IMG/VR virus record: IMGVR_UViG_3300036398_002324
Origin: a virus
Length of the DNA: 64,000 nucleotides
Reading direction: 5' to 3' (one strand)
Part shown: piece after piece, positions 1 through 64,000 of the stretch
How the letters are laid out: every line of letters begins with the position of its first letter
Numbering within the stretch: position 1 is the first letter of the stretch
The notes under the pieces: model-generated
What the model was told of the DNA's origin: nothing
Database searches by the model: none
The model's input: the letters and a program-made list of their open reading frames with translations, nothing else
Translations under genes and position numbers: made by a program

Positions 1-8
1 AAAACAAT

Positions 9-326
9 GTGACTGGCGATTTGGCTACTGCGCTGATTGGCTACAAAGATGCGATTGTTTCGAATTATTACAACAAATGGGCGCCTGATACGGGCGTTGA
101 TGTTGATGTGTCTCGCTTTGGTATTGAGTTTGAAGAAGGTAACAAATACGTGAAGATTGTTTCGGTGTCGTGGGGCTCCCGCTCGGTTCATTCGTTTGTT
201 GAAAAGGCTACGGGTGATATCTGGAAAGCAGCTTCGTGGAAAGCGCCAGCACGAAACTTTGTGCGTGGTAATGTATTCAAACCTGATTCGTATCTGAATC
301 GGACAACATGGACAGGAGTGGTATAA
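9..326 (+). CDS. conserved phage hypothetical protein (may start upstream of window)
   Basis: ORF with FVEKATGDIWKAASWKAPA motif seen in phage early proteins; the GTG start is uncertain at the window edge. Confidence 0.7.
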   Translation: MTGDLATALIGYKDAIVSNYYNKWAPDTGVDVDVSRFGIEFEEGNKYVKIVSVSWGSRSVHSFVEKATGDIWKAASWKAPARNFVRGNVFKPDSYLNRTTWTGVV

Positions 327-328
327 TT

Positions 329-490
329 ATGCTAAAATGGTTTACTAAAGAAAATCTTCGTGCTGCCATCGGACTTACTTTTGCAGGTCTGATGGTTCTT
401 TGTTTATTCTTGGGCCGAATTGATTTGAGTATCTTTGCAGTGCTGTTTTTGATTCTGATGGAAATTGAAAAGATGAATGGCAATAAATGA
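329..490 (+). CDS. small membrane protein
   Basis: two hydrophobic segments; AGGAG upstream; stop overlaps next start. Confidence 0.6.
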   Translation: MLKWFTKENLRAAIGLTFAGLMVLCLFLGRIDLSIFAVLFLILMEIEKMNGNK

Positions 491-888
491 GTCCACATCT
501 TGACAAAGAGTTGTGTGGGAAGTATACTAACATAATGGTCGAGCGGCACCTTGGTGCTATGCAAACATCTATGTGTTGGGGCTTCGACCACGGCGACGGC
601 TGGTTTCATATCCTTGATACAGCTATGAAACTGGTGCAGTCACATATTGATATTACTCGGCGCCGTGGTCATGAGATTGAACAAGTTGTATTTGAGCAGG
701 TCAAAGAGAAGTTTGGTATGCTGACGATATATCATCGTGGTGGTGATGAATATACAAGAGGCATTCTCCGCATGGCAGAAGAGATAAGCCGCTGCACTTG
801 TGAAGAATGTGGCTCACCAGGAACTCCAACAAAGACCGGTTGGATTCGAACACTGTGTGATAAACACCATGAAGAGATGGGAAAATGA
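487..888 (+). CDS. hypothetical protein with C-terminal CxxC..CxxH zinc motif
   Basis: QVKEKFGML and CEECG..LCDKH; typical phage early protein. Confidence 0.75.
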   Translation: MSPHLDKELCGKYTNIMVERHLGAMQTSMCWGFDHGDGWFHILDTAMKLVQSHIDITRRRGHEIEQVVFEQVKEKFGMLTIYHRGGDEYTRGILRMAEEISRCTCEECGSPGTPTKTGWIRTLCDKHHEEMGK

Positions 889-1031
889 TGGTTATTGTAA
901 ATGCTTTTTTTGCAGTATTATTCTGGAACATGAGTGATGTTGCAAAAGAAGAAGACCGTTCGGGATGGGCGCTTGTGTATCTGATAGCATCGGCTGCAAA
1001 TGGTGCTGCCGTTCTTGCTAGTATTTTTTAA
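885..1031 (+). CDS. small membrane protein (48 aa, not in ORF track)
   Basis: MMVIVNAFFAVLFWNMS...AAVLASIF*; ATGA overlap with upstream stop; fills the gap. Confidence 0.55.
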   Translation: MMVIVNAFFAVLFWNMSDVAKEEDRSGWALVYLIASAANGAAVLASIF

Positions 1032-1042
1032 GGAGAAGTGAA

Positions 1043-1201
1043 ATGAAAGAAATGATTTTTGCTGCTGTTGTGTTTTTGATGTTTTTGAGTTTGATGGTAT
1101 TTTCGATAATTTATAGTGATACCATTCGGATTGATTGTCGAGAGAAAGCAATGGAAAAAGGTATTTACTCATCGGCTGAAATTCAAGTTCTTTGTAGATA
1201 A
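1043..1201 (+). CDS. small membrane protein (52 aa, not in ORF track)
   Basis: AAGGAG SD; MKEMIFAAVVFLMFLSLMVFS...EIQVLCR*. Confidence 0.6.
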   Translation: MKEMIFAAVVFLMFLSLMVFSIIYSDTIRIDCREKAMEKGIYSSAEIQVLCR

Positions 1202-1212
1202 AGGAGAAAACA

Positions 1213-1689
1213 ATGCCCAATTGGTGCGATAATTCACTGACACTTACTCATTCAGATAAATTGAAACTGGATGAATTAGAAGCGGAATTGCAAAAGAAAG
1301 AAGATGCTGAACTATTTTCACACTTTAGGTCAAACGGAGGAGAATGGGATTATGGTTGGTGTTTAGAGAATTGGGGCACCAAATGGGAAGCACGTATCAT
1401 CGATTGGGAACGTATCGATGAAACAACGATGTTTATTAGTTTCGAAACTGCATGGGGCCCACCAATTGCATTGTATGAATACATTGAACAAGAAGAGTGG
1501 TCAGTAGAAGGTCTGTATCATGAACCAGGCATGGCTTTTGTTGGCATGTACGAGCAGGGCTCAGACAATTATTTTGAGTATGGTGATTTATCTGCTGATG
1601 AAATTGAAGAAGAAATACCGGAAGTGTTAGAAGAAACATTTGGTATGGCACAATACAAGCGTGAATGGGAAGATGAGGAAGAAGAATGA
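1213..1689 (+). CDS. DUF1281/YubB ferredoxin-like domain protein
   Basis: MPNWCDN start, WCLENWGTKW and FETAWGPP motifs; AAGGAG SD. Confidence 0.75.
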   Translation: MPNWCDNSLTLTHSDKLKLDELEAELQKKEDAELFSHFRSNGGEWDYGWCLENWGTKWEARIIDWERIDETTMFISFETAWGPPIALYEYIEQEEWSVEGLYHEPGMAFVGMYEQGSDNYFEYGDLSADEIEEEIPEVLEETFGMAQYKREWEDEEEE

Positions 1690-1958
1690 AAGTAATGAAA
1701 CACGAATGGCATTCAGTAGATTCTCAATGGACATTTGAGATTACAGAAGACTTTATCGCAGAAGTTTATCCTGAGTTGGAAGAAGATGAAGTCAAACAAA
1801 AAATGGAAGCCCTTTCAAGTGGTGAAATAGAAGTATCGGAAATTATGAATGATGCATGGGATGTTGGTGTTGACATTGATTGGGACCATGAGTATGATGA
1901 TTGGTGGACATCACGAAAAGGCGGATATGAAGTCACCTATGAGTTGGAAGAAGAATGA
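1686..1958 (+). CDS. acidic hypothetical protein
   Basis: ORF coupled at both ends. Confidence 0.7.
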   Translation: MKVMKHEWHSVDSQWTFEITEDFIAEVYPELEEDEVKQKMEALSSGEIEVSEIMNDAWDVGVDIDWDHEYDDWWTSRKGGYEVTYELEEE

Positions 1959-2338
1959 GTAATTACGGAATTCACTCAAATAGGTTTCAAGGAGATTATA
2001 AGCGTGTGCTGACAGTCTGTTCAGCTAACATGCTGCGGTCACCTACAATAGCACATGTGTTATCTGCGAATCCGTATAATTTTAATACAAGGTCAGCTGG
2101 TACAGAATCATATGCTTTGATTCCAGTCACCGAAGATTTGCTGATGTGGGCTGATGAAATTGTGTGTGCTGATACGGAACATGCAATGTGGGTACGCAAT
2201 AAAATGATGACCTGGATGTTAGATAAGCCAATCATCAATCTTGAAATTCCTGATAACTATGAGTATCGGAATCCTGAATTGATTAAGTTAATCAAGGAGC
2301 GTTATGCACAACGAACTATTAAACCATCTGGCACTTGA
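1955..2338 (+). CDS. low-molecular-weight protein-tyrosine-phosphatase-like protein
   Basis: CX5R P-loop VCSANMLRS, SAGT, WADEIV, IPDNY. Confidence 0.8.
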   Translation: MSNYGIHSNRFQGDYKRVLTVCSANMLRSPTIAHVLSANPYNFNTRSAGTESYALIPVTEDLLMWADEIVCADTEHAMWVRNKMMTWMLDKPIINLEIPDNYEYRNPELIKLIKERYAQRTIKPSGT

Positions 2339-2552
2339 AACTGGCGGGAGTCACTTTCCCGCCGTTTTTAAACAATATCAAAAAGACTACGTTTTGAATG
2401 TGTTGTCAGAAATATATCAAGTCTATGAAAAAGGTGAGAACAAGCCAGAAGATTATCTAGCACTGGACCTCTGGGATGATATTGTACGCCATTTCCAACT
2501 TGATAATTATGAAATTGATAAGTTGCTAAAAAACAACAAACAAACCGCTTGA
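2304..2552 (+). CDS. hypothetical protein
   Basis: AAGGAG upstream of ATG; in operon. Confidence 0.6.
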   Translation: MHNELLNHLALETGGSHFPAVFKQYQKDYVLNVLSEIYQVYEKGENKPEDYLALDLWDDIVRHFQLDNYEIDKLLKNNKQTA

Positions 2553-2577
2553 CAGAGTTCCGACCATTCTGTAGAAT
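2522..2577 (+). promoter_or_regulatory. sigma70-type early promoter with upstream GTTG-N8-CAAC inverted repeat
   Basis: TTGACA 2549-2554, 17 nt, TAGAAT 2572-2577; GTTGCTAAAAAACAAC 2522-2537. Confidence 0.75.
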
Positions 2578-2610
2578 TATACATGTTGATGATTATTACA
2601 GGAGTTTGTG

Positions 2611-3000
2611 ATGGCTTACGTATCTCAAGAGTTGAAAGCAAAACTGGCACCAAAAATCAAGGCAATCTGCAAAAAGTATGGCGTGAAAGCCAGCCTTGCA
2701 GTTCGCCATCATTCGACCCTGGTGTTGAATGTAAAATCCGGTAAGATTGATTTTATCAATGACTACGGTGATACGCCAGAAACACGGGCTGATGCTGAGA
2801 AATTCGGCATTCAAGTGAATCCCTATCACTACAAAAGCCACTTCAATGGTGAAGCTTATCATTTTCTGAGTGAAGTGATTCCAGAAATGAATGCTGGTAA
2901 CTGGGATAAGTCTGATATTCAAAGTGATTATTTCAATGTTGGTTGGTACATTGACGTAAATATTGGTAAGTGGAACAAACCTTATACTCTGGAGGCTTAA
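2611..3000 (+). CDS. conserved phage hypothetical protein
   Basis: AGGAG SD; WDKSDIQSDYFNVGWY motif. Confidence 0.75.
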   Translation: MAYVSQELKAKLAPKIKAICKKYGVKASLAVRHHSTLVLNVKSGKIDFINDYGDTPETRADAEKFGIQVNPYHYKSHFNGEAYHFLSEVIPEMNAGNWDKSDIQSDYFNVGWYIDVNIGKWNKPYTLEA

Positions 3001-3001
3001 T

Positions 3002-3169
3002 ATGGATCAAATTGATAAAATTATGGCGTTTGAATCAGGTGAACTAGACTTTGATGCTACGGTAGAATTGTTTCAAGATTTGATTGATTCGGGTCTGGCG
3101 TGGCAATTGCAAGGTTCGTATGGTCGTATGGCAAATTCTCTGATTGAGAATGGTTATTGTGAGCGATAA
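3002..3169 (+). CDS. hypothetical protein
   Basis: GGAGG SD then ATG at 3002; FQDLIDSGLAWQLQGSYGR motif. Confidence 0.7.
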   Translation: MDQIDKIMAFESGELDFDATVELFQDLIDSGLAWQLQGSYGRMANSLIENGYCER

Positions 3170-3170
3170 A

Positions 3171-3563
3171 ATGAGTGAGCCAAGAATCGTATCAAATCGA
3201 ATTCGTACTCCTGATGGTACGATTCTTGAATCCATGCATCGGCATGATTATGTAACTTATATTGATACAAATGGACTCGAATACATGGTTGATGGCGGCT
3301 TGGATTACCTGCGCCGTAATGTACATGATGAAGCACCCGCTGAAGAATTATCGGTATATTCCAGTGAATCGCACGATGTAATTCGTGAAGCATTCAAGTG
3401 GGGAACACGTGGCAAAGATGGTAGACAGCCTTTGACATATGTACCGCTGAAAGACTTGACAACAGACCACATTGTGGCTATACTTGAAACTCAAGATCAT
3501 ATTCAGCAATATATCAGAAATATTTTTTTGGATGAGATGATTTTTAGAACAAAAAATGTATAA
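3171..3563 (+). CDS. conserved phage hypothetical protein
   Basis: SMHRHDYV..MVDGGLDYLRR..WGTRGKDG motifs. Confidence 0.7.
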   Translation: MSEPRIVSNRIRTPDGTILESMHRHDYVTYIDTNGLEYMVDGGLDYLRRNVHDEAPAEELSVYSSESHDVIREAFKWGTRGKDGRQPLTYVPLKDLTTDHIVAILETQDHIQQYIRNIFLDEMIFRTKNV

Positions 3564-3566
3564 ATA
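3559..3566 (+). promoter_or_regulatory. T4-type late promoter TATAAATA
   Basis: exact consensus; predicted +1 near 3572, the A of the leader ATG. Confidence 0.7.
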
Positions 3567-3571
3567 AGATT

Positions 3572-3667
3572 ATGAACAAACATATACACAATACGAAGCC
3601 CTGCCAAGAGTATCGCACATTTAGCGATAATGGATCATGGGCGATTACGTTGGGAGTTTGTGTATAG
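3572..3667 (+). CDS. putative attenuator leader peptide containing all 20 amino acids (MNKHIHNTKPCQEYRTFSDNGSWAITLGVCV)
   Basis: 31 codons, 28 distinct; no SD; last codons are the antiterminator 5' strand; not in ORF track. Confidence 0.7.
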   Translation: MNKHIHNTKPCQEYRTFSDNGSWAITLGVCV

Positions 3668-3703
3668 AAGTTAGTCTGTAGCATAAGATTACACAAACCC
3701 CGA
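3650..3703 (+). promoter_or_regulatory. antiterminator helix
   Basis: TTGGG(A)GTTTGTGTA 3650-3664 pairs with TACACAAACCCCGA 3690-3703, sequestering the terminator 5' arm. Confidence 0.7.
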
Positions 3704-3729
3704 AGCCCAAAAAGTTTCGGGGTTTTTTT
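3695..3729 (+). terminator. intrinsic terminator (attenuator) immediately before tRNA-Pro
   Basis: CCCCGAAGC / GTTTCGGGG stem, 7-nt loop, T7 tract 3723-3729. Confidence 0.85.
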
Positions 3730-3731
3730 AT

Positions 3732-3805
3732 CTCGGTGTGGTGAAATGGTATCATGCGTGGTTTGGGACCATGCGGCGAAAGTTCGATTCTTTCCACCGA
3801 GACCA
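3732..3805 (+). tRNA. tRNA-Pro(TGG)
   Basis: CTCGGTG/CACCGAG acceptor, anticodon TGG, GTTCGA, encoded CCA. Confidence 0.95.
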
Positions 3806-3811
3806 GAATAA

Positions 3812-3869
3812 TGTGTTGTAAAACAACAACACAAAAATGCTTGACAGTTTGGCGAAATATCTTTATAAT
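3812..3869 (+). promoter_or_regulatory. perfect sigma70 promoter for the tRNA array with upstream inverted repeat
   Basis: TTGACA 3841-3846, 17 nt, TATAAT 3864-3869; TGTGTTG-N8-CAACACA 3812-3833. Confidence 0.85.
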
Positions 3870-3890
3870 CGTTTCTGTTGAGTGATTGAA

Positions 3891-3902
3891 GTTCTTTAAA
3901 AA
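3891..3902 (+). promoter_or_regulatory. boxA-like antitermination site
   Basis: GTTCTTTAAAAA just downstream of the promoter, resembling rrn boxA. Confidence 0.55.
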
Positions 3903-3914
3903 GTGTGAATCAAA

Positions 3915-4004
3915 ACAGGTGTGAGCGACCTGTCTCTGAAAAGAGTTGAGCAAGGGTTTGATGCAGTAATGACTTCGGCATCATGTAATAGTCTGTTCCT
4001 TGTT
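3915..4004 (+). ncRNA. candidate structured RNA in tRNA-operon leader
   Basis: ACAGGT/ACCTGT, CTCT-GAAA-AGAG, AGCAAGGG/TCCTTGTT enclosing TGATGC/GCATCA. Confidence 0.4.
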
Positions 4005-4026
4005 AGTTTGCGAATTTTAGTTTTAT

Positions 4027-4102
4027 GCACCGTTCGTCTATCTGGTTAGGACAACGCCCTTTCAAGGCGTAAAGACGGGTTCGAATCCCGTACGGTGTAC
4101 CA
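4027..4102 (+). tRNA. tRNA-Glu(TTC)
   Basis: cloverleaf, ACGCC-CTTTCAA-GGCGT, CCA. Confidence 0.95.
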
Positions 4103-4154
4103 AACTTTTAAAAAGGAGAGTCCACATGGACAGTGACAAGAGTAGTAAGATGAA

Positions 4155-4230
4155 GGGGCTATAGTCAAACGGTTAAGACAGCGGACTTTTAATCCGTCAG
4201 GTCAGGGTTCGAATCCCTGTGGCCCCACCA
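4155..4230 (+). tRNA. tRNA-Lys(TTT)
   Basis: cloverleaf, GCGGA-CTTTTAA-TCCGT, CCA. Confidence 0.95.
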
Positions 4231-4316
4231 TATAAAAACACATTCAAACACATGATGACGCCCGGGGTTATGGAATGTTTTACGACACTCCAAGAATGTG
4301 TTTCTATATGGTTTGT

Positions 4317-4390
4317 TGGGATATAGTGTAATGGCAGCACCGCAGACTTTGACTCTGTTAGTCTAGGTTCAAATCCTAGTATCCCTGCCA
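4317..4390 (+). tRNA. tRNA-Gln(TTG)
   Basis: cloverleaf, GCAGA-CTTTGAC-TCTGT, CCA. Confidence 0.93.
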
Positions 4391-4399
4391 AAATATTAT

Positions 4400-4477
4400 G
4401 GCACTTTAGCATAGCTGGCCTAATGCGCTGCCCTGTCACGGCAGAGATCACGGGTTCGAATCCCGTAAGTGTCGCCA
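4400..4477 (+). tRNA. tRNA-Asp(GTC)
   Basis: cloverleaf, CTGCC-CTGTCAC-GGCAG, CCA. Confidence 0.95.
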
Positions 4478-4486
4478 AAGTTTTAT

Positions 4487-4561
4487 TGCTCGGTAGCACA
4501 GCGGTAGTGCAGTTGACTGTTAATCAATTTGTCGTTGGTTCGATCCCAACCCGAGCAGCCA
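4487..4561 (+). tRNA. tRNA-Asn(GTT)
   Basis: cloverleaf, GTTGA-CTGTTAA-TCAAT, CCA. Confidence 0.95.
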
Positions 4562-4563
4562 AG

Positions 4564-4755
4564 TTCCGGTTTCTACTTACCTGAAAGTAGCGGGTGTCAC
4601 ACGTTAGTTAGACCGGTTGGCTAGGCTACCGTTAGCGCAATGCAGAGCAGAGCACCTAGATATCCGGACACAACCGGTAGCACGATACGCTGAAACAAAT
4701 GTGGACAGGGTAAAAACTCAGCATAGGGGCGATGACTGGAAATCACGTAGCCTAA
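4564..4755 (+). ncRNA. candidate pseudoknotted ncRNA
   Basis: non-coding, GC-elevated; crossing 8-bp helices 4612-4619/4671-4678 and 4622-4629/4747-4754. Confidence 0.5.
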
Positions 4756-4758
4756 GCA

Positions 4759-4888
4759 ATATTAGTTTTGCAGTTTGTAAGCCATGGGCTTGATCATGCC
4801 TGAGTAACTATGTCTATAAACGGTAAAGAAAGTCCTGCAGGCTACTCCGTTGAAACATAGCAAATAGTGCAGACTGCAAAACTAATAT
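4759..4888 (+). ncRNA. candidate ncRNA closed by a 21-bp terminal stem
   Basis: ATATTAGTTTTGCAGTTTGTA / TGCAGACTGCAAAACTAATAT with inner helices. Confidence 0.55.
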
Positions 4889-4973
4889 GGGTTGGAAGCA
4901 TCAATGGTGATGCAGTGGACTGTAAATCCGCCGTCTTCGGGCACGACTGGTTCGATCCCAGTACAACCCACCA
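4889..4973 (+). tRNA. tRNA-Tyr(GTA)
   Basis: anticodon GTA, long variable arm, CCA. Confidence 0.93.
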
Positions 4974-4979
4974 TATTTT

Positions 4980-5054
4980 CGGTCTTTAGTAAAATGGATA
5001 TTACGGATGGCTACGGACCATCAAGTGGGAGTTCGATTCTCTCAGGACCGGCCA
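4980..5054 (+). tRNA. tRNA-Arg(ACG)
   Basis: GATGG-CTACGGA-CCATC, CCA. Confidence 0.93.
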
Positions 5055-5055
5055 A

Positions 5056-5130
5056 GGGGGATTGGTATAGTTGGGAACACATCAGATTTGCATTCTGAAG
5101 TAATCGGTTCGAATCCGATATCCTCCACCA
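5056..5130 (+). tRNA. tRNA-Ala(TGC)
   Basis: G3.U70 pair, anticodon TGC, CCA. Confidence 0.95.
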
Positions 5131-5137
5131 TAGTTTT

Positions 5138-5211
5138 GCCCGTTTAGTTAAATGGTATAACAGTTGATTTGTAATCATCTATTGGCAGTTCGATTCTGTC
5201 AACGGGCACCA
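5138..5211 (+). tRNA. tRNA-Thr(TGT)
   Basis: GCCCGTT/AACGGGC, anticodon TGT, CCA. Confidence 0.93.
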
Positions 5212-5229
5212 ATATTATAGTTAAACATT

Positions 5230-5856
5230 ATGATTAAATTTAATGTAACTCCTATTTTTCCTAGACCGTTCGCTGAATACACGGTTGATGAAAATATGGA
5301 TAATTTTTTTGAAGTCGTTAAAAATTTGAAGTATATTTCTCACAAGAATACATACTCAAATATTGAAACGACAGAAGATAAACACATATTAGATTCGTTG
5401 CCTGAAGTAAAAGAAATCTTTAAAAAGTATTTCTATCATTTCAAAAATGAGTTTTTGCATTTTAATGATATAGAGTTTGACATTACCACTTCATGGGCAA
5501 CTAAAACACAAAAAGGTGGTTTTAGCGCATCACACGCACATTACAATAGTTTTTATTCTGGCGTGTATTATTTTGAATCGATGCCCGAAGAGGGTGCTGA
5601 TGTTATTTTTGAGCGGCCTGAAGAAGTAAGTTCATTTCTTATTCAGCCCAATGAAATAGTAAATGATGTGACAACGAATTTTTGTTTTTATAAACCTGTT
5701 AAAAATACTTTGATATTTTTTCCAAGTTTTCTAAAACATAGAGTAGCGTTACATGAAATTGATGACATTCGGTATTCGTTGGCATTCAATGTTATTCCTG
5801 TTGGAAAATTTGGGTTTCAAGATTCAACTTTGAATGTGCGACTTAATAAGAATTAA
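5230..5856 (+). CDS. putative 2OG-Fe(II) oxygenase (TIGR02466-like)
   Basis: SWA..HAHYNSFYSGVYY..LIFFPSFLKHRV..RYSLAFN motifs. Confidence 0.8.
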   Translation: MIKFNVTPIFPRPFAEYTVDENMDNFFEVVKNLKYISHKNTYSNIETTEDKHILDSLPEVKEIFKKYFYHFKNEFLHFNDIEFDITTSWATKTQKGGFSASHAHYNSFYSGVYYFESMPEEGADVIFERPEEVSSFLIQPNEIVNDVTTNFCFYKPVKNTLIFFPSFLKHRVALHEIDDIRYSLAFNVIPVGKFGFQDSTLNVRLNKN

Positions 5857-5862
5857 ATTTAT

Positions 5863-5939
5863 AGCGGATTAGGGAAGTGGTCGTTCCCGCCGGTCTCATA
5901 AGCCGGAGGTCGCAGGTTCGAATCCTGCATCCGCAACCA
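5863..5939 (+). tRNA. tRNA-Met(CAT), probably initiator
   Basis: anticodon CAT, mismatched 1:72 pair, GC-rich anticodon stem, CCA. Confidence 0.85.
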
Positions 5940-5961
5940 GTTTTTTATTTACGGGTGAAAC

Positions 5962-6429
5962 ATGAAAAAAGAAATTGACATACATGAAGTGGCTGCATTT
6001 CTTGACACATGCGGTCCCGATACGAAAGTTTACATTGGTGCAGACAGTGAACGTTTTCAAATAAATGGTGAATGGTTTGCTGATTATATTCTAGCGGTTG
6101 TTGTTCATATCGATGGTCGGCACGGTTGCAAGATTTTTGGTTGTGTTCAGCGTGAACGTGATTACGAACAAAAGAAAAATCGCCCACGTATGCGTTTGAT
6201 GACAGAAGTTTATAAAGTTTCGGAATTGTATTTAAAACTTTATGATGCAATACCACATGATATTGAAGTGCATTTAGATATTAATCCAAGTGAGATGCAC
6301 GGCAGTTCATGTGTAGTAAACGAAGCAATTGGTTATATCAAAGGTACATGTAATGTTGTACCGCTTGTGAAACCAAAAGCTTTTGCAGCAAGTTATGCGG
6401 CAGATAGATTTAAAAGTATTGCTGCTTAA
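5962..6429 (+). CDS. RNase H-like YkuK (DUF458) family protein
   Basis: VYIGADS, RLMTEVYK, IEVHLDIN, AASYAAD motifs. Confidence 0.8.
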   Translation: MKKEIDIHEVAAFLDTCGPDTKVYIGADSERFQINGEWFADYILAVVVHIDGRHGCKIFGCVQRERDYEQKKNRPRMRLMTEVYKVSELYLKLYDAIPHDIEVHLDINPSEMHGSSCVVNEAIGYIKGTCNVVPLVKPKAFAASYAADRFKSIAA

Positions 6430-6433
6430 AAAT

Positions 6434-6507
6434 CTCGGTGTGATGTAATGGTAGCATCGCAGTCTCCAAAACTGTTCGTTGCGGTTCAAGTCCGTACACC
6501 GAGGCCA
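6434..6507 (+). tRNA. tRNA-Trp(CCA)
   Basis: GCAGT-CTCCAAA-ACTGT, CCA. Confidence 0.93.
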
Positions 6508-6509
6508 GT

Positions 6510-6585
6510 GGTGTCTATAGTGTAGTGGTCTGCACGAATGTCTGTGGAACATTCAGTATGAGTTCAATCCTCATTAGACACCCCA
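6510..6585 (+). tRNA. tRNA-His(GTG)
   Basis: G-1:C73 signature, anticodon GTG, CCA. Confidence 0.93.
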
Positions 6586-6587
6586 AT

Positions 6588-6663
6588 GGTGCTTTAGCTG
6601 ATGTGGTCATAGCGGCGGTTTGAAGAGCCGTTGAAGTTGGTTCGATTCCAACAGGCACCACCA
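6588..6663 (+). tRNA. tRNA-Phe(GAA)
   Basis: GCGGT-TTGAAGA-GCCGT, CCA. Confidence 0.92.
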
Positions 6664-6664
6664 T

Positions 6665-6738
6665 TGTCCTGTAGTTAAATGGTATAACTGTCGATTGATA
6701 ATCGACCATTACAAGTTCAATTCTTGTCGGGACAACCA
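6665..6738 (+). tRNA. tRNA-Ile(GAT)
   Basis: GTCGA-TTGATAA-TCGAC, CCA. Confidence 0.93.
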
Positions 6739-6739
6739 A

Positions 6740-6814
6740 GGTAATGTAGCATAACGGTAGTGCGCCTCCTTCATACGGAGTCAAGTGTAAGTTCGATTCT
6801 TACCATTACCACCA
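6740..6814 (+). tRNA. tRNA with CAT anticodon (Ile2/lysidine or elongator Met)
   Basis: GGTAATG/CATTACC acceptor, loop TTCATAC, CCA; identity unresolved. Confidence 0.85.
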
Positions 6815-6816
6815 AT

Positions 6817-6893
6817 GCCCCTTTGACGGAACTGGTATACGTGTATGTCTTAGGAACATAATTTTGAGGGTTCGAATCCCTTGGGGGGCACCA
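6817..6893 (+). tRNA. tRNA-Leu(TAG), lacking the long variable arm
   Basis: TATGT-CTTAGGA-ACATA; Leu-type D loop GGTATAC; 5-nt variable loop; CCA. Confidence 0.88.
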
Positions 6894-6901
6894 AATTAAA
6901 C

Positions 6902-6976
6902 GCATCGTTAGTTCAGCGGTAGAATCCCTGCCTTACAAGCAGGTTGTCGTTGGTTCGAATCCAGCACGATGCACCA
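6902..6976 (+). tRNA. tRNA-Val(TAC)
   Basis: CCTGC-CTTACAA-GCAGG, CCA. Confidence 0.95.
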
Positions 6977-6982
6977 AACAAC

Positions 6983-7060
6983 GGTAAGGTGGCTGAGTGG
7001 TCCAAAGCAACAGTCTGCAAAACTGTAAAACCATCGGTTCAAATCCGATCCTTACCTCCA
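6983..7060 (+). tRNA. tRNA-Cys(GCA)
   Basis: anticodon GCA, U73 discriminator, CCA. Confidence 0.93.
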
Positions 7061-7064
7061 GAAT

Positions 7065-7154
7065 GGAAACGTGGCCGAGTGGTTTAAGGCTCTAGTCTTG
7101 AAAACTAGCGATTCAGAAATGGATCCGTGAGTTCGAATCTCACCGTTTCCGCCA
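7065..7154 (+). tRNA. tRNA-Ser(TGA)
   Basis: anticodon TGA, long variable arm, G73, CCA. Confidence 0.95.
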
Positions 7155-7159
7155 AACAT

Positions 7160-7246
7160 GGAGAGTTGGCAGAGTGGTAATGCACCGGATTGCTAATCCG
7201 CCGTTTCGAAAGAGGCGCACAGGTTCGAATCCTGTACTCTCCGCCA
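7160..7246 (+). tRNA. tRNA-Ser(GCT)
   Basis: anticodon GCT, long variable arm, G73, CCA. Confidence 0.95.
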
Positions 7247-7271
7247 TTTTTGGTAATGAAAATCGAAAATA

Positions 7272-7300
7272 TTGACAAAAATCACTTTTTCAGTCATAAT
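7272..7300 (+). promoter_or_regulatory. sigma70-type promoter
   Basis: TTGACA-17-CATAAT, ATG at 7311. Confidence 0.65.
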
Positions 7301-7310
7301 CACTACTATC

Positions 7311-7472
7311 ATGAATACGAAAAAATCAAAAATTTCTTCAAAACCACGAAATTTTGTCGCTAAGGATCTCTTTTCGGCAAAATATCGCATGAAAGTTGAG
7401 AAATCACCCGCAGTATTTTATTCACGTGCAGTCGAAAAACAAAATTTTAGGAAAAATTATGACGGATTCTAG
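7311..7472 (+). CDS. small basic protein, ArfA (ribosome rescue factor)-like
   Basis: RNFVAKDLFSAKYRMKVEKS..YSR resembles the ArfA N..A.LL..P.FR.RVEK..Y.R pattern; lacks KGKGS. Confidence 0.5.
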   Translation: MNTKKSKISSKPRNFVAKDLFSAKYRMKVEKSPAVFYSRAVEKQNFRKNYDGF

Positions 7473-7875
7473 TAAAAACGAAGAAAATGATGATATTACT
7501 GAAAATTATGACGGTTTTTACTTTATTCCAACAGAGACTAAAGATGAATCAAGCTACAAATTAGCATTTTTCACGTTTAAAGATGAAATGGCAAATGCAA
7601 AACCGATAGAAACGTCTGAAATGGGCGATACATTTCATATTGCATTCTTCAAACCCGATGAAAATGACCTTCCTGTGTTCGATGATTCGTTTGAAGCTAT
7701 TTTGACTGACCCAATCGTGTATATTAACAATTTAGTTGGCACTGGTATGTCTGGCTGCATACTCAGAAAGACTGAAAAATCGGAAGTTTGGTTTCAAGAG
7801 TATTTGGATTATATAACTGGCGGCGAATTTGAAACAAAAGTTCGTGAAATTGCAAAAAATATAGCGGAGAACTAA
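7459..7875 (+). CDS. acidic hypothetical protein
   Basis: AGGA upstream of ATG 7459. Confidence 0.65.
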   Translation: MTDSSKNEENDDITENYDGFYFIPTETKDESSYKLAFFTFKDEMANAKPIETSEMGDTFHIAFFKPDENDLPVFDDSFEAILTDPIVYINNLVGTGMSGCILRKTEKSEVWFQEYLDYITGGEFETKVREIAKNIAEN

Positions 7876-7876
7876 T

Positions 7877-8173
7877 ATGAATGTATTTTCTGGTGATAGT
7901 GATGATGCAAAAGCAGGTCGTGATTGGCTAAAAAGTTTGTTAGAAGAAAACACGGTAGAAGTTGTGTTTACTAAAAAAGATGGCACTGAACGTGTGATGA
8001 ATTGTACATTGAAAGAAGATGTTCTGCCAACAGTACAAAAAGAAATTGAAGAAGATTCATTCACAAAGACAAAAGCAAAAGATGCACTTGCTGTTTGGGA
8101 TGTTGACGCAAGTGGTTGGCGTTCTTTTCGTTGGGACTCAATCAAGTCTGTTAATTTTTCATTGGGAGCATAA
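7877..8173 (+). CDS. WYL_2/DUF2693-like SH3-fold protein
   Basis: VFTKKDGTERVMNCTL..VWDVDASGWRSFRWD motif. Confidence 0.75.
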   Translation: MNVFSGDSDDAKAGRDWLKSLLEENTVEVVFTKKDGTERVMNCTLKEDVLPTVQKEIEEDSFTKTKAKDALAVWDVDASGWRSFRWDSIKSVNFSLGA

Positions 8174-8175
8174 TT

Positions 8176-8466
8176 ATGCCTAAGTATATCGTAGAACAGT
8201 TGTCTTGTTTTAGAAATGTTCATGTTGTTGAAGCAGAAACCGAACAAGAAGCAATTGCAATCTCAGAACAAGCCGATGATAACTGGCAAGAATGGCTTGG
8301 TTGTCTGAAAGTTGACGTAAATCATTTTTCCGATGAACGTATTGCATATTTTAAAGAAAAAGATTATTTTTGGAATGGCGTATCATACAAAGATGCTGAT
8401 GGCTATATCGGATATATACATCCGAGCGGTGAAAAAGTAGAACGTAAAGAAATTAAGATTAAATGA
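8176..8466 (+). CDS. hypothetical protein
   Basis: GGAG SD, in operon. Confidence 0.7.
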   Translation: MPKYIVEQLSCFRNVHVVEAETEQEAIAISEQADDNWQEWLGCLKVDVNHFSDERIAYFKEKDYFWNGVSYKDADGYIGYIHPSGEKVERKEIKIK

Positions 8467-8472
8467 AGCAAT

Positions 8473-8546
8473 GCGGGATTAGTTTAATGGTAAAACGTGA
8501 GCCTTCCAAGCTCCTGTTATCAGTTCGATTCTGATATCCCGCTCCA
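8473..8546 (+). tRNA. tRNA-Gly(TCC)
   Basis: GCGGGAT/ATCCCGC, anticodon TCC, U73, CCA. Confidence 0.93.
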
Positions 8547-8556
8547 AAGGACAATT

Positions 8557-8760
8557 ATGGAACCATCAAAGCACTGGACGCTAGAAGTACAACAACATGA
8601 AGATGGAGATTACTTCATTGAATTTCCTGATGATGTTCTTGCTGAAGCTAATTGGAAAGAAGGCGATGTGATTGAATGGATTGATAATAAAGATGGTTCT
8701 TGGACATTGCGTAAAAAATTAGATGATAATCATGAAAATACTGATGAATCTAAAGAGTAA
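8557..8760 (+). CDS. AbrB/MazE-like DNA-binding domain protein
   Basis: GDYFIEFPDDVLAEANWKEGDVIEW; AAGGA SD after tRNA-Gly. Confidence 0.65.
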   Translation: MEPSKHWTLEVQQHEDGDYFIEFPDDVLAEANWKEGDVIEWIDNKDGSWTLRKKLDDNHENTDESKE

Positions 8761-8802
8761 ATATGTTTAAATAAACGTGTTGTTATTTTTATAGGAGTTG
8801 TT

Positions 8803-9237
8803 ATGAGTTTGAAAGGCACAAAAACCGCAGAGTGTTTGAAAGAAGCTTTTGCGGGTGAATCTATGGCAAATCGTCGCTATCTGTATTTTGCAAATCAGTG
8901 CGATATTTCAGGTGAGAATGATTTGGCTGCATTGTTCCGTTCTACTGCTGAAGGTGAAACAGGACATGCACACGGTCACATGGAATATTTAATTGAAGGC
9001 GGTGCTGGCGAACCCGGTACAGACTTGCCGGCGAAAACTGCAAAAGAAATGCTAGAAGCTGCTGTTCATGGCGAAACGCATGAATATTCAGATATGTATC
9101 CTGGCATGGCGAAAATTGCACGTGATGAAGGTTTTGATGAAGTTGCTGATTGGTTTGAAACTTTGGCGAAAGCTGAACGTTCTCACGCTAATCGTTATCA
9201 AAAAGCGTTGGATAAACATATTGCAGAAAATTCTTAA
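8803..9237 (+). CDS. rubrerythrin (ferritin-like, no rubredoxin domain)
   Basis: [38 protein letters not shown] di-iron motifs. Confidence 0.92.
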
Positions 9238-9247
9238 GGAGAAAACT

Positions 9248-9322
9248 ATGAACTGGACTACACCTGCGGCACAAGATATGCGTTTTGGTTTTGAAATCAC
9301 AATGTACATCGCTAATCGTTAA
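9248..9322 (+). CDS. pqqA: pyrroloquinoline quinone precursor peptide
   Basis: MNWTTPAAQDMRFGFEITMYIANR, 24 aa with the E-x-x-x-Y precursor motif; AAGGAG SD. Confidence 0.9.
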   Translation: MNWTTPAAQDMRFGFEITMYIANR

Positions 9323-9332
9323 TCAGTAAAAT

Positions 9333-9357
9333 AAAAGCGGCTTAGGCCGCTTTTTTT
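9333..9357. terminator. bidirectional intrinsic terminator
   Basis: AAAAGCGGC-TTAG-GCCGCTTTTTTT between convergent genes. Confidence 0.8.
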
Positions 9358-9527
9358 CTTTCCCTATAAGCTTTTATTCTATAGTCTGCATCGTGTTTCA
9401 TATTCTTCAATGCAGCATTTGTTATCATGGCAAAATGATTGCTGCGTGTGACAAGAATTAGAGTATTATCTTCATTTGTATAAACAAAGTAAAATAATTC
9501 TCCATCAATAACTTGAATTTTCAACAT
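9342..9527 (-). CDS. hypothetical protein
   Basis: follows 9530-10300 in a minus-strand operon. Confidence 0.55.
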   Translation of the reverse strand: MLKIQVIDGELFYFVYTNEDNTLILVTRSNHFAMITNAALKNMKHDADYRIKAYRERKKAA

Positions 9528-9529
9528 TC

Positions 9530-10300
9530 TTATTTCGGCTCACAATCAACCCATTTTAAGTTATTATATTGCTCATAACCCCAAGTTCCTTTTGGTATCA
9601 AACATGTTCCAAGTTCTGGTCTTTCAGCTTTTCTTATCTCAACGATACTCCACACTAAGGCAATAAAATAAAGAATTGAAAATGTTATAAGACTCCAACG
9701 AACAATTCTTTTTCTTAAATACGCCAATCTTCTTGCTCTTGTTGCTGCCGCTTTTTTATCTTTTTCTTTTTTAATTGTTATTGCAACCGATTGCTCATAC
9801 TTAATGCGTTCCATCATTTTTTCGGTACGAGTGTATAAATCACCTAATTCTGTCGGACATTGGTACACCATAATTTCACGAAGTTCTGCTTTCATTGCAT
9901 CAAGGCGACTTATCATCAAAACACGTTGTAATGCTCTTTTACCTAAACTCATTTCACCTGTGTAAACATCAAATGCATGTTTTTCTTCTTCTTCAAAGAT
10001 TGCCATACATTTCGCATAGTTTTCAAAATAAGTTCCTAGTTCTTCTCCTATTTGTGTGAATACATCATCTGGCTGCTTTTTGCTAAGTTCAATAATTCTA
10101 TTTTTTTCTTCAATAAATTGATTCTTCTCTGCAACTGTTGGAGCTTTATCTTTAAACTTTGCATGAAACTGTTCATCAAGGTCCGATAGAATTCCTTTAA
10201 CATCACCTGCGGCTGATGCTATCTCTTTATAAAGGGCACATCCCTGCTTAACGGCTGCAACTGCACCGTTTGCCAGAGCAAAGAGTGTTATCGGATCCAT
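9530..10300 (-). CDS. coiled-coil protein with C-terminal TM segment
   Basis: MDPITLFALANGAV start; TM near residues 200-220. Confidence 0.75.
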   Translation of the reverse strand: MDPITLFALANGAVAAVKQGCALYKEIASAAGDVKGILSDLDEQFHAKFKDKAPTVAEKNQFIEEKNRIIELSKKQPDDVFTQIGEELGTYFENYAKCMAIFEEEEKHAFDVYTGEMSLGKRALQRVLMISRLDAMKAELREIMVYQCPTELGDLYTRTEKMMERIKYEQSVAITIKKEKDKKAAATRARRLAYLRKRIVRWSLITFSILYFIALVWSIVEIRKAERPELGTCLIPKGTWGYEQYNNLKWVDCEPK

Positions 10301-10307
10301 AGAATAC

Positions 10308-10523
10308 TTAAACTTTCTTCTTTTTTTCTATCGAATCTTTTAACATATTTTTGAAAAGTCTGACGGTATTTTGCACATTCTTTTCCGCAAATACTTTTAC
10401 TACCATCAACTTTTCGTCATAGCTATTTGCGTTCTCCAAAAATTCTTTAGGAACAGCAAGTTTCTTTTTTTTGGGTTTAAATTTGTCTAATTTAGCTTTT
10501 ACGTCTTCCGAATCATCGGACAT
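10308..10523 (-). CDS. small basic hypothetical protein
   Basis: AAGGA SD on the minus strand. Confidence 0.6.
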   Translation of the reverse strand: MSDDSEDVKAKLDKFKPKKKKLAVPKEFLENANSYDEKLMVVKVFAEKNVQNTVRLFKNMLKDSIEKKKKV

Positions 10524-10639
10524 GTTAGGATTTCCTTGAATGTGTTACAATCACGAAAATCACTAATACTATGAACTGAACGGGTATCCAAACATCCGGA
10601 CACTCAGTTAGTATGGGAAATCATTGCCACAAATCACAC

Positions 10640-10669
10640 TTGACAATCACCTAATATTTATGCTATACT
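10640..10669 (+). promoter_or_regulatory. sigma70-type promoter (extended -10)
   Basis: TTGACA-18-TATACT with TGn; flanked by AAATCACA/TGTGATTT. Confidence 0.7.
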
Positions 10670-10703
10670 GTGATTTCGTGAATAAATACATGCAGGAGTT
10701 ATT

Positions 10704-11771
10704 ATGAGTAAGTCAATTGACATAAAAGCAATCTTATCAAACAACAAAGAACCCAAGTTTTCGGGTGAATTGTCACAATCGCAACTGACTCAGGCGCTGA
10801 ACTGGTACGCCCAGAATCGTGATTCCAAAGATGCAACAAAATATGCATCCGACTATCTCAAAAAGAAATACAAAATAACGGGCCTGGATGCTCTTAAAAC
10901 CGTTCCGACTACATTTGGGTTTCTGTGTCGTATCGTAAGCACCGGAGGGGTCCTAGATGGTTCCAACGCTGCCTGGTTTGATGAGACTGTCAACAAAATC
11001 AAAAACACAAAACAAGTTACAAAAGTTGTAACAGAGAAGACTGCGAACATCCAGGATTATATTAAAAGAAAAGCAAGTGATTGTATTGGTGAACTGGAAG
11101 GTCAAATTGACGATTTGATAATTTCTGATTTCAAAGCAGATGTTTCACCTTTTGCAACAATGAACAATTTTGAAATAAAAGCAGCACATACAAAATTTGT
11201 AATAGAACATTTCAAAAAACGTCGAGTTGAATATGATGAAGTTTTGACAACAACCGATTCTGATATCAAAGAAGCATATTCAAACTTTACAAAAACGCAA
11301 CTTAAAAAATTGGTAGCATACTGTGACCAAGTAATTGTTGATGGTATGAAATTAGCTGGTGAAGCGGTAAAGTCACGCAAGCCCCGTAAGCGTAAAGCAA
11401 AGTCTGCCGAACAAATTGTTGGTAAGATGAATTATGCAAAAGATTTTGCTGAAATGAAACTTGTATCTGTTGATCCGAAAACAATCATTGGTGCATCATC
11501 GTTGTGGGTGTATAATACCAAAACACGAAAGCTTGGCGTGTATCATGCACTTGATGCTGCTGGTTTGAATATCAAAGGTTCAACAATACAAAACTTTGCC
11601 GAAAGCAAATCAATATGTAAAACACTTCGTAAACCTGAAGTAACAATACCGGAAGTTTTAAAAGCGGGTAAAGTTACACTCCGTACTTTATTAACAGATA
11701 CTCGTGCCGCAGAAAAAGTGTTGACTGGTCGTATTAATACTGATACAATTCTATTGAGAGTGACAAAATGA
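10704..11771 (+). CDS. conserved T4-like phage hypothetical protein
   Basis: 355 aa, AGGAG SD, C-terminal KTLRKP..GRINTDTILL; lies upstream of rnh. Confidence 0.75.
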   Translation: MSKSIDIKAILSNNKEPKFSGELSQSQLTQALNWYAQNRDSKDATKYASDYLKKKYKITGLDALKTVPTTFGFLCRIVSTGGVLDGSNAAWFDETVNKIKNTKQVTKVVTEKTANIQDYIKRKASDCIGELEGQIDDLIISDFKADVSPFATMNNFEIKAAHTKFVIEHFKKRRVEYDEVLTTTDSDIKEAYSNFTKTQLKKLVAYCDQVIVDGMKLAGEAVKSRKPRKRKAKSAEQIVGKMNYAKDFAEMKLVSVDPKTIIGASSLWVYNTKTRKLGVYHALDAAGLNIKGSTIQNFAESKSICKTLRKPEVTIPEVLKAGKVTLRTLLTDTRAAEKVLTGRINTDTILLRVTK

Positions 11772-11869
11772 CGATGCGCGGTTATTACTACCGTAAATTT
11801 AAATTCCATTTGAAACTTACATTCTTATTTTTGTTCAAAGGTGTAGTTCTAGGAAAACACGTAAAATGA
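11768..11869 (+). CDS. small basic/hydrophobic peptide (33 aa, not in ORF track)
   Basis: ATGA overlaps at both ends, exactly bridging the flanking genes. Confidence 0.45.
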   Translation: MTMRGYYYRKFKFHLKLTFLFLFKGVVLGKHVK

Positions 11870-12714
11870 TAATTTTTGACTACAATCAAGTGGCAATCTC
11901 GTCACTTATGGAACAAATCGGTTCATCTAAAAAACCGGTTGAAGAAAATCTTGTTCGACATATGATATTGAATGTTATTCGGACATATGTAAAAAAATTC
12001 AAAGAAACTTATGGACCAGAAGTTGTGATTGCTTGTGATAATCGCAATTACTGGCGCCGTGAGTATTTTCCCCAATACAAAGCAAGTCGTAAGAAGAGCA
12101 GAGATGCATCTGGTCATGATTGGAATTCAATCTTTGATTGTTTGCATAAAATTAAAACTGAACTTAAAGAGCATTCACCATATAAAGTGATTGATGTGGA
12201 AACTGCTGAAGCCGACGATATTATTGCCACATTAACGATACTCAAATCAGCTAGTGAAAAGGTAATGATTCTTTCTTCGGATAAAGATTTTGCACAACTA
12301 CAGAAATATCCTAATGTGCAACAATATTCTCCCATACTAAAGAAGTTTATCAATGAACCTCTGCCTGCTGTTCAGTTGAAGCAGATGATTATTCGTGGTG
12401 ACAAGGGTGATGGTATTCCCAACATTCTGACACAAGATAATGTGTTTATTGAAGGCGGTCGTCAAAAGCCTATTACTGAAGCAAAGATTATTAACTGGCT
12501 GAATCAAAAGCCAGAAGAATTTTGTAATGACGATATGCTTCGCAACTACAAACGAAATGAACTTCTGATTGATTTGACCAAAGTTCCAGAAACTCTTCAA
12601 AAAAGTATTATAGATACATATGAATCTTCTGCTGGTCATCCAAAACAGAAGTTTATGAATTATATGATTGCAAACAAACTAAAAAATTTACTTGAGGTAG
12701 TCCATGAGTTCTGA
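11866..12714 (+). CDS. rnh: T4-type RNase H / 5'-3' exonuclease
   Basis: YWRREYFPQYKASR, EADDII, SSDKDFAQL, GDKGDGIPN. Confidence 0.92.
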   Translation: MIIFDYNQVAISSLMEQIGSSKKPVEENLVRHMILNVIRTYVKKFKETYGPEVVIACDNRNYWRREYFPQYKASRKKSRDASGHDWNSIFDCLHKIKTELKEHSPYKVIDVETAEADDIIATLTILKSASEKVMILSSDKDFAQLQKYPNVQQYSPILKKFINEPLPAVQLKQMIIRGDKGDGIPNILTQDNVFIEGGRQKPITEAKIINWLNQKPEEFCNDDMLRNYKRNELLIDLTKVPETLQKSIIDTYESSAGHPKQKFMNYMIANKLKNLLEVVHEF

Positions 12715-13135
12715 AAAACTTTATTCTGAAATCTTTGAAGATTTTGAAAAAGCTACAACCAAACAAGAACGTATAAATCTTCTACGCCGTGAGGGTGATG
12801 AACGATTTCGATTCTTTCTTCAACTAGTATTCAACCCTGCAATTGAGTTTGATATTGTGTTACCACACATTTATCGACCTGCTAAAGACCCTGCGGGTTT
12901 AAACTATGCATACCTTGACACTGAAATGCCGAAGATGTATCGGTTTATCAAAAATCATCCAATGCGACCACAAGAATTTACCGCAGATAAGACTACACAA
13001 TTAATTTTGGTTATGCTAGAATCTCTTCATAGAGATGAAGCAGCAATGATTCTTAAAGTCTTCCAGAAAGATTTCAAAGTAAAACATTTAACTCCTTCTT
13101 TGGTAAAAGAAGCATTTCCTGATTTGATTATATGA
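12704..13135 (+). CDS. conserved T4-like hypothetical protein
   Basis: MLESLHRDEA..LVKEAFPDL; follows rnh. Confidence 0.7.
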   Translation: MSSEKLYSEIFEDFEKATTKQERINLLRREGDERFRFFLQLVFNPAIEFDIVLPHIYRPAKDPAGLNYAYLDTEMPKMYRFIKNHPMRPQEFTADKTTQLILVMLESLHRDEAAMILKVFQKDFKVKHLTPSLVKEAFPDLII

Positions 13136-13572
13136 AAATAGTCGTTGTCTCTGGCGGATTTGACCCAATTCATTCCGGGCATCTTGCAATGTTGCGTGAA
13201 GCATCCGGTATGGGTGACAAACTTATTGTTGGCGTAAACTCTGATGCATGGCTTACACGTAAAAAAGGTAAGCCATTTATGAACATTCGTGAACGCAAGG
13301 CAATACTTCAATCCATTCGTTGGGTTGATGAAGTATGGGAGTTTGATGATTCTGATGGCACTGCATGTGAATTGCTTGAGCGTGTAAGAACTCATCATCA
13401 ACAAATATTACCAATATTGTCTAACTTTTCAATTTGGTTTGCGAATGGTGGTGATAGAAATGAATCTAACAACGCTGAAGCAAATGTGCCAAATATTAAT
13501 TTTGTATATGGTGTTGGCGGCAGTAATAAAATGAACTCATCATCTTGGATATTAAGGAACTGGAATGAGTAA
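13132..13572 (+). CDS. cytidylyltransferase-like nucleotidyltransferase
   Basis: SGGFDPIHSGH (HxGH), VGVNSD, FANGGDR, KMNSSS. Confidence 0.88.
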   Translation: MKIVVVSGGFDPIHSGHLAMLREASGMGDKLIVGVNSDAWLTRKKGKPFMNIRERKAILQSIRWVDEVWEFDDSDGTACELLERVRTHHQQILPILSNFSIWFANGGDRNESNNAEANVPNINFVYGVGGSNKMNSSSWILRNWNE

Positions 13573-13714
13573 TGGTGGAAAAGGCTCAAAGCCAAGACCC
13601 ATTGAAATACCACGTGAAAAATTCAATGATAACTGGGATAAAATTTTTAAGAAAAGGGTGAAGGATGAAAGTAGCAGTGGTAACACCGACAATCGGAGCA
13701 ACAACTCTAAGTGA
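13565..13714 (+). CDS. small conserved phage peptide (GKGSKPRP..NWDKIF)
   Basis: MSNGGKGSKPRPIEIPREKFNDNWDKIF; overlaps neighbours; not in ORF track. Confidence 0.55.
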   Translation: MSNGGKGSKPRPIEIPREKFNDNWDKIFKKRVKDESSSGNTDNRSNNSK

Positions 13715-14417
13715 TTGTCTTCAATCTGTTGATGAACAGACCTATGATAATCTGACACATTATGTTTTTCTTGATGGTAAAGAACATGAAAGCAAAATTT
13801 GGCATCAGATGGAAGGCGCAACAAAAGTTAAAACCGTTCGTCTTGAAGAAAATATCGGAAAAGGCTGGTATGGTCATCGTGTATACGCTGCATGTGGTTT
13901 TCTTGTCAATGCTGATGTTATATGTTACCTCGATGAAGATAATTGGCTTGAGCCTAATCACATTGAGAAGTTGGTTGATAGAATCAAAAAAGGCGCTGAT
14001 TGGGCGTATTCATTAAGAAAAATTTACGATAAAGAAGGTAACTTTCTTTGTGAAGACAATTGTGAATCACTAGGACAATGGCCAATTTATTTTAATCCCG
14101 ATGCGTATCATATTGATACATCCTCATTTATGGTAAAAGCTGATATTGCTCGTAATTTGAGTATGGCTTGGTATGCACAGTGGGGAGCTGACAGACAATT
14201 CTTCAATGCACTGAAACAATATTTTCCAAACTTTTCTTGTTCAAAAGAATATTCACTATGTTATAGACTTGATGGTAATCCTAAATCAGTTACGGCAGAT
14301 TTTTTTGAAAAAGGTAATAAAGAAAATGCTAAGAAATACTCAAATGGATTTCCTTGGCAGCAACAATATAAAGAAGAGTACACTGTTGGACCTGGTATAA
14401 CTATAGTGAGTGGATAA
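13665..14417 (+). CDS. glycosyltransferase family 2
   Basis: VAVVTPT..SVDEQTY, YLDEDNW (DxD). Confidence 0.85.
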   Translation: MKVAVVTPTIGATTLSDCLQSVDEQTYDNLTHYVFLDGKEHESKIWHQMEGATKVKTVRLEENIGKGWYGHRVYAACGFLVNADVICYLDEDNWLEPNHIEKLVDRIKKGADWAYSLRKIYDKEGNFLCEDNCESLGQWPIYFNPDAYHIDTSSFMVKADIARNLSMAWYAQWGADRQFFNALKQYFPNFSCSKEYSLCYRLDGNPKSVTADFFEKGNKENAKKYSNGFPWQQQYKEEYTVGPGITIVSG

Positions 14418-14908
14418 TGATAATCGAAGATACAAGCCTTAAAGGCGTTAAATTAATTAAACCAACTGTTTATGAAGACTATCGTGGCACGAATATTGAA
14501 ACGTGGCACAAAGATAATTATGAGCAGTTAGGCGTAAACTTTATTCTTGATAGCGTGTCAACATCCCGTAGACATACACTACGTGGTATTCATGGAGATG
14601 ATTGTACAACAAAACTTGTTTCGTGTTTACATGGAACAATTTATCAAATCGTAATCAATCTTGATGAAGATTCTGACCAATATGGTCAATGGCAAGAATT
14701 TACTTTGTCAGACAGAAACGGATATCAAGTTCTATTGCCTCCGAAACATGGTAATGCACACTTGGTAATGTCGGAGCATTGTGTGTTCAGTTACAAGCTT
14801 GACCAGTATTATGACCGCAAATCACAATACACTGTCAAGTGGAACGATGAGCGTTTTAATATTTACTGGCCAATTAAAAATCCTATTTTATCTGAGAGAG
14901 ATAGATGA
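14417..14908 (+). CDS. rmlC: dTDP-4-dehydrorhamnose 3,5-epimerase-like
   Basis: EDYRG, TLRGIH, KLVSC, HGNAH, YK..WND..IYWP..ILSERD. Confidence 0.85.
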   Translation: MIIEDTSLKGVKLIKPTVYEDYRGTNIETWHKDNYEQLGVNFILDSVSTSRRHTLRGIHGDDCTTKLVSCLHGTIYQIVINLDEDSDQYGQWQEFTLSDRNGYQVLLPPKHGNAHLVMSEHCVFSYKLDQYYDRKSQYTVKWNDERFNIYWPIKNPILSERDR

Positions 14909-15867
14909 GAATAGCGTTAGTAACGGGTGGTTCAGGTTATCTAGGTTCACATCTTGGTAAAGCACTGAAGAAAGCTGGTTACTTTACAGTGTGTTTTGAT
15001 ATTAAAACACCACAGAATGATATCTACTGGGATGTTTATTCTCCTGGTGATATTCGGTCACATGAAGATTTATCAAGAGTATTTGTAAACTGGACACCAG
15101 ATATTGTTTTCCATCTTGCGGGTCGTATTGAAGTTGGTGAATCAGTTTTATCTCCTGAAGTGTTTTGGGATGTCAATGTAGGTGGCACGTGCAATCTATT
15201 AAATTTTATGAGATGTTACAATGTTAGGAATATTGTTTATTCTTCTACTGCCGGCGTTTATCGTTCTCAGCACACTACACTCTCTGAGAAAGCGGAAATA
15301 ACAAATAACAATCCATATTCAAACAGCAAATATGCTGCCGAATGTGCGATTCGTGACTCCAAAACAAAACATATTATTTTTAGATTCTTCAATCTTGCGG
15401 GTGCAGACCCAGACGGTGAAATGGGCGAAATGCATGAACCCGAAACACATTTGATTCCGCTAATGTTCGAAAGTCTAAATAATAAAAAGGAGTTTATTGT
15501 AAATGGTAACGATTATAATACACCTGATGGTACATGTATTCGTGATTTTGTGCATGTTTCCGATGTAGCAGATGCTCATGTGTTAGCTGACAATTATTTA
15601 CAAACAAAGTACGAAAGTCAACCTACTCTGTTCAATTTAGGATTAGGAAAAGGTTACACCAACTTGCAAGTTATAAACACCGCAATGTCTGAACTTAAAC
15701 TTAATATTGAATATCAAATTGGTAAAAGAAGAGAAGGTGACCCATCAAAACTCGTTGCCAACATAGATTTGGCAAAACAACACCTTAATTTTAAACCTAA
15801 ACATAATTTAAAATCCATTTTAAAAACAGCTTTTAACTGGCATGAATACCAACGACAAATCGATTGA
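14905..15867 (+). CDS. galE: UDP-glucose 4-epimerase-like SDR
   Basis: TGGSGYLG, YSSTA, YSNSK, ETHLIP, DGTCIRDFVHV. Confidence 0.9.
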   Translation: MRIALVTGGSGYLGSHLGKALKKAGYFTVCFDIKTPQNDIYWDVYSPGDIRSHEDLSRVFVNWTPDIVFHLAGRIEVGESVLSPEVFWDVNVGGTCNLLNFMRCYNVRNIVYSSTAGVYRSQHTTLSEKAEITNNNPYSNSKYAAECAIRDSKTKHIIFRFFNLAGADPDGEMGEMHEPETHLIPLMFESLNNKKEFIVNGNDYNTPDGTCIRDFVHVSDVADAHVLADNYLQTKYESQPTLFNLGLGKGYTNLQVINTAMSELKLNIEYQIGKRREGDPSKLVANIDLAKQHLNFKPKHNLKSILKTAFNWHEYQRQID

Positions 15868-16375
15868 TTTTGAACAACTCACAAATTTTCTTTCAGGTGG
15901 TATTGATACGAATAGTATTGAATCACTTTCGAAATGGATAATGAGTGCGAAGTTTAATAAAATCGATAAGCCACTAACACTACACATAAACTCTGAAGGT
16001 GGAGAATTGGGTAGTGCTATAGGCTTGGTTGACTTGATGCGTGGTGTGGGTATACCAATACGCACACTTGGTTATGGAAATATCATGAGTGCAGCGTTTG
16101 TGATTTTCGCTGCCGGAGAAAAAGGTTATCGAGCAATAGGAAAAAACACTACAATAATGATTCATCAGTTTAGTGATACTATGGAGGGAAAGTATCATGA
16201 TATGCGTTCTTATGCAAAAGAATGCGACCGATATAATCATAAAATGGCACAACTACTTTCCGAGTGTTCGAATCTTTCTGTCCGAGATGTAAAATCAAAA
16301 TTTCTCAGACCAACAGATGTTTGGTTGTCTGCGGAAGAACTTGTTGAATATGGTATAGCAGATATTATCTTTTAG
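15842..16375 (+). CDS. clpP: ClpP-like protease subunit
   Basis: LHINSEGG, MSAA (catalytic Ser), IMIHQ (His), DVWLSAEELVEYGIAD. Confidence 0.85.
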   Translation: MNTNDKSIDFEQLTNFLSGGIDTNSIESLSKWIMSAKFNKIDKPLTLHINSEGGELGSAIGLVDLMRGVGIPIRTLGYGNIMSAAFVIFAAGEKGYRAIGKNTTIMIHQFSDTMEGKYHDMRSYAKECDRYNHKMAQLLSECSNLSVRDVKSKFLRPTDVWLSAEELVEYGIADIIF

Positions 16376-16386
16376 GAGCAATAAAT

Positions 16387-16539
16387 ATGTTGTCTGGAGG
16401 CAATAAATTTCAGAAAACGAAAAAAACCAAGTTTAACAAAAATCGTGAGACTTATGAAAATCCACCAATGAAGAATCAAAAACATCGTGACAAATCGATG
16501 TATAGATTACTAAAACAGGAAAAAGATTATGTCATATAG
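16387..16539 (+). CDS. small basic hypothetical protein (50 aa)
   Basis: AGGAG SD; MLSGGNKFQK... Confidence 0.55.
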   Translation: MLSGGNKFQKTKKTKFNKNRETYENPPMKNQKHRDKSMYRLLKQEKDYVI

Positions 16540-16705
16540 AGAAGTAATTAAAAATCGGATTATTGAGTTAGAGAAAAAAATTCAAGAATCCAATAATGAC
16601 CGAATAGCACTAGAAGCTTTACGTTCAGAATTAGTCAAGCTTAACATGCAAGATTTTGAGGAAGATATGCGTGAAGAATCTGGACAGCAGTTGCTAAAAG
16701 GTTAA
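16529..16705 (+). CDS. small coiled-coil protein (58 aa)
   Basis: MSYREVIKNR...QQLLKG*. Confidence 0.55.
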   Translation: MSYREVIKNRIIELEKKIQESNNDRIALEALRSELVKLNMQDFEEDMREESGQQLLKG

Positions 16706-16710
16706 GCATC

Positions 16711-16762
16711 TGTTGTACAAAAACAACATGTAGTTGACATTCATCAGTTTTCGTAGTATTCT
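16711..16762 (+). promoter_or_regulatory. sigma70-type promoter with upstream GTTG-N8-CAAC
   Basis: TGTTGTACAAAAACAACA 16711-16728; TTGACA 16734-16739, 17 nt, TATTCT. Confidence 0.65.
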
Positions 16763-16768
16763 ATTATT

Positions 16769-17128
16769 ATGAAAACTGTTCCTACAATAGGCTCTGATAT
16801 AGAAGTCTCTTGCAAATTTTATACTGGTGTCAGTAAATTTGCAGGTACCGTTATTACTCCTTACAAATGGCTATCAGCCGACGAGTTTTGTTTGCAAACT
16901 GGCAACAAAGCATTTCCTATTTCTGTTATCAATTTGAAATCTGTTGTTGATTTGAAAATACTTAAAGGTTCGACAACAAAAACCCGCAAGTTCAAAATCA
17001 AAGGTTCTAAAGACCATGAATATTTTGTAACTTTAGTAAATGACAATTATTCTTGTTCTTGTATTGGTTTCAAATATCACAATAAATGTAAACACATATC
17101 AAAAGTGAAAGAGATTATTACCAAATAA
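16769..17128 (+). CDS. SWIM zinc-finger protein
   Basis: CSCIGFKYHNKCKHI. Confidence 0.8.
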   Translation: MKTVPTIGSDIEVSCKFYTGVSKFAGTVITPYKWLSADEFCLQTGNKAFPISVINLKSVVDLKILKGSTTKTRKFKIKGSKDHEYFVTLVNDNYSCSCIGFKYHNKCKHISKVKEIITK

Positions 17129-17132
17129 CCTC

Positions 17133-17161
17133 TTGACAATCCACAACCGCGTTGATATAAT
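17133..17161 (+). promoter_or_regulatory. perfect sigma70 promoter
   Basis: TTGACA-17-TATAAT. Confidence 0.8.
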
Positions 17162-17170
17162 GGTATTGTT

Positions 17171-17563
17171 ATGATGATTCGTATATACTCAAAGTCGAAG
17201 AAGAAAAAGTTGACAAAGAAGCAATTGCAAGAACAGCAAGACTTCATTGCTTCAATCAACAAGATACCGCTACCTTCTGGTGGCAAGTATCCTGCTGCTG
17301 CGACTCAAAAAGTCAAAGAGAAGTCACTGATGCCGTATCGTGTTCCGCGTGATGTGGTAAGCGCACCATCACTACCTGACACACACAAAGGCGCATTGAC
17401 TAAAACGGGTATCATGAAAGACTATCACAAACTCTCACCCGCCGACCGTGAGATTGTGAACGATGTTGCATCCTGTACGGCACCAATGCACAAGGGTAAT
17501 TATGTTTACGTTACTCCTGGCATGAATCCTGCGGGTCTTGGTCGGAAAAACGAAGTATTGTAA
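17171..17563 (+). CDS. basic hypothetical protein
   Basis: APMHKGNYVYV motif. Confidence 0.7.
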   Translation: MMIRIYSKSKKKKLTKKQLQEQQDFIASINKIPLPSGGKYPAAATQKVKEKSLMPYRVPRDVVSAPSLPDTHKGALTKTGIMKDYHKLSPADREIVNDVASCTAPMHKGNYVYVTPGMNPAGLGRKNEVL

Positions 17564-17566
17564 TGC

Positions 17567-17595
17567 TTGACAAACTAACCAAGCTTTGCTATACT
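17567..17595 (+). promoter_or_regulatory. sigma70 promoter (extended -10)
   Basis: TTGACA-17-TATACT with TGn. Confidence 0.75.
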
Positions 17596-17626
17596 ATTAT
17601 TTCTACTGTTGAATGGAGTTTTGATT

Positions 17627-18058
17627 ATGGCACAAACTAAATCGGCCACTTATTGGTCACAGCGTAAAGCAAAAAGTTCTGGCAAACTTGTTCGTTGGGA
17701 ACGTCTTTTGACTGTTCTTGGCAACGGTGGTGTTGTTACTCTCAAAGAGATTCAAGATACAATGGAATATCCCAATATGTATCGAATCGGTGCTGAGATT
17801 CTGACACTGAAATACAATGGTGGTGTTGTTCGTGCAAACAAAAATGGTCGTAATGTTGTCGGTTACGAACTTATTAATGCACAAGAAATGGTTGCAAAAT
17901 TTCTGACACCACGTGGCTTCACTGTTGCAAACATTGTTGGTCGTGTAGATAACATTGAAAAACTTTCTGATCTCAAATCAGAAGTTCAACCTAAAGCAAC
18001 AAAAACTAAAAAAACAAAAGTTGAAGAAACACTTGAGGTTGAAGAAGTTACTGAGTAA
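17627..18058 (+). CDS. hypothetical protein, possible winged-helix
   Basis: GGAG SD before ATG 17627. Confidence 0.65.
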   Translation: MAQTKSATYWSQRKAKSSGKLVRWERLLTVLGNGGVVTLKEIQDTMEYPNMYRIGAEILTLKYNGGVVRANKNGRNVVGYELINAQEMVAKFLTPRGFTVANIVGRVDNIEKLSDLKSEVQPKATKTKKTKVEETLEVEEVTE

Positions 18059-18163
18059 ACAGTTTCGGGGTGATTGCCGTCAGCGGGACATAGGCTCATC
18101 ATTAAATAACAATGAATGTCGGGAGACATCCACGTGCCCCTTCCTCTTTTTGCAAGGTAAAAA

Positions 18164-18391
18164 ATGTCCAAACTCAAAGATTGGTTAGTTACAAAATATT
18201 TAAATTTCGAAACACAAGCCGTCAAAGCAATGCAGACGGCTGATTTTTATGGTAATCTTTTTACCGAACGGCAAAAGTTTTACATTGCCGTTTTTTTCAT
18301 GTTGTTGATGTTAATGGCAGGTCTTTATGGCGCAGTTCAATTCATAGGTCTTGTTTATATCATGAGTAAATTAACACCCGAAGATAAATGA
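18164..18391 (+). CDS. small membrane protein
   Basis: hydrophobic C-terminal half. Confidence 0.6.
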   Translation: MSKLKDWLVTKYLNFETQAVKAMQTADFYGNLFTERQKFYIAVFFMLLMLMAGLYGAVQFIGLVYIMSKLTPEDK

Positions 18392-18930
18392 ATATTTTCT
18401 ATCTCCATCCTGATCCGAAAACGTGTGCAGAATATCACAACGATAAACACGTGGTCAAAATGATCATTGAGTATGCACAATTACTTTCAACTGCACATCG
18501 GATTTTGGATGGCGATGAATACATTGACTTGACTGCAAACAATCGTAAAATTAAACGTTGGCGTTTGCCTGATGAGCGTGAACAAACACTCATGAAAGCA
18601 TCACACATTAATCATCCTTCAAATGTATGGGCACGTGCAAATCATTTGAATTATAAATGGTTGTACGAACTCTGGTGCAATTTGCTGGATGAGTATACGT
18701 ATCGATATGAAAAAATTCACTCGTGTGCAAGATTGAAAAACATTCTGGCAAAAACGCCAGAAAATATTCCTCTTGGTTTGCGTGAATCTGAGCCAACGCC
18801 TGCTATGCCCGATGATGTAAAAATTCTGAACGATTCGTTGGCATCATATCGCAATTACTATACAAAAAACAAAACACACTTAGCCAAGTGGAAAAAACGA
18901 CCAGTGCCTGAATGGTACGCTGCTATATAA
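18388..18930 (+). CDS. pyrimidine-dimer DNA glycosylase/endonuclease V-like protein
   Basis: MNIFYL..DKHVVKMIIEYAQLLSTAH, HINHPS, YRNYY. Confidence 0.75.
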   Translation: MNIFYLHPDPKTCAEYHNDKHVVKMIIEYAQLLSTAHRILDGDEYIDLTANNRKIKRWRLPDEREQTLMKASHINHPSNVWARANHLNYKWLYELWCNLLDEYTYRYEKIHSCARLKNILAKTPENIPLGLRESEPTPAMPDDVKILNDSLASYRNYYTKNKTHLAKWKKRPVPEWYAAI

Positions 18931-18934
18931 TAAT

Positions 18935-19234
18935 ATGCCTACTTATGACTTTTTAAATACTGAAACAGGTGAAGTTGAAGAACGATTCATGTCGTTATCT
19001 CAACGTGAACAGTTTCTCAAAGATAATCCACACATGCAACAAATGATTGGCGCCACTGCTACTGTCAGTGGTGTTTCAATCACTGGTAAAATCCCTGACG
19101 GATTCAAAGAAGTTCTTGCAAAAGTTTCTGAGAATCATAAACAATCCTCTGTCGCAAATCGACACGGTAAAAAATCTATCAAAGAATCACAGACACAACA
19201 AATCGTAAATAAACATTTAGGTAAATTTAATTAA
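18935..19234 (+). CDS. FmdB-like small protein
   Basis: MPTYDF..TGE start, PDGFKEVL. Confidence 0.6.
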   Translation: MPTYDFLNTETGEVEERFMSLSQREQFLKDNPHMQQMIGATATVSGVSITGKIPDGFKEVLAKVSENHKQSSVANRHGKKSIKESQTQQIVNKHLGKFN

Positions 19235-19899
19235 TGAGAATATTTGAACATGTAAATTTACCGCAACTTCAATTTGATCTTAATGCTGAGACTACCGATG
19301 GTGGTAGGCTTTATACGACACCTGAGGGTAAAAAGTATAAGTCTATCACTACAGTGCTTTCCCATTATAATAAACAGGGCATTTACGAATGGCGTCAGGC
19401 TGTTGGTGAAGAATATGCCAACAAAGTATCAAAGAAAGCATCCAATCGTGGTACAAAAGTCCACAAGATTTGTGAAGATTATCTCAATAATGAGATACCC
19501 GAATTAAAGATGCAGATGTTGATGCCTGACCTGAAAGAATTATTTTTCAAGATTAAACCAATAATTGATGATAATGTTGGCAAAGTTTATGCACAAGAAC
19601 AAGCATTGTATTCTGACAAATATAGAATTGCTGGTCGAGTTGACTTAATTGCTGAATGGAATGGTAAGTTATCCGTTATTGACTTCAAAACGTCTACGAA
19701 ACAAAAGAACGAAGAAGATATTCAGAATTACTTTATGCAGTGTACAGCATATGCTTTGATGTTTGCTGAACGCACCGGTATTTGGATTGATGATATTGTT
19801 GTATTGATTGCCACTGAAGAAGGTGATGCCTTGCTATTTGAGCGCCAAATTGATGCGTATCGGAAACCTCTAATGGAGTATATTGATAAATATGCTTGA
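19234..19899 (+). CDS. PD-(D/E)XK exonuclease
   Basis: SITTVL, RGTKVH, AGRVDLI..IDFKTS, QCTAYA. Confidence 0.85.
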   Translation: MRIFEHVNLPQLQFDLNAETTDGGRLYTTPEGKKYKSITTVLSHYNKQGIYEWRQAVGEEYANKVSKKASNRGTKVHKICEDYLNNEIPELKMQMLMPDLKELFFKIKPIIDDNVGKVYAQEQALYSDKYRIAGRVDLIAEWNGKLSVIDFKTSTKQKNEEDIQNYFMQCTAYALMFAERTGIWIDDIVVLIATEEGDALLFERQIDAYRKPLMEYIDKYA

Positions 19900-19914
19900 T
19901 AATTTGGAGGCATT

Positions 19915-20445
19915 ATGCTATCATTCAAACAATACGAACAATTAGACGAGGGTAATCCTCTAGCCAGACTGCACAAACATGCCGAAGAAGGCAGACACTA
20001 TGCGGTTATGTCTTCACAACGACCGCATGATGAAGTGTCTCCAGAAGATAATAAGAAGCGCCATGAAGAGTTAAAAAAGAAATTAACTGCACAGGGTTAT
20101 GCTCATAAAGAAGTAGAAGGTCATTGGGAAGGCGGCAAAGAAAAGTCTATATTGGTACATGCTAAAGGAAAAGGAGATGAACACGGCAAACAGTTGCTCC
20201 ACGATATTAAAAAACATGGAGAACATTATAATCAAGACTCAATCTTACATCATGATGGAAAAACAGCGACCCTACATGGAACAAACAAAACAGGTTTCCC
20301 AGGACACGGTAAGACAGAGACAGTAGGTAAAATGGCGTATAATAAAGCACATGCGCCATTTCAAACAGAAATGAAACCGAAGTCAGATAAACCGTTGAAA
20401 CCTGGAAGAACAGCGAAAAGTTCTGCAAGATTCACAACGGAGTAA
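19915..20445 (+). CDS. putative internal virion protein with DUF3293/SAM-lyase-like core
   Basis: N-terminal LSFKQYEQLDE resembles a T4 capsid-targeting/cleavage leader; EGHW..EKSILV..YNQDSILH core. Confidence 0.5.
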   Translation: MLSFKQYEQLDEGNPLARLHKHAEEGRHYAVMSSQRPHDEVSPEDNKKRHEELKKKLTAQGYAHKEVEGHWEGGKEKSILVHAKGKGDEHGKQLLHDIKKHGEHYNQDSILHHDGKTATLHGTNKTGFPGHGKTETVGKMAYNKAHAPFQTEMKPKSDKPLKPGRTAKSSARFTTE

Positions 20446-20447
20446 TT

Positions 20448-20618
20448 ATGGAAATTAGTGAAAAAGAATACGATGAAAAATTGGATGAATATCTGAGAGA
20501 ACAAGGACCAAATCTAGGTGAAACATTTTTTGGCGCATGGGGTTGGTATGCAACAAAACGAAATGAGTTTAATGCGATATTGAAAGAGGAAGGAATTGTT
20601 GTAATCCCTTCAAAGTGA
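20448..20618 (+). CDS. small hypothetical protein (56 aa)
   Basis: GGAG SD; MEISEKEYDEK... Confidence 0.55.
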   Translation: MEISEKEYDEKLDEYLREQGPNLGETFFGAWGWYATKRNEFNAILKEEGIVVIPSK

Positions 20619-20938
20619 AGGCATTCTGGACGAGGGTTCGATTCCCTCCATCTCCACCAGAAACATTCTTGTCCATGGAGTTGGGAACGGACAGATAAAC
20701 CGTGAGAGTGTTTCTCATGGGGATGACCTGGTTTCGACAGGGTGAGATAGCAGAGAAGGCAACACGAAAGGCGACGGACGTAATCCGAGCAAATAATATA
20801 ACCGCAAATGACGAGTTATACGCTCTAGCAGCCTAAATTGCTAGATGAGGTTTCGCCGACTGTCCTTATTATCCAATCAGTCGGCATCAATTATGGGTTT
20901 GGTGGCATCACCCGAACAAGAGTTCAAAAAACCACCAC
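20617..20938 (+). ncRNA. ssrA: circularly permuted (two-piece) tmRNA
   Basis: T-arm plus CATCTCC-A-CCA (to 20659) precedes GGGGATG..TTCGAC (from 20719) with G3.U70; tag ANDELYALAA* 20804-20836; downstream pseudoknots; ends approximate. Confidence 0.9.
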
Positions 20939-20955
20939 TTACACGGAGTTATATT

Positions 20956-21678
20956 ATGAAAATTTATTTGTCTAAGTCACGATATCATTGGATATCTCCA
21001 TATACGATGCTAGACTATTTGTTCTTTTGGACAAAATGGTCAAAGTGTAGCCGAGACAAAAAAGCATACAAATATCCCGAATCAGATGATTGGGTTGATC
21101 CGCCAGCTTGGGTTGAAAAATGGGCAGACCGCCTAACTCCTGTTTCTATCACACTTCAAAAAATTCTTGATAAAATTCATCCTGAAATTAAGTATGTGAA
21201 GATTGACTACTGGGATGTGTGGAGTATGGATCACACTCTTTCACCAATCATTCTTCCAATGTTGAAGAAACTCAAAGAAGTAAAACATGGTTCTGGCTTC
21301 GTTGACATGGAAGATGTACCAGAACATCTAAGATGTACGACAACTGAAGATTGGGACAGTCAACGCACATTTGATTTTTATAATGAAGATGTTCCAAAAG
21401 AAGGTGTTGCAGATATTCATGCACGATGGAATTGGGTGCTTGATGAAATGATTTTTGCGTTTGAACATCTTGTTGATGATTCGTGGGAAGAAAAGTTTAG
21501 TTCTGGTGAAATAGATTGGAAGTTTGTTCCTTGTGAAGACAATTCAAAACTCAGTCGTATTGAACACGGCCCTAATCACACATATGTTTGCGACTATGAC
21601 GGATTACGCAGAGAATATGATCGTATAGATAATGGTCTTCGTTTGTTTGGTAAATATTATCGTAACTTGTGGGATTAA
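20956..21678 (+). CDS. conserved phage hypothetical protein
   Basis: GGAG SD; WDVWSMDHTL, WVLDEMIFAF, GLRLFGKYYRNLWD. Confidence 0.8.
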   Translation: MKIYLSKSRYHWISPYTMLDYLFFWTKWSKCSRDKKAYKYPESDDWVDPPAWVEKWADRLTPVSITLQKILDKIHPEIKYVKIDYWDVWSMDHTLSPIILPMLKKLKEVKHGSGFVDMEDVPEHLRCTTTEDWDSQRTFDFYNEDVPKEGVADIHARWNWVLDEMIFAFEHLVDDSWEEKFSSGEIDWKFVPCEDNSKLSRIEHGPNHTYVCDYDGLRREYDRIDNGLRLFGKYYRNLWD

Positions 21679-21680
21679 TT

Positions 21681-21854
21681 ATGAATAAATCTTTTTTACT
21701 AATTGGTGGTACAGTTGTTTTGGTTATGCTTTTGATTGTATTTATACCACAACCTAAAGGTACTTACATCAATTGTGGACTGTCCGAAATCTCTCCAGAC
21801 TTTACGCCAGAGATGCGGAAAATGTGTCGTGAAGTGAGAGCAACCAAATTATAA
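21681..21854 (+). CDS. small membrane protein
   Basis: N-terminal TM; CGLSEISPDF. Confidence 0.6.
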   Translation: MNKSFLLIGGTVVLVMLLIVFIPQPKGTYINCGLSEISPDFTPEMRKMCREVRATKL

Positions 21855-21858
21855 AATG

Positions 21859-21866
21859 ACTAAATA
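21859..21866 (+). promoter_or_regulatory. late promoter variant ACTAAATA
   Basis: TAAATA core in an intergenic region. Confidence 0.5.
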
Positions 21867-21921
21867 AAAGACTGGCACCACACACACTCGCCAGTAAATA
21901 CACACAACACAGGAGAAACAC

Positions 21922-22194
21922 ATGAGTAATCTGACACCGTTTGAGATTCGTCTTGAACTTCTAAAAATGGCGAAAGAATTATTGTTAGAAGAGTACCACT
22001 CTAACAAAGATCGTCTAACCAATGAATGGCACGTAAAGGTAGAGTCCGCCAAGTTAAATGGACAAGCAATACCTGAACATCCAGCCTTTCCAACTTATCC
22101 CTCAGAAAGCGACATCATTACCAAGGCACAGTCCTTGAATGGATTCGTATCTAACATTACAGCAGAAAAAACACAGAGCAAAAAATCTGCCTGA
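21922..22194 (+). CDS. conserved phage hypothetical protein
   Basis: AGGAG SD; TPFEIRLELLKMAK motif. Confidence 0.75.
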   Translation: MSNLTPFEIRLELLKMAKELLLEEYHSNKDRLTNEWHVKVESAKLNGQAIPEHPAFPTYPSESDIITKAQSLNGFVSNITAEKTQSKKSA

Positions 22195-22202
22195 CGGGAC
22201 CG

Positions 22203-22220
22203 GGTGTGCTTCGGCACACC
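22203..22220 (+). other. UUCG tetraloop hairpin
   Basis: GGTGTGC-TTCG-GCACACC, no U tract. Confidence 0.6.
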
Positions 22221-22240
22221 TCTAACTTATAGGAGAAAGT

Positions 22241-22795
22241 ATGCGTTACATCACACTAACGATTTGTAGTTTATTTGCAGCATTTATTGTTTATACCGGT
22301 CATGCAGCAGCACAAGTTGAAATTCCAATTGCACCGAAAATTCAATTAGATGATTTAACACCTTCCGCCAGACAAGAAGTTGAATGTCTTGCACAGAATA
22401 TGTACTTTGAAGCTGGTGGTGAGCCAGAAAAAGGACAGTTAGCAGTTGCATTTGTTACTCACAATAGGGCACAGTCTGGTGCATTTCCAGATTCATATTG
22501 TGGCGTGGTAAAACAAAGAGTTGGTTCAATTTGCCAATTTTCTTGGTATTGTGAAAAAAGAGCAAAGATGATGATTGACCGTGGACTCTTGACAATTGAG
22601 AACAACTCTGTATATAATAGAATAACTGAAATGGCTTTGAACTTTTATCTTTATACAGAAACGTTCAAAGACCCAACAAAGGGTGCATTATTTTTTCATG
22701 CAAACTATGTGAAGCCGATGTGGAATAACATGAGATATACTGCACAGATAGGTAGACATTTATTTTACAACAAAGTTTCTAGAAAGCCAGCATGA
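22241..22795 (+). CDS. cell wall hydrolase (SleB/Hydrolase_2)
   Basis: CLAQNMYFEAGGE..GQLAVA..NR, CQFSW, GALFFHA, IGRHLFY. Confidence 0.9.
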   Translation: MRYITLTICSLFAAFIVYTGHAAAQVEIPIAPKIQLDDLTPSARQEVECLAQNMYFEAGGEPEKGQLAVAFVTHNRAQSGAFPDSYCGVVKQRVGSICQFSWYCEKRAKMMIDRGLLTIENNSVYNRITEMALNFYLYTETFKDPTKGALFFHANYVKPMWNNMRYTAQIGRHLFYNKVSRKPA

Positions 22796-23049
22796 GTATT
22801 TTATCAAGTAAAAAAGAAAAGGAGATTGTTATGGAAAAAGGATTGGGAGCAGTTACCACTTTCAGTGTAACACTGGTACTACTTTCAATTGTCACTGCGA
22901 TTTGTATTTACGGACTAAACGAACGTAAACTAATGGCAGCAAATATTGAAAACGCTATTACAAAGGGTGTTGACCCACTATCGGTTCGATGCTCTTACGT
23001 TAAGAGTGACGATATTATCTGTATTGCATATGCATCAAATAAAAAGTAA
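22792..23049 (+). CDS. membrane-anchored hypothetical protein
   Basis: TM segment; GVDPLSVRC. Confidence 0.6.
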   Translation: MSILSSKKEKEIVMEKGLGAVTTFSVTLVLLSIVTAICIYGLNERKLMAANIENAITKGVDPLSVRCSYVKSDDIICIAYASNKK

Positions 23050-23064
23050 ACAGGAGACTATATA

Positions 23065-23364
23065 ATGCACTTTGAAAATGACAGCCATAATTTTACTTTG
23101 AAGTATGATTCGAGTGATGGTAAAACAAGTCTTGAAATGAACTTCAGTGAACTCTACGTTGATGATATTTTTAATCAATTCAAGAATTTTTTACAAGGAT
23201 GTGGATATGAAATTGATGGCTACATTGGTGTGATTCCTTGGAGTGTTAATTCATCTCAACACGAACAGCCACAATTTGATTTTTCTAACATACCAGATAA
23301 TAATTGGCTGTTTGATAAAAAAGAATCAGTGCCACAAAATCTATCACAGGCGTCTGAGAAATAA
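23065..23364 (+). CDS. hypothetical protein
   Basis: AGGAG SD; FKNFLQGCGY. Confidence 0.7.
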   Translation: MHFENDSHNFTLKYDSSDGKTSLEMNFSELYVDDIFNQFKNFLQGCGYEIDGYIGVIPWSVNSSQHEQPQFDFSNIPDNNWLFDKKESVPQNLSQASEK

Positions 23365-23588
23365 TGCCGACTAAAGATGAAATGCTGAAGTTTTCTATGC
23401 GAATAGAAGACCTTGTTGCGGTTACAGACTATACTTACATTGAAGCTATTACAGAGCATTGTAAGAAAACTGGTTTAGAAATAGAAGTCGCAGCCACTCT
23501 TATTACACCGAATTTGAAATCGAAAATTCAAGAACAAGCAGAGCGAACTAATTTGTTGAAAACAAAAAACAGTCGTTTACCTATATGA
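23364..23588 (+). CDS. gp33: late promoter transcription coactivator
   Basis: FSMRIE..YIEAI..LKSKIQEQAE..NLL..LPI; position before gp59. Confidence 0.85.
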   Translation: MPTKDEMLKFSMRIEDLVAVTDYTYIEAITEHCKKTGLEIEVAATLITPNLKSKIQEQAERTNLLKTKNSRLPI

Positions 23589-24199
23589 TTAATGGTTATG
23601 AAGCCTTTTGTTTATACACTTCTCTTAAACTCCACTTCAATTCAGATTCTTACGATTACCTTAAGTATAATGGGAAAGTAAATACGAGTATTGATGCGTT
23701 TGAGAATCGAAAAGATAAATGGCATTTCTACAAACTGAGCAGAAGATTCACTAATGTTGAACAGGGTCGTGACTTTATTGTTGCTAATCTTGTCTATGAC
23801 CCTAATGTTTGGATTGGACATTTATTGACAGATGAGTCTGATATTCAGTATCGCAAGCGCCAAAAGGTGATTCAGTCTTTGACGTACACGTTCACAAACG
23901 AGATTGCATCATTAATGAGACATAAAGACCCTAATGCATCATTAATGATACATGACGGTCAATATCCAGAACTGCTTACACAGTATCTCCAGAATGAAAT
24001 TTCAATTGAAACGATTTGTATACTGAACAAAATCATGGGTTTCTTGCGAATGTGGGACAAAAAAATTGTTGATACAATTCGTTATCCAGCAGTAAGTCGA
24101 ACGATAAAGAAATATACACCTTTCATATCTTTTGATGCAATAAAATATAAACTTATACTCAAAAAGGAATACGATGCAAATACGCAAAATATATCTTGA
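23585..24199 (+). CDS. gp59: helicase loader
   Basis: YTSLKLHF..YDYLKYNGK..FENRKDK, ISIET, KYTPF. Confidence 0.88.
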   Translation: MINGYEAFCLYTSLKLHFNSDSYDYLKYNGKVNTSIDAFENRKDKWHFYKLSRRFTNVEQGRDFIVANLVYDPNVWIGHLLTDESDIQYRKRQKVIQSLTYTFTNEIASLMRHKDPNASLMIHDGQYPELLTQYLQNEISIETICILNKIMGFLRMWDKKIVDTIRYPAVSRTIKKYTPFISFDAIKYKLILKKEYDANTQNIS

Positions 24200-24716
24200 T
24201 ATGGATGGAGTTCTATGTGACTTTCATAAACGTTACAAAGAACTGTTTAGTAAAGAACCAACATATCAAAGACCTAAAGGTGAAACAAGGACACGAGAGT
24301 TTGATGAATTTATAGAAGATAGCCACTTCGAAAGTCTTGATTGGCAGCCAGGTGGTAAAGAATTGTATGAATTCGTTACTTCATTAGAAGTTCCAGTAGA
24401 GATTCTTTCATCGTCAGGCGGTAAAACACGACACGACGAAGTAAAGAAACAGAAGAAAGTTTGGCTAAAACGCAACAGTGTTAATATACCAGCCAATATA
24501 GTTCCTGGTCGTGCATTTAAAGCCGACTATGCAAAACCCAATTTTATCTTAATTGACGATACACAAGATGTTATTGATGATTTCAATATGGCAGGTGGTA
24601 TTGGAATTCATCACACAGATGCGGCAAAAACGATAGCAATCATTAAATCGCTACTTGACGATAGCTATATAGATGTATATAATGAATCATGTGAACAAGA
24701 TGCACATACAAACTAA
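24174..24716 (+). CDS. HAD-family 5'(3')-deoxyribonucleotidase
   Basis: YLDMDGVLCDF, ILIDD, GGIGIHH. Confidence 0.85.
   Translation: MQIRKIYLDMDGVLCDFHKRYKELFSKEPTYQRPKGETRTREFDEFIEDSHFESLDWQPGGKELYEFVTSLEVPVEILSSSGGKTRHDEVKKQKKVWLKRNSVNIPANIVPGRAFKADYAKPNFILIDDTQDVIDDFNMAGGIGIHHTDAAKTIAIIKSLLDDSYIDVYNESCEQDAHTN
24655..24683 (+). promoter_or_regulatory. sigma70-type promoter for gp32
   Basis: TTGACG-17-TATAAT followed by an unstructured A/T-rich leader. Confidence 0.6.
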
Positions 24717-24739
24717 TACAATTTTATACGGAGTAAAAC

Positions 24740-25612
24740 ATGTCTGATTTTTCCAGTCTTAAACGCAATCGCAATTCGTTTGACAAACTTACCAAAGCGA
24801 TTGAATCAATCAACACAGTAACAACAGAAAATTCCAAGGAAGACAACAGATTCTGGCAACCAGAGGTAGACAAAGCTGGTAATGGAATGGCAGTCATTCG
24901 ATTCCTTCCGGGTCCTGCTGCTGATGGTGATGAAGCACTTCCTTGGGTACGTGTATTCAATCACGGTTTTCAAGGACCAGGTGGTTGGTATATCGAAAAC
25001 TCTTTGACTACACTCAATCAAAAAGACCCAGTTTCAGAATATAATTCTGTTCTTTGGAATTCTGGTATTGAAGCAAACAAAGAAATTGCACGTAAGCAAA
25101 AACGCCGTTTGACTTATATTTCAAACGTTCTGATTGTTTCTGACCCAAAGAATCCAGAAAACGAAGGTCAAATCAAACTGTACAAGTTTGGTAAAAAAAT
25201 CTTTGACAAGATTAGTGAAGCAATGAATCCTGAGTTTGAAGATGAAACGCCATTGAATCCATTTGACTTGTGGGAAGGTGCTAACTTCAAAATCAAGATT
25301 CGTCAAGTTGAAGGCTATCGTAATTATGATAAATCTGAGTTTGACAAGCCTTCTGCTTTGTTTGATGGTGATGATGCAAAACTTGAAGAGTTGTGGAAGA
25401 AAGAATACTCACTCAAAGAGTTTCTTGATCCTAAGAACTTCAAGCCTTATGATGTGTTGAAAGCAAAACTTGATAAAGTGTTGGGTCTTGATGGCGCTGC
25501 ACCAGTGTCTAAAGCTAAAGCTGTTGATGAGAACTTTACACCAAAGACATCACCAGATTTGGATGAAGATGAAGAACTTGATTATTTCAAGTCACTAGCT
25601 TCAGAAGAATAA
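24740..25612 (+). CDS. gp32: single-stranded DNA-binding protein
   Basis: GNGMAVIRFLP, HGFQGPGGWYIENSLTT, FGKKIFDKI, NYDKSEF, acidic tail. Confidence 0.95.
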   Translation: MSDFSSLKRNRNSFDKLTKAIESINTVTTENSKEDNRFWQPEVDKAGNGMAVIRFLPGPAADGDEALPWVRVFNHGFQGPGGWYIENSLTTLNQKDPVSEYNSVLWNSGIEANKEIARKQKRRLTYISNVLIVSDPKNPENEGQIKLYKFGKKIFDKISEAMNPEFEDETPLNPFDLWEGANFKIKIRQVEGYRNYDKSEFDKPSALFDGDDAKLEELWKKEYSLKEFLDPKNFKPYDVLKAKLDKVLGLDGAAPVSKAKAVDENFTPKTSPDLDEDEELDYFKSLASEE

Positions 25613-25637
25613 TCTCCTTTATCTTTTATTCTTCTGG

Positions 25638-25664
25638 AATCCCCGCTTCGGCGGGGATTTTTTT
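25638..25664. terminator. intrinsic terminator between convergent units
   Basis: AATCCCCGC-TTCG-GCGGGGATT-TTTTT. Confidence 0.88.
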
Positions 25665-28221
25665 ATATAGTTTGTCTTTCAATTAAAAACTTAATAGCCT
25701 TTGCTTCTCTTTCACGAAGGTCACCACCTGGTCTACTGAATGTATTGTTTTGATTTATCACTGTAGATAAATCTGTAAATGATGGGCGACCCTTTATAAA
25801 CAAATCTTCAAGAACTCTTAATCCTGATGCTAATTGATTTGATGCCGCATCTAAAATTTGACCACCAGTTTGTGAAGCTTGATTCATTGCGGGTCCTACT
25901 GTGCCAGCTGCACCCTTAACATCTTCAACTGCATTTGATGCCATATTTTTAATAACACTAGCTTCTCTTCCACCACGAATTGCTGTAGCAATTGTAAATC
26001 CTTCTTTAGGATGTTTTTGTGAAGATACTTCACCATGTCCATAACTTTCTGATTTTGGAAAACCATATTTTTTAGCAAGTTGTTCTTCTAGTGCTGATGC
26101 AGCGGCTAATTGTTCGGGTGTAACGTCGGTATCATCTTTAGCAACCATTGAAATACTAACAGTGTTAGAATTATTCAACTCTGGTTTTTTATTTGTGTGT
26201 CCGGCATGCCAACCAACTAAATTGTCTGGTAAAACATTTACGATTCTACCATCACGGTCAACCAAATAATGATATGATAGTTTTCTGCTCTGTAAAGTTT
26301 TTATTGCGACATCTAATCCTCTTCCGCCCGTATGATGTATGATTACACCTTTCGTTGACGTTCTAGGTCCACCAAAACCTAGACCATCAACTTTGCGACT
26401 CTCTACGTTAGTAGAAACGTTGGGCGCAGAAACAGCAGTAGGCGTTGTCATCGATGCTGCTGGCGCTGTTGGCGATGAAGATGCTGCAGGTGCGGATGCG
26501 GGTGCAGGCGATGGTGAAGACGACGGTGCAGAAGTTGATGTAGAAGATGCTTTTGGTCCGGAAGATGGTGTGGAAGATGCTGTAGAAGATGTTGTAGAAG
26601 ATGCTGTTGTGGCCGCAGGTGTAGGTGCAGGTCCTGTTGTTGGTGTAGCAACTGGCGCAGCGACTGGTGTTGGTGTTGTATCTGGATTATCTTTTAACCA
26701 GCTTTCAACTTCAGCTTTGATTTCTGGATAATAACCACCATCTTGTTTTTCACCATCTGTAGATACAAATAAGAGTTCATAAATTCCATAAAACATCATT
26801 AATGCGTCATAAGCAGCTAGAACTACCATTATTGCTGTAACAACTCCTCCTGTGGCTACTCCAGCTGCTGCCATCGCTACTCTTGACATTAATAGAGCTG
26901 CCTTTTCTCCTAATTTTGCTGCTATTCTTGTTCCTATTTTTTTCAATATTCTAGGATTTTTGCCAATAGCTTTAAATATTCTACCCGTAGACTCAATTCG
27001 TTTCTTAGCCCAACTTTTAAGGCTATCTAAAGTCTCTAAACCTAGACTTTTGGCTTTTTTGATGACTCTTTCACCAAAATCAGTAATCTTACCAAAAACT
27101 TTCTTTGCGCCTTCTTTTAAATCACTATATACTTCACCAATTTTTTTTGTAGTTTTTTCATATCCTTCTTTAATAGAATCTTTAAAACTTTTTTCTTTTG
27201 GCATTTCAGCTTTTGGTTTACCTTTACCTTTTCTATCTCCGTCAGGTAAGTCTAAACAATCACATGCTGAATTTTTAAGGTCTTGAAAACTCATACCCAT
27301 GAGTTGTTTGCCCTTTTCTCTCAAATAAAAAGCAAATACTGTCCACGCCGCAGCTAATGCTCCCATTTTTGCAACCCATAATAAACCATCATGAAGAAGT
27401 GTAGAACTTTTACCCGTTTCTGGATCTTTAAACTCTGTCGTAAATAGTGTAGAAATAAAACTCCACGCTGCAACAAATATTTCTTTTAATCCATCTGATA
27501 TTCTAGGATCAATTCCACCAGAAAAAATTGACCCTAATGTTTGAAGTGAGAGAACTAAAGCATTTTTTATTTCCATAAAAACATCAAATGTTGATTGTTT
27601 AATTGTTTCCCAATTATCCATAACCAACTTTGATATGATTTCATAAGATGCTTTTATTCCTGCAACAACGGCTTTGAATACTGCAACAACAACATTTTTA
27701 AGAGTTTCCAATACCTCACTGTCACGCAGTAAACTAATTACAAGCGTTGCAGACGCTACAATTAAAGTTCCTAGAAATTTGAAAAAACCGACTGCTAAAT
27801 TGTAGAGAGACTGTTGAACATTGGAATCTGAAAACACATCACGAACAAATGAAATTGTTTTTTTAATCAAATCAACTATTGAAGATAGGGAATCTTTAAC
27901 AAATTTAAAGATGTATTCACCAATACCCGATTTTTTTATTATTGAAAATAAGCCTGATATACCAACAAAAACAAAAAGCGTTTTCATTATTCCAGAGAGT
28001 CCACTTATGATACTCATTAAAGATAATTGTGAACTATCTTTTGGTGATATTTTTCTTACTTGAGTTGGTTTCTGAAATCTAGATTTATAAGATTGTTGTT
28101 TTGCACGTGTATCATCAAACTTCTTTTGAAGTTTTTCTTGCTCTTTTACTTTTACAATCTTTAAAATATTTGATTGTACTTGTTTAAAACTCAAAGCAAC
28201 TGAAGCTAAAGCTGGAATCAT
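25663..28221 (-). CDS. tape-measure/baseplate hub-like protein with N-acetylmuramoyl-L-alanine amidase domain
   Basis: long helical N-terminus, P/A/S/T linker, IIHHTG..SYHYLVDRDG..WHAG..GHGE (Amidase_2). Confidence 0.75.
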   Translation of the reverse strand: MIPALASVALSFKQVQSNILKIVKVKEQEKLQKKFDDTRAKQQSYKSRFQKPTQVRKISPKDSSQLSLMSIISGLSGIMKTLFVFVGISGLFSIIKKSGIGEYIFKFVKDSLSSIVDLIKKTISFVRDVFSDSNVQQSLYNLAVGFFKFLGTLIVASATLVISLLRDSEVLETLKNVVVAVFKAVVAGIKASYEIISKLVMDNWETIKQSTFDVFMEIKNALVLSLQTLGSIFSGGIDPRISDGLKEIFVAAWSFISTLFTTEFKDPETGKSSTLLHDGLLWVAKMGALAAAWTVFAFYLREKGKQLMGMSFQDLKNSACDCLDLPDGDRKGKGKPKAEMPKEKSFKDSIKEGYEKTTKKIGEVYSDLKEGAKKVFGKITDFGERVIKKAKSLGLETLDSLKSWAKKRIESTGRIFKAIGKNPRILKKIGTRIAAKLGEKAALLMSRVAMAAAGVATGGVVTAIMVVLAAYDALMMFYGIYELLFVSTDGEKQDGGYYPEIKAEVESWLKDNPDTTPTPVAAPVATPTTGPAPTPAATTASSTTSSTASSTPSSGPKASSTSTSAPSSSPSPAPASAPAASSSPTAPAASMTTPTAVSAPNVSTNVESRKVDGLGFGGPRTSTKGVIIHHTGGRGLDVAIKTLQSRKLSYHYLVDRDGRIVNVLPDNLVGWHAGHTNKKPELNNSNTVSISMVAKDDTDVTPEQLAAASALEEQLAKKYGFPKSESYGHGEVSSQKHPKEGFTIATAIRGGREASVIKNMASNAVEDVKGAAGTVGPAMNQASQTGGQILDAASNQLASGLRVLEDLFIKGRPSFTDLSTVINQNNTFSRPGGDLREREAKAIKFLIERQTI

Positions 28222-28222
28222 T

Positions 28223-30487
28223 TTATGATTTTCTCATTCTGGATAAAAGATTTTCATCATGTACAGATGGTGTTTTTTCGTCCATAGCAACGTTGTCTGT
28301 TGTACTTACATTTTTAGATGCATCAGCAAAAATTGGAGTTGAAAATGCTTCCAAGAAACTTTTATCTCTTAGAAGTGCTTGAAGTTCAGTAGATGCTAAC
28401 CCAAGTTTTCCTCCAGTAGCTTTATCTAAATCTGTTAATCCAGTTGATAAAGCACCTACCAATGTGCTTATCGCACTTCCTCCATCAGTTTTATTCTCTG
28501 TGTCCGATGAGGGTGACGATTTTGGCTCTTGAGGCTGCATTGAAGGCGAAGCCATATCAGGAGCTGTTGCTGCTGCGGCTTGTGTTGGTATAGATTTGCT
28601 TGGTCTCTGTTCGTTTGGCGTGGAAGAAGCTACTGTTGTGGGTGAGCCACCAGTCAATAGGGGATCATAACCCCTAAAAATATCTGCACGTAAATCTGCA
28701 TGTTTAGCATGATGTTTACTTTCTACCATCACACCATTTTTTTGATATGTTCTTGCTTTCTGCTGAATTATCTGTGCTGCTTTATTCATATCGCCCGATT
28801 TGATTGCATCAGCAAGGTCTTTTGTAATTAAGCCTGGACCCCCAGCAAAACTTAAATCCATTAATGCATATTGTTGCATAGGATTCAGACCACTCCAAAC
28901 ATCTTGACCAGCAAGTTTGTTTATCTGTCTTTTTGCTCCATTTGCGTGATTCATTACATCCTGAATGTACAAGTCTTTGACTTGTTGTTCAGTTAAAGGT
29001 GTGTTTCTGTCTGCTTTAACGAATCTACCACCAATAAACACACCACCTTTGTCTTGTTCTTCTTTACTTAACTTGTGTCCTATGCCAATTGTATCTGTTC
29101 CACCTTCTGGACTAGCGTAAGCCAATGTTCTGAAACCTTCACGTTTCTTTTTACGCTCAAATTCCATGCCAATATATTCTTCAAGTGATTTGGGCATACC
29201 CGCAGGATTTTGATTCACTGGTCGTGACGGTGTTGGTGATGGACTCGGTGATGGACTCGGTGATGGTGCCGGTGAGGGCGATGGTCCGGGTGATGGACTT
29301 GGTGATGGACTTGGTGAAGGTCCTGGACCAGTTGGTCTGTCTGTTCTGTCTGGCGTCATTGCGTCATATGCAGTATAAGCAACACCCGCAACTACGCCTA
29401 GACCCATAAGCTTATCTACTCTGGAGTATCCTGATTTTTTACCGGGTACATTACCACCTTTTCCGCCACCACCGCCACCGCCACCGCCACCTAAACCAGC
29501 GGCTTTCATGCCCGCTCCCTGCAATGAACCAATAAAAAATTGCATAGCACCTTGAAGCACAGCAGTTGCTACTGCTAATCCAATGAGTGCTTGCTTTAGA
29601 GTGACTTTTCCACCTTCCCATTCAAATATGGGCATGTTCATCACTTCACCGATGAAATTCAGAATAGCGTTTACAATGTATTGGAACTGTTTTTTAACTT
29701 CTTCGTTGCTCACAATATTTTGACCAATTTTTAAAGCGCCAACGATTACGTCTTTAATGACCAAGAATACGCTTATAGCACCTTCTTTTAGTGCATCGGA
29801 GTTTTCTGATAGAAGATTTTTGGTTACACTGTATGCAGCTTTAATAGCATTTGCAATTCCACTGATAATTGCTACAATAACACCACTAATTGTTTGTTGA
29901 TTTTCAGGATCACTTACAAACTTACTGAAGAAGTTTGCGCCAGAAACAATAGCATCACCAATAAATTTAAAAACAGATTTTGCTACATTAAAAATTGAAT
30001 TTATAACTTCTTGGTCATTTAATATATTTCGAATGAAAGACATCCCTTTTTGAAGAACATCTGATATATTGATGATTAATTTTTTAGTCAAATCTGTTAT
30101 GGTACCCATAACATCAGACATATTCAGAAGCTTTGAGATTCCTATTGATGCTAATCCAACCAAAGCAAACTTGAAGATACCAGAAAGAACATCTTTTATC
30201 ATTTCCAAAAAAGATTTTTTATCTTCTTTGACTATATTTTTTTCAACTTTTGTTGGACCCTTTTTATATTTTGCAGCATAATCATCGGCTCTCTGTCTTT
30301 GACGAGCGACCGCACTGGCTTTCTTCTCATCTTCAAAAAGTTTGGTAAGTTTTAAGACACTTATTTTTAATAAAGAAACGTCTTTTGCAAGTGTCTCAAG
30401 TGTCTTTTCAGTTTTTACTTTAAAAGATGGATTATTGGGATCTGTAATAAATTTTCCGGTTTTTGGATCTCTTAATTGATTTGCCAT
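28223..30487 (-). CDS. tape-measure/baseplate hub-like protein with phage lysozyme domain
   Basis: helical N-terminus, poly-G and (PS)n linkers, EGFRTLAY..TIGIGH..ALMDLSF (GH24-like). Confidence 0.75.
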   Translation of the reverse strand: MANQLRDPKTGKFITDPNNPSFKVKTEKTLETLAKDVSLLKISVLKLTKLFEDEKKASAVARQRQRADDYAAKYKKGPTKVEKNIVKEDKKSFLEMIKDVLSGIFKFALVGLASIGISKLLNMSDVMGTITDLTKKLIINISDVLQKGMSFIRNILNDQEVINSIFNVAKSVFKFIGDAIVSGANFFSKFVSDPENQQTISGVIVAIISGIANAIKAAYSVTKNLLSENSDALKEGAISVFLVIKDVIVGALKIGQNIVSNEEVKKQFQYIVNAILNFIGEVMNMPIFEWEGGKVTLKQALIGLAVATAVLQGAMQFFIGSLQGAGMKAAGLGGGGGGGGGGKGGNVPGKKSGYSRVDKLMGLGVVAGVAYTAYDAMTPDRTDRPTGPGPSPSPSPSPSPGPSPSPAPSPSPSPSPSPTPSRPVNQNPAGMPKSLEEYIGMEFERKKKREGFRTLAYASPEGGTDTIGIGHKLSKEEQDKGGVFIGGRFVKADRNTPLTEQQVKDLYIQDVMNHANGAKRQINKLAGQDVWSGLNPMQQYALMDLSFAGGPGLITKDLADAIKSGDMNKAAQIIQQKARTYQKNGVMVESKHHAKHADLRADIFRGYDPLLTGGSPTTVASSTPNEQRPSKSIPTQAAAATAPDMASPSMQPQEPKSSPSSDTENKTDGGSAISTLVGALSTGLTDLDKATGGKLGLASTELQALLRDKSFLEAFSTPIFADASKNVSTTDNVAMDEKTPSVHDENLLSRMRKS
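29230..29330 (-). repeat. (Pro-Ser)n coding tandem repeat
   Basis: GGTGATGGACT(C/T) 12-nt units on the plus strand. Confidence 0.8.
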
Positions 30488-30490
30488 TTT

Positions 30491-30694
30491 TTATTTACCA
30501 GATTGTCTTCTTTCTTCTTTTACTCTTTCTGCTTCTTCGTTCAAATGTTTGATTAACAAATCTATGTAAACTTGTCTTTCCCAAGGTATCAAATTATCCA
30601 ATTCAGTCAAACTATATTTGTGATGCTGCATCAAAGCAAAGTTAGTTTGAAAGTAATTACCTAATGTCTCATGACTAAATGTTATACGAAAAAA
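30491..30694 (-). CDS. gp51-like hub/tail assembly chaperone extension, probably reached by -1 frameshift from gp26
   Basis: YFQTNFALMQHHKYSLTELDNLIPWER motif; no SD-ATG; in the -1 frame at slippery TTTTTTC. Confidence 0.65.
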   Translation of the reverse strand, partial: FFRITFSHETLGNYFQTNFALMQHHKYSLTELDNLIPWERQVYIDLLIKHLNEEAERVKEERRQSGK

Positions 30695-31413
30695 CTTTGG
30701 ACGCCTTCCAAAGTGATGTCTTCGTCGTAACCGCATTTATCGCAATGAAAGTGAACATCTTTTTTCAGTTTAGGCAATGATGTAAAAAATGCAGAGAGTT
30801 TTTCTAAATCACCCTGTTTCATATTTTCAACAAATTCAACAAGTTCTTCTTTTCGTGTATCTTTAGCGTAGTAAACTTGTTCATCATCATAAATGTAATC
30901 AATACATGAAACAATTACGTTTAAAATCTGTTGCATATCTTGACCGTCTAAGTCATTACTATCAATTGAGCCAAATGTAGGATACTTTAAAACAACACCA
31001 ATTTTGTCTGTAATCTGTATCTTGTTAGAGTGATTTTCATTTCTTGTTGGAGTAATCTCTAAAACATTAACATCAATTTTTACCAAATTGCCACATTTCT
31101 TCTCTTCACCTTTTTCCATTACATCATTATTACAATTGAATCTTAGATTTACGACCTCTCCGATTGATCTTGCACGAAGTTGTAAAAACAAATATTCAAT
31201 GTCAAAAGTGGCCATGTTATCAATATCGATATCGTCAAGCACACAGTTTCTTAAAACTTGTTTGATGGCATTGATCGTATCTTTAGGCTCACTTGTCTCT
31301 GCTGCCATCAAAAATATTTTCTGTTCTTTTACCAGAAAAGGTCTAAATCTAATTGTTTGTTTATTAGAAATTAGTGTTGTTTCGTAAATAGGTACGTCTA
31401 GTTTAGGTAACAT
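30682..31413 (-). CDS. gp26: baseplate hub subunit/assembly chaperone
   Basis: LPKLDVPIY..FRPFLVKEQK, FDIEYLFLQLRARSIGE, LKYP, LEGVQSFF. Confidence 0.88.
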   Translation of the reverse strand: MLPKLDVPIYETTLISNKQTIRFRPFLVKEQKIFLMAAETSEPKDTINAIKQVLRNCVLDDIDIDNMATFDIEYLFLQLRARSIGEVVNLRFNCNNDVMEKGEEKKCGNLVKIDVNVLEITPTRNENHSNKIQITDKIGVVLKYPTFGSIDSNDLDGQDMQQILNVIVSCIDYIYDDEQVYYAKDTRKEELVEFVENMKQGDLEKLSAFFTSLPKLKKDVHFHCDKCGYDEDITLEGVQSFFV

Positions 31414-31429
31414 AATATCCTCACTTTAA

Positions 31430-32161
31430 TTAAAAAATTGCTCTTGTAATAGCTCCAGCACCGCCTTGAACCGCTGATGTAATAATATTTCCAATATCAT
31501 ATTTACTATCAAGAATTGGCTCATATCTACGATATGCAAACTGAACGCTTAAACGATGAAAGCCATCATCACCCCATGATAGTTGTTGTGCAGCAATGTT
31601 TATCGGAAAAGCATCTAAAAATTTTACAGCAAAAATCTGTTTGACATCATCGTTATATTGTTTGACTGTAATTTCAGTCATGTACTTTGTGTTTTGACCT
31701 TTAGGAAAACGCATGTTAAATGTATCTGTTGGCATAATAGCTTCTGTCCAACGCTCAAATAGCTTTCTCTCATAGAAGTCGTTTGTGCAAACAAACGTTA
31801 AAGTTGTTTCACCATATTGAACTTGATATGGAATTTTGTAAGTTGGTCCATAAATTTTTACATCTTCAGTTACAAAACTTTTGCCAGGCAATTCTGCTGA
31901 CTCACACTGAAGAGCAAGATATCTTGTCATACCAGGATTAGCGCCAAAGTTTTCACCCTGTCTTCCTAGAGCAGAGTTGATGGCGCTGCTTACATCCGAC
32001 ATAATTGAATTAGGAAAATTCAGAATTCTTTCAATCAAAGAATTGCTAATGTATTCTCCGATATATGGAGGTATTGGTAAAATGACTTCAAATCTGTTTG
32101 TCCTTGCAAGACCTTCTTTTGCATTGACGTTAGATAAAAATGCGTTAGGTGAAAATGACAT
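31430..32161 (-). CDS. tail tube initiator / tube-fold protein (gp54-like)
   Basis: ARTNRFEV, CESAELPG, FERW, DAFPINI..LSW..VQFAY. Confidence 0.7.
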   Translation of the reverse strand: MSFSPNAFLSNVNAKEGLARTNRFEVILPIPPYIGEYISNSLIERILNFPNSIMSDVSSAINSALGRQGENFGANPGMTRYLALQCESAELPGKSFVTEDVKIYGPTYKIPYQVQYGETTLTFVCTNDFYERKLFERWTEAIMPTDTFNMRFPKGQNTKYMTEITVKQYNDDVKQIFAVKFLDAFPINIAAQQLSWGDDGFHRLSVQFAYRRYEPILDSKYDIGNIITSAVQGGAGAITRAIF

Positions 32162-32742
32162 TAAAATTGTTCCTTTGATTCCATCCAGACTTTATTTTTT
32201 CGTTCTTTAGCAAACTGTTCGACTGGCAATAACGCTGCAATATCCCATTCATCTGCTGTAATTTCCAAAAACCTAGACTTCACATGCATAAACAAATATT
32301 TTTTCATACATGGCTTTGCTTCAAAAATTCTTGATGCAGCCCTTAGATATTCGTAGCTTATCTTTAACTTAGTTGTCTCATCATACTCATGATTGTTCAT
32401 AATTGTACTGAGTTTATCCAGCAAAGTTATTCTATATTTTGGACTAATGTAATGTAAGTTAATTCCAAGAAATCCGTCAGGATATCTTTTAATTGGTATG
32501 ACAAGAGGAAATTTGTCATAATAGGGTAATTCGTCTTTTAGTTTAGGATCGTAGAAGTAGAAGTACATTCTTCCAATCAGAGACTTCTCACGAACTCTCA
32601 TTCTATCCCGCATGAGGTCTTTACGAGAAACACGCAAATTTATCATCTTTGCCTTCAACCATTGACGGGCAATTCTTGTGCGTGGTTCCAGACCCTCTTT
32701 TGCTAGAGATTCTTTAATTCTGTCTATTAGTCTTTTGGCCAT
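32161..32742 (-). CDS. gp2: DNA end protector
   Basis: YFYDPKLKDELPYYDKFPLV, GINLHY, LLPVEQF. Confidence 0.9.
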   Translation of the reverse strand: MAKRLIDRIKESLAKEGLEPRTRIARQWLKAKMINLRVSRKDLMRDRMRVREKSLIGRMYFYFYDPKLKDELPYYDKFPLVIPIKRYPDGFLGINLHYISPKYRITLLDKLSTIMNNHEYDETTKLKISYEYLRAASRIFEAKPCMKKYLFMHVKSRFLEITADEWDIAALLPVEQFAKERKNKVWMESKEQF

Positions 32743-32754
32743 CAACTATTTAGT

Positions 32755-33186
32755 CTAAATTCCTAAGTCTTTTTCTGTGAGAATTTGGAATTTCCAACCA
32801 CGTTCGTGACAAAATTCGTCGGCAGCTTTCCACTTTTGTTGATTAACAATGTAAGTGTACGATTCTTGTATGTACCTTTTTGTTTTTCTTTGTTGCTTTG
32901 GCGGCTGTGTTTGGCACTCCGGCTTGACTTCAATGATATAAGTCATTACGGTATTGTCTTTTCTTTTGACTTTTGCTATGAAATCCGGAAAGTATCTATG
33001 CATTTTTTTGTCTACGGGATTATAATATGGTATGGGAAGTTCTTCTGAACCCCACCAAATGACTGCCGGATTGTTGTCTAAATATTTCATAACACGCACC
33101 TCCCATGATGAACGATATATGATATTCGTTGCATCTCCCTTGTATTTTTCTGGATGTTTGGGTGTGAATTTACCTTTGTATGACAT
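32755..33186 (-). CDS. gp4: head completion nuclease
   Basis: KYKGD..IIYRSSWE, WGSEE, HRYFPDF, EVKP, NQQKW, LTEKDL. Confidence 0.92.
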   Translation of the reverse strand: MSYKGKFTPKHPEKYKGDATNIIYRSSWEVRVMKYLDNNPAVIWWGSEELPIPYYNPVDKKMHRYFPDFIAKVKRKDNTVMTYIIEVKPECQTQPPKQQRKTKRYIQESYTYIVNQQKWKAADEFCHERGWKFQILTEKDLGI

Positions 33187-33191
33187 AAATA
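33184..33191 (+). promoter_or_regulatory. late promoter CATAAATA for the baseplate operon
   Basis: one mismatch to TATAAATA, upstream of gp48. Confidence 0.6.
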
Positions 33192-33218
33192 TATCTAGTC
33201 AACTTACTAGGAAACTCC

Positions 33219-34544
33219 ATGGCCTTTTTCGGTTTAACAGACATAAAATTTAATGATATTGGAAGAAGAGGTCCACTCAATGCTTTAGAGAGCAGTGAGA
33301 AATTCACCAGTAGCATACTAAGATATCCTGAAGATGTCGCTTCAGCTCCAGACAGATATCATTACATGATGTTTTTTGTTCGTGAACAAGTAAATACTAG
33401 ATTTTCAGCAGAAGCTAGAGGCTTTGGACAATCGTTCTCAGCAACAGACGAAAAAGGTGTTTTTGATAGTTTCAATGCACAAGTAAAAGGAGATGGATTA
33501 GTTTCATCTTCTGCTGAATCGGGCTTATCTGGTTTACTCAACAATGCAATCGGCAGTGCGTTATCAAAAGGAGCCAATCTTCTTAGTGGAAAAGGTGGTG
33601 CAACTGGCAAAGTTGGCTCAGCTATCAGTAGTTTTGTGAGTGGTCCACCAAAAGCAACACCCGAACCAAAAAATAATTCAGCGATTCAAGAATCAGTTAA
33701 AGAAATTACAGATAAAAGTGCATTTGGCTTTTTGAATAAAACACGATTGACAAAAGATGCAATCGCTTTGTATATGCCGGACACAATTAATTTTGATTCC
33801 ACTGCAAGTTACTCTGATTTAAGACCGGGTGAAGAAAAACTCGGTCAGTTTTTAGCAGCGGCTCCTGAACTTATTGAAGCGTATAGAAAAGGTGGTGCAG
33901 TTGCTCTTGGAAAAACAGCTTTAAAATCTGGTGTCGCACAGTTGGCGGCACAAGAAATAGCAACAACTGCTGCTGGTCAAACTGGAAGATTAGGCGTTTA
34001 CGCAACAACCGGCAAAGTTACAAATCCAATGATTGAGTTGATATACGGTTCTCCCGACTTGAGAACGTTTCAATTTGAATTTATGTTTTATCCTAGAAGT
34101 GAAAAAGAAGCTTATGAAGTTCAACGAATCATAGACCGCTTTAGATTTCATCAAGCACCCGAATTGGATAAATTTGAAAGTGGTAGACAAACTGGTATGT
34201 TAATACCACCGTCAGAATTTGATATTAAATTTTATTATGCGGGTAAACAAAATCCAAACATTCCTCCTATCTCTTCATGTGTATTGACAAGTGTTCAAGT
34301 CAACTTTGCACCAAGAGGATGGAGTGCATACGAATCTTTAGGAGAAAACACTCCTGCTTTAGGTAGAACTGGTATGCCAACAGCAATTCAAATGTCATTA
34401 CAGTTTAGAGAAACAACATACATCACTAAAGAAGATTTTAGTGACCAAAGTGCAAGTAAAGTTACACAAAGTCAAGCAGCACAGTCTGGAGGACAATCAG
34501 GAACTTATCTGGGTCGTCAAGCTGCTTTTGGAAAAATAGCATAA
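33219..34544 (+). CDS. gp48: baseplate tail tube cap
   Basis: LRYP, IALYMP, NPMIELIY..LRTFQFEF.FYPRSEKEA, CVLTSVQVNF, LQFRET. Confidence 0.85.
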   Translation: MAFFGLTDIKFNDIGRRGPLNALESSEKFTSSILRYPEDVASAPDRYHYMMFFVREQVNTRFSAEARGFGQSFSATDEKGVFDSFNAQVKGDGLVSSSAESGLSGLLNNAIGSALSKGANLLSGKGGATGKVGSAISSFVSGPPKATPEPKNNSAIQESVKEITDKSAFGFLNKTRLTKDAIALYMPDTINFDSTASYSDLRPGEEKLGQFLAAAPELIEAYRKGGAVALGKTALKSGVAQLAAQEIATTAAGQTGRLGVYATTGKVTNPMIELIYGSPDLRTFQFEFMFYPRSEKEAYEVQRIIDRFRFHQAPELDKFESGRQTGMLIPPSEFDIKFYYAGKQNPNIPPISSCVLTSVQVNFAPRGWSAYESLGENTPALGRTGMPTAIQMSLQFRETTYITKEDFSDQSASKVTQSQAAQSGGQSGTYLGRQAAFGKIA

Positions 34545-34548
34545 AAAA

Positions 34549-35220
34549 ATGGCAGATTATTTTAACAATTTTCCACTCACATTCTATTCGTCTGGTGCAA
34601 ATAATGTTACGAGTGTTGATACTGTAACTAATATTATTGCACGTTTTGGATTTGAAGAAACATTAAAAGAAAATTCTTCAGCATTTTATCCGTATACAAT
34701 TAAAGACTCTGATACGCCGGAAATCATAGCTGCAAAAATATATAATAATCCGGAAAGACATTGGGTTGTTTTAATGTTTAATGATATTATGGATCCACAA
34801 TATGACTGGCCTTTATCTTATGAAGCTTTCAATGATTTTGTAGACAAAAAATATTCTGGTCCATCATATGCAAACACTACCACTTCCGGTGCCGGACTTT
34901 CGTGGGCAAAAAATACAGCAAATGTTCAAGCTTACTATAAGATAGTAACAAGAACAGCAGTTAAAAAAACTCCAGAAAACAAATTAATTACAGAGAAAAT
35001 TCAACTTGATGCAAATACTTACGCAAATGTAGTCGCTTCAACTGCAACGTACACTTTATCTAATGGTGAGGCAATTACAGAAAGTATTACAAAAGAGACA
35101 AAAACATACTATCAATATGAGGATGAACTCAACGACAGTAAAAGAAAAATTAAAATATTAAAACCTGAATTTTTAACAACTGTAATGAGAGAATTTAAAG
35201 AAGTCATTAATCCATCATGA
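34549..35220 (+). CDS. gp53: baseplate wedge subunit
   Basis: YFNNFP, DTPEIIA.KIY..HWVVLMFN, YEDELNDSKRKIKILKP. Confidence 0.88.
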   Translation: MADYFNNFPLTFYSSGANNVTSVDTVTNIIARFGFEETLKENSSAFYPYTIKDSDTPEIIAAKIYNNPERHWVVLMFNDIMDPQYDWPLSYEAFNDFVDKKYSGPSYANTTTSGAGLSWAKNTANVQAYYKIVTRTAVKKTPENKLITEKIQLDANTYANVVASTATYTLSNGEAITESITKETKTYYQYEDELNDSKRKIKILKPEFLTTVMREFKEVINPS

Positions 35221-36572
35221 ACTTAATTGAACCAACACAGTATCGAATTGAAGAGATGTTTATTATCACCAAAGGTGGACCAATAAGCATAGAAAATATG
35301 TTCGAGGAACTAAATCTTTTTGATTCTTTATTTCTTCCTGTAATTTCGGGAAATATTCTTATTGTTGATACCAAACAAATGATAAAGAAACTGGTTTTTG
35401 ATGGAACTGAGGTAATTGGAATGACATTAACAAAAGGCATAGGTTCAAGTTTTGCGTCATTCAAAAAGTCCTATAGAATTTATAATCTTTCAGACAGACG
35501 AAATAGAAATCAAACAACTGAAACGTATATTCTACATTTTGTTTCAGATGAATTTATTTTATCCGAACAGAAAAAAGTTGATAAAAGTTATCAAACCACT
35601 TATTCCGATGTGGTCGATAAAATTATGACACACTATTTAAAAGTGCCTAAAACCAGTAGAGGTGGATTTCAATCTTCTTATGGCATTAGAAAAATAGTTA
35701 TACCCAATTTACCAGCTTTAGATGCTATTGAGTGGTGTACAAAAAGAGCTTTGAGTATAAACAACTCTCCAGAATATCTTTTTTTCTGTAATGCTGAAGG
35801 ATTCAATTTTCTTCCGTTATCAACACTTTTAACCAAAAATTCAATTCTAAACATTAGCTTTACGCCAAAAAATCTCGGTGAAGGAGATGAGTTTTATGAG
35901 CTAAGTCGTGCTAGAAGTTTTGAAGTATTATCTCAATATGATTTGATAGATAAGATACAAAGCGGCGTAAATGCAAATAAATTATTGGCGTTTGACCCTA
36001 TCACAAAATCATTTGGTACTCAAGAAATTTCTCTGGAAGAGATTTATAAGTTAGTTGAACACGCAAATAAAAATGCAATCGATGCGGTAATACACAATCG
36101 AGATAACGAAACGACAACCCACAATTCTTATGATTCAAAACAAGCATTAAGTGTATACAATCAAATTCGTGGTAAAAGTAGTTACGTAAAAGAGAATGAC
36201 CCAACTTCGATTTCCAAGAATGAACCCTATGAGTTATTTGTAACTCAAAGAAAAGCTATAATGAGTAACTTGATGACAAAAAGATTAAAAATTACCATGC
36301 CTGGAAATTTTCAATTAACATCAGGCAAAAATGTGAATTTTGATACTTCTGGATTTGGAACACACTCAAAAGGAAAAGAGGGTGAGCAAGATGATTCGAT
36401 TAGTGGTAAATATATTATAACGGGAACAAGACACATTATCAGTTCAACAAGACATATTACAGTTATGGAAGTGGCAACAGATTCTACGAATCAAAAACCT
36501 CAAGTTAATACTCCAGAACAAACTAAAGTTGCAACAGATTATTCAAAAATTTTTGCGACATATACTGGATAA
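35217..36572 (+). CDS. baseplate hub protein (gp27-like)
   Basis: position between gp53 and gp5; SGNILIVD, PGNFQLTSG, SGKYIITG. Confidence 0.6.
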   Translation: MNLIEPTQYRIEEMFIITKGGPISIENMFEELNLFDSLFLPVISGNILIVDTKQMIKKLVFDGTEVIGMTLTKGIGSSFASFKKSYRIYNLSDRRNRNQTTETYILHFVSDEFILSEQKKVDKSYQTTYSDVVDKIMTHYLKVPKTSRGGFQSSYGIRKIVIPNLPALDAIEWCTKRALSINNSPEYLFFCNAEGFNFLPLSTLLTKNSILNISFTPKNLGEGDEFYELSRARSFEVLSQYDLIDKIQSGVNANKLLAFDPITKSFGTQEISLEEIYKLVEHANKNAIDAVIHNRDNETTTHNSYDSKQALSVYNQIRGKSSYVKENDPTSISKNEPYELFVTQRKAIMSNLMTKRLKITMPGNFQLTSGKNVNFDTSGFGTHSKGKEGEQDDSISGKYIITGTRHIISSTRHITVMEVATDSTNQKPQVNTPEQTKVATDYSKIFATYTG

Positions 36573-36575
36573 AAA

Positions 36576-37436
36576 ATGAATTCGCCACAAAAAGATTTTG
36601 CTGGAAAAAATGGTTTTATTTGGTGGGTAGGTTATGTTGAAGACCGAAAAGATCCTTTAAAATTGGGGCGATGTCGTGTTCGTTGCATAGGTTGGCATAG
36701 CACAAACAAACTTCAGTTACCAACAAACTCTTTGCCATGGGCTGTTCCAAATATACCAGTAAATACTCCAATTGTTTATACACCACGTGAAGGTGATATG
36801 GTATTTGGTTTTTTTCTTGACGGGGAAAATGCACAAGAGCCTGTGATGTTAGGAAGTTTTCCTGGTATACCTTTAAACGCAGCTAAACCCCAAGAAGCAT
36901 TTAATGATGCAAGAACGCCTGCTGAGTTGGCATCTGCACCAGTTAAGCCAACGGAAAATGCAATCAATTATCCAAGAAAACTGGATGAACCATCAACATC
37001 AAGGCTTGCCAGAAACGATGCTAAGTATCCTTCAGAAATTGTAACCGCAAAGAAAAATAAAAGAGCAAATAAAGTTGAACCAGCTTCTTACTATAAAGCA
37101 CAGTATCCATATAATAATGTATATGAATCAGAATCTGGTCATGCATTAGAGTTTGATGATACAAAAGATGCTGAACGTGTACACATCTATCATCGTTCTG
37201 GTTCATACACAGAATGGGGTCCTGATGGCTCACGTTCAGAAAGAATACAGAAAGATAAATTTGAAGTTGTAGTTGGCAACGAACAAGTCTATGTAAAAGG
37301 TAACGTTACTGTGTATGTTGATGGTAATGTAAATTTACAAATTGGCGGTAATTTTCAAGCAGATGTTGACGGCACTTGTAAAATTACATCAGGAGGTAAC
37401 ATGACATTGAAAGCACCACGTATTGATTTGAACTAA
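36576..37436 (+). CDS. gp5: baseplate central spike (OB-fold plus beta-helix, no lysozyme)
   Basis: WWVGYVEDRKDPLKLGRCRVR, VFGFFLDG, YPYNNV.ESESGH..EFDDT. Confidence 0.88.
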   Translation: MNSPQKDFAGKNGFIWWVGYVEDRKDPLKLGRCRVRCIGWHSTNKLQLPTNSLPWAVPNIPVNTPIVYTPREGDMVFGFFLDGENAQEPVMLGSFPGIPLNAAKPQEAFNDARTPAELASAPVKPTENAINYPRKLDEPSTSRLARNDAKYPSEIVTAKKNKRANKVEPASYYKAQYPYNNVYESESGHALEFDDTKDAERVHIYHRSGSYTEWGPDGSRSERIQKDKFEVVVGNEQVYVKGNVTVYVDGNVNLQIGGNFQADVDGTCKITSGGNMTLKAPRIDLN

Positions 37437-37437
37437 C

Positions 37438-37644
37438 ATGGCACACGAATTTATTATACTTGTAAATGGTAAGTTAAAAACTTATAGAAAGTATGAAGAC
37501 ATACCAAAAAAATTGGACAATGTTATTAAGTTTAATCCACATATACCTAAGCCGCCCCACACACAGAGTCAGCATGAAGAAATTGAACAGTGGAATGATA
37601 AATTAAAAGAACTATTGACAAGAGAAACAAATGGCAAGCATTAG
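37438..37644 (+). CDS. hypothetical protein
   Basis: VIKFNP..PPHT..HEEI motif. Confidence 0.65.
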   Translation: MAHEFIILVNGKLKTYRKYEDIPKKLDNVIKFNPHIPKPPHTQSQHEEIEQWNDKLKELLTRETNGKH

Positions 37645-38191
37645 CCCTAGTTCCGAAATTTCTTCGGTTGTCAGAGGAAAACAGTTTACGAGAACAATAT
37701 CTGCAACGCCATCTGTTGGAGAAACAATTGTTTCCGTTACAGCTACTTTAAATGATGAAGAAGAAACAGGAATTTCTATAACTCCGGGAACTTCTCAAGT
37801 TACAATATCAGGAAAATATTTAACAGGATTTATAGATTCTGCTTCATACGTTTCAAAAGGAAGTAGTGACCAATTAGAAACACCGACAGTGGTTTCTAAT
37901 TTATCAGATATACCCGAAGGAAAAGAGTTATTTAAGTACGAACAAGACCCAATTAGTAGTATTACAAAAGATTACACTGTAATTGTTTCTCTGCAAGGAG
38001 GAAGCTCTTCAGAGTATTCTTTAACACATGAAGTAAAAAATGATATTTCAACAGGAACAAATTTTGTGTATACTTATTTTGATGCAACAAGAAGTCCATT
38101 AGAATTTCCAATTGTTTGGAATAACAATCTTGGAAACAATTTGGACTGGTTGAATTCTGCTGGCGCTAGTGTAGAATGGAGTGGTGAATGA
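37631..38191 (+). CDS. putative virion structural protein
   Basis: S/T-rich beta protein in the baseplate operon. Confidence 0.65.
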   Translation: MASISPSSEISSVVRGKQFTRTISATPSVGETIVSVTATLNDEEETGISITPGTSQVTISGKYLTGFIDSASYVSKGSSDQLETPTVVSNLSDIPEGKELFKYEQDPISSITKDYTVIVSLQGGSSSEYSLTHEVKNDISTGTNFVYTYFDATRSPLEFPIVWNNNLGNNLDWLNSAGASVEWSGE

Positions 38192-39156
38192 CAATACCAA
38201 ATACATTTGCTGATAGAAGTCAAGCTATACCTCTGGAAGACTTGGATGAAAATTTTAGTTATTTTGAAATAAGAGAAAATGGTATCGCAATTGCCGCTAA
38301 CACACCGACATATGTTGCAAACTCCGGATTTATTCAAGCAAATTCTTCTTATGACCACGCAAATGCAGCGTTCGATCATGCAAACTCTGGATTTATTCAA
38401 GCCAATGCTGCATTTATTCGTGCGAATAATTCATTAAACGCCAATAGTGGTGGTAGAGTTACGGCAAATGTTGTTGTCAATGCAAATTTACAAGTAGCAA
38501 ACGTACATACTAATACATACATTAGTTTTTCAAATACATCGTTAGTGTCTTATAACAATTCGGGCATTGCAAATGGAGAGATAGAATTTTTTAATAACAG
38601 TTTATTTGGAACAGTGGACACAACCCAAGGAAGAGGTTTTATTCCTGTTGTACAATATAGATATCTAAGTTCAAATTCTGCTTATAACATTAGCACAGCA
38701 CAGTTGCCATTTATGGGCAACGCAAACGGTGCGATATTGACTACGGACAGTGCATATGAAGTTGAATGGAATTTATATTTTTTAAAGTCTACTGCCGGAA
38801 CAGTTACATTTAGCATTCGAACAAGAGACCCAGTTGGTGGTGGCGCAGTTAATCCTCAATTAATTAACGCAAATTATCAGGGTAATAGAATTGATGTTAC
38901 TTCAACTTCACTGTTTATGAACGCCGCCGGACGTATAGTTAGTACAGCAGATCCTACTGCATTACCAGCAACTGTATCTTTAACTGGTGGAGCACAATAT
39001 TATTTTACGGTGAAGGCTTTTATAATTACAAATGCTGCTACTGTTGGAAACTGTTATTTGGGAATCGCTACAAGTGCTGGACTTGTAACGCCTAACGTTG
39101 GAAGTTACATGAAAGTCACAAAACTGCCGTCACCAAACACAGGCTTATGGTCTTAA
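38188..39156 (+). CDS. virion protein with ANxxF heptad repeats
   Basis: IPLEDLDENF then ANSGFIQANAAF repeats. Confidence 0.7.
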   Translation: MTIPNTFADRSQAIPLEDLDENFSYFEIRENGIAIAANTPTYVANSGFIQANSSYDHANAAFDHANSGFIQANAAFIRANNSLNANSGGRVTANVVVNANLQVANVHTNTYISFSNTSLVSYNNSGIANGEIEFFNNSLFGTVDTTQGRGFIPVVQYRYLSSNSAYNISTAQLPFMGNANGAILTTDSAYEVEWNLYFLKSTAGTVTFSIRTRDPVGGGAVNPQLINANYQGNRIDVTSTSLFMNAAGRIVSTADPTALPATVSLTGGAQYYFTVKAFIITNAATVGNCYLGIATSAGLVTPNVGSYMKVTKLPSPNTGLWS

Positions 39157-39172
39157 TTTTATAGGAAATAAT

Positions 39173-39463
39173 ATGCCAGCAGCTACAAGAGTAGGAGATT
39201 TAGATGTTACCCATTGCTCACCGTCAGTAAGGGCAGTCGGCTCAGGTAATGTATTCGTTAATGGCATTCCATGGAGTTGTCAATCACATGTAAATACTGT
39301 TCATCTTTTGCCTGGGTCTCCGTGTCCAGCACATTCTGCACCAATATCATCTGGTTCGTCAACAGTAAAAATAAATGGATTAGGAGCGGGTCGTGTTGGT
39401 GATGCTATTTCTGGATGTACTTCAGTAGCACAAGGTTCTTTTAATGTATTTGCTGGAGGTTGA
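39173..39463 (+). CDS. PAAR spike-tip protein (gp5.4-like)
   Basis: PAATRVGD, GSGNVFVNG, GRVGD, GSFNVFAG. Confidence 0.9.
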   Translation: MPAATRVGDLDVTHCSPSVRAVGSGNVFVNGIPWSCQSHVNTVHLLPGSPCPAHSAPISSGSSTVKINGLGAGRVGDAISGCTSVAQGSFNVFAGG

Positions 39464-39474
39464 ATAAATAAGCA

Positions 39475-39897
39475 ATGGCAACGACAATAACATCAAATAA
39501 TCCAAGAATATCATCAGAAAGAGGATATAAAGACTTGGATTTAAACTTTAATATACATCCTGTCAAAAAAGATATTACTAAGCATGTTAATGAATATGCA
39601 GTTATAAATTCAGTCAAAAACTTAGTTTCTTTGAATTTTTTTGAGAAACCATTTAGACCAGAAATAGGAAGTGGTTTACGTTCGTTGTTATTTGAAAATA
39701 TTGATACGATTTTATCATCCAGAATTGAGAGAGCAATAGAAGAAGTTATATTGAATTATGAACCCAGAGTGAGCGTTTCTAGTGTAAATGCAACAGCGTA
39801 TCCAGACGAAAATCGATATAATGTAACGATGACTTTTTTCATAATCAATAATCCAAATCCAATTACAATTGATTTCTTCTTAGAGAGAATTAGATAA
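39475..39897 (+). CDS. gp25: baseplate wedge subunit
   Basis: YKDLDLNF, EKPFRPEIGS, NYEPRV; AATAAATA late promoter 39463-39470. Confidence 0.92.
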   Translation: MATTITSNNPRISSERGYKDLDLNFNIHPVKKDITKHVNEYAVINSVKNLVSLNFFEKPFRPEIGSGLRSLLFENIDTILSSRIERAIEEVILNYEPRVSVSSVNATAYPDENRYNVTMTFFIINNPNPITIDFFLERIR

Positions 39898-39899
39898 AA

Positions 39900-41957
39900 A
39901 TGGCAGACCGTCTAAGAGTAACAGAGCTTGATTTTGATACAATCAAGCAAAATTTAAAAACATTTTTAAATCAGCAGTCTGAGTTTACTGACTATGATTT
40001 TGAGGGTTCTGGCTTGAACATTCTATTAGATGTTCTTGCGTATAATACACACTATCAAGCTTACTATCTAAACATGGTAGCAAATGAATCATTTTTAGAT
40101 ACAGCACTTCTTCGTGATTCTGTTATTTCACAAGCAAAAGTTTTAGGATATGTTCCATATTCACGTAAAGCACCAAGGGCGATAATAAATTTCACAGCAA
40201 ACACCAGTTCAAATGCAGTAGCTACTTTAACTATTCCTAAAGGTTATAGATTTTTATCGGAGCAGGTAGATGGCGTAAGCTATGGTTTTGTCACACTTAC
40301 AGAAACAAAAGTCACTAAAGCAAATAATGACTTTACTTTCCTCAATTTACCTATTTACGAAGGCCAGTTGGTAACATATAGTTATACGCATAATGAATCA
40401 ACAAATCCTAAACAAGTGTACACACTTCCTGATACTGAAATCGACACGACAACAATTTCAGTAACAGTTCAACCATCTCCTTCAAATACTGATATAACAG
40501 TTTATAGCTTGGCAACAGATTCGAGTAATACAACAACTAAATCCGAAGTTTTTTATTTACAAGAAGGAAAATCTCAGCAATATGACATTTATTTTGGAAA
40601 TAATGTTATAGGTAAAAAATTACCAGATGGTGCTATTGTCACTGTACAATATGTTGTAACAAATGGAGAAGCTGCAAATAAAGCCAATAATTTTGTTGCG
40701 ACTGAAACTTTAGTAGATTCTTTAGGTAATACACAAACGGATTTTATTATTAATCCTATTAATTCTGCATCCGGTGGAGCTGAAAGAGAATCGGTTGATA
40801 ATATTAAATTTGCTGCTCCTCTTTTGTATACTACACAAAATCGCTTAATAACTTTTTCTGATTATGAAGCTTATATTTCTAAAAATTATCCTGCCGTGGA
40901 TTCTGTTTCTGTGTGGGGTGGGGAAGATGAAAGTCCACCAAAATTTGGAGTTGTCTATATTGCGTTAAAACCAAAAGATGGATATTTCTTATCAGATAAC
41001 GAAAAACAAAGAATAATTGATGAGATTATTAAACCAAAAGCAATCGTGGCAATACAAACAGTTATTCGTGAGCCTGAATATTTGTATTTAAAAGTTTTAT
41101 CAAATGTTAGATATTCGGCTAAAAAAACGACCTTAACTGAAGACCAATTAAAAACTTTAATTAGAAATTCTATTTTAACTTATAAAACCACAAACTTGGA
41201 TAAGTTTGGAGCGCAGTTTATTTTATCAAGGGTACAAGATACTATAGATAAAGTTGATACGAATTCAATTATTGGTTCTAGCGTTTCTGTACTTTTACAG
41301 AAAAGATTTACACCTTCATTAAATAAATCAACTCCATATGTAATTGATTTTAGTGTTCCCCTACGCAGAGGAACTATTGGCAATAAATTAACCTCAACGT
41401 ATTTTACTGTTGTTGATTCTCAAGGTATAGATAGATCGGTTCAGTTTGATGAAATACCACAATCATTTTCAGGCGTTTCAACTATACAAGTAACAAATCC
41501 TGGCTCAGGATTTACTTCATCTCCAACCATTACTATCGTTGGAGATGGAGCTGGAGCAACTGCTGCCGCTACCATAGTTAATGGTCAAATTCAAAACATT
41601 GAAGTTATAAATCGTGGTATCGATTACACTCGTGCTACAGTTTCTATTTCTGGCGGTGGTGGTTATGGGGCCGCAGCCGTTGCATCAGTCGATGGTAGAG
41701 TAGGAACTATTAGAACAGTTTACTATGATAATTTTGCACAGAGACAAATAGTGGATGAAAATGCTGGTGAAATTGACTATAATTCTGGAAAAATTACCAT
41801 ATCAAATATTTTAATTAAAGATGTCGAATCGGCAGATAATGAAATTCGTGTTACAATTGAGTCAGAAAAAGACATTATAAATTCTGTTAAAAATACAATT
41901 ATTTCAATAGATGAAAACGATCCATCATCAATTAGTACAACACTAGAGACTGTATAA
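39900..41957 (+). CDS. gp6: baseplate wedge subunit
   Basis: ELDFDTIK, DYDFEGS, LAYNTHY, QNRLIT..DY, VWGGED. Confidence 0.93.
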   Translation: MADRLRVTELDFDTIKQNLKTFLNQQSEFTDYDFEGSGLNILLDVLAYNTHYQAYYLNMVANESFLDTALLRDSVISQAKVLGYVPYSRKAPRAIINFTANTSSNAVATLTIPKGYRFLSEQVDGVSYGFVTLTETKVTKANNDFTFLNLPIYEGQLVTYSYTHNESTNPKQVYTLPDTEIDTTTISVTVQPSPSNTDITVYSLATDSSNTTTKSEVFYLQEGKSQQYDIYFGNNVIGKKLPDGAIVTVQYVVTNGEAANKANNFVATETLVDSLGNTQTDFIINPINSASGGAERESVDNIKFAAPLLYTTQNRLITFSDYEAYISKNYPAVDSVSVWGGEDESPPKFGVVYIALKPKDGYFLSDNEKQRIIDEIIKPKAIVAIQTVIREPEYLYLKVLSNVRYSAKKTTLTEDQLKTLIRNSILTYKTTNLDKFGAQFILSRVQDTIDKVDTNSIIGSSVSVLLQKRFTPSLNKSTPYVIDFSVPLRRGTIGNKLTSTYFTVVDSQGIDRSVQFDEIPQSFSGVSTIQVTNPGSGFTSSPTITIVGDGAGATAAATIVNGQIQNIEVINRGIDYTRATVSISGGGGYGAAAVASVDGRVGTIRTVYYDNFAQRQIVDENAGEIDYNSGKITISNILIKDVESADNEIRVTIESEKDIINSVKNTIISIDENDPSSISTTLETV

Positions 41958-44900
41958 TGTCAGTAACAGATTTAAAAACTTCAATATTTGTTCAAAAACA
42001 AATTCCAGAATTTGTAAAGGATGAATATCCTAAATTTGTTTCGTTTCTCGAAGCTTACTATGATTTTTTAGAAGCTCGGGCAAACACAACAACTACATCA
42101 AATAATCTAGTTACTTCAGCAAAAACGCTCAGAAACATAAAAGATGTTGATGACTCAATTGAACAATTTGAAAAAAACTTTTATAATACATATGCTTCAT
42201 TGATACCATTAGAGGTGCAATCGAATAAAGCACTTCTCTTTAAACACCTTGCAAATCTATATCGTTCAAAGGGTAACGAAAACTCGTTTAAACTGTTATT
42301 TCAATTAATCTTTGGTCAAGATATTGATATTATCTATCCTAAAAATAACGTTCTTCGTGCATCGGCAAGCAAATGGAAAACTGACACAACATTAAGAATT
42401 AATCCTGATGTATACAGTCGTTATGTTGGTGATGGAACTAATACAATTTTTTATCTTGCTCAAAAAGTAGAATTAGATGAAGTAAATATTTTTGTTGATG
42501 ATGTTTTAAAAACAGCAGAAGTAGATTATTACATTAACATAGAATATAGAAGATTAGTTTTTATCAATCCACCAGCAAATGGTGCGATTATCACTGCAAA
42601 ATACATTGATTTTAATGTATCCCTTTTTGAGAACCGTAAGGTTACAGGCATTACTACTGGGTCAACTGCCATAGTAGAATCTGCAAACAAAAGAATCGTT
42701 GCAGATATTTTTATTCTCGGTTTACCAATCGAACTAATAGTCAATAATAATTCACTAAAAGGTTCTTTCCTAACTGGTGAGACAGTATCAATACCAATTA
42801 TAGATGATATTAATAATGTTACAATCGACCTCCGTGCAACATCTTTCTCTGTAATTAAAAAATTCAATATTATAAATTCTGGAAATAATTATAGTGTTGG
42901 TGATATTATATCGGTTTCTGGTGGTAATGCCACATCGAATGCTTTGGGTGTTGTTGCAAGTATTTCCTCTGGTACAATTGATAGTGGATTGATTCATCAT
43001 GGTGGGGCAGCATTTTCAATATCATCTCCAATATCAATTTCGGGTAATGATGCTTTTAGTACAATGTTGGTCGTTGTTGATGGTATCGACACTTCTGGTA
43101 CAAATGCTGCAAATACTTTAATTATTTCTCCTGACGTAATTTCAAATTTAAATTTTAATGTTGGTGAAGTTTATGTCAACACATCTAATTTTGGTGCTGT
43201 ATTTTCTAAATCCAATGTAAGTGCAGCTAATACTATTGGTGAAGCTTTAAATTTTATATCATTTCAAGTTGGTCCAATAACAAACGTTTCAGTTCTTTCA
43301 TCGACAGTTCCACTTAATCAAAAAGATTTTATTGTTTTTGATGCAGCTGGCGCAGATTTTGGTGCCAATACTCCAAAAAGATATTCAAAGAGTTTGAGGT
43401 CAATTGGTCGATATAAAATTATAGATGGTGGTTCAAATTATAAAATTGGCGATGAAATTGTATTTGGCACAAATCCTTTAGGAACTTATGGACAACATGC
43501 GGCAGCAACCGTTGGAAAAATTGCGGCTAATGGATATATCGAAAGAATTGATGCTGCAAATAGTAGAATTTCCGGTGTCGGTACAGTATCAGCCGCATGT
43601 AATGAAATCGTTGGAACTGGTACAGCGTTTGATTTAGAATTGGTTGTTGGAGATAGAATTGATATCAATAACGAATCAAAAGTTGTAGCATCAATTACTA
43701 ATAACACAATTCTCGTTGTTGATTCTGTTTACACATATTCAGCAACAGATAAACCGATTGGTGTTTATGGTCGTTGGCCATTAGGTGGTTATGGATATAC
43801 ACAAAATAATTTTCCATCAATAACCGTAAGCTCCACGACAGGTTCAAATGCGATTGTTCAAATCGACTCTTTAACTGGTGATAATGAACAAATATCCGCA
43901 CAAGGTTTTGGTGCTAATGGACAAATTACTTCGGTTAATGTTATTGACCCTGGTTCAGGATATGAATACATTCCATCAGTATCTGTTTTGGGTGGTGATG
44001 GAACAGCAGTAATTCGAGCCGAAATTGAACAATCTCTAATATCAACTTCTGGTCGTTGGACAACCAGCGATTCTATTCTTTCTTCTTTTGAAAGAAAAAT
44101 ACAAGGCGAAGATTATTACGTAGACTATTCTTATGTTCTTTCTTCACAGATAGAATTTAGTAAATATAAAGCAATACTAAAGCAACTTTTACACCCAGTC
44201 GGATTGGTTAATTATGCCTTCTATAATAAACAAAACGTTATTGAACTGACTGATGTTCTGGTTCAGGATGTAAAAGAAACAACTATTTCTGGTAGAGCTA
44301 ATGTTGGTAACGGAGGCGCAGTTGTTGTAGGAGACAATACTAAATTTAATATTGCTAATACGTTAGGAATAATAACACTAAATTCATTAATTGCTGTAAA
44401 TGGTGAAGTTAGAAAGATAAACACAATTGTTAGCAATACGAAAATCATTACAACTTCAAATATTTCAAATCTAACGATTGCTAATTCTGGTTCGGGTTAC
44501 TCAAATGGATACTTAGTATTCGCAAACGGCGGTGGTCAAGTAACAAGTTTGACGATAACCAATTCGGGTTCTGGATATGAAAATGGCACAGTAAAATTCT
44601 CTGGCACAGATGAAGCCATAGCTGCTGTTGCGAACGTAGAAGTATATGCATCAAATGGCTCTATTAGAACACTAACATTAATTTCCGGTGGTTTGTACGC
44701 AAACAAACCTATAGCATTACCTGATACGAATCCACATCGTGTATTATATGCAAACGGTATAACAATTACAAATCGTGGTCAAGGTTATTCAAATGGTTGG
44801 TTGTCATTTGCCGGTGGTAGCCCACTAAGAGATGCTAATGTTCAATTGATAGTTCATCCAAATACAGTCATCAACACAGTCATTGTTCATGATTCTGGAT

Positions 44901-46342
44901 TATATCAAATTGAACCAACTTCAGTAACACCAAATACGAATCCAAATGTTGTTATCTCAGAAATTACAGTAACAAGCAAAGGTAATGGACATTCAAATGG
45001 TGTTCTTACATTCTCTGGTGGAAATCCAACACGTGCGGCAACAGTTTCCGTTGAAACTTTCCCACCACAATCTGCACAAGTTGTTTCGATTGTTGCAAAT
45101 ACGAATGCACATTCAGTTAATGGTTATATTCTTTTTACTGGAACGGGAAAAGACAATATAAGTGCAAACGCAAGAATTTATGTTAATACAACTGGAGCAA
45201 TTGAAAATGTAACCGTTTTGAATAGAGGTTTATATGTTGGAACGCCAACAGCAACAGCAAATGTTGGTAATGCAATTTTCACATTAACAATGTTGCCATT
45301 AGATGGTCAAATTCGTAAAATTGTTATTGTTGACCCGGGTTTATATACGTCCACACCATCTGCAACTCTAAACACTTCACCAAATTCTGTTATTGATATT
45401 AGTTCAAACACAGCAACCAATGTTTATGTTGGTCGTAGTTTGGCTAATGGTTATTTAATATTTACTGGTGGTGACCCAGTTAGAGATGCGAATGCAACAT
45501 ATGAAGTGTATCCATCAAATGGCGTAATCAACATGCAATCGATTGTGATTACTGATGTTGGATTATATCGTCGTCCACCAACGTTTGTTAGACCAAATAT
45601 AACTCCGGTTTCTATTACACAAGTATTGCCATTGATTGGTGGTTCTGGATACGTAAACGGTAATGTAGTGTTTTCAACAACCCAAGCGACCGCAAATATT
45701 GTTGCTAATTGCGTTGTAACAGTAAATTCAACCGGTGCAATTGTTCGCACACGTATGAATGATGTTGGATTGTATGCAAATGGCGCTGATGTTATTGTAG
45801 TTGGTATTTTAGACCCTGCTACTGCAACACTGCAAACACCAACCACGGCAGCAAGTTTTTCAATAGGTTTTAATGCAAATACAACAAACGTAGCCAATCT
45901 TGTTGTCACAACATCCGTAAATGTTGGACAAACAGCGGTTGTTGGTGTAATTGCTAATAGCAACACTTATACGAACGCAACATTCTCATTAGTCGCTGTC
46001 GCAAATGCACAAACCAATGCAGTAATATCTGTTGGATTTGTTGAACAAAACACCGCAGCAAATGTTCTTGTTGAAGTATATTCTGGAAATGGTGCAATAA
46101 GAAAATTAACTACAAATAGCAGCAGTGTGATTAAAGGTGTTGGTGAATATTATTATACTCCAGATTCTACGCCAAATAGTGCAGGAAGTGGAGCGGTAAT
46201 TAAATTTAATCCCGTTTCGTGGTATCAAACTGCAAATTTAGAAACCGCTGTCGTAATTTCCACAATTTCTACAATTCTAGTAACTACCGAATCTGAAGCT
46301 ATTATTCAAACAGAATTCGAAAAAGAATTAATAATAGAATAA
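41957..46342 (+). CDS. gp7: baseplate wedge initiator, extended with repeats
   Basis: QIPEFV..YPKFVSFLEAYY, YRSKG..SFKLLF, IQGEDYYVDYSY, LLHPVG; between gp6 and gp8. Confidence 0.75.
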   Translation: MSVTDLKTSIFVQKQIPEFVKDEYPKFVSFLEAYYDFLEARANTTTTSNNLVTSAKTLRNIKDVDDSIEQFEKNFYNTYASLIPLEVQSNKALLFKHLANLYRSKGNENSFKLLFQLIFGQDIDIIYPKNNVLRASASKWKTDTTLRINPDVYSRYVGDGTNTIFYLAQKVELDEVNIFVDDVLKTAEVDYYINIEYRRLVFINPPANGAIITAKYIDFNVSLFENRKVTGITTGSTAIVESANKRIVADIFILGLPIELIVNNNSLKGSFLTGETVSIPIIDDINNVTIDLRATSFSVIKKFNIINSGNNYSVGDIISVSGGNATSNALGVVASISSGTIDSGLIHHGGAAFSISSPISISGNDAFSTMLVVVDGIDTSGTNAANTLIISPDVISNLNFNVGEVYVNTSNFGAVFSKSNVSAANTIGEALNFISFQVGPITNVSVLSSTVPLNQKDFIVFDAAGADFGANTPKRYSKSLRSIGRYKIIDGGSNYKIGDEIVFGTNPLGTYGQHAAATVGKIAANGYIERIDAANSRISGVGTVSAACNEIVGTGTAFDLELVVGDRIDINNESKVVASITNNTILVVDSVYTYSATDKPIGVYGRWPLGGYGYTQNNFPSITVSSTTGSNAIVQIDSLTGDNEQISAQGFGANGQITSVNVIDPGSGYEYIPSVSVLGGDGTAVIRAEIEQSLISTSGRWTTSDSILSSFERKIQGEDYYVDYSYVLSSQIEFSKYKAILKQLLHPVGLVNYAFYNKQNVIELTDVLVQDVKETTISGRANVGNGGAVVVGDNTKFNIANTLGIITLNSLIAVNGEVRKINTIVSNTKIITTSNISNLTIANSGSGYSNGYLVFANGGGQVTSLTITNSGSGYENGTVKFSGTDEAIAAVANVEVYASNGSIRTLTLISGGLYANKPIALPDTNPHRVLYANGITITNRGQGYSNGWLSFAGGSPLRDANVQLIVHPNTVINTVIVHDSGLYQIEPTSVTPNTNPNVVISEITVTSKGNGHSNGVLTFSGGNPTRAATVSVETFPPQSAQVVSIVANTNAHSVNGYILFTGTGKDNISANARIYVNTTGAIENVTVLNRGLYVGTPTATANVGNAIFTLTMLPLDGQIRKIVIVDPGLYTSTPSATLNTSPNSVIDISSNTATNVYVGRSLANGYLIFTGGDPVRDANATYEVYPSNGVINMQSIVITDVGLYRRPPTFVRPNITPVSITQVLPLIGGSGYVNGNVVFSTTQATANIVANCVVTVNSTGAIVRTRMNDVGLYANGADVIVVGILDPATATLQTPTTAASFSIGFNANTTNVANLVVTTSVNVGQTAVVGVIANSNTYTNATFSLVAVANAQTNAVISVGFVEQNTAANVLVEVYSGNGAIRKLTTNSSSVIKGVGEYYYTPDSTPNSAGSGAVIKFNPVSWYQTANLETAVVISTISTILVTTESEAIIQTEFEKELIIE

Positions 46343-46368
46343 ATACAAAGTAAATTTAGGAATTAAAA

Positions 46369-47544
46369 ATGTCAAAAATTAAGTTATCAGAATTAACTGA
46401 ATTAACATCACCATCGTCTAATACGAAAAATACATTTTTTCTAGTGACGGATACCGAATCTGGTATTCCTGTTTCTAAAAAGATGTCCGCTTTTACATTA
46501 GATACTTTGTTAGACACAACACAAGGTCAAGCAAACTTGGCGTTCAATCATGCAAATTCTGGTTTCATTCAAGCCAATTCTGCATACAGGCACGTAAATT
46601 CTGCTTTTAATCACGCAAATTCTGGTTTCATTCAAGCCAATTCGGCATTTAATTTTGCCAATGGTGCTGCAATTGCAGCCAACACACCATCACATGTAGC
46701 AAACTCTGCTGCCATATATGCTAATGGAGCATTCGCTGCTGCTAACGCAGCGTCTGCAACTGATGCAACACAAAACAATAATATTGTTGCAGCATTTGCA
46801 CACGCTAATTCAGCATTTCTTGCTGCAAATACTCCATCACATGTGGCAAATTCTGCTGCAATCTACGCCAATGGTGCTTTCATTGCTGCAAATACTCCAT
46901 CACATGTGGCAAATTCTGCTGCAATCTATGCTAACGGAGCATTCAATGCAGCAAACGTAGAAAGTGGAATTAATTTAACACAAAATAACAGTATAAGTGC
47001 GGTTTTCATACATGCCAATTCATCTTTTGATTTTGCAAATGGTGTTTCGATTGCTGCAAACACACCATCATATACAGCAAACTCTTCGGGTTCTTATGCA
47101 AACTCAGCATTTATACATGCAAATTCTGCTTTTGATGTTGCGAATGCTGCAAGCACAACCAACATAACACAAAATAATAATATTTCAGCAGCATTCGCAC
47201 ACGCAAACGCAGCTTTTGACGTAGCCAATACAAACACAAACGTTGTCGCTGTGTATGAACAAGCAAATGCCGCTTTTATTACAGCAAACAGTGGATTTAT
47301 ACAAGCCAATGCATCATTCGACCATGCCAATTCTGGATTTATACAAGCCAATGCATCATTTGACCATGCCAATTCTGGATTTATTCATGCCAATTCTGCG
47401 TTTGATGCTGCAAATACGGCGGATGATTATAGCGCAGCAAATACTCAACTATGGGCAAATCCCGCACCCGTAACTGTTCAGACAGCAATTGACCGTCTTG
47501 TAGCTGTTGTCTTTGCGTTAAATAGTAACACTCCAATACCATAA
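46369..47544 (+). CDS. virion fibre-like protein made of ANxAF heptads
   Basis: KIKLSELT start then near-continuous ANSAF/ANSGF/ANTPSHV repeats. Confidence 0.75.
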   Translation: MSKIKLSELTELTSPSSNTKNTFFLVTDTESGIPVSKKMSAFTLDTLLDTTQGQANLAFNHANSGFIQANSAYRHVNSAFNHANSGFIQANSAFNFANGAAIAANTPSHVANSAAIYANGAFAAANAASATDATQNNNIVAAFAHANSAFLAANTPSHVANSAAIYANGAFIAANTPSHVANSAAIYANGAFNAANVESGINLTQNNSISAVFIHANSSFDFANGVSIAANTPSYTANSSGSYANSAFIHANSAFDVANAASTTNITQNNNISAAFAHANAAFDVANTNTNVVAVYEQANAAFITANSGFIQANASFDHANSGFIQANASFDHANSGFIHANSAFDAANTADDYSAANTQLWANPAPVTVQTAIDRLVAVVFALNSNTPIP

Positions 47545-47556
47545 TAGATAATAATC

Positions 47557-49128
47557 ATGTCATCAGTAACATCTAAAAAACTACCTTACATAGCATCGAT
47601 TCAATTTAGAGAGTCGTTTTATGAACCATCTCCTGAAGTTGGTTATGTTTACATTGGAAGACCTCTTGCATACACAGATGAAAATTTTCCCTCACCAGCT
47701 ATTGATAGTATCGAAGAAGAGAAGTTGGTTTGGGAGAATATGATTGGGGCTAAAAAAATCACAGGAAATGACGTAGAACTTGTCATACCTTTGGTCAGTT
47801 GGACAGCTAACACAAAATATAAACAATATGATGATTTGATTGATTTGGAAGATTTGATAACTGGTGACATTTCTTTAAATGTAAAACCAATGTATGTTTA
47901 CACTTCTGAACGTAATGTTTATAAGTGTTTATCAAATAATGCATCGGCAAATTCTGTTGTGGAACCAACGGGTGACTATATTTCATCAAACGGCAACATA
48001 TCAACATCCGATGGTTTCATTTGGAAATATATGTTCAATGTCAGACCATCCAATAAATTCTTGACGAATGAGTGGATTCCAGTGCCAATCGGCACAAATC
48101 AATTAGATTATGGTGTTAGTAGTACAGGTGTTATCGATGGAGAACTTACAACAATAGTTGTTACAAGTAGTGGATTAGGTTTTTATGAAAATAATGTTTC
48201 AGTTATTCCTACTTTCTCTTCCGGTTGTACAGTATTAACACTAGCAAACACTACAAATGTTGCAGCTAATATGTCAGTTTCTGGTGTTGGTATAGTTCCA
48301 GGAACATATATCAGAAATATTGACGTACCAAATAACAATATAGCTTTATCATTCGCAACCAGTGGTTCGGGTGGTGGTAACACAACAGCAAATCAAATTG
48401 CACTAACCACAAGAATTTATATTGATGGTGATGGTATTGGTGCGGTTGCTAGGTCAACAATCAATTCGGCTGGATATTTGACAAAGGTTACAGTTACTAC
48501 TATTGGAACTGGATATTCGAGAGCTAATGCATTTGTATATGGAACAGGTTCAGGAGCAACGTTACGTGTTATTCGTGATATGAAGTATGGTCATGCAAGA
48601 AATCCAGCAAAAGAATTGGGTGCAAATAGTGTGATGATTGTTTCCAGAATGGGTGAAATTGATTCAACTGAAAATGGAAAAATTCCAGCAAATACATCAT
48701 TTAGGCAGTATGGTGTTCTAGTTAATCCACATAAATATGGAAATTCTCAAGCAGTTTCAGCAACATCGGCTAATGCTGTAATATCACAAGCAACATCTTT
48801 GATTATGACAACGGGTTCAAATTATACTATTGGTGAATTTGTTTATCAAGGTTTTGCTAATGACACATCAGCATCTTCAACCACTGCATATGGGTTTGTT
48901 TTGGATCAAACCGCAACACAAGTAAGACTGACTAATGTAAGAGGAATTTTTAAAACTGGTTTTCCTTTGCGTGGAACGAGTTCTGGTATAGCAGATCGTT
49001 TGGTTATTTCAGTACAAAATCCAGAATTTCAACCATATTCTGGTGATGTTATATACACTGAGAATGCATTCAAAACGCAAAGATCAGAAGGTCAAGCGGA
49101 AAATATAAAACTTATTGTAAGATTTTAA
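47557..49128 (+). CDS. gp8: baseplate wedge subunit
   Basis: YVYIGRP, MIGAKKI, NVYKCLSNN, DGFIWKYMF, QAENIKLIVRF. Confidence 0.85.
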   Translation: MSSVTSKKLPYIASIQFRESFYEPSPEVGYVYIGRPLAYTDENFPSPAIDSIEEEKLVWENMIGAKKITGNDVELVIPLVSWTANTKYKQYDDLIDLEDLITGDISLNVKPMYVYTSERNVYKCLSNNASANSVVEPTGDYISSNGNISTSDGFIWKYMFNVRPSNKFLTNEWIPVPIGTNQLDYGVSSTGVIDGELTTIVVTSSGLGFYENNVSVIPTFSSGCTVLTLANTTNVAANMSVSGVGIVPGTYIRNIDVPNNNIALSFATSGSGGGNTTANQIALTTRIYIDGDGIGAVARSTINSAGYLTKVTVTTIGTGYSRANAFVYGTGSGATLRVIRDMKYGHARNPAKELGANSVMIVSRMGEIDSTENGKIPANTSFRQYGVLVNPHKYGNSQAVSATSANAVISQATSLIMTTGSNYTIGEFVYQGFANDTSASSTTAYGFVLDQTATQVRLTNVRGIFKTGFPLRGTSSGIADRLVISVQNPEFQPYSGDVIYTENAFKTQRSEGQAENIKLIVRF

Positions 49129-49138
49129 AGGTTAATAA

Positions 49139-52100
49139 ATGGCACTAATTACTAATTTCAATCAAGACCCGTACTACGACGATTTTGACGACGACAAAAA
49201 TTATTATAGGGTTTTGTTTAAACCAGGAAATGCTGTACAGGCACGTGAATTAACGCAGTTACAGACTAACCTACAAGATCAAATTAAAAAATTTGGTGAC
49301 CATATTTTCAAAACCGGTTCTATTGTTACTGGTGGTCAGATTACTATTCAGAATACAACTTATTTGAATATATCTTCAACATATTCTGGTCAAGATATTT
49401 CTTATCTGAATTTTGATAAACAAATAATTATTAACACCGCAAACACAAAACGTGCATACGTTTTAAAGTCGTATCCTGCGTCTGTTTCAGACAATCAGCC
49501 AATAACATTTATTATTAATCAAATGTATGGTGACCCATTTACTTCAGACGAATCATTCTATACTTCAAACAATGATGTATCATCAATAGTCTATTATGCA
49601 AATACAGCTTCTTCAAATGTAACTGGCAACTGCCAATCATTTTCTGTCAACGAAGGTGTCTTCTATTATGATGGCTTTTTTGTTAAGACTCAACCACAAA
49701 CTGTAGCCATAAACAAATATAGTCTACAAGGAAGTGCTATTGTTGGTTTTAACGTAAATGAGGATTTAATTGATTACTCTGAAGATACAACACTTTTAGA
49801 CCCAGCACAGGGCTCTTCAAATTTTCAAGCTCCGGGTGCAGACCGTTACAAAATTGAAATGGTTTTGGATACAAGAAGCGTTGATAGCACAGATTTAAAA
49901 CAGTTTATTGAATTAGGAACTGTTCAAGATGGTGTTCCTTTAAAAGTTGCTCAAACTCCAATTTATGCGGCAATTGGTGATGAACTTGCCCGTAGAACAG
50001 AAGATGAGTCTGGTGATTACGTTATTAAAAATTTTGCAATAGAACTAAATGACAGCGCCGCAAATTCAGCCTATTCCAATATTTCTTTGGGTTCTGGTAA
50101 AGCCTACATTAAAGGTTATGAATTTAGAAGAGATGCGCCGACAATTATAACGGTTCCAAAACCAAGAACAACAGAATCTGTTTCGAATCGTAGAATTGAA
50201 GTTGATTATGGCTATTATATTTTTGCGAATAGTTTGTTTGGTAATTTTGCAACAAATCAATATAGTAATGTTGAACTATCTCTATTGAATACTGGACAAG
50301 CCAATGCTTATTTGAACGCAGGAAATACTGCAATATATTCCAATACCGTAATTGGAAATACAAAAGTCAAACTAGTTTCTTTCTATTCGGTTTCAGCTAA
50401 TACTTTAGAGAGTAATAACTACATTTATAAAGTGTTCTTAACTGATATCAACACACGTTCGATTGGTGCAAATGGTGGATATGGTGTAAATGCTACTAGT
50501 GGTTCTGCTACTACAATTGTATTACCGAGTGGATATGCAGCTAATAATGATGTTTATAAGGGACTATCAATTAGAATAGTTGGTGGTGCACCATTCAATA
50601 CGCCTAGTGATAATACTGCAAGAATTATTACAGATTATGTTGGTTCAACTTTAACTGCTACAGTTTCTCCACCATTTAGTAGTGATGCTGCTACCGCTGC
50701 GGCAGCAGGTAATTTTAGATTTGTTATTGACCCAAAATTTGTTGATGTTGAATCTTTGGTTACTCGTAGTGCCTCTGGTTTAAGAATCGCATCTGCAAAC
50801 GTTTCTCCACTCTCAAAAGATAGAAGCTATGGTTCTAGTGCAACTTCAATTACACAATCGAAATTATTTCAACCTACTATAATTAATGAATCTAAACGTG
50901 AACCATTACTAATTAAGATTGGTGAAAATAATATTGCCGATAATACGATTCGTGATTTTTCATATTCTTATAGAAGACTTTATCAAACTGTAACATTTAC
51001 ATCTGGCGTGTCTCAGTCTCTATCTTTAGGAACAGGAGAAACTTTACAGAGTGCTGCCACATCTTCATCCAAACAAGAATATTATCAAATCGTTGTAACA
51101 AATCAGGGAACTGGTATTCATGTTAAAGGAAAAACTGTTCCGGCGCAACAATTTAGCGTTGATACAGCATCACGTACTATTAGTGTTGATGGTGGAGAAA
51201 ATATGACGGCAAACATTTATGCTGTTGTAAATGCATCAAATCCAACATCAAAAACAAAAACATTTATTCCTGCAAACACAAAACTTGTCGACCCTTCTTG
51301 GGGTCTTGGTTTAGGAACTTATATTAGCGTTTTTGGTACTAATGCTTCAGGTAATACCAATGCAAATATTGCACCATATGATGGACAAACAATCATTAAT
51401 CAAAATATTGTTGAAAGAAAACCTGGTGCACCACAATATTTGTATGTAACAGATGTTCATTCTATTAATGCTATTTTTGATTTAAATGGCTCAAACGTTT
51501 CAACATCCGTTTACAATTCTCTGACAGAGGCATCTAATGTAACAAGTCGTTATGTATTGAATACTGGCCAAAAAGATTCTTATTATGAATGGGCATCAAT
51601 TACTTTAAAACCTGGTCAAAATGCTCCAATTGGACCTCTTGTTGTTCGTTATAACAGATTCACATCAAACGGCTCAGGATATTTTGATATTGATTCATAC
51701 ACAAGATTGGGATCACAAGAGAAGGGTGGACAAGGTCTTGATTATGGATTGGTTCCTATTTTCACTACACAAGATGGAGCGAAAATACCTTTAAAAGATT
51801 ATCTAGATTTTAGACCAGTTCGTGCTGATGCTACTTCAACATATAGAGCAAATAACTTTGTATTGAATGTTGATGAAGCCGTTCTTGGTCCACAGATTGC
51901 CGAGCCAGGATTAGATATTATTACTGATTATGAATATTACTTACCAAGAATTGATAGGGTTGTCTTAAATAAGAGCAGAGAGTTTCAGGTATTACAGGGT
52001 ATACCTGCGATTAATCCTGTGGTTCCTATAGAACCAACCGATTCTATGACATTGTATGTTTTGTCATATCCACCATACACAACATTTACAAATTCGGCTA

Positions 52101-55100
52101 CAATTCAGACATTCAATCATAGACGCTATACAATGAGAGATATTGCGAGATTGGACAAAAGAATTTCGAATCTTGAATTGTATACATCACTATCAATTGC
52201 CGAATTAGCCACAATTAATAAGAATGATAGAACGGTTCGTGATTCTGTTGGTTTATCAAGACCAAAAAATGGAGTATTTGTTGATTCATTTGTTGACAAA
52301 GCTGCCGCTGCAATCACACAGCCAGATTTTGATGCTGCAATCGATATTGTATCTCGTTTGTGTAGAGGTTCATTCAATTTAAATTCTACAACAATATTCT
52401 CAAACAATTCTATTTCAAATCAAAATATTGAAATTAATGGTCCATTGTTGCTGTTGTCTTCTTCAAACACTACGTTTGTTTCGCAAAATAGAGCATCGAA
52501 GACGATGAACATTAATCCGTTCAACATTGTTAATTATATTGGAACAGTTAAGCTTGATCCACCATCTGATGTTTGGCGCTCAGAAACTCGTTTAGAATCT
52601 CAAAACATTGATCTTTCTGGTGGCCAAGAAGCAGCAGATGCATGGTCAGCAATGGAGTTTACATCGTATGGTTATTGGAATACAGAGGTTATTGGTGTTT
52701 CAAAACAAGTATTAGATAAATCAACTAAAATTGATGTTACAAGCGCATCTGGTAAATATGCAGCAGAGGCTAGTGCCCAGTTTGAAAAAACGGGAAAAGC
52801 GTCATCTGTTGCGGGTGGAACAGGAGCTGCGATTAAAGGTGATGTTGATTATATCACAACTACAAACTATCTAGAAACACAAACTTTAGAAAAAACTCGT
52901 ACCAATCTAGTTACAACAATTACACCAAAACAATTAACAGAATCTTTTGGAGACCGTTTAGTTGATGTTAGTGTTGTACAATACATGAGAGAAAAGAATA
53001 TTTTAATTCTTGGTACAAAGTTTAAACCATTTACAACACTAAATGCATTCTTTGATAACGTAAACGTAAACGATAATATTGCAAAAATAAATCGTTTTGA
53101 AATGACTCAAAATAAATTAAAATATAAAACAACAATTGCTGATGCTGAAACTGTAACTTTTTATAAAGTATCCGATACAAGTGGTTTAAAAGATACTGAT
53201 ATACAGATTGGTACTGGTAAAGTTGTTTTAACTTCTAGCAAAAATGCATTTATTGTGAGCATCACTCCAGAACCAACATTCGGTTCATGGATACAGTGTA
53301 CACCAGATGGCATTTGGATTAAAGGTGATGTTACTGGTCAAGTTTATAGAACCACAAATTGGATTCATCAATCAGGTATCGCACGTGCTGGTGGCGCAAC
53401 AACAATTTCACTTGCACACAGTGTGGGTGGTGCATCAAATGCAACAGATTATGTCGGCAAGACAATTCGTATTATTGCTGGAAAAGGTAAAGGACAATCT
53501 GCAACAATTAGCAATTATACCTTTGGCACTGGTGTTGCAGATATTGATGGAACTTGGAAAACAAATCCAGATTCAACTTCTGTTTATACTATTGGAACAC
53601 TAGAAACAACTAAAGAAGGTGCATGTGCGGCAGTGTTCTTTATGCCTGCTGATGTTTACAGAACAGGTGAAAAAGTTCTTCGTTTGATTGATGACGAGTT
53701 TAACAATATCGAAAATTCAAGAACCAACGGCAATGCTAAGTTCTATTCACAGGGTCAAGTTGATACTAAACAAGAACAAATTGTTACAGTTTTTGTACCA
53801 ACATCAACACAAACTTCTGTTACGGAACAAACTACAGATACGGTAACTTCGGTAAAATCAGTAACTAATACAACAACAAAAAATAACGTTGTCATTGGTT
53901 ATTATGACCCACTTGCACAGACATTTTTAATTAATCCAAATCAATATCCACAAGGTATTGTGATTGATTCTGTGCGTGTTTGTTTCAAAACAAAAGATGT
54001 GAGTGAACCTGTTACATGTCAGATTCGACCAGTTAATAATGGTTACCCATCATCTGCTGTGATTTACCCATATGCTGAAAAAACATTAACTCCAGACGAA
54101 GTTAATATAACAGATATTCCAGATTTGGGTGATGCAAACAAATATACAGAATTTAAATTTGATGTACCCGTTCTCTTGTTACCTGGAGAGCATTCGTTTG
54201 TTCTGGTTTCAAATAGTAATGGTTATGAATGTTATGTTGCACAGATTGGTGGTACAGACATCCGTACCAGCGTAAAAATCTCTGAACAACCATATACGGG
54301 TTCACTATTCTTATCTCAAAATGGTTCTACATGGACCGCAGACCAAGAATTGGATATCATGTTCAGTATTCAAAAAAGAGTATTCTCACAAAATTCTGGA
54401 CAAGCATTCTTTGAAGCTGACCTTTCTGGATATTCTTCTAATACAGTATTCGATACATTGAATTTTATGTCTACTGATGCAACTGTATTGAATACAAATA
54501 TTTCTTATGACTTTATTGCTCAACCAGAGTCTGGAGATTCTCAACCATTTTTACCAATTATTCCTAATTTGGATTATGATTGTGTTGATGGATATGGCAG
54601 AAGAATTCTGAGTAAAACTATTGGAAACACATCATTCCAATTAAGAGCAACACTTTCAACAACAAATTCAGATATTTCTCCTATGATTGATATCTCTCGT
54701 TTGAATTTGTTGACTATTGAAAATAAGATTAACAATATGGAATTGCAAAACACAGGATTCATTATTGTAAATCAAGGCTCTGGATACACAACGAATGGCA
54801 GTGTTATCTTTAGTTATCCAGATGGTGCCGTTGGTCAAGGTGCGGGTGGTGCTGCAAGAGCAGTAACTGATGGAGATAAAATTACTCGAATTGAATTAAC
54901 AAATGCTGGAACTGGATATTTGACTTCTCCTATATTACAAATTACTGGTGGAGGTGGTTCTGGTGCAACGGCTGTTTATAATGGTGAAGATAAATCTTCT
55001 GGTGGTAATTCAAACATTCGTTATATTACCAAGCGTGTGAAACTTGCTTCTGGTTTTGAAGCGGGTGATTTGCGTGTTTACATGGATGTCTATCGTCCAC

Positions 55101-55438
55101 CAGGTTCTGGAATTTTAGTGTATTACAAACTACTATCAGATTCAGATAGTGCAAGCTTTGATGACAATAACTATCAATTGATGACTGAATTTTCAGACAC
55201 TTTAAACGTGACTTCTACGGCTAAAAACGATTTCTTTGAAGCTATCTACGCTCCAGGTACCTATGGTACAGGCGAATTTGATAATAAGGTTTCGTATTTG
55301 TCTGCTAACGGAAGCATTGATCCATACACAGATTTCTCATTATTTGCAATCAAAGTGGTTATGTATGGAACAAGCACTGTTAATGTTCCTAAAATTTCAC
55401 AGTTGCGTGTTGTTGCTTTACCTGCATCTACTACATAA
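49139..55438 (+). CDS. large virion structural protein (VrlC/DUF4815-like)
   Basis: PYYDDFD..YYRVLFKPG.AVQARELTQLQ, APGADR, RRYTMRDI, DPLAQTF. Confidence 0.85.
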   Translation: MALITNFNQDPYYDDFDDDKNYYRVLFKPGNAVQARELTQLQTNLQDQIKKFGDHIFKTGSIVTGGQITIQNTTYLNISSTYSGQDISYLNFDKQIIINTANTKRAYVLKSYPASVSDNQPITFIINQMYGDPFTSDESFYTSNNDVSSIVYYANTASSNVTGNCQSFSVNEGVFYYDGFFVKTQPQTVAINKYSLQGSAIVGFNVNEDLIDYSEDTTLLDPAQGSSNFQAPGADRYKIEMVLDTRSVDSTDLKQFIELGTVQDGVPLKVAQTPIYAAIGDELARRTEDESGDYVIKNFAIELNDSAANSAYSNISLGSGKAYIKGYEFRRDAPTIITVPKPRTTESVSNRRIEVDYGYYIFANSLFGNFATNQYSNVELSLLNTGQANAYLNAGNTAIYSNTVIGNTKVKLVSFYSVSANTLESNNYIYKVFLTDINTRSIGANGGYGVNATSGSATTIVLPSGYAANNDVYKGLSIRIVGGAPFNTPSDNTARIITDYVGSTLTATVSPPFSSDAATAAAAGNFRFVIDPKFVDVESLVTRSASGLRIASANVSPLSKDRSYGSSATSITQSKLFQPTIINESKREPLLIKIGENNIADNTIRDFSYSYRRLYQTVTFTSGVSQSLSLGTGETLQSAATSSSKQEYYQIVVTNQGTGIHVKGKTVPAQQFSVDTASRTISVDGGENMTANIYAVVNASNPTSKTKTFIPANTKLVDPSWGLGLGTYISVFGTNASGNTNANIAPYDGQTIINQNIVERKPGAPQYLYVTDVHSINAIFDLNGSNVSTSVYNSLTEASNVTSRYVLNTGQKDSYYEWASITLKPGQNAPIGPLVVRYNRFTSNGSGYFDIDSYTRLGSQEKGGQGLDYGLVPIFTTQDGAKIPLKDYLDFRPVRADATSTYRANNFVLNVDEAVLGPQIAEPGLDIITDYEYYLPRIDRVVLNKSREFQVLQGIPAINPVVPIEPTDSMTLYVLSYPPYTTFTNSATIQTFNHRRYTMRDIARLDKRISNLELYTSLSIAELATINKNDRTVRDSVGLSRPKNGVFVDSFVDKAAAAITQPDFDAAIDIVSRLCRGSFNLNSTTIFSNNSISNQNIEINGPLLLLSSSNTTFVSQNRASKTMNINPFNIVNYIGTVKLDPPSDVWRSETRLESQNIDLSGGQEAADAWSAMEFTSYGYWNTEVIGVSKQVLDKSTKIDVTSASGKYAAEASAQFEKTGKASSVAGGTGAAIKGDVDYITTTNYLETQTLEKTRTNLVTTITPKQLTESFGDRLVDVSVVQYMREKNILILGTKFKPFTTLNAFFDNVNVNDNIAKINRFEMTQNKLKYKTTIADAETVTFYKVSDTSGLKDTDIQIGTGKVVLTSSKNAFIVSITPEPTFGSWIQCTPDGIWIKGDVTGQVYRTTNWIHQSGIARAGGATTISLAHSVGGASNATDYVGKTIRIIAGKGKGQSATISNYTFGTGVADIDGTWKTNPDSTSVYTIGTLETTKEGACAAVFFMPADVYRTGEKVLRLIDDEFNNIENSRTNGNAKFYSQGQVDTKQEQIVTVFVPTSTQTSVTEQTTDTVTSVKSVTNTTTKNNVVIGYYDPLAQTFLINPNQYPQGIVIDSVRVCFKTKDVSEPVTCQIRPVNNGYPSSAVIYPYAEKTLTPDEVNITDIPDLGDANKYTEFKFDVPVLLLPGEHSFVLVSNSNGYECYVAQIGGTDIRTSVKISEQPYTGSLFLSQNGSTWTADQELDIMFSIQKRVFSQNSGQAFFEADLSGYSSNTVFDTLNFMSTDATVLNTNISYDFIAQPESGDSQPFLPIIPNLDYDCVDGYGRRILSKTIGNTSFQLRATLSTTNSDISPMIDISRLNLLTIENKINNMELQNTGFIIVNQGSGYTTNGSVIFSYPDGAVGQGAGGAARAVTDGDKITRIELTNAGTGYLTSPILQITGGGGSGATAVYNGEDKSSGGNSNIRYITKRVKLASGFEAGDLRVYMDVYRPPGSGILVYYKLLSDSDSASFDDNNYQLMTEFSDTLNVTSTAKNDFFEAIYAPGTYGTGEFDNKVSYLSANGSIDPYTDFSLFAIKVVMYGTSTVNVPKISQLRVVALPASTT

Positions 55439-55439
55439 T

Positions 55440-55661
55440 ATGTACGTTCAAATTAAAGATAATAAAAACTTTTATCGTGATACGGAAAGTAATGCGCTCC
55501 TCAACGTTAACGTTGAGGAGCTTAAAACTTATTACGCCGAACGAGAATTGCGTTTAAAAGAGATGCGAAAAAAAGAAGAAATGGAAAATAAAGTAAATAA
55601 ATTAGAAGAGGATGTATCTGAAATAAAAAATCTTCTGCGTCAACTTGTAGCAAAGTCATAA
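55440..55661 (+). CDS. small coiled-coil protein
   Basis: RDTESNALLN..LEEDVSEIKNLL; ATG right after the VrlC-like stop. Confidence 0.7.
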   Translation: MYVQIKDNKNFYRDTESNALLNVNVEELKTYYAERELRLKEMRKKEEMENKVNKLEEDVSEIKNLLRQLVAKS

Positions 55662-55662
55662 A

Positions 55663-58600
55663 GTGAAAATAGACCAACTTACATCCGCAAACACTTTTGA
55701 AGAGTGGTTGTCAACAACTTCCGGATTAATTGCTGTTGCTAATAATCTTACCAACAATACTTACGGTGGATTTTTAGCAAACTCTTCAATCTCAATTGAA
55801 GGTAATCAATCTTCAATTAATGTTCGAACACATGCGAACATTAATACACTGAGGGCAAACACGGGCAATATTGCTAATTCTTATTTTGGAAAAAGCAATG
55901 CATCGGTTGAATTAGATTTAACCGTTGGAAGAAAACTAACAGCCAATACTCTTTACGCTGATACGATTTTTGTTTTTAACAATTTAGATGAAGCAATAAG
56001 TGTATATGATCAGGCAAATGCACAATTTATACATGCAAACTCTACTTTCGTTCAATCAAATTCTGCATATAATCATACAAATTCATCCTTTAATCATGCA
56101 AACGCAGAATTTGTAAAATCTAACTCCGCATTTGTTCGTTCCAATTCTGCATTCATACAATCTAATGCAGTTTATAATCACGCAAATAGCCAATTTATAC
56201 AATCCAATGCTGCATATAATCATGTAAATTCTTCATTTAATCATGCCAATTCTAGTTTTATTAAAGTTAATACGGCATTTGATTATACAAATTCACAGTT
56301 TATACAATCGAATGCTGCATTTGCTTTGAGTAATGCTGCATTTGTTCAAGCAAATGTAACGTTTCCTCAAGCCAATTTATCATTTGCTGCTGCCAATTCT
56401 CAATTTGCATACGCAAATGTTGTGTTAACACAATCGAATTCAGCATTCATTCGTGCTAATAATTCATTAGATGCAAACAATGGCGGATTGGTAACTGCTA
56501 CACCTGCATTTTCAACTTATTCATTGGTCTATACTCGATTTTTTGGCCAGTCTTATGGCGGTGGTGTTCTTGCACCTAATGGTGATGTGCATTTTGTACC
56601 TCTTCAAGCTGATATAGGACAAAAGATATCTGCTGCTGGTGTAGTATCAACATATTCGTTAGCTTATACAACATCTGCGGCTTCTGGTATTCATAATGGT
56701 GGTGTTCTAGCAACTAATGGAGACATTCACTTTGTTCCCAATAGTTCAAGAGTTGGACAAAAAATATCTTCTGCTGGTGTTGTATCGACTTACTCATTAG
56801 CATATACTACCACAAGTGCTTATGCAGGTGGTGTTCTAGCAACTAATGAAGAAATTTACTTTGTTCCTAATTTTGCAAGAGTTGGACAAAAAATCTCTTC
56901 CGCTGGTGTAGTTTCAACTTATTCATTAGTATATACAACTTCTTCCGCTTATCAAGGTGGTGTTCTTGCACAAAATGGTGACATTCACTTTGTTCCTAAT
57001 AGAGCAATAGTAGGACAAAAAATATCATCTAGCGGCGTTGTCACAACTTATTCTTTGGTATATACCACTGTTTTAGGCGCTTATGCAGGTGGTGTTCTTG
57101 CACCCAATGGTGATATTCATTTTATTCCTCTTAGTGCTAGAGTAGGACAAAAAGTATCATCTGCTGGTGTGGTATCTACTTATTCATTGCTGTATACGGT
57201 AACTAATGCTTATGTTGATGGTGTTCTTGCACCAAATGGAGATATACATTTTGTGCCTTTTAATGCTAACAGAGGACAAAAAATAACATCTGACGGTATT
57301 GTTTTAACGTATGCATTACCATCTATCGCTGCCAGTGGATTTTTTGGCGGAGTTTTAAATACAAATAAAGAACTAATTCCAGTTCCATATTCCAGTAGTT
57401 TTGGATTAAAATTAGACTTATCAAAGACATATTCATATGATTTCGCTAATCTTACAATAAGATCGACTGAAGGTATAAAAACTGAAGTTGCTGCTGGACA
57501 AGATTCTATCATAATCAAAAATCCTATTGGTGGAACAGGAGCAAATACCGCAAATCTAACACCAAACACATTGACTGCAAATGTGACTGTAACTATTCCA
57601 AATGAATCCTTTACAGTAGGTTTCAGAAATATACCAAAAGCAAATGCATTCGTTTACTCTGATATAGTTTCAACATATGCACTAGTATACACTAGTACAA
57701 CTCCAGCAGTTTATTCTGGTGGTGTTCTTGATCCAAATGGTGATGTTCATTTTGTTGCGTTTAATGCGCCAGTTGGACAAAAAGTATCTACAGCCGGTGT
57801 GGTATCAACATATTCGTTAGTATATACAACTGGTGGGTCATATTCTGGTGGTGTTCTTGCACAGAATGGTGATATACATTTTGTTCCTTTTCTTGCCAAT
57901 AGAGGACAAAAAGTATCATCGGCTGGTGTAGTATCCACTTATTCGTTGGTATACACAACGAGTCGTGCATATGCTGGTGGCGTTCTTGCACCTAATGGTG
58001 ATATTCATTTTGTTCCCCGTAGCGCAAACAGAGGACAAAAAATATCATCGGCTGGTGTAGTATCCACTTATTCGTTGGTATACACAACGAGTTTTGCATA
58101 CTGGGGTGGTGTTCTTGCACCAAATGGCGACATCCATTTTATTCCTCAAGATGCAAATAGAGGGCAAAAAATATCCGCATCGGGTGTTGTGTCAACATAT
58201 TCACTAGCATATACTACTTCGAGCGCATATTATGGTGGTGTTCTTGATTCAAATGGTGACATACATTTTGCTCCATATAACGCAAATAGAGGACAAAAAG
58301 TTTCTGCTTCTGGTGTAGTATCCACTTATTCAATTTTATTTAACGTGCTGGAACAAAGTGCTTATAATGGTGGTGTTCTTGCACCGAATGGTGACATTCA
58401 TTTTCTTCCTGGTGATGCTAATAGAATATTAAAAATATCATCTTCTGGAATAATATCCACTTATGCAGTTGCCACACCTCTTGATTATAGTGGTGGTGTT
58501 CTTGCACCAAATGGTGAAGTTCATCTTGCTCCAGACGATGGTTTTCGTGGTCAAAAAATAACATTATCAACCGAACACACGCTTGGTAGAGATGATTTAG

Positions 58601-58857
58601 GTAAACAAGTTAAATCTTCAACATTTGCAACAATAAACATTCCAGCAGCAACATTTACTGATGGTGATGTGATCACGATTGTAAATAACGGTAGAGGAAA
58701 CGTTAATATTAATTGTGGAGCTATAACAACGTCATATATTGCGGGAATAAATACAGATGTATCTCGTGTTAAAATTGGTCCAAGAGGTATCGTAACAATC
58801 ATGTTTACAGACATTGACAGTTGTGTTTTATCTGGAACAATAATAGAATTAGAGTAA
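55663..58857 (+). CDS. tail fibre-like protein with heptad stalk and two 7-bladed propeller inserts
   Basis: NTFEEW start, SNxAF heptads, 2x7 GGVLAPNGDIHFVP repeats. Confidence 0.8.
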   Translation: MKIDQLTSANTFEEWLSTTSGLIAVANNLTNNTYGGFLANSSISIEGNQSSINVRTHANINTLRANTGNIANSYFGKSNASVELDLTVGRKLTANTLYADTIFVFNNLDEAISVYDQANAQFIHANSTFVQSNSAYNHTNSSFNHANAEFVKSNSAFVRSNSAFIQSNAVYNHANSQFIQSNAAYNHVNSSFNHANSSFIKVNTAFDYTNSQFIQSNAAFALSNAAFVQANVTFPQANLSFAAANSQFAYANVVLTQSNSAFIRANNSLDANNGGLVTATPAFSTYSLVYTRFFGQSYGGGVLAPNGDVHFVPLQADIGQKISAAGVVSTYSLAYTTSAASGIHNGGVLATNGDIHFVPNSSRVGQKISSAGVVSTYSLAYTTTSAYAGGVLATNEEIYFVPNFARVGQKISSAGVVSTYSLVYTTSSAYQGGVLAQNGDIHFVPNRAIVGQKISSSGVVTTYSLVYTTVLGAYAGGVLAPNGDIHFIPLSARVGQKVSSAGVVSTYSLLYTVTNAYVDGVLAPNGDIHFVPFNANRGQKITSDGIVLTYALPSIAASGFFGGVLNTNKELIPVPYSSSFGLKLDLSKTYSYDFANLTIRSTEGIKTEVAAGQDSIIIKNPIGGTGANTANLTPNTLTANVTVTIPNESFTVGFRNIPKANAFVYSDIVSTYALVYTSTTPAVYSGGVLDPNGDVHFVAFNAPVGQKVSTAGVVSTYSLVYTTGGSYSGGVLAQNGDIHFVPFLANRGQKVSSAGVVSTYSLVYTTSRAYAGGVLAPNGDIHFVPRSANRGQKISSAGVVSTYSLVYTTSFAYWGGVLAPNGDIHFIPQDANRGQKISASGVVSTYSLAYTTSSAYYGGVLDSNGDIHFAPYNANRGQKVSASGVVSTYSILFNVLEQSAYNGGVLAPNGDIHFLPGDANRILKISSSGIISTYAVATPLDYSGGVLAPNGEVHLAPDDGFRGQKITLSTEHTLGRDDLGKQVKSSTFATINIPAATFTDGDVITIVNNGRGNVNINCGAITTSYIAGINTDVSRVKIGPRGIVTIMFTDIDSCVLSGTIIELE

Positions 58858-58876
58858 TTATTTTTAGAAAACAAAA

Positions 58877-60202
58877 ATGGCAATAAATCAACTATCAACT
58901 TCGAATACATTTACAGACTGGTTGCAAGCAACTTCTTCATTAATTGAAGTTGCCAACAGTCTTACAAGTAATGCTAGTGGCGGTCTTATTGCCAACTCTT
59001 CAATCTTCATTCAAGGTGAAGGTGCATCATTAAACGTTCGTACACTTGCGAATATTAATACTCTGCAAGCAAATACTGCAAACATTGGTAATACCAGATT
59101 TAGTGAGAGTAATGTAAATATTCAACTAGATTTAACTGTTGGAAGAAATTTATCGACAGTTAGTATTTACGCAAACGAGATTTATCAGAAGGGTGCAAAT
59201 CTTCTACCGCTAATACAAAAGGTGCAACCCGCATATGATCACGCAAATGCTGGATTTATTCATGCAAACTCTGGTTTTATAAAAACCAATTCTGCATATG
59301 ATTCTGTAAATGCAGCATTTATACATGCCAATTCTGGTTTTATTCAAACTAATGCTGCGTTTGACCATGCTAATTCTGGTTTCATTCAAGCCAACTCAGC
59401 GTTTGTACATGCTAATTTTGGATTCACGCAAACCAACACAGCTTACACTCAAACAAATGCTGCTTTTATTACAGCAAACAGTGGATTTATTCAAACCAAT
59501 GCAGCATTTGACCACGCTAATTCAGGATTTATTCAAGCTAACACTTCTTTTGCACGTACTAATGCTGCATTCAATCATGCGAATTCAGGATTCATACAAG
59601 CAAACGCTGCATTTGATCATGCTAATTCTGGATTCATTCAAGCCAATGCAGCATTCAATAGTGCAAATGCTGCATTTATTCGTGCCAATAACTCCTTAGA
59701 TGCAAACAATGGTGGTATTGTTACTGGTAATGTTATCGTTAGATCATCTGTCGGTATAAAAGTAGAAAATGATATTTTACAAGATGCTATTATTCTAAAA
59801 GGCAGAAATGGTGGAACTAGTTCATATTCTGCAACACTTGTACCAGACACACTTACAAGTAACGTTACTGTTACGATTCCGGGTGAAAATTTCACTGTTG
59901 GTTTTAGAAACATACCATCGGCTGGAGATAAAACATTTTATACTTTACAAGTTTCTGATGTTGGAAAATATATTAAAGTTGCTGGTACAATCACGATACC
60001 AAACAACACATTTTCAGAAAATGATGTTGTAACACTTTATAATAATACAAGCACTAGCAAAACAATAACATGTGATATAGCTGTAGCTTACATTGCAGCA
60101 TTTGATACTGATGTTTCTAGTGTATCTCTTTCACCAAGAGGCATTGCAACAATTTTGTTTACAACTTCTAATAGTTGTGTGATTATGGGGAATGCTATAT
60201 AA
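58877..60202 (+). CDS. tail fibre-like paralog of 55663-58857 without propellers
   Basis: same N-terminus, ANNSLDANNGG, VGFRNIP and C-terminal domain. Confidence 0.8.
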   Translation: MAINQLSTSNTFTDWLQATSSLIEVANSLTSNASGGLIANSSIFIQGEGASLNVRTLANINTLQANTANIGNTRFSESNVNIQLDLTVGRNLSTVSIYANEIYQKGANLLPLIQKVQPAYDHANAGFIHANSGFIKTNSAYDSVNAAFIHANSGFIQTNAAFDHANSGFIQANSAFVHANFGFTQTNTAYTQTNAAFITANSGFIQTNAAFDHANSGFIQANTSFARTNAAFNHANSGFIQANAAFDHANSGFIQANAAFNSANAAFIRANNSLDANNGGIVTGNVIVRSSVGIKVENDILQDAIILKGRNGGTSSYSATLVPDTLTSNVTVTIPGENFTVGFRNIPSAGDKTFYTLQVSDVGKYIKVAGTITIPNNTFSENDVVTLYNNTSTSKTITCDIAVAYIAAFDTDVSSVSLSPRGIATILFTTSNSCVIMGNAI

Positions 60203-62673
60203 TGGCAGTTATTTTTAGAAATAGAGTTTATGGTATTACTGACCAATACGCCACTCAAAATACTTATTTTCAATTAACAGGTCCTGTTGGTCTTCCAACA
60301 GGACTAAGCTCTGGTCAAGCGTACTGGAGAATTGATGGTGCAGGAACAGGCTTTGGTCTTAGCAATGTTGCATCCGGAAATAGTATATATTATTCTATGA
60401 GTACGGGAACTGATTGGGAAGTTGGAAAAGGTAGACTGTATATTTCTGATTTTAGAGTTTACACTCAAAGGGCTTCATATACAATCAGTGATGCGTATTC
60501 GGATGGTGTTCTTGGAAATGATGGTTACATTCATTTTGTTCCATACAATGCGACTGTTGGACAAAAGATATCCGACGCTGGTGTAGTGTCAACCTATTCA
60601 TTAATTTACACCACTGCTGGTGCTTATGTTGGTGGTGTTCTTGGTGATGATGGTCATGTTTATTTTGTTCCCCACAATGCAAGAGTTGGACAAAAAGTAG
60701 ATTTCAATGGTACTGTATCAACCTATTCATTAGTATATACAACGGCTGGAGCGTATGCCGGCGGCGTTCTGGATCCATTTCAACAAGATCATATTCATTT
60801 TGTTCCACACAATGCTAATAGGGGACAACGAGTTGGCCAAGGAACAGATTATGGTTTAGTTTCAACTTATTCATTACCCTATACAACAGCTGGTGCATAT
60901 TGGGGTGGATTTCAAGGTCCATTTGCTGCAAACTTTGTTAATTATAATGCAAACCGAGGAATGAAAGTAGAGGCTAATACTGATCCCGAAACAACAACAT
61001 CAGCGCCTCCAGTAATTACAACATATACATTACCCTATACCGCTGCTGGTGCTTATCGAGGCGCTGTTTTAGATTATTTAGGTAATGCTCATTATGTTCC
61101 ATACAATGCGAATAGGGGTACTTATAATCAAGACGGAGTAGTTGAAAATATTGTAACGACATATTCACTTGCATATACAACAACGGGTGCATATTCTGGT
61201 GGTGTTTTAGACGACCTAGGTCGTCCACAAATTTTGCCTGATGGTTCTGAAGACAGTGGTCCCAGTATTCATTTTGTTCCACATAATGCAAGAGTCGGTC
61301 AGAAAATATTTCAACAATCAACTTTTGATTCAACCTTCAGTGGCATGGTAACAACATATGCTTTACCTTACACAACTACCGGAGCATATGAGGGTGGTGT
61401 AATTGAGGTGTTTTCAAAAAATATTTACTTTGTTCCACGTAATGCCAATCAAATACAAAAATTATCTTACAATACAATAACTAGAGACACAGTATATTCT
61501 TCATCAAATAATAATAATCCCGTTGATTTTGATTTTACTCCGAGCATATACGAAGGTCCTTACGTTGTTTATCCAAATGCTGTTGCCGTTGGTGGTGTTC
61601 CATCGGGGGATAACAATGAAATTGGACCGGATTTATCTGGTTGGAGAGCATTTCGTGGTTTGTTAGAACAAGGCGTTCTGGGCGGTAATGTATTTAATAA
61701 TCGTGGAGTTGGTGGAATTGTATCGACATATTCTTTGGGTTATACGCTTACTAATTCTTATCGTGGTGGTGTTCTTGCACCAAACGGAGACATTCACTTT
61801 GTTCCTTATCTGGCTAATAGAGGACAAAAAATCTCTTCATCTGGTGTCGTATCAACATATTCATTAGTTTATACTTCCGACGCTTATCTGGGTGGTGTTC
61901 TTGCACCAAATGGTGATATACATTTTATTCCTCATAGTGCTAGAGTAGGACAAAAAATTAATATAAACGGTGTTGTATCCACATATTCATTACTATATAC
62001 AACGCTCACTTCTTATGGTGGTGGTGTTCTTGCACCAAATGGAGACGTACACTTTATTCCTTATAGTGCCGAAAGAGGACAAAAAGTCTCTGCTGCTGGC
62101 GTTGTGTCAACATATTCATTAGTTTATACCGGTCCTGCCGTTTATGGTGGTGGTGTTCTTGCGCCTAATGGCGATATACATTTTGTACCGTTACAGGGTA
62201 ACAGAGGACAAAAAATATCTGCTGCTGGCGTAGTGTCAACATATTCATTGATATATACGAATTCCGGTGGTTCTTATTGGAGTGGTGTTGTTGCACCAAA
62301 TGGTGATATACATTTTATTCCTGCCAATGCTGTTGTAGGACAAAAAATATCTATTAATGGTACCGTTTCAACATATTCGTTAGTGTATACTGCAACTCTT
62401 GCTCATGCTGGTGGTGTTCTTGCGCCAAATGGTGATATTCATTTTGTTCCTTGGTGGGGAAATCGAGGACAAAAAATATCTGCTGCTGGTGTAGTGTCAA
62501 CATATCCATTGATACATACAAATGCCACTGGTTCTCATTTTGGTGGTATTCTCAGACCTAATGGTGACATACATTTTGTACCTACAAATGCTGTTGGTCA
62601 AATGATTTCAACACTTCCTAGTACACCATTACCTATGAATGCATGTCTCAGTCCATTTTTAAACAAACTTTAA
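60202..62673 (+). CDS. tail/receptor-binding protein with two 7-bladed propellers
   Basis: ATG overlaps the upstream stop; WEVGKG..RDTVYSSSN scaffold; 2x7 repeats. Confidence 0.8.
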   Translation: MAVIFRNRVYGITDQYATQNTYFQLTGPVGLPTGLSSGQAYWRIDGAGTGFGLSNVASGNSIYYSMSTGTDWEVGKGRLYISDFRVYTQRASYTISDAYSDGVLGNDGYIHFVPYNATVGQKISDAGVVSTYSLIYTTAGAYVGGVLGDDGHVYFVPHNARVGQKVDFNGTVSTYSLVYTTAGAYAGGVLDPFQQDHIHFVPHNANRGQRVGQGTDYGLVSTYSLPYTTAGAYWGGFQGPFAANFVNYNANRGMKVEANTDPETTTSAPPVITTYTLPYTAAGAYRGAVLDYLGNAHYVPYNANRGTYNQDGVVENIVTTYSLAYTTTGAYSGGVLDDLGRPQILPDGSEDSGPSIHFVPHNARVGQKIFQQSTFDSTFSGMVTTYALPYTTTGAYEGGVIEVFSKNIYFVPRNANQIQKLSYNTITRDTVYSSSNNNNPVDFDFTPSIYEGPYVVYPNAVAVGGVPSGDNNEIGPDLSGWRAFRGLLEQGVLGGNVFNNRGVGGIVSTYSLGYTLTNSYRGGVLAPNGDIHFVPYLANRGQKISSSGVVSTYSLVYTSDAYLGGVLAPNGDIHFIPHSARVGQKININGVVSTYSLLYTTLTSYGGGVLAPNGDVHFIPYSAERGQKVSAAGVVSTYSLVYTGPAVYGGGVLAPNGDIHFVPLQGNRGQKISAAGVVSTYSLIYTNSGGSYWSGVVAPNGDIHFIPANAVVGQKISINGTVSTYSLVYTATLAHAGGVLAPNGDIHFVPWWGNRGQKISAAGVVSTYPLIHTNATGSHFGGILRPNGDIHFVPTNAVGQMISTLPSTPLPMNACLSPFLNKL

Positions 62674-62682
62674 AGAAAAAAT

Positions 62683-64000
62683 ATGGCTTTTGTTGCTTTA
62701 GATAGAGCGAACGTAACATCGAATACGACTGGAACTGGTACCATATTATTTGGACCTACTGTTTCGGGATATACTGATTTTTCAGATGTTGGAAATAATA
62801 ATCAAACTTATTATGCAATTACTGATGCATCAAATTTTGAGATAGGTGTTGGTACAGTAAAAACGCAGATTCCGTCAACATATTCTCTATTATATACAAG
62901 TAATAATGCATATTACGGTGGTGTACTCGCACAAAATGGTGACATACATTTTGTTCCTTCATTTGCCGAAGTTGGACAAAAGATATCTGCTTCTGGTGTA
63001 GTTTCAACATACTCATTGATATACACACAAAATACTGATAATGGAGCACATATTGGTGGTGTTCTTGCAACAAATGGAGATATTCACTTTGTTCCTAGCG
63101 GCAGTCCGGTTGGACAAAAAGTGTCTTCGTTAGGCGTAGTATCAACATATTCGTTGATATACACTACAGCATTTGCTTATCATGGTGGTGTTTTAGATTT
63201 AAATGGAGATATTCATTTTATACCAAGAGATGCACCCGTTGGACAAAAAATATCCTCGGCTGGTGTCGTGTCAACATATTCATTGGTATATACCAGATCG
63301 GATGCATACGCCGGTGGTGTTTTAGATTTAAATGGAGATATACATTTTGTTCCCAATGAATCTGAAATTGGTCAAAAAATTTCAACAACTTCGGGTGTCG
63401 TATCAACATATTCATTAGTATATACTACTTCTGATGCATATCAAAGTGGTGTTCTTGCATCCAATGGCGATGTTTATTTCATTCCGGAAAATGCTTCGGT
63501 TGGACAGAAAATATCTAAAACTGGTGTTGTGTCAACTTATTCGTTAATATACACCAACACTTTGGCATATCACGCTGGCGGAGTTCTTGCTCCCAATGGA
63601 GATATACATTTTGTTCCATATCGTTCACCCGTTGGACAAAAAATTTCAACGACCACTGGCATTGTTTCAACATATTCACTAGCTTACACCACATCGACTT
63701 CTTATTTTGGTGGTGTTTTGGATGCAAATAATAACATACAATTCGTTCCATTTGATGCAACAGTTGGACAAAAAATAACAACACCTCGAATGGAAAGAGA
63801 CTTTGTACTTGCATCAAGTAACAATGATAATAAAGTAAATTTCTCTGCTGGCACGAAAAGTGTTTATATTCCACAGCCATCAACACTAGTGCAAGGTTCC
63901 GCTGCTACGGCAGATGATTCTTCAATTGATTCGAGTTTAAATGCGTGGAAAGGACTTCAAAGAAGTTTGATGAAAAGCATTACAGCTGGAACGACATTCA
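62683..64000 (+). CDS. tail/receptor-binding protein with 7-bladed propeller (runs off window; not in ORF track)
   Basis: MAFVALDRANVTSNTTGTGT..FEIGVGT-[7 repeats]-RMERDFVLASSNNDNKVNFSAGTKSVY. Confidence 0.8.
   Translation, partial: MAFVALDRANVTSNTTGTGTILFGPTVSGYTDFSDVGNNNQTYYAITDASNFEIGVGTVKTQIPSTYSLLYTSNNAYYGGVLAQNGDIHFVPSFAEVGQKISASGVVSTYSLIYTQNTDNGAHIGGVLATNGDIHFVPSGSPVGQKVSSLGVVSTYSLIYTTAFAYHGGVLDLNGDIHFIPRDAPVGQKISSAGVVSTYSLVYTRSDAYAGGVLDLNGDIHFVPNESEIGQKISTTSGVVSTYSLVYTTSDAYQSGVLASNGDVYFIPENASVGQKISKTGVVSTYSLIYTNTLAYHAGGVLAPNGDIHFVPYRSPVGQKISTTTGIVSTYSLAYTTSTSYFGGVLDANNNIQFVPFDATVGQKITTPRMERDFVLASSNNDNKVNFSAGTKSVYIPQPSTLVQGSAATADDSSIDSSLNAWKGLQRSLMKSITAGTTF

Follow-up and report, generated by a model that had tools for sequence, protein, structure and literature searches.

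Leader-peptide attenuation is a textbook mechanism for the control of amino-acid operons, and arrays of tRNA genes are frequent in large phages. To our knowledge, hardly anything is known about the regulation of these arrays, and our search of the literature found no description of leader-peptide attenuation controlling tRNA genes. In the DNA analysed here (the window, a 64-kb stretch from a phage with T4-like baseplate genes), an element of only ~170 nt stood directly in front of tRNA genes. In the absence of transcript or ribosome data, we considered it quite likely that this element was a ribosome-mediated transcription attenuator of the trp type, ahead of phage tRNA genes and likely to report slow decoding of many codons. 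By covering the entire genetic repertoire in this way, such a leader would provide a natural and compact means of sensing translation capacity.

The closest described systems were trpL and the other enterobacterial leaders hisL, leuL and pheL. The phage element resembled them in having a short leader ORF (translated in trpL) and segments capable of mutually exclusive 1:2, 2:3 and 3:4 pairing. As in trpL, an intrinsic terminator preceded the regulated genes, on the same strand in the window, the stop codon was sited so that a terminating ribosome would mask segment 2, and a hairpin within the leader offered a potential pause site. However, the phage leader had no run of codons for a single amino acid, nor any clustered codon runs, and carried one to three codons for each of the 20 amino acids. 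It also differed from trpL in that the genes it would regulate were phage tRNAs and not biosynthetic enzymes, and in that no Shine-Dalgarno sequence was found upstream of its ATG (3572); transcription possibly begins at a T4-type late promoter and yields a leaderless RNA.

Several amino acids are reported by a single leader in the multivalent attenuators of ilvGMEDA (Ile/Leu/Val) and thr (Thr/Ile), and one of the sister leaders described below (L095:1115-1234) resembled a Thr/Ser/Ile-rich leader of the thr type. However, the known multivalent leaders devote many codons to each of two or three amino acids, whereas the window leader covered the whole set with its one to three codons each. No Rfam family scored above threshold; the best was Thr_leader (RF00506), with 19.3 bits against a gathering value of 55 (E = 0.57). 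Attenuation also ties genes of the translation apparatus to the charging state of tRNA in the pheST attenuator and in T-box leaders. In comparison to the phage element, pheST senses one amino acid, and T-box leaders bind uncharged tRNA directly, with no need for a ribosome. No T-box elements were found in the window by Rfam.

Table 1. Positions of the putative attenuator, its promoters and the first tRNA gene in the window
Feature	Position	Strand	Remarks
Sigma-70-like promoter (TTGACA, 17 nt, TATACT)	3456-3484	+	inside the upstream gene, at its 3' end; consensus matched at 11 of 12 positions
TATAAATA motif	3559-3566	+	5 nt upstream of the ATG; candidate T4-type late promoter
Leader ORF	3572-3667	+	31 codons and TAG; all 20 amino acids encoded
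Segment 1 (anti-antiterminator strand)	3583-3591	+	in codons 4-7 of the window leader (codons 2-7 in the general scheme); pairs with segment 2
Two-tier hairpin inside the ORF	3598-3642	+	inner stem 3611-3616/3624-3629
Segment 2	3650-3666	+	last five codons and first two bases of the stop; partner is segment 1 or segment 3
Segment 3 (3' strand of the antiterminator)	3690-3703	+	shares 3695-3703 with the 5' arm of the terminator
Intrinsic terminator	3695-3729	+	stem-loop 3695-3725 with 12 pairs and a 7-nt loop; T-run to 3729
tRNA-Pro (UGG), first regulated gene	3732-3805	+	gap to the terminator too short for a separate promoter
Perfect sigma-70 promoter (TTGACA, 17 nt, TATAAT)	3841-3869	+	12 of 12 consensus positions; after tRNA-Pro

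The outline of this anatomy had been drawn in an earlier note, and every sequence detail that we checked was correct, coordinates included. This applied to the TATAAATA motif, to the ATG five nucleotides on, to the extent of the ORF and, by counting, to the presence of all 20 amino acids in the peptide and its 28 distinct codons. The pairing that the note had proposed for the last codons was also found, namely 3650-3654 and 3656-3664 with 3690-3703 (14 bp with one bulged A, -19.1 kcal/mol, z = -4.3), and so were the strong terminator just ahead of tRNA-Pro and the internal hairpin at 3611-3629, which was possibly a pause hairpin for RNA polymerase. Another pairing, between segment 1 and the last codons (3583-3591 with 3658-3666), had gone unnoticed before; it appeared in the minimum-energy fold of the window element.

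The element was conserved in 41 metagenomic phage loci that represented 30 distinct sequences (type A). Compensatory changes were observed in all three helices, including the terminator and the antiterminator for which a test of covariation among related phages had been suggested, and the trp/his-type geometry suggested for the locus was supported. In our alignment (A2), helix 1:2 occupied columns 5-19 and 88-101 and changed at the pairs 9-97 (AU/UA), 10-96 (CG/UG/UA) and 15-92 (AU/GU/GC). The terminator changed at 134-150 (GC/CG/AU) and 135-149 (AU/GC), with 100% of its stem cells paired. The antiterminator helix was 87% paired, and its pair 92-122 was found as UA, UG or CG. Most of its unpaired cells were explained by seven rows of the L004 type, in which a bulge displaced segment 3 by one base, and the single-sequence folds showed the helix. 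For the terminated fold, 91.7% of cells were paired and five pairs had changed on both sides, whereas pairing was only 30-47% in a control where the partner was slid by one to three columns.

Moreover, column 92 in segment 2 moved together with both column 15 in segment 1 and column 122 in segment 3. The three columns read A/U/A in most sequences and G/C/G in two of them (L028 and L029), and wobble intermediates were seen among the others. Synonymous positions in codons 29-31 were invariant among the 30 sequences, and the sole change there, GTA to GCA in codon 31 of L028 and L029, altered the amino acid and was accompanied by G in both partner strands. Similarly, replacement of the TAG stop by TAA in L042 and L050 was matched by a CTA to TTA change in codon 4. 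When the 3' arm of the terminator was withheld, the antiterminator formed in all 30 sequences (-16.4 to -27.8 kcal/mol), and at least six of the eight bases of the 5' terminator arm were sequestered in each of them. Terminator energies ranged from -13.2 to -18.9 kcal/mol, and helix 1:2 was present together with the terminator in 23 of the 30 full-length folds.

According to the mechanism that we propose, the transcript would choose between two folds. In the first one, segment 1 would pair with segment 2, so that segment 3 remained available to join segment 4 in the terminator; the second would have segment 2 paired with segment 3 and the terminator blocked. A leader free of ribosomes is predicted to form helix 1:2 and the terminator, and transcription would stop at 3729. 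The same outcome would be expected with a ribosome that kept pace with RNA polymerase as far as the stop codon, where segment 2 would be covered and the terminator could form. If one ribosome, or several queued behind one another, were delayed earlier in the leader, segment 1 would be covered and segment 2 left free for helix 2:3, and once this helix had formed, transcription could enter tRNA-Pro and then the array. Both the translation of the frame and the sign of the response were inferred from this anatomy. One consideration counted against the mechanism: a lone ribosome stalled in the middle of the leader leaves segment 1 free.

Every amino acid in the repertoire of the tRNA array appeared to be represented among the leader codons. 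Given this coverage, we inferred that the device most likely senses when any one of many codons is decoded slowly; the codons that are actually sensed were likewise a matter of inference. The slow decoding might be caused by starvation, by loss of tRNA or by phage tRNAs not yet having been made, and the response would raise phage tRNA synthesis, forming a feedback loop. Thus, slow reading by ribosomes probably leads the phage to produce more tRNA, a suggestion made without expression data. The element would then link phage tRNA genes, directly and in a testable way, to starvation or to host defences that target tRNA, and it could serve as a reporter of decoding speed.

It was necessary to ask how unusual a complete leader peptide was. 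The probability that a 31-residue ORF contains all 20 amino acids was 1e-4 under the amino-acid usage of this phage, 4e-4 under its base composition and 2e-3 under uniform usage, and it was 1e-3 when the bases of the leader ORF itself were shuffled. Only 1 of 14,115 real 31-mers taken from the proteins of the window was complete, and among the 196 small ORFs of the window the leader was the only one. Given the size of such a scan, a single complete ORF was not significant, and the significance came from recurrence in sister elements. Namely, two further leaders with all 20 amino acids, almost unrelated in peptide, were found at L056:1321-1419 and L087:3902-4030 (types B and C). The type B leader preceded an array of 25 tRNAs that covered all 20 amino acids. 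In total, three of the seven leader types were complete (P for at least three of seven ~6e-7, the null being shuffles that held M1 and the last four codons fixed).

Within type A, completeness was not strict. All 20 amino acids were present in 16 of the 28 distinct peptides, and the remaining 12 lacked from one to three, Leu being absent in 10 of them. The single Leu of the consensus leader was at a variable position that changed three times. Of what the earlier note had proposed to check in homologues, the short ORF, the antiterminator and the terminator were conserved, and completeness of the peptide was kept only in part. Its reading of the leader as one that samples all amino acids was strengthened by the two unrelated-looking complete sister leaders, one of them before the 25-tRNA array, and did not hold as a strict rule. 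The full-length tRNA arrays of type A covered 18-20 amino acids, and a locus-by-locus match within this type between residues missing from the leader and missing tRNAs was inconsistent: three loci (L019, L022 and L081) had Leu in the leader and no downstream tRNA-Leu, whereas another (L020) had no Leu in the leader, yet possessed tRNA-Leu. Residues present once changed less often than duplicated ones, and most of them were located in RNA-constrained stems. A Pro-specific attenuator was also considered and rejected, as the leaders had only zero to two Pro codons and one variant with a downstream tRNA-Pro had none.

These results were relevant to an alternative that accepts the attenuator and denies that codon identity is read. 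Under this explanation, the element would be a general coupling sensor reporting only whether the ribosome keeps pace with RNA polymerase; it would respond to ribosome supply, initiation and the global elongation rate, and the all-20 content would be an unselected by-product of a high-complexity, structure-constrained RNA. The conservation of the helices and the frame in spite of completeness being lost in the 12 variants was in line with this possibility. The terminal Gly, Val and Cys codons were dictated by segment 2, and even frames 2 and 3 averaged 15.7 and 16.5 different residues. Moreover, Val was confined to codons 26-31 in type A and to the final codon in type B, where it should not be sensed because a stall in the last codons covers segment 2. 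However, a general coupling sensor did not account for the complete leaders among the seven types, where the last four codons had been held fixed in the null, nor for types A and B both being complete while having almost no peptide residues in common. We therefore regarded it as unlikely, if still deserving serious attention.

Additional evidence on this point was provided by sister leaders located ahead of partial tRNA blocks, in which precisely the amino acids decoded by the block behind were over-represented. A phage record with three tRNA blocks (G010) had a separate leader for each. For its Lys/Trp/Phe/His block, 12 of the 35 leader residues were K, W, F or H; for the Arg/Leu/Asn/Val/Cys/Thr block, 21 of 33 residues belonged to that set (P = 2e-4); and the leader of the Gln/Pro/Asp block carried a cluster of P, Q and D. 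Similarly, in a 328-kb phage the leader ahead of a Cys/Ile/Ser/Phe/Gly block took 22 of its 38 residues from that set (P = 1e-4). Such enrichment would be sensible only if codon identity was read, which argued against the general coupling sensor. In leader type E, an antiterminator at the end of the ORF was not seen; a complementary stretch was found further upstream.

Taken broadly, these elements might form a family of phage "test genes", in which each tRNA block stands behind a tiny leader composed of the amino acids for which it provides tRNAs, with all 20 present where the array is complete. The leaders would possibly be leaderless and driven by late promoters, and jointly they would act as a codon-by-codon homeostat of decoding capacity, replenishing the phage tRNA pool whenever host tRNAs ran short as a result of, for instance, starvation, host shut-off or anticodon nucleases. 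We gave this wider hypothesis an even chance of being correct.

The reading frame of the leader was conserved in all 40 complete copies of type A. It remained open over 29-31 codons, with indels of only -3 and -6 nt, and no stop had arisen in it against 2.0-3.4 expected from the observed changes, whereas frames 2 and 3 had stops in nearly every sequence. The variable columns were distributed as 14, 16 and 19 over codon positions 1, 2 and 3. Thus, the frame was maintained and the peptide itself was only weakly conserved. A DNA search of the GenBank phage collection found no close relative, and tblastn of the leader peptide against the same collection gave only chance matches (E about 5).

An open frame of this kind might also be a small protein-coding gene of the usual sort, with the terminator behind it ending the upstream operon and the pairings merely stabilising the mRNA. 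The conserved ORF and its invariant core (residues 14-20 and 22-24) were compatible with such a gene, and a terminator 3' of a gene is commonplace. However, the variable sites were not concentrated at third codon positions, and the invariant core coincided with the stem of the inner hairpin. This stem was paired in all 30 sequences, synonymous sites included, with one C-to-U change giving a G.U pair, while its loop accepted changes that altered the amino acid. The peptide family was a single cluster among 1.84 billion representatives, and the sister leaders combined unrelated peptides with an identical RNA design. Furthermore, in 28 of 38 loci the promoter-less tRNA-Pro began 0-4 nt past the T-run and could therefore be expressed solely via read-through. 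A small protein gene was thus considered improbable.

We found it still harder to support an untranslated RNA switch, in which a ligand, a protein or an uncharged tRNA would decide between the helices and the reading frame would be incidental. The missing Shine-Dalgarno sequence and the strong conservation at the nucleotide level next to weak conservation of the peptide would fit such a switch, but not a frame that no copy had lost, that admitted only in-frame indels and whose two alternatives carried stops. In addition, the stop codon was always within segment 2, the match of sister-leader composition to the tRNA blocks depended on the reading frame, and no Rfam family was matched. Finally, an arrest-peptide switch, where the nascent peptide would stall the ribosome on some signal as in TnaC or SecM, had in its favour the invariant core residues of type A and was the least credible of the explanations, given that this core was absent from types B, C, D and G and that its conservation in type A included synonymous sites and tracked the RNA stem.

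For the translated attenuator that we prefer, the promoter feeding the element was again inferred from its anatomy. The sigma-70-like promoter upstream of the leader might act as an early promoter from which the leader is transcribed. Both of its hexamers were letter-for-letter identical in most homologous loci despite their location in a coding sequence; in L042-type loci this promoter was lost, and a promoter after the terminator was present instead.

The TATAAATA 8-mer was similar to gp55-dependent late promoters of T4, and the arrangement brought to mind leaderless mRNAs such as that of lambda cI. Presumably, under the geometry of T4 late promoters, the 5-nt gap between this motif and the ATG would place the RNA start on or next to the ATG. 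The TAAATA core ranked first among 64 A/T hexamers for a position 10-40 nt ahead of ORF starts, and a search for enriched 8-mers ahead of ORFs found nothing. In contrast to T4 late promoters, the full 8-mer occurred only twice in the window, against 6.4 expected in 64 kb, and was rejected as its general promoter motif. Most other type A relatives, as well as type E, had [ACGT]ATATATA in its place. On the other hand, the motif recurred with the same 5-nt spacing in types B, C and G. Since the spacing was thus kept in four leader types, a late promoter with a leaderless start was plausible, although no transcript ends were at hand.

The perfect sigma-70 promoter after tRNA-Pro was conserved in position across homologous loci and drives tRNA-Glu and the remaining array without the attenuator. 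Therefore, the attenuator was not the sole gate of the array. The earlier proposal that it gates the tRNA array was retained for tRNA-Pro, which depended wholly on read-through, and had to be relaxed from tRNA-Glu onward, where the genes had a strong promoter of their own. Neither this promoter nor the sigma-70-like one upstream of the leader had been noticed at the first reading of the sequence.

The best-supported reading of the window's element was a trp-type attenuator, with no expression data available. The motif, the ATG and the ORF with all 20 amino acids and 28 distinct codons that the earlier note had reported were present exactly as described, and so were the internal hairpin and the terminator before tRNA-Pro (coordinates of all features are tabulated below). 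Folding without the 3' terminator arm also recovered the claimed pairing of the last codons with the terminator's 5' side (-19.1 kcal/mol, z = -4.3 versus shuffles). The whole 160-nt stretch folded at -45.1 kcal/mol (z = -4.2). In this fold the terminator was formed and codons 4-7 (3583-3591) were paired with the last codons (3658-3666). These early codons (segment 1) were additional to the segments recognized previously and completed the classical four-segment layout: the last codons and stop were segment 2, and the two terminator arms segments 3 and 4. Helix 1:2 was then the anti-antiterminator and helix 2:3 the antiterminator.

Features of the window's element and of related leaders
Feature	Position	Strand	Remarks
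Sigma-70-like promoter	3456-3484	+	inside preceding gene
Candidate late-promoter motif TATAAATA	3559-3566	+	5 nt before ATG at 3572
Leader ORF	3572-3667	+	31 codons, then TAG; 20 different amino acids, 28 different codons
Internal hairpin stem	3611-3616/3624-3629	+	inside leader ORF
Antiterminator	3650-3654 and 3656-3664 with 3690-3703	+	14 bp, one bulged A
Terminator	stem-loop 3695-3725, T-run to 3729	+	12-pair stem
tRNA-Pro	start 3732	+	directly behind T-run
Perfect sigma-70 promoter, TTGACA-17-TATAAT	3841-3869	+	after tRNA-Pro; drives tRNA-Glu and rest of array
Type B leader	L056:1321-1419		32 codons, 20 amino acids; TATAAATA-N5-ATG, antiterminator, then terminator
Type C leader	L087:3902-4030		42 codons, 20 different amino acids
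Type D leader	L104:8940-9032	minus	30 codons, 17 different amino acids
Type E leader	L077:2680-2784		34 codons, 15 different amino acids
Type F leader	L095:1115-1234	minus	39 codons, 12 different amino acids
Type G leader	L158:488-580		30 codons, 16 different amino acids
G010 leader, block Lys/Trp/Phe/His	L262:235-345		K, W, F or H = 12/35 residues
G010 leader, block Arg, Leu x4, Asn x2, Val x2, Cys x2, Thr x2	L264:312-416		21/33 residues in set (P = 2e-4)
G010 leader, block Gln/Pro/Asp	L265:298-396		eight-residue stretch, nearly all P, Q, D

In the proposed mechanism, termination would follow if the leader carried no ribosome or if a ribosome arrived at the stop in step with the polymerase. 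A ribosome delayed earlier in the leader would cover segment 1 and leave segment 2 free, allowing read-through into the tRNA genes and, thus, a putative feedback loop on decoding capacity. Direct masking of a terminator by the ribosome has been studied (PMC4824070). Here it should be minor, because the stop codon was 27 nt before the terminator stem. The earlier idea of a "pan" sensor survived only in part: the leader did contain all 20 amino acids, but Val was confined to codons 26-31 in type A (the window's leader and its close relatives) or to the last codon in type B, and a stall there masks segment 2, so that sensing would not extend to every amino acid. Moreover, a single ribosome stalled mid-leader leaves segment 1 free, and a stall at such a place would be sensed only if another ribosome trailed behind.

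The window's phage was a myovirus with T4-like baseplate genes, and no close relative was found among GenBank phages. When the upstream protein, an invariant 20-mer and the peptide alignment were used as queries, IMG/VR and freshwater metagenomes yielded a type A set of 41 loci, among which 30 DNA sequences and 28 peptides were distinct. The ORF was open in all complete copies, started with ATG and ended with TAG (TAA in one clade), and its indels were of -3 and -6 nt only. Frames 2 and 3 contained stops in nearly all copies, and no new in-frame stop was seen versus 2.0-3.4 expected from the observed changes. Variable columns were spread over codon positions 1, 2 and 3 (14, 16 and 19), and among 1.84 billion representatives the peptide formed just one cluster. 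The frame was kept but the peptide was not, a pattern characteristic of regulatory leaders and not of functional small proteins.

Covariation in both helices, proposed as a check by the earlier note, was found in the antiterminator and the terminator and also in helix 1:2; together with the four-segment layout, it bore out the claimed trp-type geometry. In the alignment of type A leaders, 91.7% of cells were paired in the terminated fold, which combined helix 1:2 and the terminator with two internal stems. Both sides had changed in five of its pairs, and sliding the partners by 1-3 columns lowered pairing to 30-47%. Terminator pair 134-150 was GC, CG or AU, and pair 135-149 was AU or GC. Helix 1:2 (columns 5-19 with 88-101) had three compensatory pairs, 9-97 (AU or UA), 10-96 (CG, UG or UA) and 15-92 (AU, GU or GC); at 10-96, the change of the stop from TAG to TAA in loci L042 and L050 was paralleled by a synonymous CTA to TTA in codon 4. 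The antiterminator (columns 81-96 with 118-133) was 87% paired, with pair 92-122 being UA, UG or CG. Columns 15, 92 and 122, one in each of segments 1, 2 and 3, read A/U/A in most sequences, G/U/A in L034 and L049, A/U/G in L051-L055 and G/C/G in L028 and L029. Thus, column 92 was C only where both partners were G, as predicted for a strand pairing alternately with two partners. With the 3' arm withheld, the antiterminator formed in 30/30 sequences (-16.4 to -27.8 kcal/mol) and in each sequestered 6 or more of the 8 bases in the terminator 5' arm. Terminator energies ranged from -13.2 to -18.9 kcal/mol, and full-length folds contained helix 1:2 and the terminator in 23/30 sequences and the antiterminator in 4/30. 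The inner hairpin was an RNA feature, since its stem was invariant even at synonymous sites (except one C-to-U change giving a G.U pair) while its loop tolerated amino-acid changes; it is possibly a pause site.

The terminator was closely tied to tRNA-Pro(UGG), which began 0-4 nt past the T-run in 28 of 38 loci. Eight of the 38 had a sigma-70 promoter inserted between the two, and in the remaining two no tRNA was present within 260 nt. A tRNA gene directly behind a strong terminator, without room for a promoter, can be expressed only by read-through, which argued for a regulated terminator. Gating of the tRNA array, as previously claimed, held fully for tRNA-Pro but not from tRNA-Glu onwards: since a perfect promoter followed tRNA-Pro, the attenuator would only add to expression of the rest.

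Was the all-20 content selected? For a 31-residue ORF its probability depended on the null model, being 1e-4 under the amino-acid usage of the window's proteins, 4e-4 under base composition, 1e-3 when the ORF's own bases were shuffled and 2e-3 under uniform usage. Only 1 of 14,115 real 31-mers from the window's proteins had all 20, and among 196 small ORFs the leader was the only one. By itself, one such ORF is not significant across a large scan; it gains meaning from comparison with relatives and sister leaders. The 28 type A peptides contained 20 (16 peptides), 19 (7), 18 (4) or 17 (1) amino acids. Leu, the sole residue of its kind in the consensus and at a variable position, was absent from 10. 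Completeness was thus unproven from type A alone. The decisive result came from type B, in a more distant relative, the complete 169.8-kb record behind locus L008, where the phage's own tRNA array begins at another genomic site (L056). Past the first three residues its peptide had little in common with the window's, and both were all-20. Its antiterminator was a perfect 13 bp (-28.3 kcal/mol, z = -5.5), tRNA-Ser lay 6 nt past the terminator, and its 25 tRNAs covered all 20 amino acids. Five further types (C-G) came from two pattern scans filtered only for ORF, terminator and tRNA. When each leader's bases were shuffled with M1 and the last four codons kept, completeness had a per-leader probability of 1e-4 to 2e-2, and that of at least 3 of 7 types being complete was 6e-7. 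Diversity despite divergence, a check proposed by the earlier note, was seen in types B and C; 12 of the 28 type A peptides were incomplete.

Leader composition followed the tRNAs downstream. Three of four tRNA blocks examined in phage record G010 had their own leader; no such leader was found at the fourth (L263). In type F, 22/38 residues belonged to the set of its Cys/Ile/Ser/Phe/Gly block (P = 1e-4), and every one of the 12 amino acids in the first tRNA block of type D occurred in its leader. As full-length type A arrays covered 18-20 amino acids, the all-20 leader is the limiting case of a general rule by which the tRNAs downstream set the repertoire of amino acids used in a leader. This match depends on reading frame, which argues that the leaders are translated. 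Within type A, residues absent from the leader and tRNAs absent from the array did not match locus by locus. Leu was the commonest loss both in leaders (10 variants) and in arrays (L018, L019, L022, L081), with the losses not coincident by locus. The three G010 leaders, each with an ORF and terminator, lay in one 131,933-bp record; each was preceded by an upstream sequence common to all three and, some 5 nt ahead of its ATG, by AATATATA. The type F leader, from a 327,676-bp phage record, was rich in Ser, Thr, Ile, Phe and Gly, in the style of the enterobacterial thr leader.

No Shine-Dalgarno sequence preceded the window's ORF. T4 late promoters have their motif centred near -10, and with this geometry the 5-nt spacing of TATAAATA would put the start on the leader ATG. 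A leaderless late transcript is plausible, in the absence of expression data. In favour of the promoter, the same motif, exactly 5 nt and ATG recurred in three other leader types, and its TAAATA core ranked 1 of 64 A/T hexamers for location 10-40 nt before ORF starts. The motif occurred only twice in the window versus 6.4 times expected, included the stop codon of the upstream gene, and was replaced by [CGT]ATATATA in most type A relatives. The promoter inside the preceding gene was unchanged at every base in most loci; L042-type loci had lost it and had a promoter after the terminator instead. Attenuation by a leader peptide is a textbook class of mechanism. A full-text literature search found no account of it for tRNA genes, in phages or elsewhere, and Rfam had no family matching the element. 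What was new was that the target is tRNA genes, that the leader matches their repertoire, and that transcription may have a leaderless late start.

Several further observations concerned the tRNA region. Three different tRNA-Pro(UGG) genes stood behind near-identical leaders, at window 3732-3805 (74 nt), L001:3589-3667 (79 nt) and L003:3582-3658 (77 nt); cassette exchange by recombination was suggested, since the window and L001 leaders were 97% identical yet their tRNA-Pro differed. The -35 box of the tRNA-operon promoter was preceded, a few bp away, by a GTTG-N8-CAAC palindrome (3812-3833), which might serve as the operator of a dimeric regulator. In loci L001, L002, L003 and L006, too, tRNA-Pro was followed by a palindrome and a promoter of similar kind. 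The next ~150 nt, up to tRNA-Glu (3875-4026), contained no convincing ORF or Rfam match and may be a co-transcribed small RNA. They were conserved in L001, L002, L004, L006 and L021 and missing in L003 and L005, where tRNA-Glu was close behind the promoter. A 420-nt gap (4562-4979) followed tRNA-Asn. The window's array lacked tRNA-Tyr, which in relatives (GTA) was beside tRNA-Gln. Finally, ARAGORN placed a tmRNA gene with the tag ANDELYALAA near the array, at 20567-20927.

Follow-up and report, generated by a model that had tools for sequence, protein, structure and literature searches.

A putative leader-peptide attenuator ahead of the main tRNA gene cluster in an uncultured T4-like lake phage

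Leader-peptide attenuators are known from amino-acid operons (trpL, hisL, leuL, thrL and pheL), from the multivalent leaders of ilvGMEDA and thr, and from pheST. Clustered tRNA genes are familiar in phages, such as T4 with its eight tRNAs, KVP40 and T5, and huge phages carry up to about 60 tRNAs. Mollicutes and plastids have minimal superwobble sets of about 25-30 species, with a U34 tRNA per four-codon box. To our knowledge, attenuator control is undescribed for phage tRNA clusters, and no description of it was found in a literature search. Here we analysed a 64-kb stretch of DNA (the window), in which an uncultured freshwater (lake) phage of T4-like type carries its main tRNA array, with the leader, at positions 3572-8546. 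A 31-codon ORF containing every amino acid and a switchable terminator precede the tRNA genes, and together they probably constitute a leader-peptide transcription attenuator (probability about 0.6). As a translated all-20 ORF and a terminator/antiterminator switch stand before a near-complete array here and in other clades, a sensor-and-payload unit is a reasonable reading.

The leader ORF and its RNA switch

The elements between the leader and the body of the array are as follows.

3559-3566, + strand: T4-type late-promoter-like motif TATAAATA, 5 nt 5' of the leader ATG
3572-3667, + strand: leader ORF, 31 codons plus TAG, with all 20 amino acids
3584-3591, + strand: segment 1 ATACACAA (codons 5-7), anti-antiterminator partner of segment 2
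3611-3629, + strand: internal hairpin TATCGC-ACATTTA-GCGATA (codons 14-19), possible pause hairpin
3652-3667, + strand: segment 2 GGGAGTTTGTGTATAG, final codons and stop, pairing with segment 1 or 3
3690-3701, + strand: segment 3 TACACAAACCCC, antiterminator partner of segment 2, overlapping the 5' arm of the terminator
3695-3730, + strand: intrinsic terminator (12-bp stem with a 7-nt loop, then a T-tract), its end 1-2 nt upstream of tRNA-Pro
3841-3869, + strand: perfect sigma70-type promoter, TTGACA-17-TATAAT, 12/12 consensus matches

Each amino acid is used one to three times in the leader, with no single-residue run. The ORF appears to be translated and conserved. Its 29 distinct DNA versions, found across 48 loci, differ by many synonymous third-position changes, at no fewer than 12 codons, and by indels of 3 and 6 nt only, and the frame is kept. 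All 20 amino acids were present in 16 of the 21 distinct 31-residue peptides, as against 8.5±1.9 in column shuffles, a test that is inflated by shared ancestry; the other five peptides were short of one or two. E, P and Q are permuted among codons 10, 12 and 13, and the leader seems to keep its composition rather than its sequence.

Segment 2, the core of which is invariant among versions, can pair with either neighbour. The 1:2 helix joins 3584-3591 with 3657-3664 and has 86% of cells paired, and the folding energy of the 1:2 domain is -22.7 kcal/mol. The 2:3 hairpin is calculated at -18.3 kcal/mol versus -17.2 for the terminator, and its helix has 85% of cells paired, as compared to 23-50% when the partner is slid. 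Pairing is retained in 97% of terminator cells, with compensatory changes at three pairs among the 29 versions. In one version (L102), a single change in segment 2 is compensated on both sides: A-to-G in segment 1 answers T-to-C in segment 2, giving a G:C pair, and a C:G compensatory pair is found in the 2:3 helix. The stability order 1:2 > 2:3 > 3:4 was obtained in three clades. In another relative, L012, a different but perfectly complementary 13-nt pair serves as the 2:3 helix, and its own segment 1 is complementary to its own segment 2, with sequences unlike those of the window clade. The locus thus possesses the parts required of an attenuator, namely a terminator, an antiterminator sharing the terminator 5' arm and the end of the ORF, and a 1:2 helix within the ORF. 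Correspondence of the regulatory codons to the controlled product is found for amino acids, not for codons and anticodons. The internal hairpin was recovered in the MFE fold and may be a pause hairpin; its nucleotides are conserved in 27 of the 29 versions, the exceptions being one U.G wobble and one mismatch.

The structure z-score (-3.75), the long invariant nucleotide runs and the fact that no Shine-Dalgarno sequence is visible before the leader would also suit an RNA switch that works without the ribosome (responding to a tRNA, to a protein or to the speed of the polymerase), or tRNA-precursor processing, with the reading frame tolerated and not needed. We regard this as improbable: the frame survives the 3-nt and 6-nt indels, third positions vary synonymously at many codons (all four ACN codons occur at codon 8), and the full amino-acid set would be meaningless. 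Under the attenuator reading, we infer that translation of the leader is leaderless.

In the proposed mechanism, transcription would begin at the late-type promoter, 5 nt upstream of the ORF. A ribosome reaching the stop codon would cover segment 2, the terminator would form and late transcripts would end 1-2 nt short of tRNA-Pro. A ribosome stalled at any hungry codon would leave segment 2 free for pairing with segment 3, and the polymerase would then continue into tRNA-Pro and the remaining array. Promoter use, ribosome stalling and read-through are in this model deduced from sequence features. Stalls at codons 15-26 fall between segments 1 and 2 and would block 1:2 pairing only through steric hindrance by the ribosome. 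Leu27 and both Val codons of the window leader lie within segment 2, and a stall there should favour termination, which counts against the model. On masking of the ribosome footprint, the MFE fold changed from terminator to antiterminator at A-site codons 2-14 in L003 and at most of codons 2-26 in L012. The equilibrium fold of the window's own version stays terminator at every simulated stall, and therefore its switch would have to be kinetic.

Promoters and leaders in other clades

The late-promoter-like motif occurs as two exact copies in 64 kb, versus 6.4 expected by chance. Both L012 and the window clade retain the spacing TATAWATA-N5-ATG, and NATAAATA motifs lie upstream of several structural genes. 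The motif at 3559-3566 may well act as a promoter. The sigma70-type promoter appears to allow transcription of the remaining tRNA genes independently of the leader, and early in infection most of the array would be transcribed from it; in L004, L014 and L010 its counterpart is placed after the terminator and ahead of the first tRNA. Since tRNA-Pro is located between the terminator and this promoter, it would be reachable by read-through only. Since most of the array has a strong promoter of its own, the attenuator would control at most a late or supplementary share.

L012 has a different, 32-residue leader, again with all 20 amino acids, and in L170, L183, L206 and L208 the leader is 31-42 residues long and includes 19-20 of them. 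No fewer than four divergent phage clades besides the window's have tRNA arrays preceded by such leaders, with 19-20 amino acids and seemingly unrelated sequences. Genes for tRNA were found downstream of 6/6 such leader ORFs versus 1/100 other matches of the promoter-ATG pattern. In L011-L013, the closest three relatives in which no array is adjacent, the leader ORF is missing at that place.

Could the ORF simply encode a small functional peptide, and the hairpin be a plain terminator of a late unit, with the full amino-acid set and the position coincidental? Within the clade the peptide sequence is conserved at the core YRTFSDNGSWA and at the terminal VCV, the array is provided with a separate promoter, and all 20 amino acids are expected in a 31-mer with P = 1.6e-4, i.e. 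once per about 6000 random trials, which is possible in a large scan. This explanation is unlikely, as the other clades have peptides with hardly any similarity and yet share composition, promoter spacing and the design of three RNA segments, and the 6/6 association stands against it. Moreover, the RNA stem coincides with part of the conserved core, and tRNA-Pro would be left without a promoter of its own.

The tRNA array and its match to the leader

ARAGORN identified 21 tRNAs, and Tyr-GTA was added on the basis of an Rfam match and of ARAGORN with its threshold lowered. The resulting 22 genes, all on the + strand between 3732 and 8546, are listed below.

3732-3805, + strand: tRNA-Pro(TGG), between terminator and sigma70-type promoter
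4027-4102, + strand: tRNA-Glu(TTC)
4155-4230, + strand: tRNA-Lys(TTT)
4317-4390, + strand: tRNA-Gln(TTG)
4400-4477, + strand: tRNA-Asp(GTC)
4487-4561, + strand: tRNA-Asn(GTT)
4889-4973, + strand: tRNA-Tyr(GTA), by Rfam and ARAGORN at lower threshold
4980-5054, + strand: tRNA-Arg(ACG)
5056-5130, + strand: tRNA-Ala(TGC)
5138-5211, + strand: tRNA-Thr(TGT)
5863-5939, + strand: CAT tRNA class A, initiator-like
6434-6507, + strand: tRNA-Trp(CCA)
6511-6585, + strand: tRNA-His(GTG)
6588-6663, + strand: tRNA-Phe(GAA)
6665-6738, + strand: tRNA-Ile(GAT)
6740-6814, + strand: CAT tRNA class B, probable elongator Met
6817-6893, + strand: tRNA-Leu(TAG)
6902-6976, + strand: tRNA-Val(TAC)
6983-7060, + strand: tRNA-Cys(GCA)
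7065-7154, + strand: tRNA-Ser(TGA)
7160-7246, + strand: tRNA-Ser(GCT)
8473-8546, + strand: tRNA-Gly(TCC), the final tRNA, separated from the rest by three ORFs

The composition given in the initial annotation was borne out by ARAGORN and Rfam: the array covers all 20 amino acids with one tRNA each plus a second Ser (GCT beside TGA) and a second CAT, and encoded CCA terminates all 22. There is a U34 tRNA per four-codon box and a G34 or U34 tRNA per two-codon box; the remaining members are Arg(ACG), Ile(GAT), Trp, the initiator and elongator Met. As also noted earlier, a tRNA gene search found no Leu(TAA) or Arg(TCT) in the 64-kb window, although in its long ORFs 32% of Leu codons are TTA and 44% of Arg codons are AGA.

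The two CAT tRNAs were assigned by sequence, initiator-type features being judged by published criteria (PMC1635315). Class A (5863-5939) is evidently initiator-like, with an A1xA72 mismatch, C3:G70, G12:C23 and G29G30:C40C41, and 68% identity to E. coli metV versus 58-60% to metT and ileX. The acceptor stem of tRNA-Ile2 is marked by G3, A3, C70 or T70, plus C4:G69 with C5:G68 (PMC1635315). This signature is absent from class B (6740-6814), which carries T3:A70, A4:T69 and A5:T68; it also lacks C4:G69 and U12:A23, both of which are present in the phage's own Ile(GAT) and in class C, a separate Ile2-like CAT tRNA of relatives. Class B is closer to E. coli metT (56%) than to ileX (46%), and no match to it was found on searching E. 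coli. Its orthologues coexist with class C in three related genomes (G001, G004, G006) and with Ile(TAT) in two others (G003, G005). Class C gives a full-length match to ileX/ileY at 74% and, in G001, has G3:C70 and C4:G69. The 6740-6814 tRNA is thus best classed as elongator Met; an Ile2 identity was rejected on the missing signature, the nearness to metT and the Ile2-like tRNA alongside it in relatives. The leader does contain both ATT and ATA, as the initial annotation had observed, and the Ile2 assignment that it drew from them failed. With 6740-6814 as elongator Met, the leader ATA would be unreadable by the array.

The same annotation had mapped leader codons almost one-to-one onto the tRNA set, with all but TTG readable. 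We found the codon-to-anticodon map at chance level, when synonymous codons for the same leader peptide were drawn from the phage's own codon usage. With CAT taken as Met, two leader codons (ATA and TTG) are unreadable versus 1.57 expected (P(<=observed) 0.84), and with CAT taken as Ile2, one versus 1.06 (P(<=observed) 0.72). Readability of all but TTG requires four-way wobble for CCC in addition to an Ile2 at 6740. The excuse offered for TTG, its place in the antiterminator strand, is weak: codon 27 is fixed at the third base only (G in 29/29 versions, while the amino acid varies), and CTG would fit equally well.

A one-to-one co-evolution of leader codons and anticodons, with 6740 reading ATA and CGC matched to Arg(ACG), nonetheless has observations in its favour. 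In the clade of L170, L183 and L206, the codons AGA, TTA and ATA occur in the leaders, and Arg(TCT), Leu(TAA), and either Ile(TAT) or Ile2 are present in the arrays that follow; in the window clade, leaders with CGC precede arrays with Arg(ACG) only, though independent clade contrasts number just two or three. Both Ser boxes are sampled in 5/6 leader types, including the window's own (AGC and TCA, with Ser-GCT and Ser-TGA in the array), as had been pointed out. We consider this co-evolution very unlikely in view of the chance-level map, the elongator-Met class of 6740 and the relatives, where the inventories do not co-vary. The L012 array has Arg(TCT) and its leader Arg codon is solely CGC; Leu is TTA or TTG in 10/29 window-clade versions, with no Leu(TAA) in the array. 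In L003, L007, L009 and L088 the leader Leu codon is kept although the array has lost tRNA-Leu, and L005 retains Phe after its array lost tRNA-Phe, and has lost Leu and Gly from its leader with both tRNAs present. Besides, CGC and AGC are fixed by the near-invariant stem TATCGC/GCGATA, and therefore CGC needs no tRNA explanation. The present data lean toward no association of leader usage in six-fold boxes with downstream isoacceptors. The initial annotation had named lack of covariation and an elongator-Met 6740-6814 as outcomes that would speak against it, and both were found.

By itself the array is not a complete, self-sufficient decoding set. It leaves some sense codons unreadable, about 6-8% of phage gene codons; in the window, TTA, TTG, AGA, AGG, CGG and ATA account for 7.6% of codons in genes. 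The search for Leu(TAA) and Arg(TCT) elsewhere, as had been suggested, located both, sometimes with Ile2, in a small second cluster that lies 12-14 kb 5' of the leader; this cluster is seen in relatives, and its position falls beyond the edge of the window. It would fill the decoding gap, and as it lies past the edge, the 'Arg(ACG) only' to which the leader's CGC had been ascribed is an artefact. With the second cluster added, the main array appears to form a superwobble set that is close to the minimum for decoding, at about 25 tRNAs. The match of leader to array would stem from each being complete for amino acids; codon-by-anticodon correspondence is absent. The view of sensor and payload as a co-evolved replacement kit for the host tRNA pool accordingly holds as a coarse unit and not in its specific codon and anticodon form.

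Comparison with known systems

Like the attenuators of amino-acid operons, the phage unit has a short translated ORF, three overlapping segments (1:2, 2:3, 3:4) and an intrinsic terminator before the genes, and it shares with the trp attenuator the stability order and a stop codon placed inside segment 2. It differs in what it would control, tRNA genes in place of biosynthetic or synthetase genes (pheST included), and in having one to three copies of all 20 amino acids in place of a run of one. The late-type motif abuts the ATG, from which a leaderless mRNA may result, and the regulated unit of the phage also contains a second promoter that looks constitutive. T-box riboswitches likewise couple the state of the tRNA pool to terminator read-through. 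In contrast, sensing in the phage would act through ribosome speed; neither a specifier loop nor a T-box sequence was seen, and an Rfam search of the window gave no T-box match.

Clustered tRNA genes with intervening small ORFs in a T4-like genome are shared with other phage tRNA clusters, and the readers of A-ending codons found in T4, Leu(TAA), Ile2 and Arg(TCT), occur in this phage's lineage too; the window's array differs in spanning all 20 amino acids with as few tRNA species as possible. As in Mollicutes and plastids, four-codon boxes have one U34 tRNA each, the AUN box is served by three CAT tRNAs or their equivalent, and the species number about 25-30 in all. Unlike those sets, the phage set is virus-borne and divided between an array of 22 genes and a cluster of 2-3 (the latter seen in relatives), with the CCA end encoded in every tRNA gene.

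A tRNA array preceded by a leader ORF with all 20 amino acids

Combined ARAGORN and Rfam searches placed the tRNA genes directly downstream of a short ORF and an intrinsic terminator, in the following layout (strand given for the ORF and tRNA genes).

3559-3566: TATAAATA motif, 5 nt before the leader ATG
3572-3667, + strand: leader ORF, 31 codons, all 20 amino acids
3695-3730: intrinsic terminator, 12-bp stem, ending 1-2 nt before tRNA-Pro
3732-8546, + strand: array of 22 tRNA genes
3841-3869: perfect sigma70-type promoter, after tRNA-Pro
4889-4973, + strand: tRNA-Tyr(GTA), missed by ARAGORN defaults and recovered at a lower threshold
5230-5856: 2OG-Fe(II) oxygenase gene (PF13759), inside the array
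5962-6429: gene for an RNase H-like protein (PF04308), inside the array
7877-8173: gene for a WYL_2 domain protein, inside the array

The tRNA inventory of the initial annotation was correct: all 22 genes encode the CCA end, and the set comprises one tRNA for each amino acid, with Ser(GCT) in addition to Ser(TGA) and a pair of CAT tRNAs. A single U34 tRNA covers each four-codon box throughout. The protein genes embedded in the array could act on tRNA or RNA. The phage is T4-like, with a T4-type RNase H (11866-12714) and a permuted tmRNA (~20546-20927, ARAGORN and Rfam). This two-piece tmRNA has the tag peptide ANDELYALAA and scored best with the betaproteobacterial tmRNA model, a possible clue to the host group. 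Megablast of 3100-8600 found no close GenBank phage, the sole matches being 42-nt tRNA-Asp stretches; among cultured phages, Pelagibacter phage HTVC008M is nearest (34% identity in one baseplate protein).

A random 31-mer drawn from the amino-acid frequencies of the window contains all 20 amino acids with a probability of 1.6e-4, and the leader is the sole such ORF among 404 short ORFs of 25-40 residues in the window. Using the upstream gene (DUF7695) and a leader-core DNA pattern as queries, we collected 48 related loci from IMG/VR and JGI metagenomes, with 29 distinct leader DNA versions. The reading frame is preserved, indels being of 3 and 6 nt only, and many codons vary only synonymously, including all four ACN codons at codon 8, GGA/GGC/GGT at codon 21, and K9, A24, P25, V26, R15 and D19. 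Together, these features argue that the ORF is translated. All 20 amino acids were present in 16 of the 21 distinct 31-residue peptides, as compared to 8.5 ± 1.9 after column shuffles of the alignment (0 of 20,000 shuffles reached 16), a test that is inflated by common ancestry. Glu, Pro and Gln swap places among codons 10, 12 and 13, in agreement with selection on content and not on order. The leader (3572-3664) is also enriched in codons rare for the phage (ACG twice, CCC, CGC, AGC and GCG), its CAI-like score of 0.52 being within the bottom 3.6% of 30-codon gene windows; either RNA structure or slow decoding may be the cause.

Such leaders were also found in other clades. L012, a more distant relative with a complete 170-kb genome, has 25 tRNAs in a single array at another genome place, in the order TATAAATA-N5-ATG, a different 32-residue ORF with all 20 amino acids, its own antiterminator, a terminator and then directly the first tRNA. 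An IMG/VR scan for TATAWATA-N5-ATGAACAAA gave at least 117 loci. Among the matches listed, L170/L184, L183, L206 and L208 had more such leaders, 31-42 residues long and with 19-20 amino acids. Where these listed matches had enough flanking DNA, tRNAs lay within 700 nt of 6/6 short ORFs with ≥18 different amino acids, as compared to 1/100 other matches. The ORF is absent from the corresponding place in L011-L013, the closest three relatives in which no array is adjacent, and tblastn searches of cultured phages with three leader peptides gave chance matches or none. The element is not universal: L047, a 270-kb relative with the same upstream gene, has plain sigma70-type promoters at its tRNA blocks and lacks the leader there.

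Promoters and a proposed three-segment RNA switch

Exact TATAAATA occurs twice in 64 kb as against 6.4 copies expected, and NATAAATA motifs precede the starts of several long ORFs, structural genes included, by 4-29 nt (33184, 39463, 46338, 19885 and 8766). This pattern agrees with use as a T4-type late promoter. Because the sigma70-type promoter comes after tRNA-Pro, transcription of this tRNA would depend entirely on read-through at the leader terminator, and the remaining tRNAs have an independent entry; an equivalent promoter precedes the first tRNA in the related loci L004, L014 and L010. Given such independent entry, the part of expression under attenuator control would be late or supplementary. 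A palindrome, TGTGTTGTAAAACAACAACACA, is present at 3812-3833 between tRNA-Pro and the perfect promoter, and relatives carry similar GTTG...CAAC repeats ahead of their equivalent promoters. The palindrome may be an operator.

The terminator is 97% paired over the 29 versions, with three covarying pairs. Segment 2 (3652-3667, at the ORF end) is complementary to segment 1 (3584-3591, codons 5-7), giving a predicted anti-antiterminator, as well as to segment 3 (3690-3701), giving a predicted antiterminator, and segment 3 overlaps the 5' arm of the terminator. Covariation is scarce for segment 2 as it is almost invariant; in L102, its lone T-to-C change is matched by A-to-G in both partners. L012 follows the same three-segment logic with other sequences. 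The ranking of fold energies follows the classical order in the window, the related locus L003 and L012.

Fold energies (kcal/mol) of the alternative leader structures, in the order window, L003, L012
1:2 fold: -22.7, -28.9, -31.3
2:3 fold: -18.3, -23.5, -23.6
Terminator: -17.2, -14.9, -12.3

When a ribosome footprint was masked, the antiterminator became the equilibrium fold with the A site at codons 2-14 in L003 and at most of codons 2-26 in L012. The same equilibrium scan gave no switch for the window's own leader. The window's switch would have to be kinetic, a model that we keep on the strength of the relatives. An internal leader hairpin (stem TATCGC/GCGATA) showed no covariation, with one wobble and one mismatch.

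Leader codons, array anticodons and CAT tRNAs

The initial annotation had proposed that leader codons map almost one-to-one onto array anticodons. With generous wobble, the array leaves TTA, TTG, AGA, AGG and CGG unreadable, and ATA if Ile2 is missing, which amounts to 5.8-7.6% of the gene codons of the window. Synonymous redraws of the leader peptide contained 1.06-1.57 unreadable codons as against 1-2 observed (P of the observed number or fewer, 0.72-0.84). The map is thus unsupported, and a 'map' of this sort would arise between any all-20 peptide and any tRNA set with one member for each amino acid. The use of CGC, taken to match an array with Arg(ACG) only, fares no better: the CGC and AGC codons are part of the near-invariant stem TATCGC/GCGATA, and L012, with Arg(TCT) in its array, still has CGC as its sole Arg codon type.

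Leader and array contents did not correlate among relatives either, Leu and Phe tRNAs being lost without loss of the leader codon. Four loci (L003, L007, L009 and L088) have lost the only Leu tRNA from the array and retain the leader CTA; L005 has lost tRNA-Phe and retains TTT, and its leader lacks Leu and Gly despite the presence of Leu(TAG) and Gly(TCC) tRNAs. Leu is spelled CTA, CTT, TTA or TTG in leaders of the window clade. The one positive hint comes from the long leaders at L170, L183 and L206, in which AGA and TTA occur with matching tRNAs downstream; it comprises two or three independent contrasts, and AT-rich codon usage would equally give it. Leu(TAA) and Arg(TCT), which the initial annotation suggested seeking outside the window, were found in a second cluster in whole records of relatives, with Ile2 between the two in G001. 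In G001, G002 and G009, the last from the window's own subclade, this cluster precedes the leader by 12-14 kb; the window extends just 3.6 kb upstream of its leader.

The CAT tRNAs fall into three classes across clades. Class A (5863-5939) has a 1:72 mismatch, C3:G70 and G12:C23, with metV as its nearest E. coli tRNA, and is of the initiator type by published criteria (PMC1635315). BLAST of this tRNA against E. coli gave T-arm similarity to tRNA-Arg alone and was uninformative. Class C (L117:1501-1576 and others) has G3:C70, C4:G69 and U12:A23, and its full-length match to E. coli ileX/ileY at 74% identity identifies it as predicted Ile2. Class B (6740-6814), earlier suggested to be Ile2, has none of these features, is closer to metT than to ileX and gave no match in E. 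coli. Its occurrence alongside class C in G001, G004 and G006, and alongside a 95-nt Ile(TAT) in G003 and G005, argues for elongator Met, and the Ile2 call was not upheld. Against phages, its matches were partial and weak (E 0.05-0.2): one was to a tRNA-Val and most were to T5-like tRNAs labelled Met, a default annotation of little weight.

The 95-nt tRNA-Ile(TAT) at L264:3479-3573 and L266:4794-4888 has a ~20-nt insertion after the anticodon arm and replaces the Ile2-type CAT tRNA in these two related phages, another route to reading ATA. At the array end of the 168-kb relative L264 (5226 onward), ARAGORN reported a tRNA with anticodon CTA (amber-suppressor type, labelled Pyl).

A proposed leader-gated supply of tRNAs

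From the proposal that sensor and payload co-evolved, the link at the level of amino acids stands, and the codon-level map and the Ile2 call do not. This coarse link, an all-amino-acid test peptide acting as a putative attenuator before an all-amino-acid tRNA array, is well supported by comparison of relatives. The reading of the codons and anticodons as a 'replacement kit' is attractive, yet unneeded and unsupported. We tentatively propose, at somewhat less than even odds (about 0.45), that the leader works with the array as a closed-loop controller of supply spanning the entire translation alphabet. It would then be the limiting case, with all 20 amino acids, of a broader and so far undescribed class in which leaders gate phage tRNA blocks. 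At a late stage of infection, once host tRNA synthesis has ceased or host nucleases are cleaving tRNAs, a delay at any one of the 20 amino acids in the test peptide would open the terminator, and the complete replacement tRNA set would be released.

Our literature search found no description of such a leader, and we know of no such control logic described for tRNA genes. The usual explanations for tRNA genes in phages are codon usage or evasion of host tRNA nucleases. If the proposed controller is real, the virus gauges its overall decoding capacity and responds with tRNA synthesis, and the leader would provide a compact natural means of sensing aminoacyl-tRNA supply.
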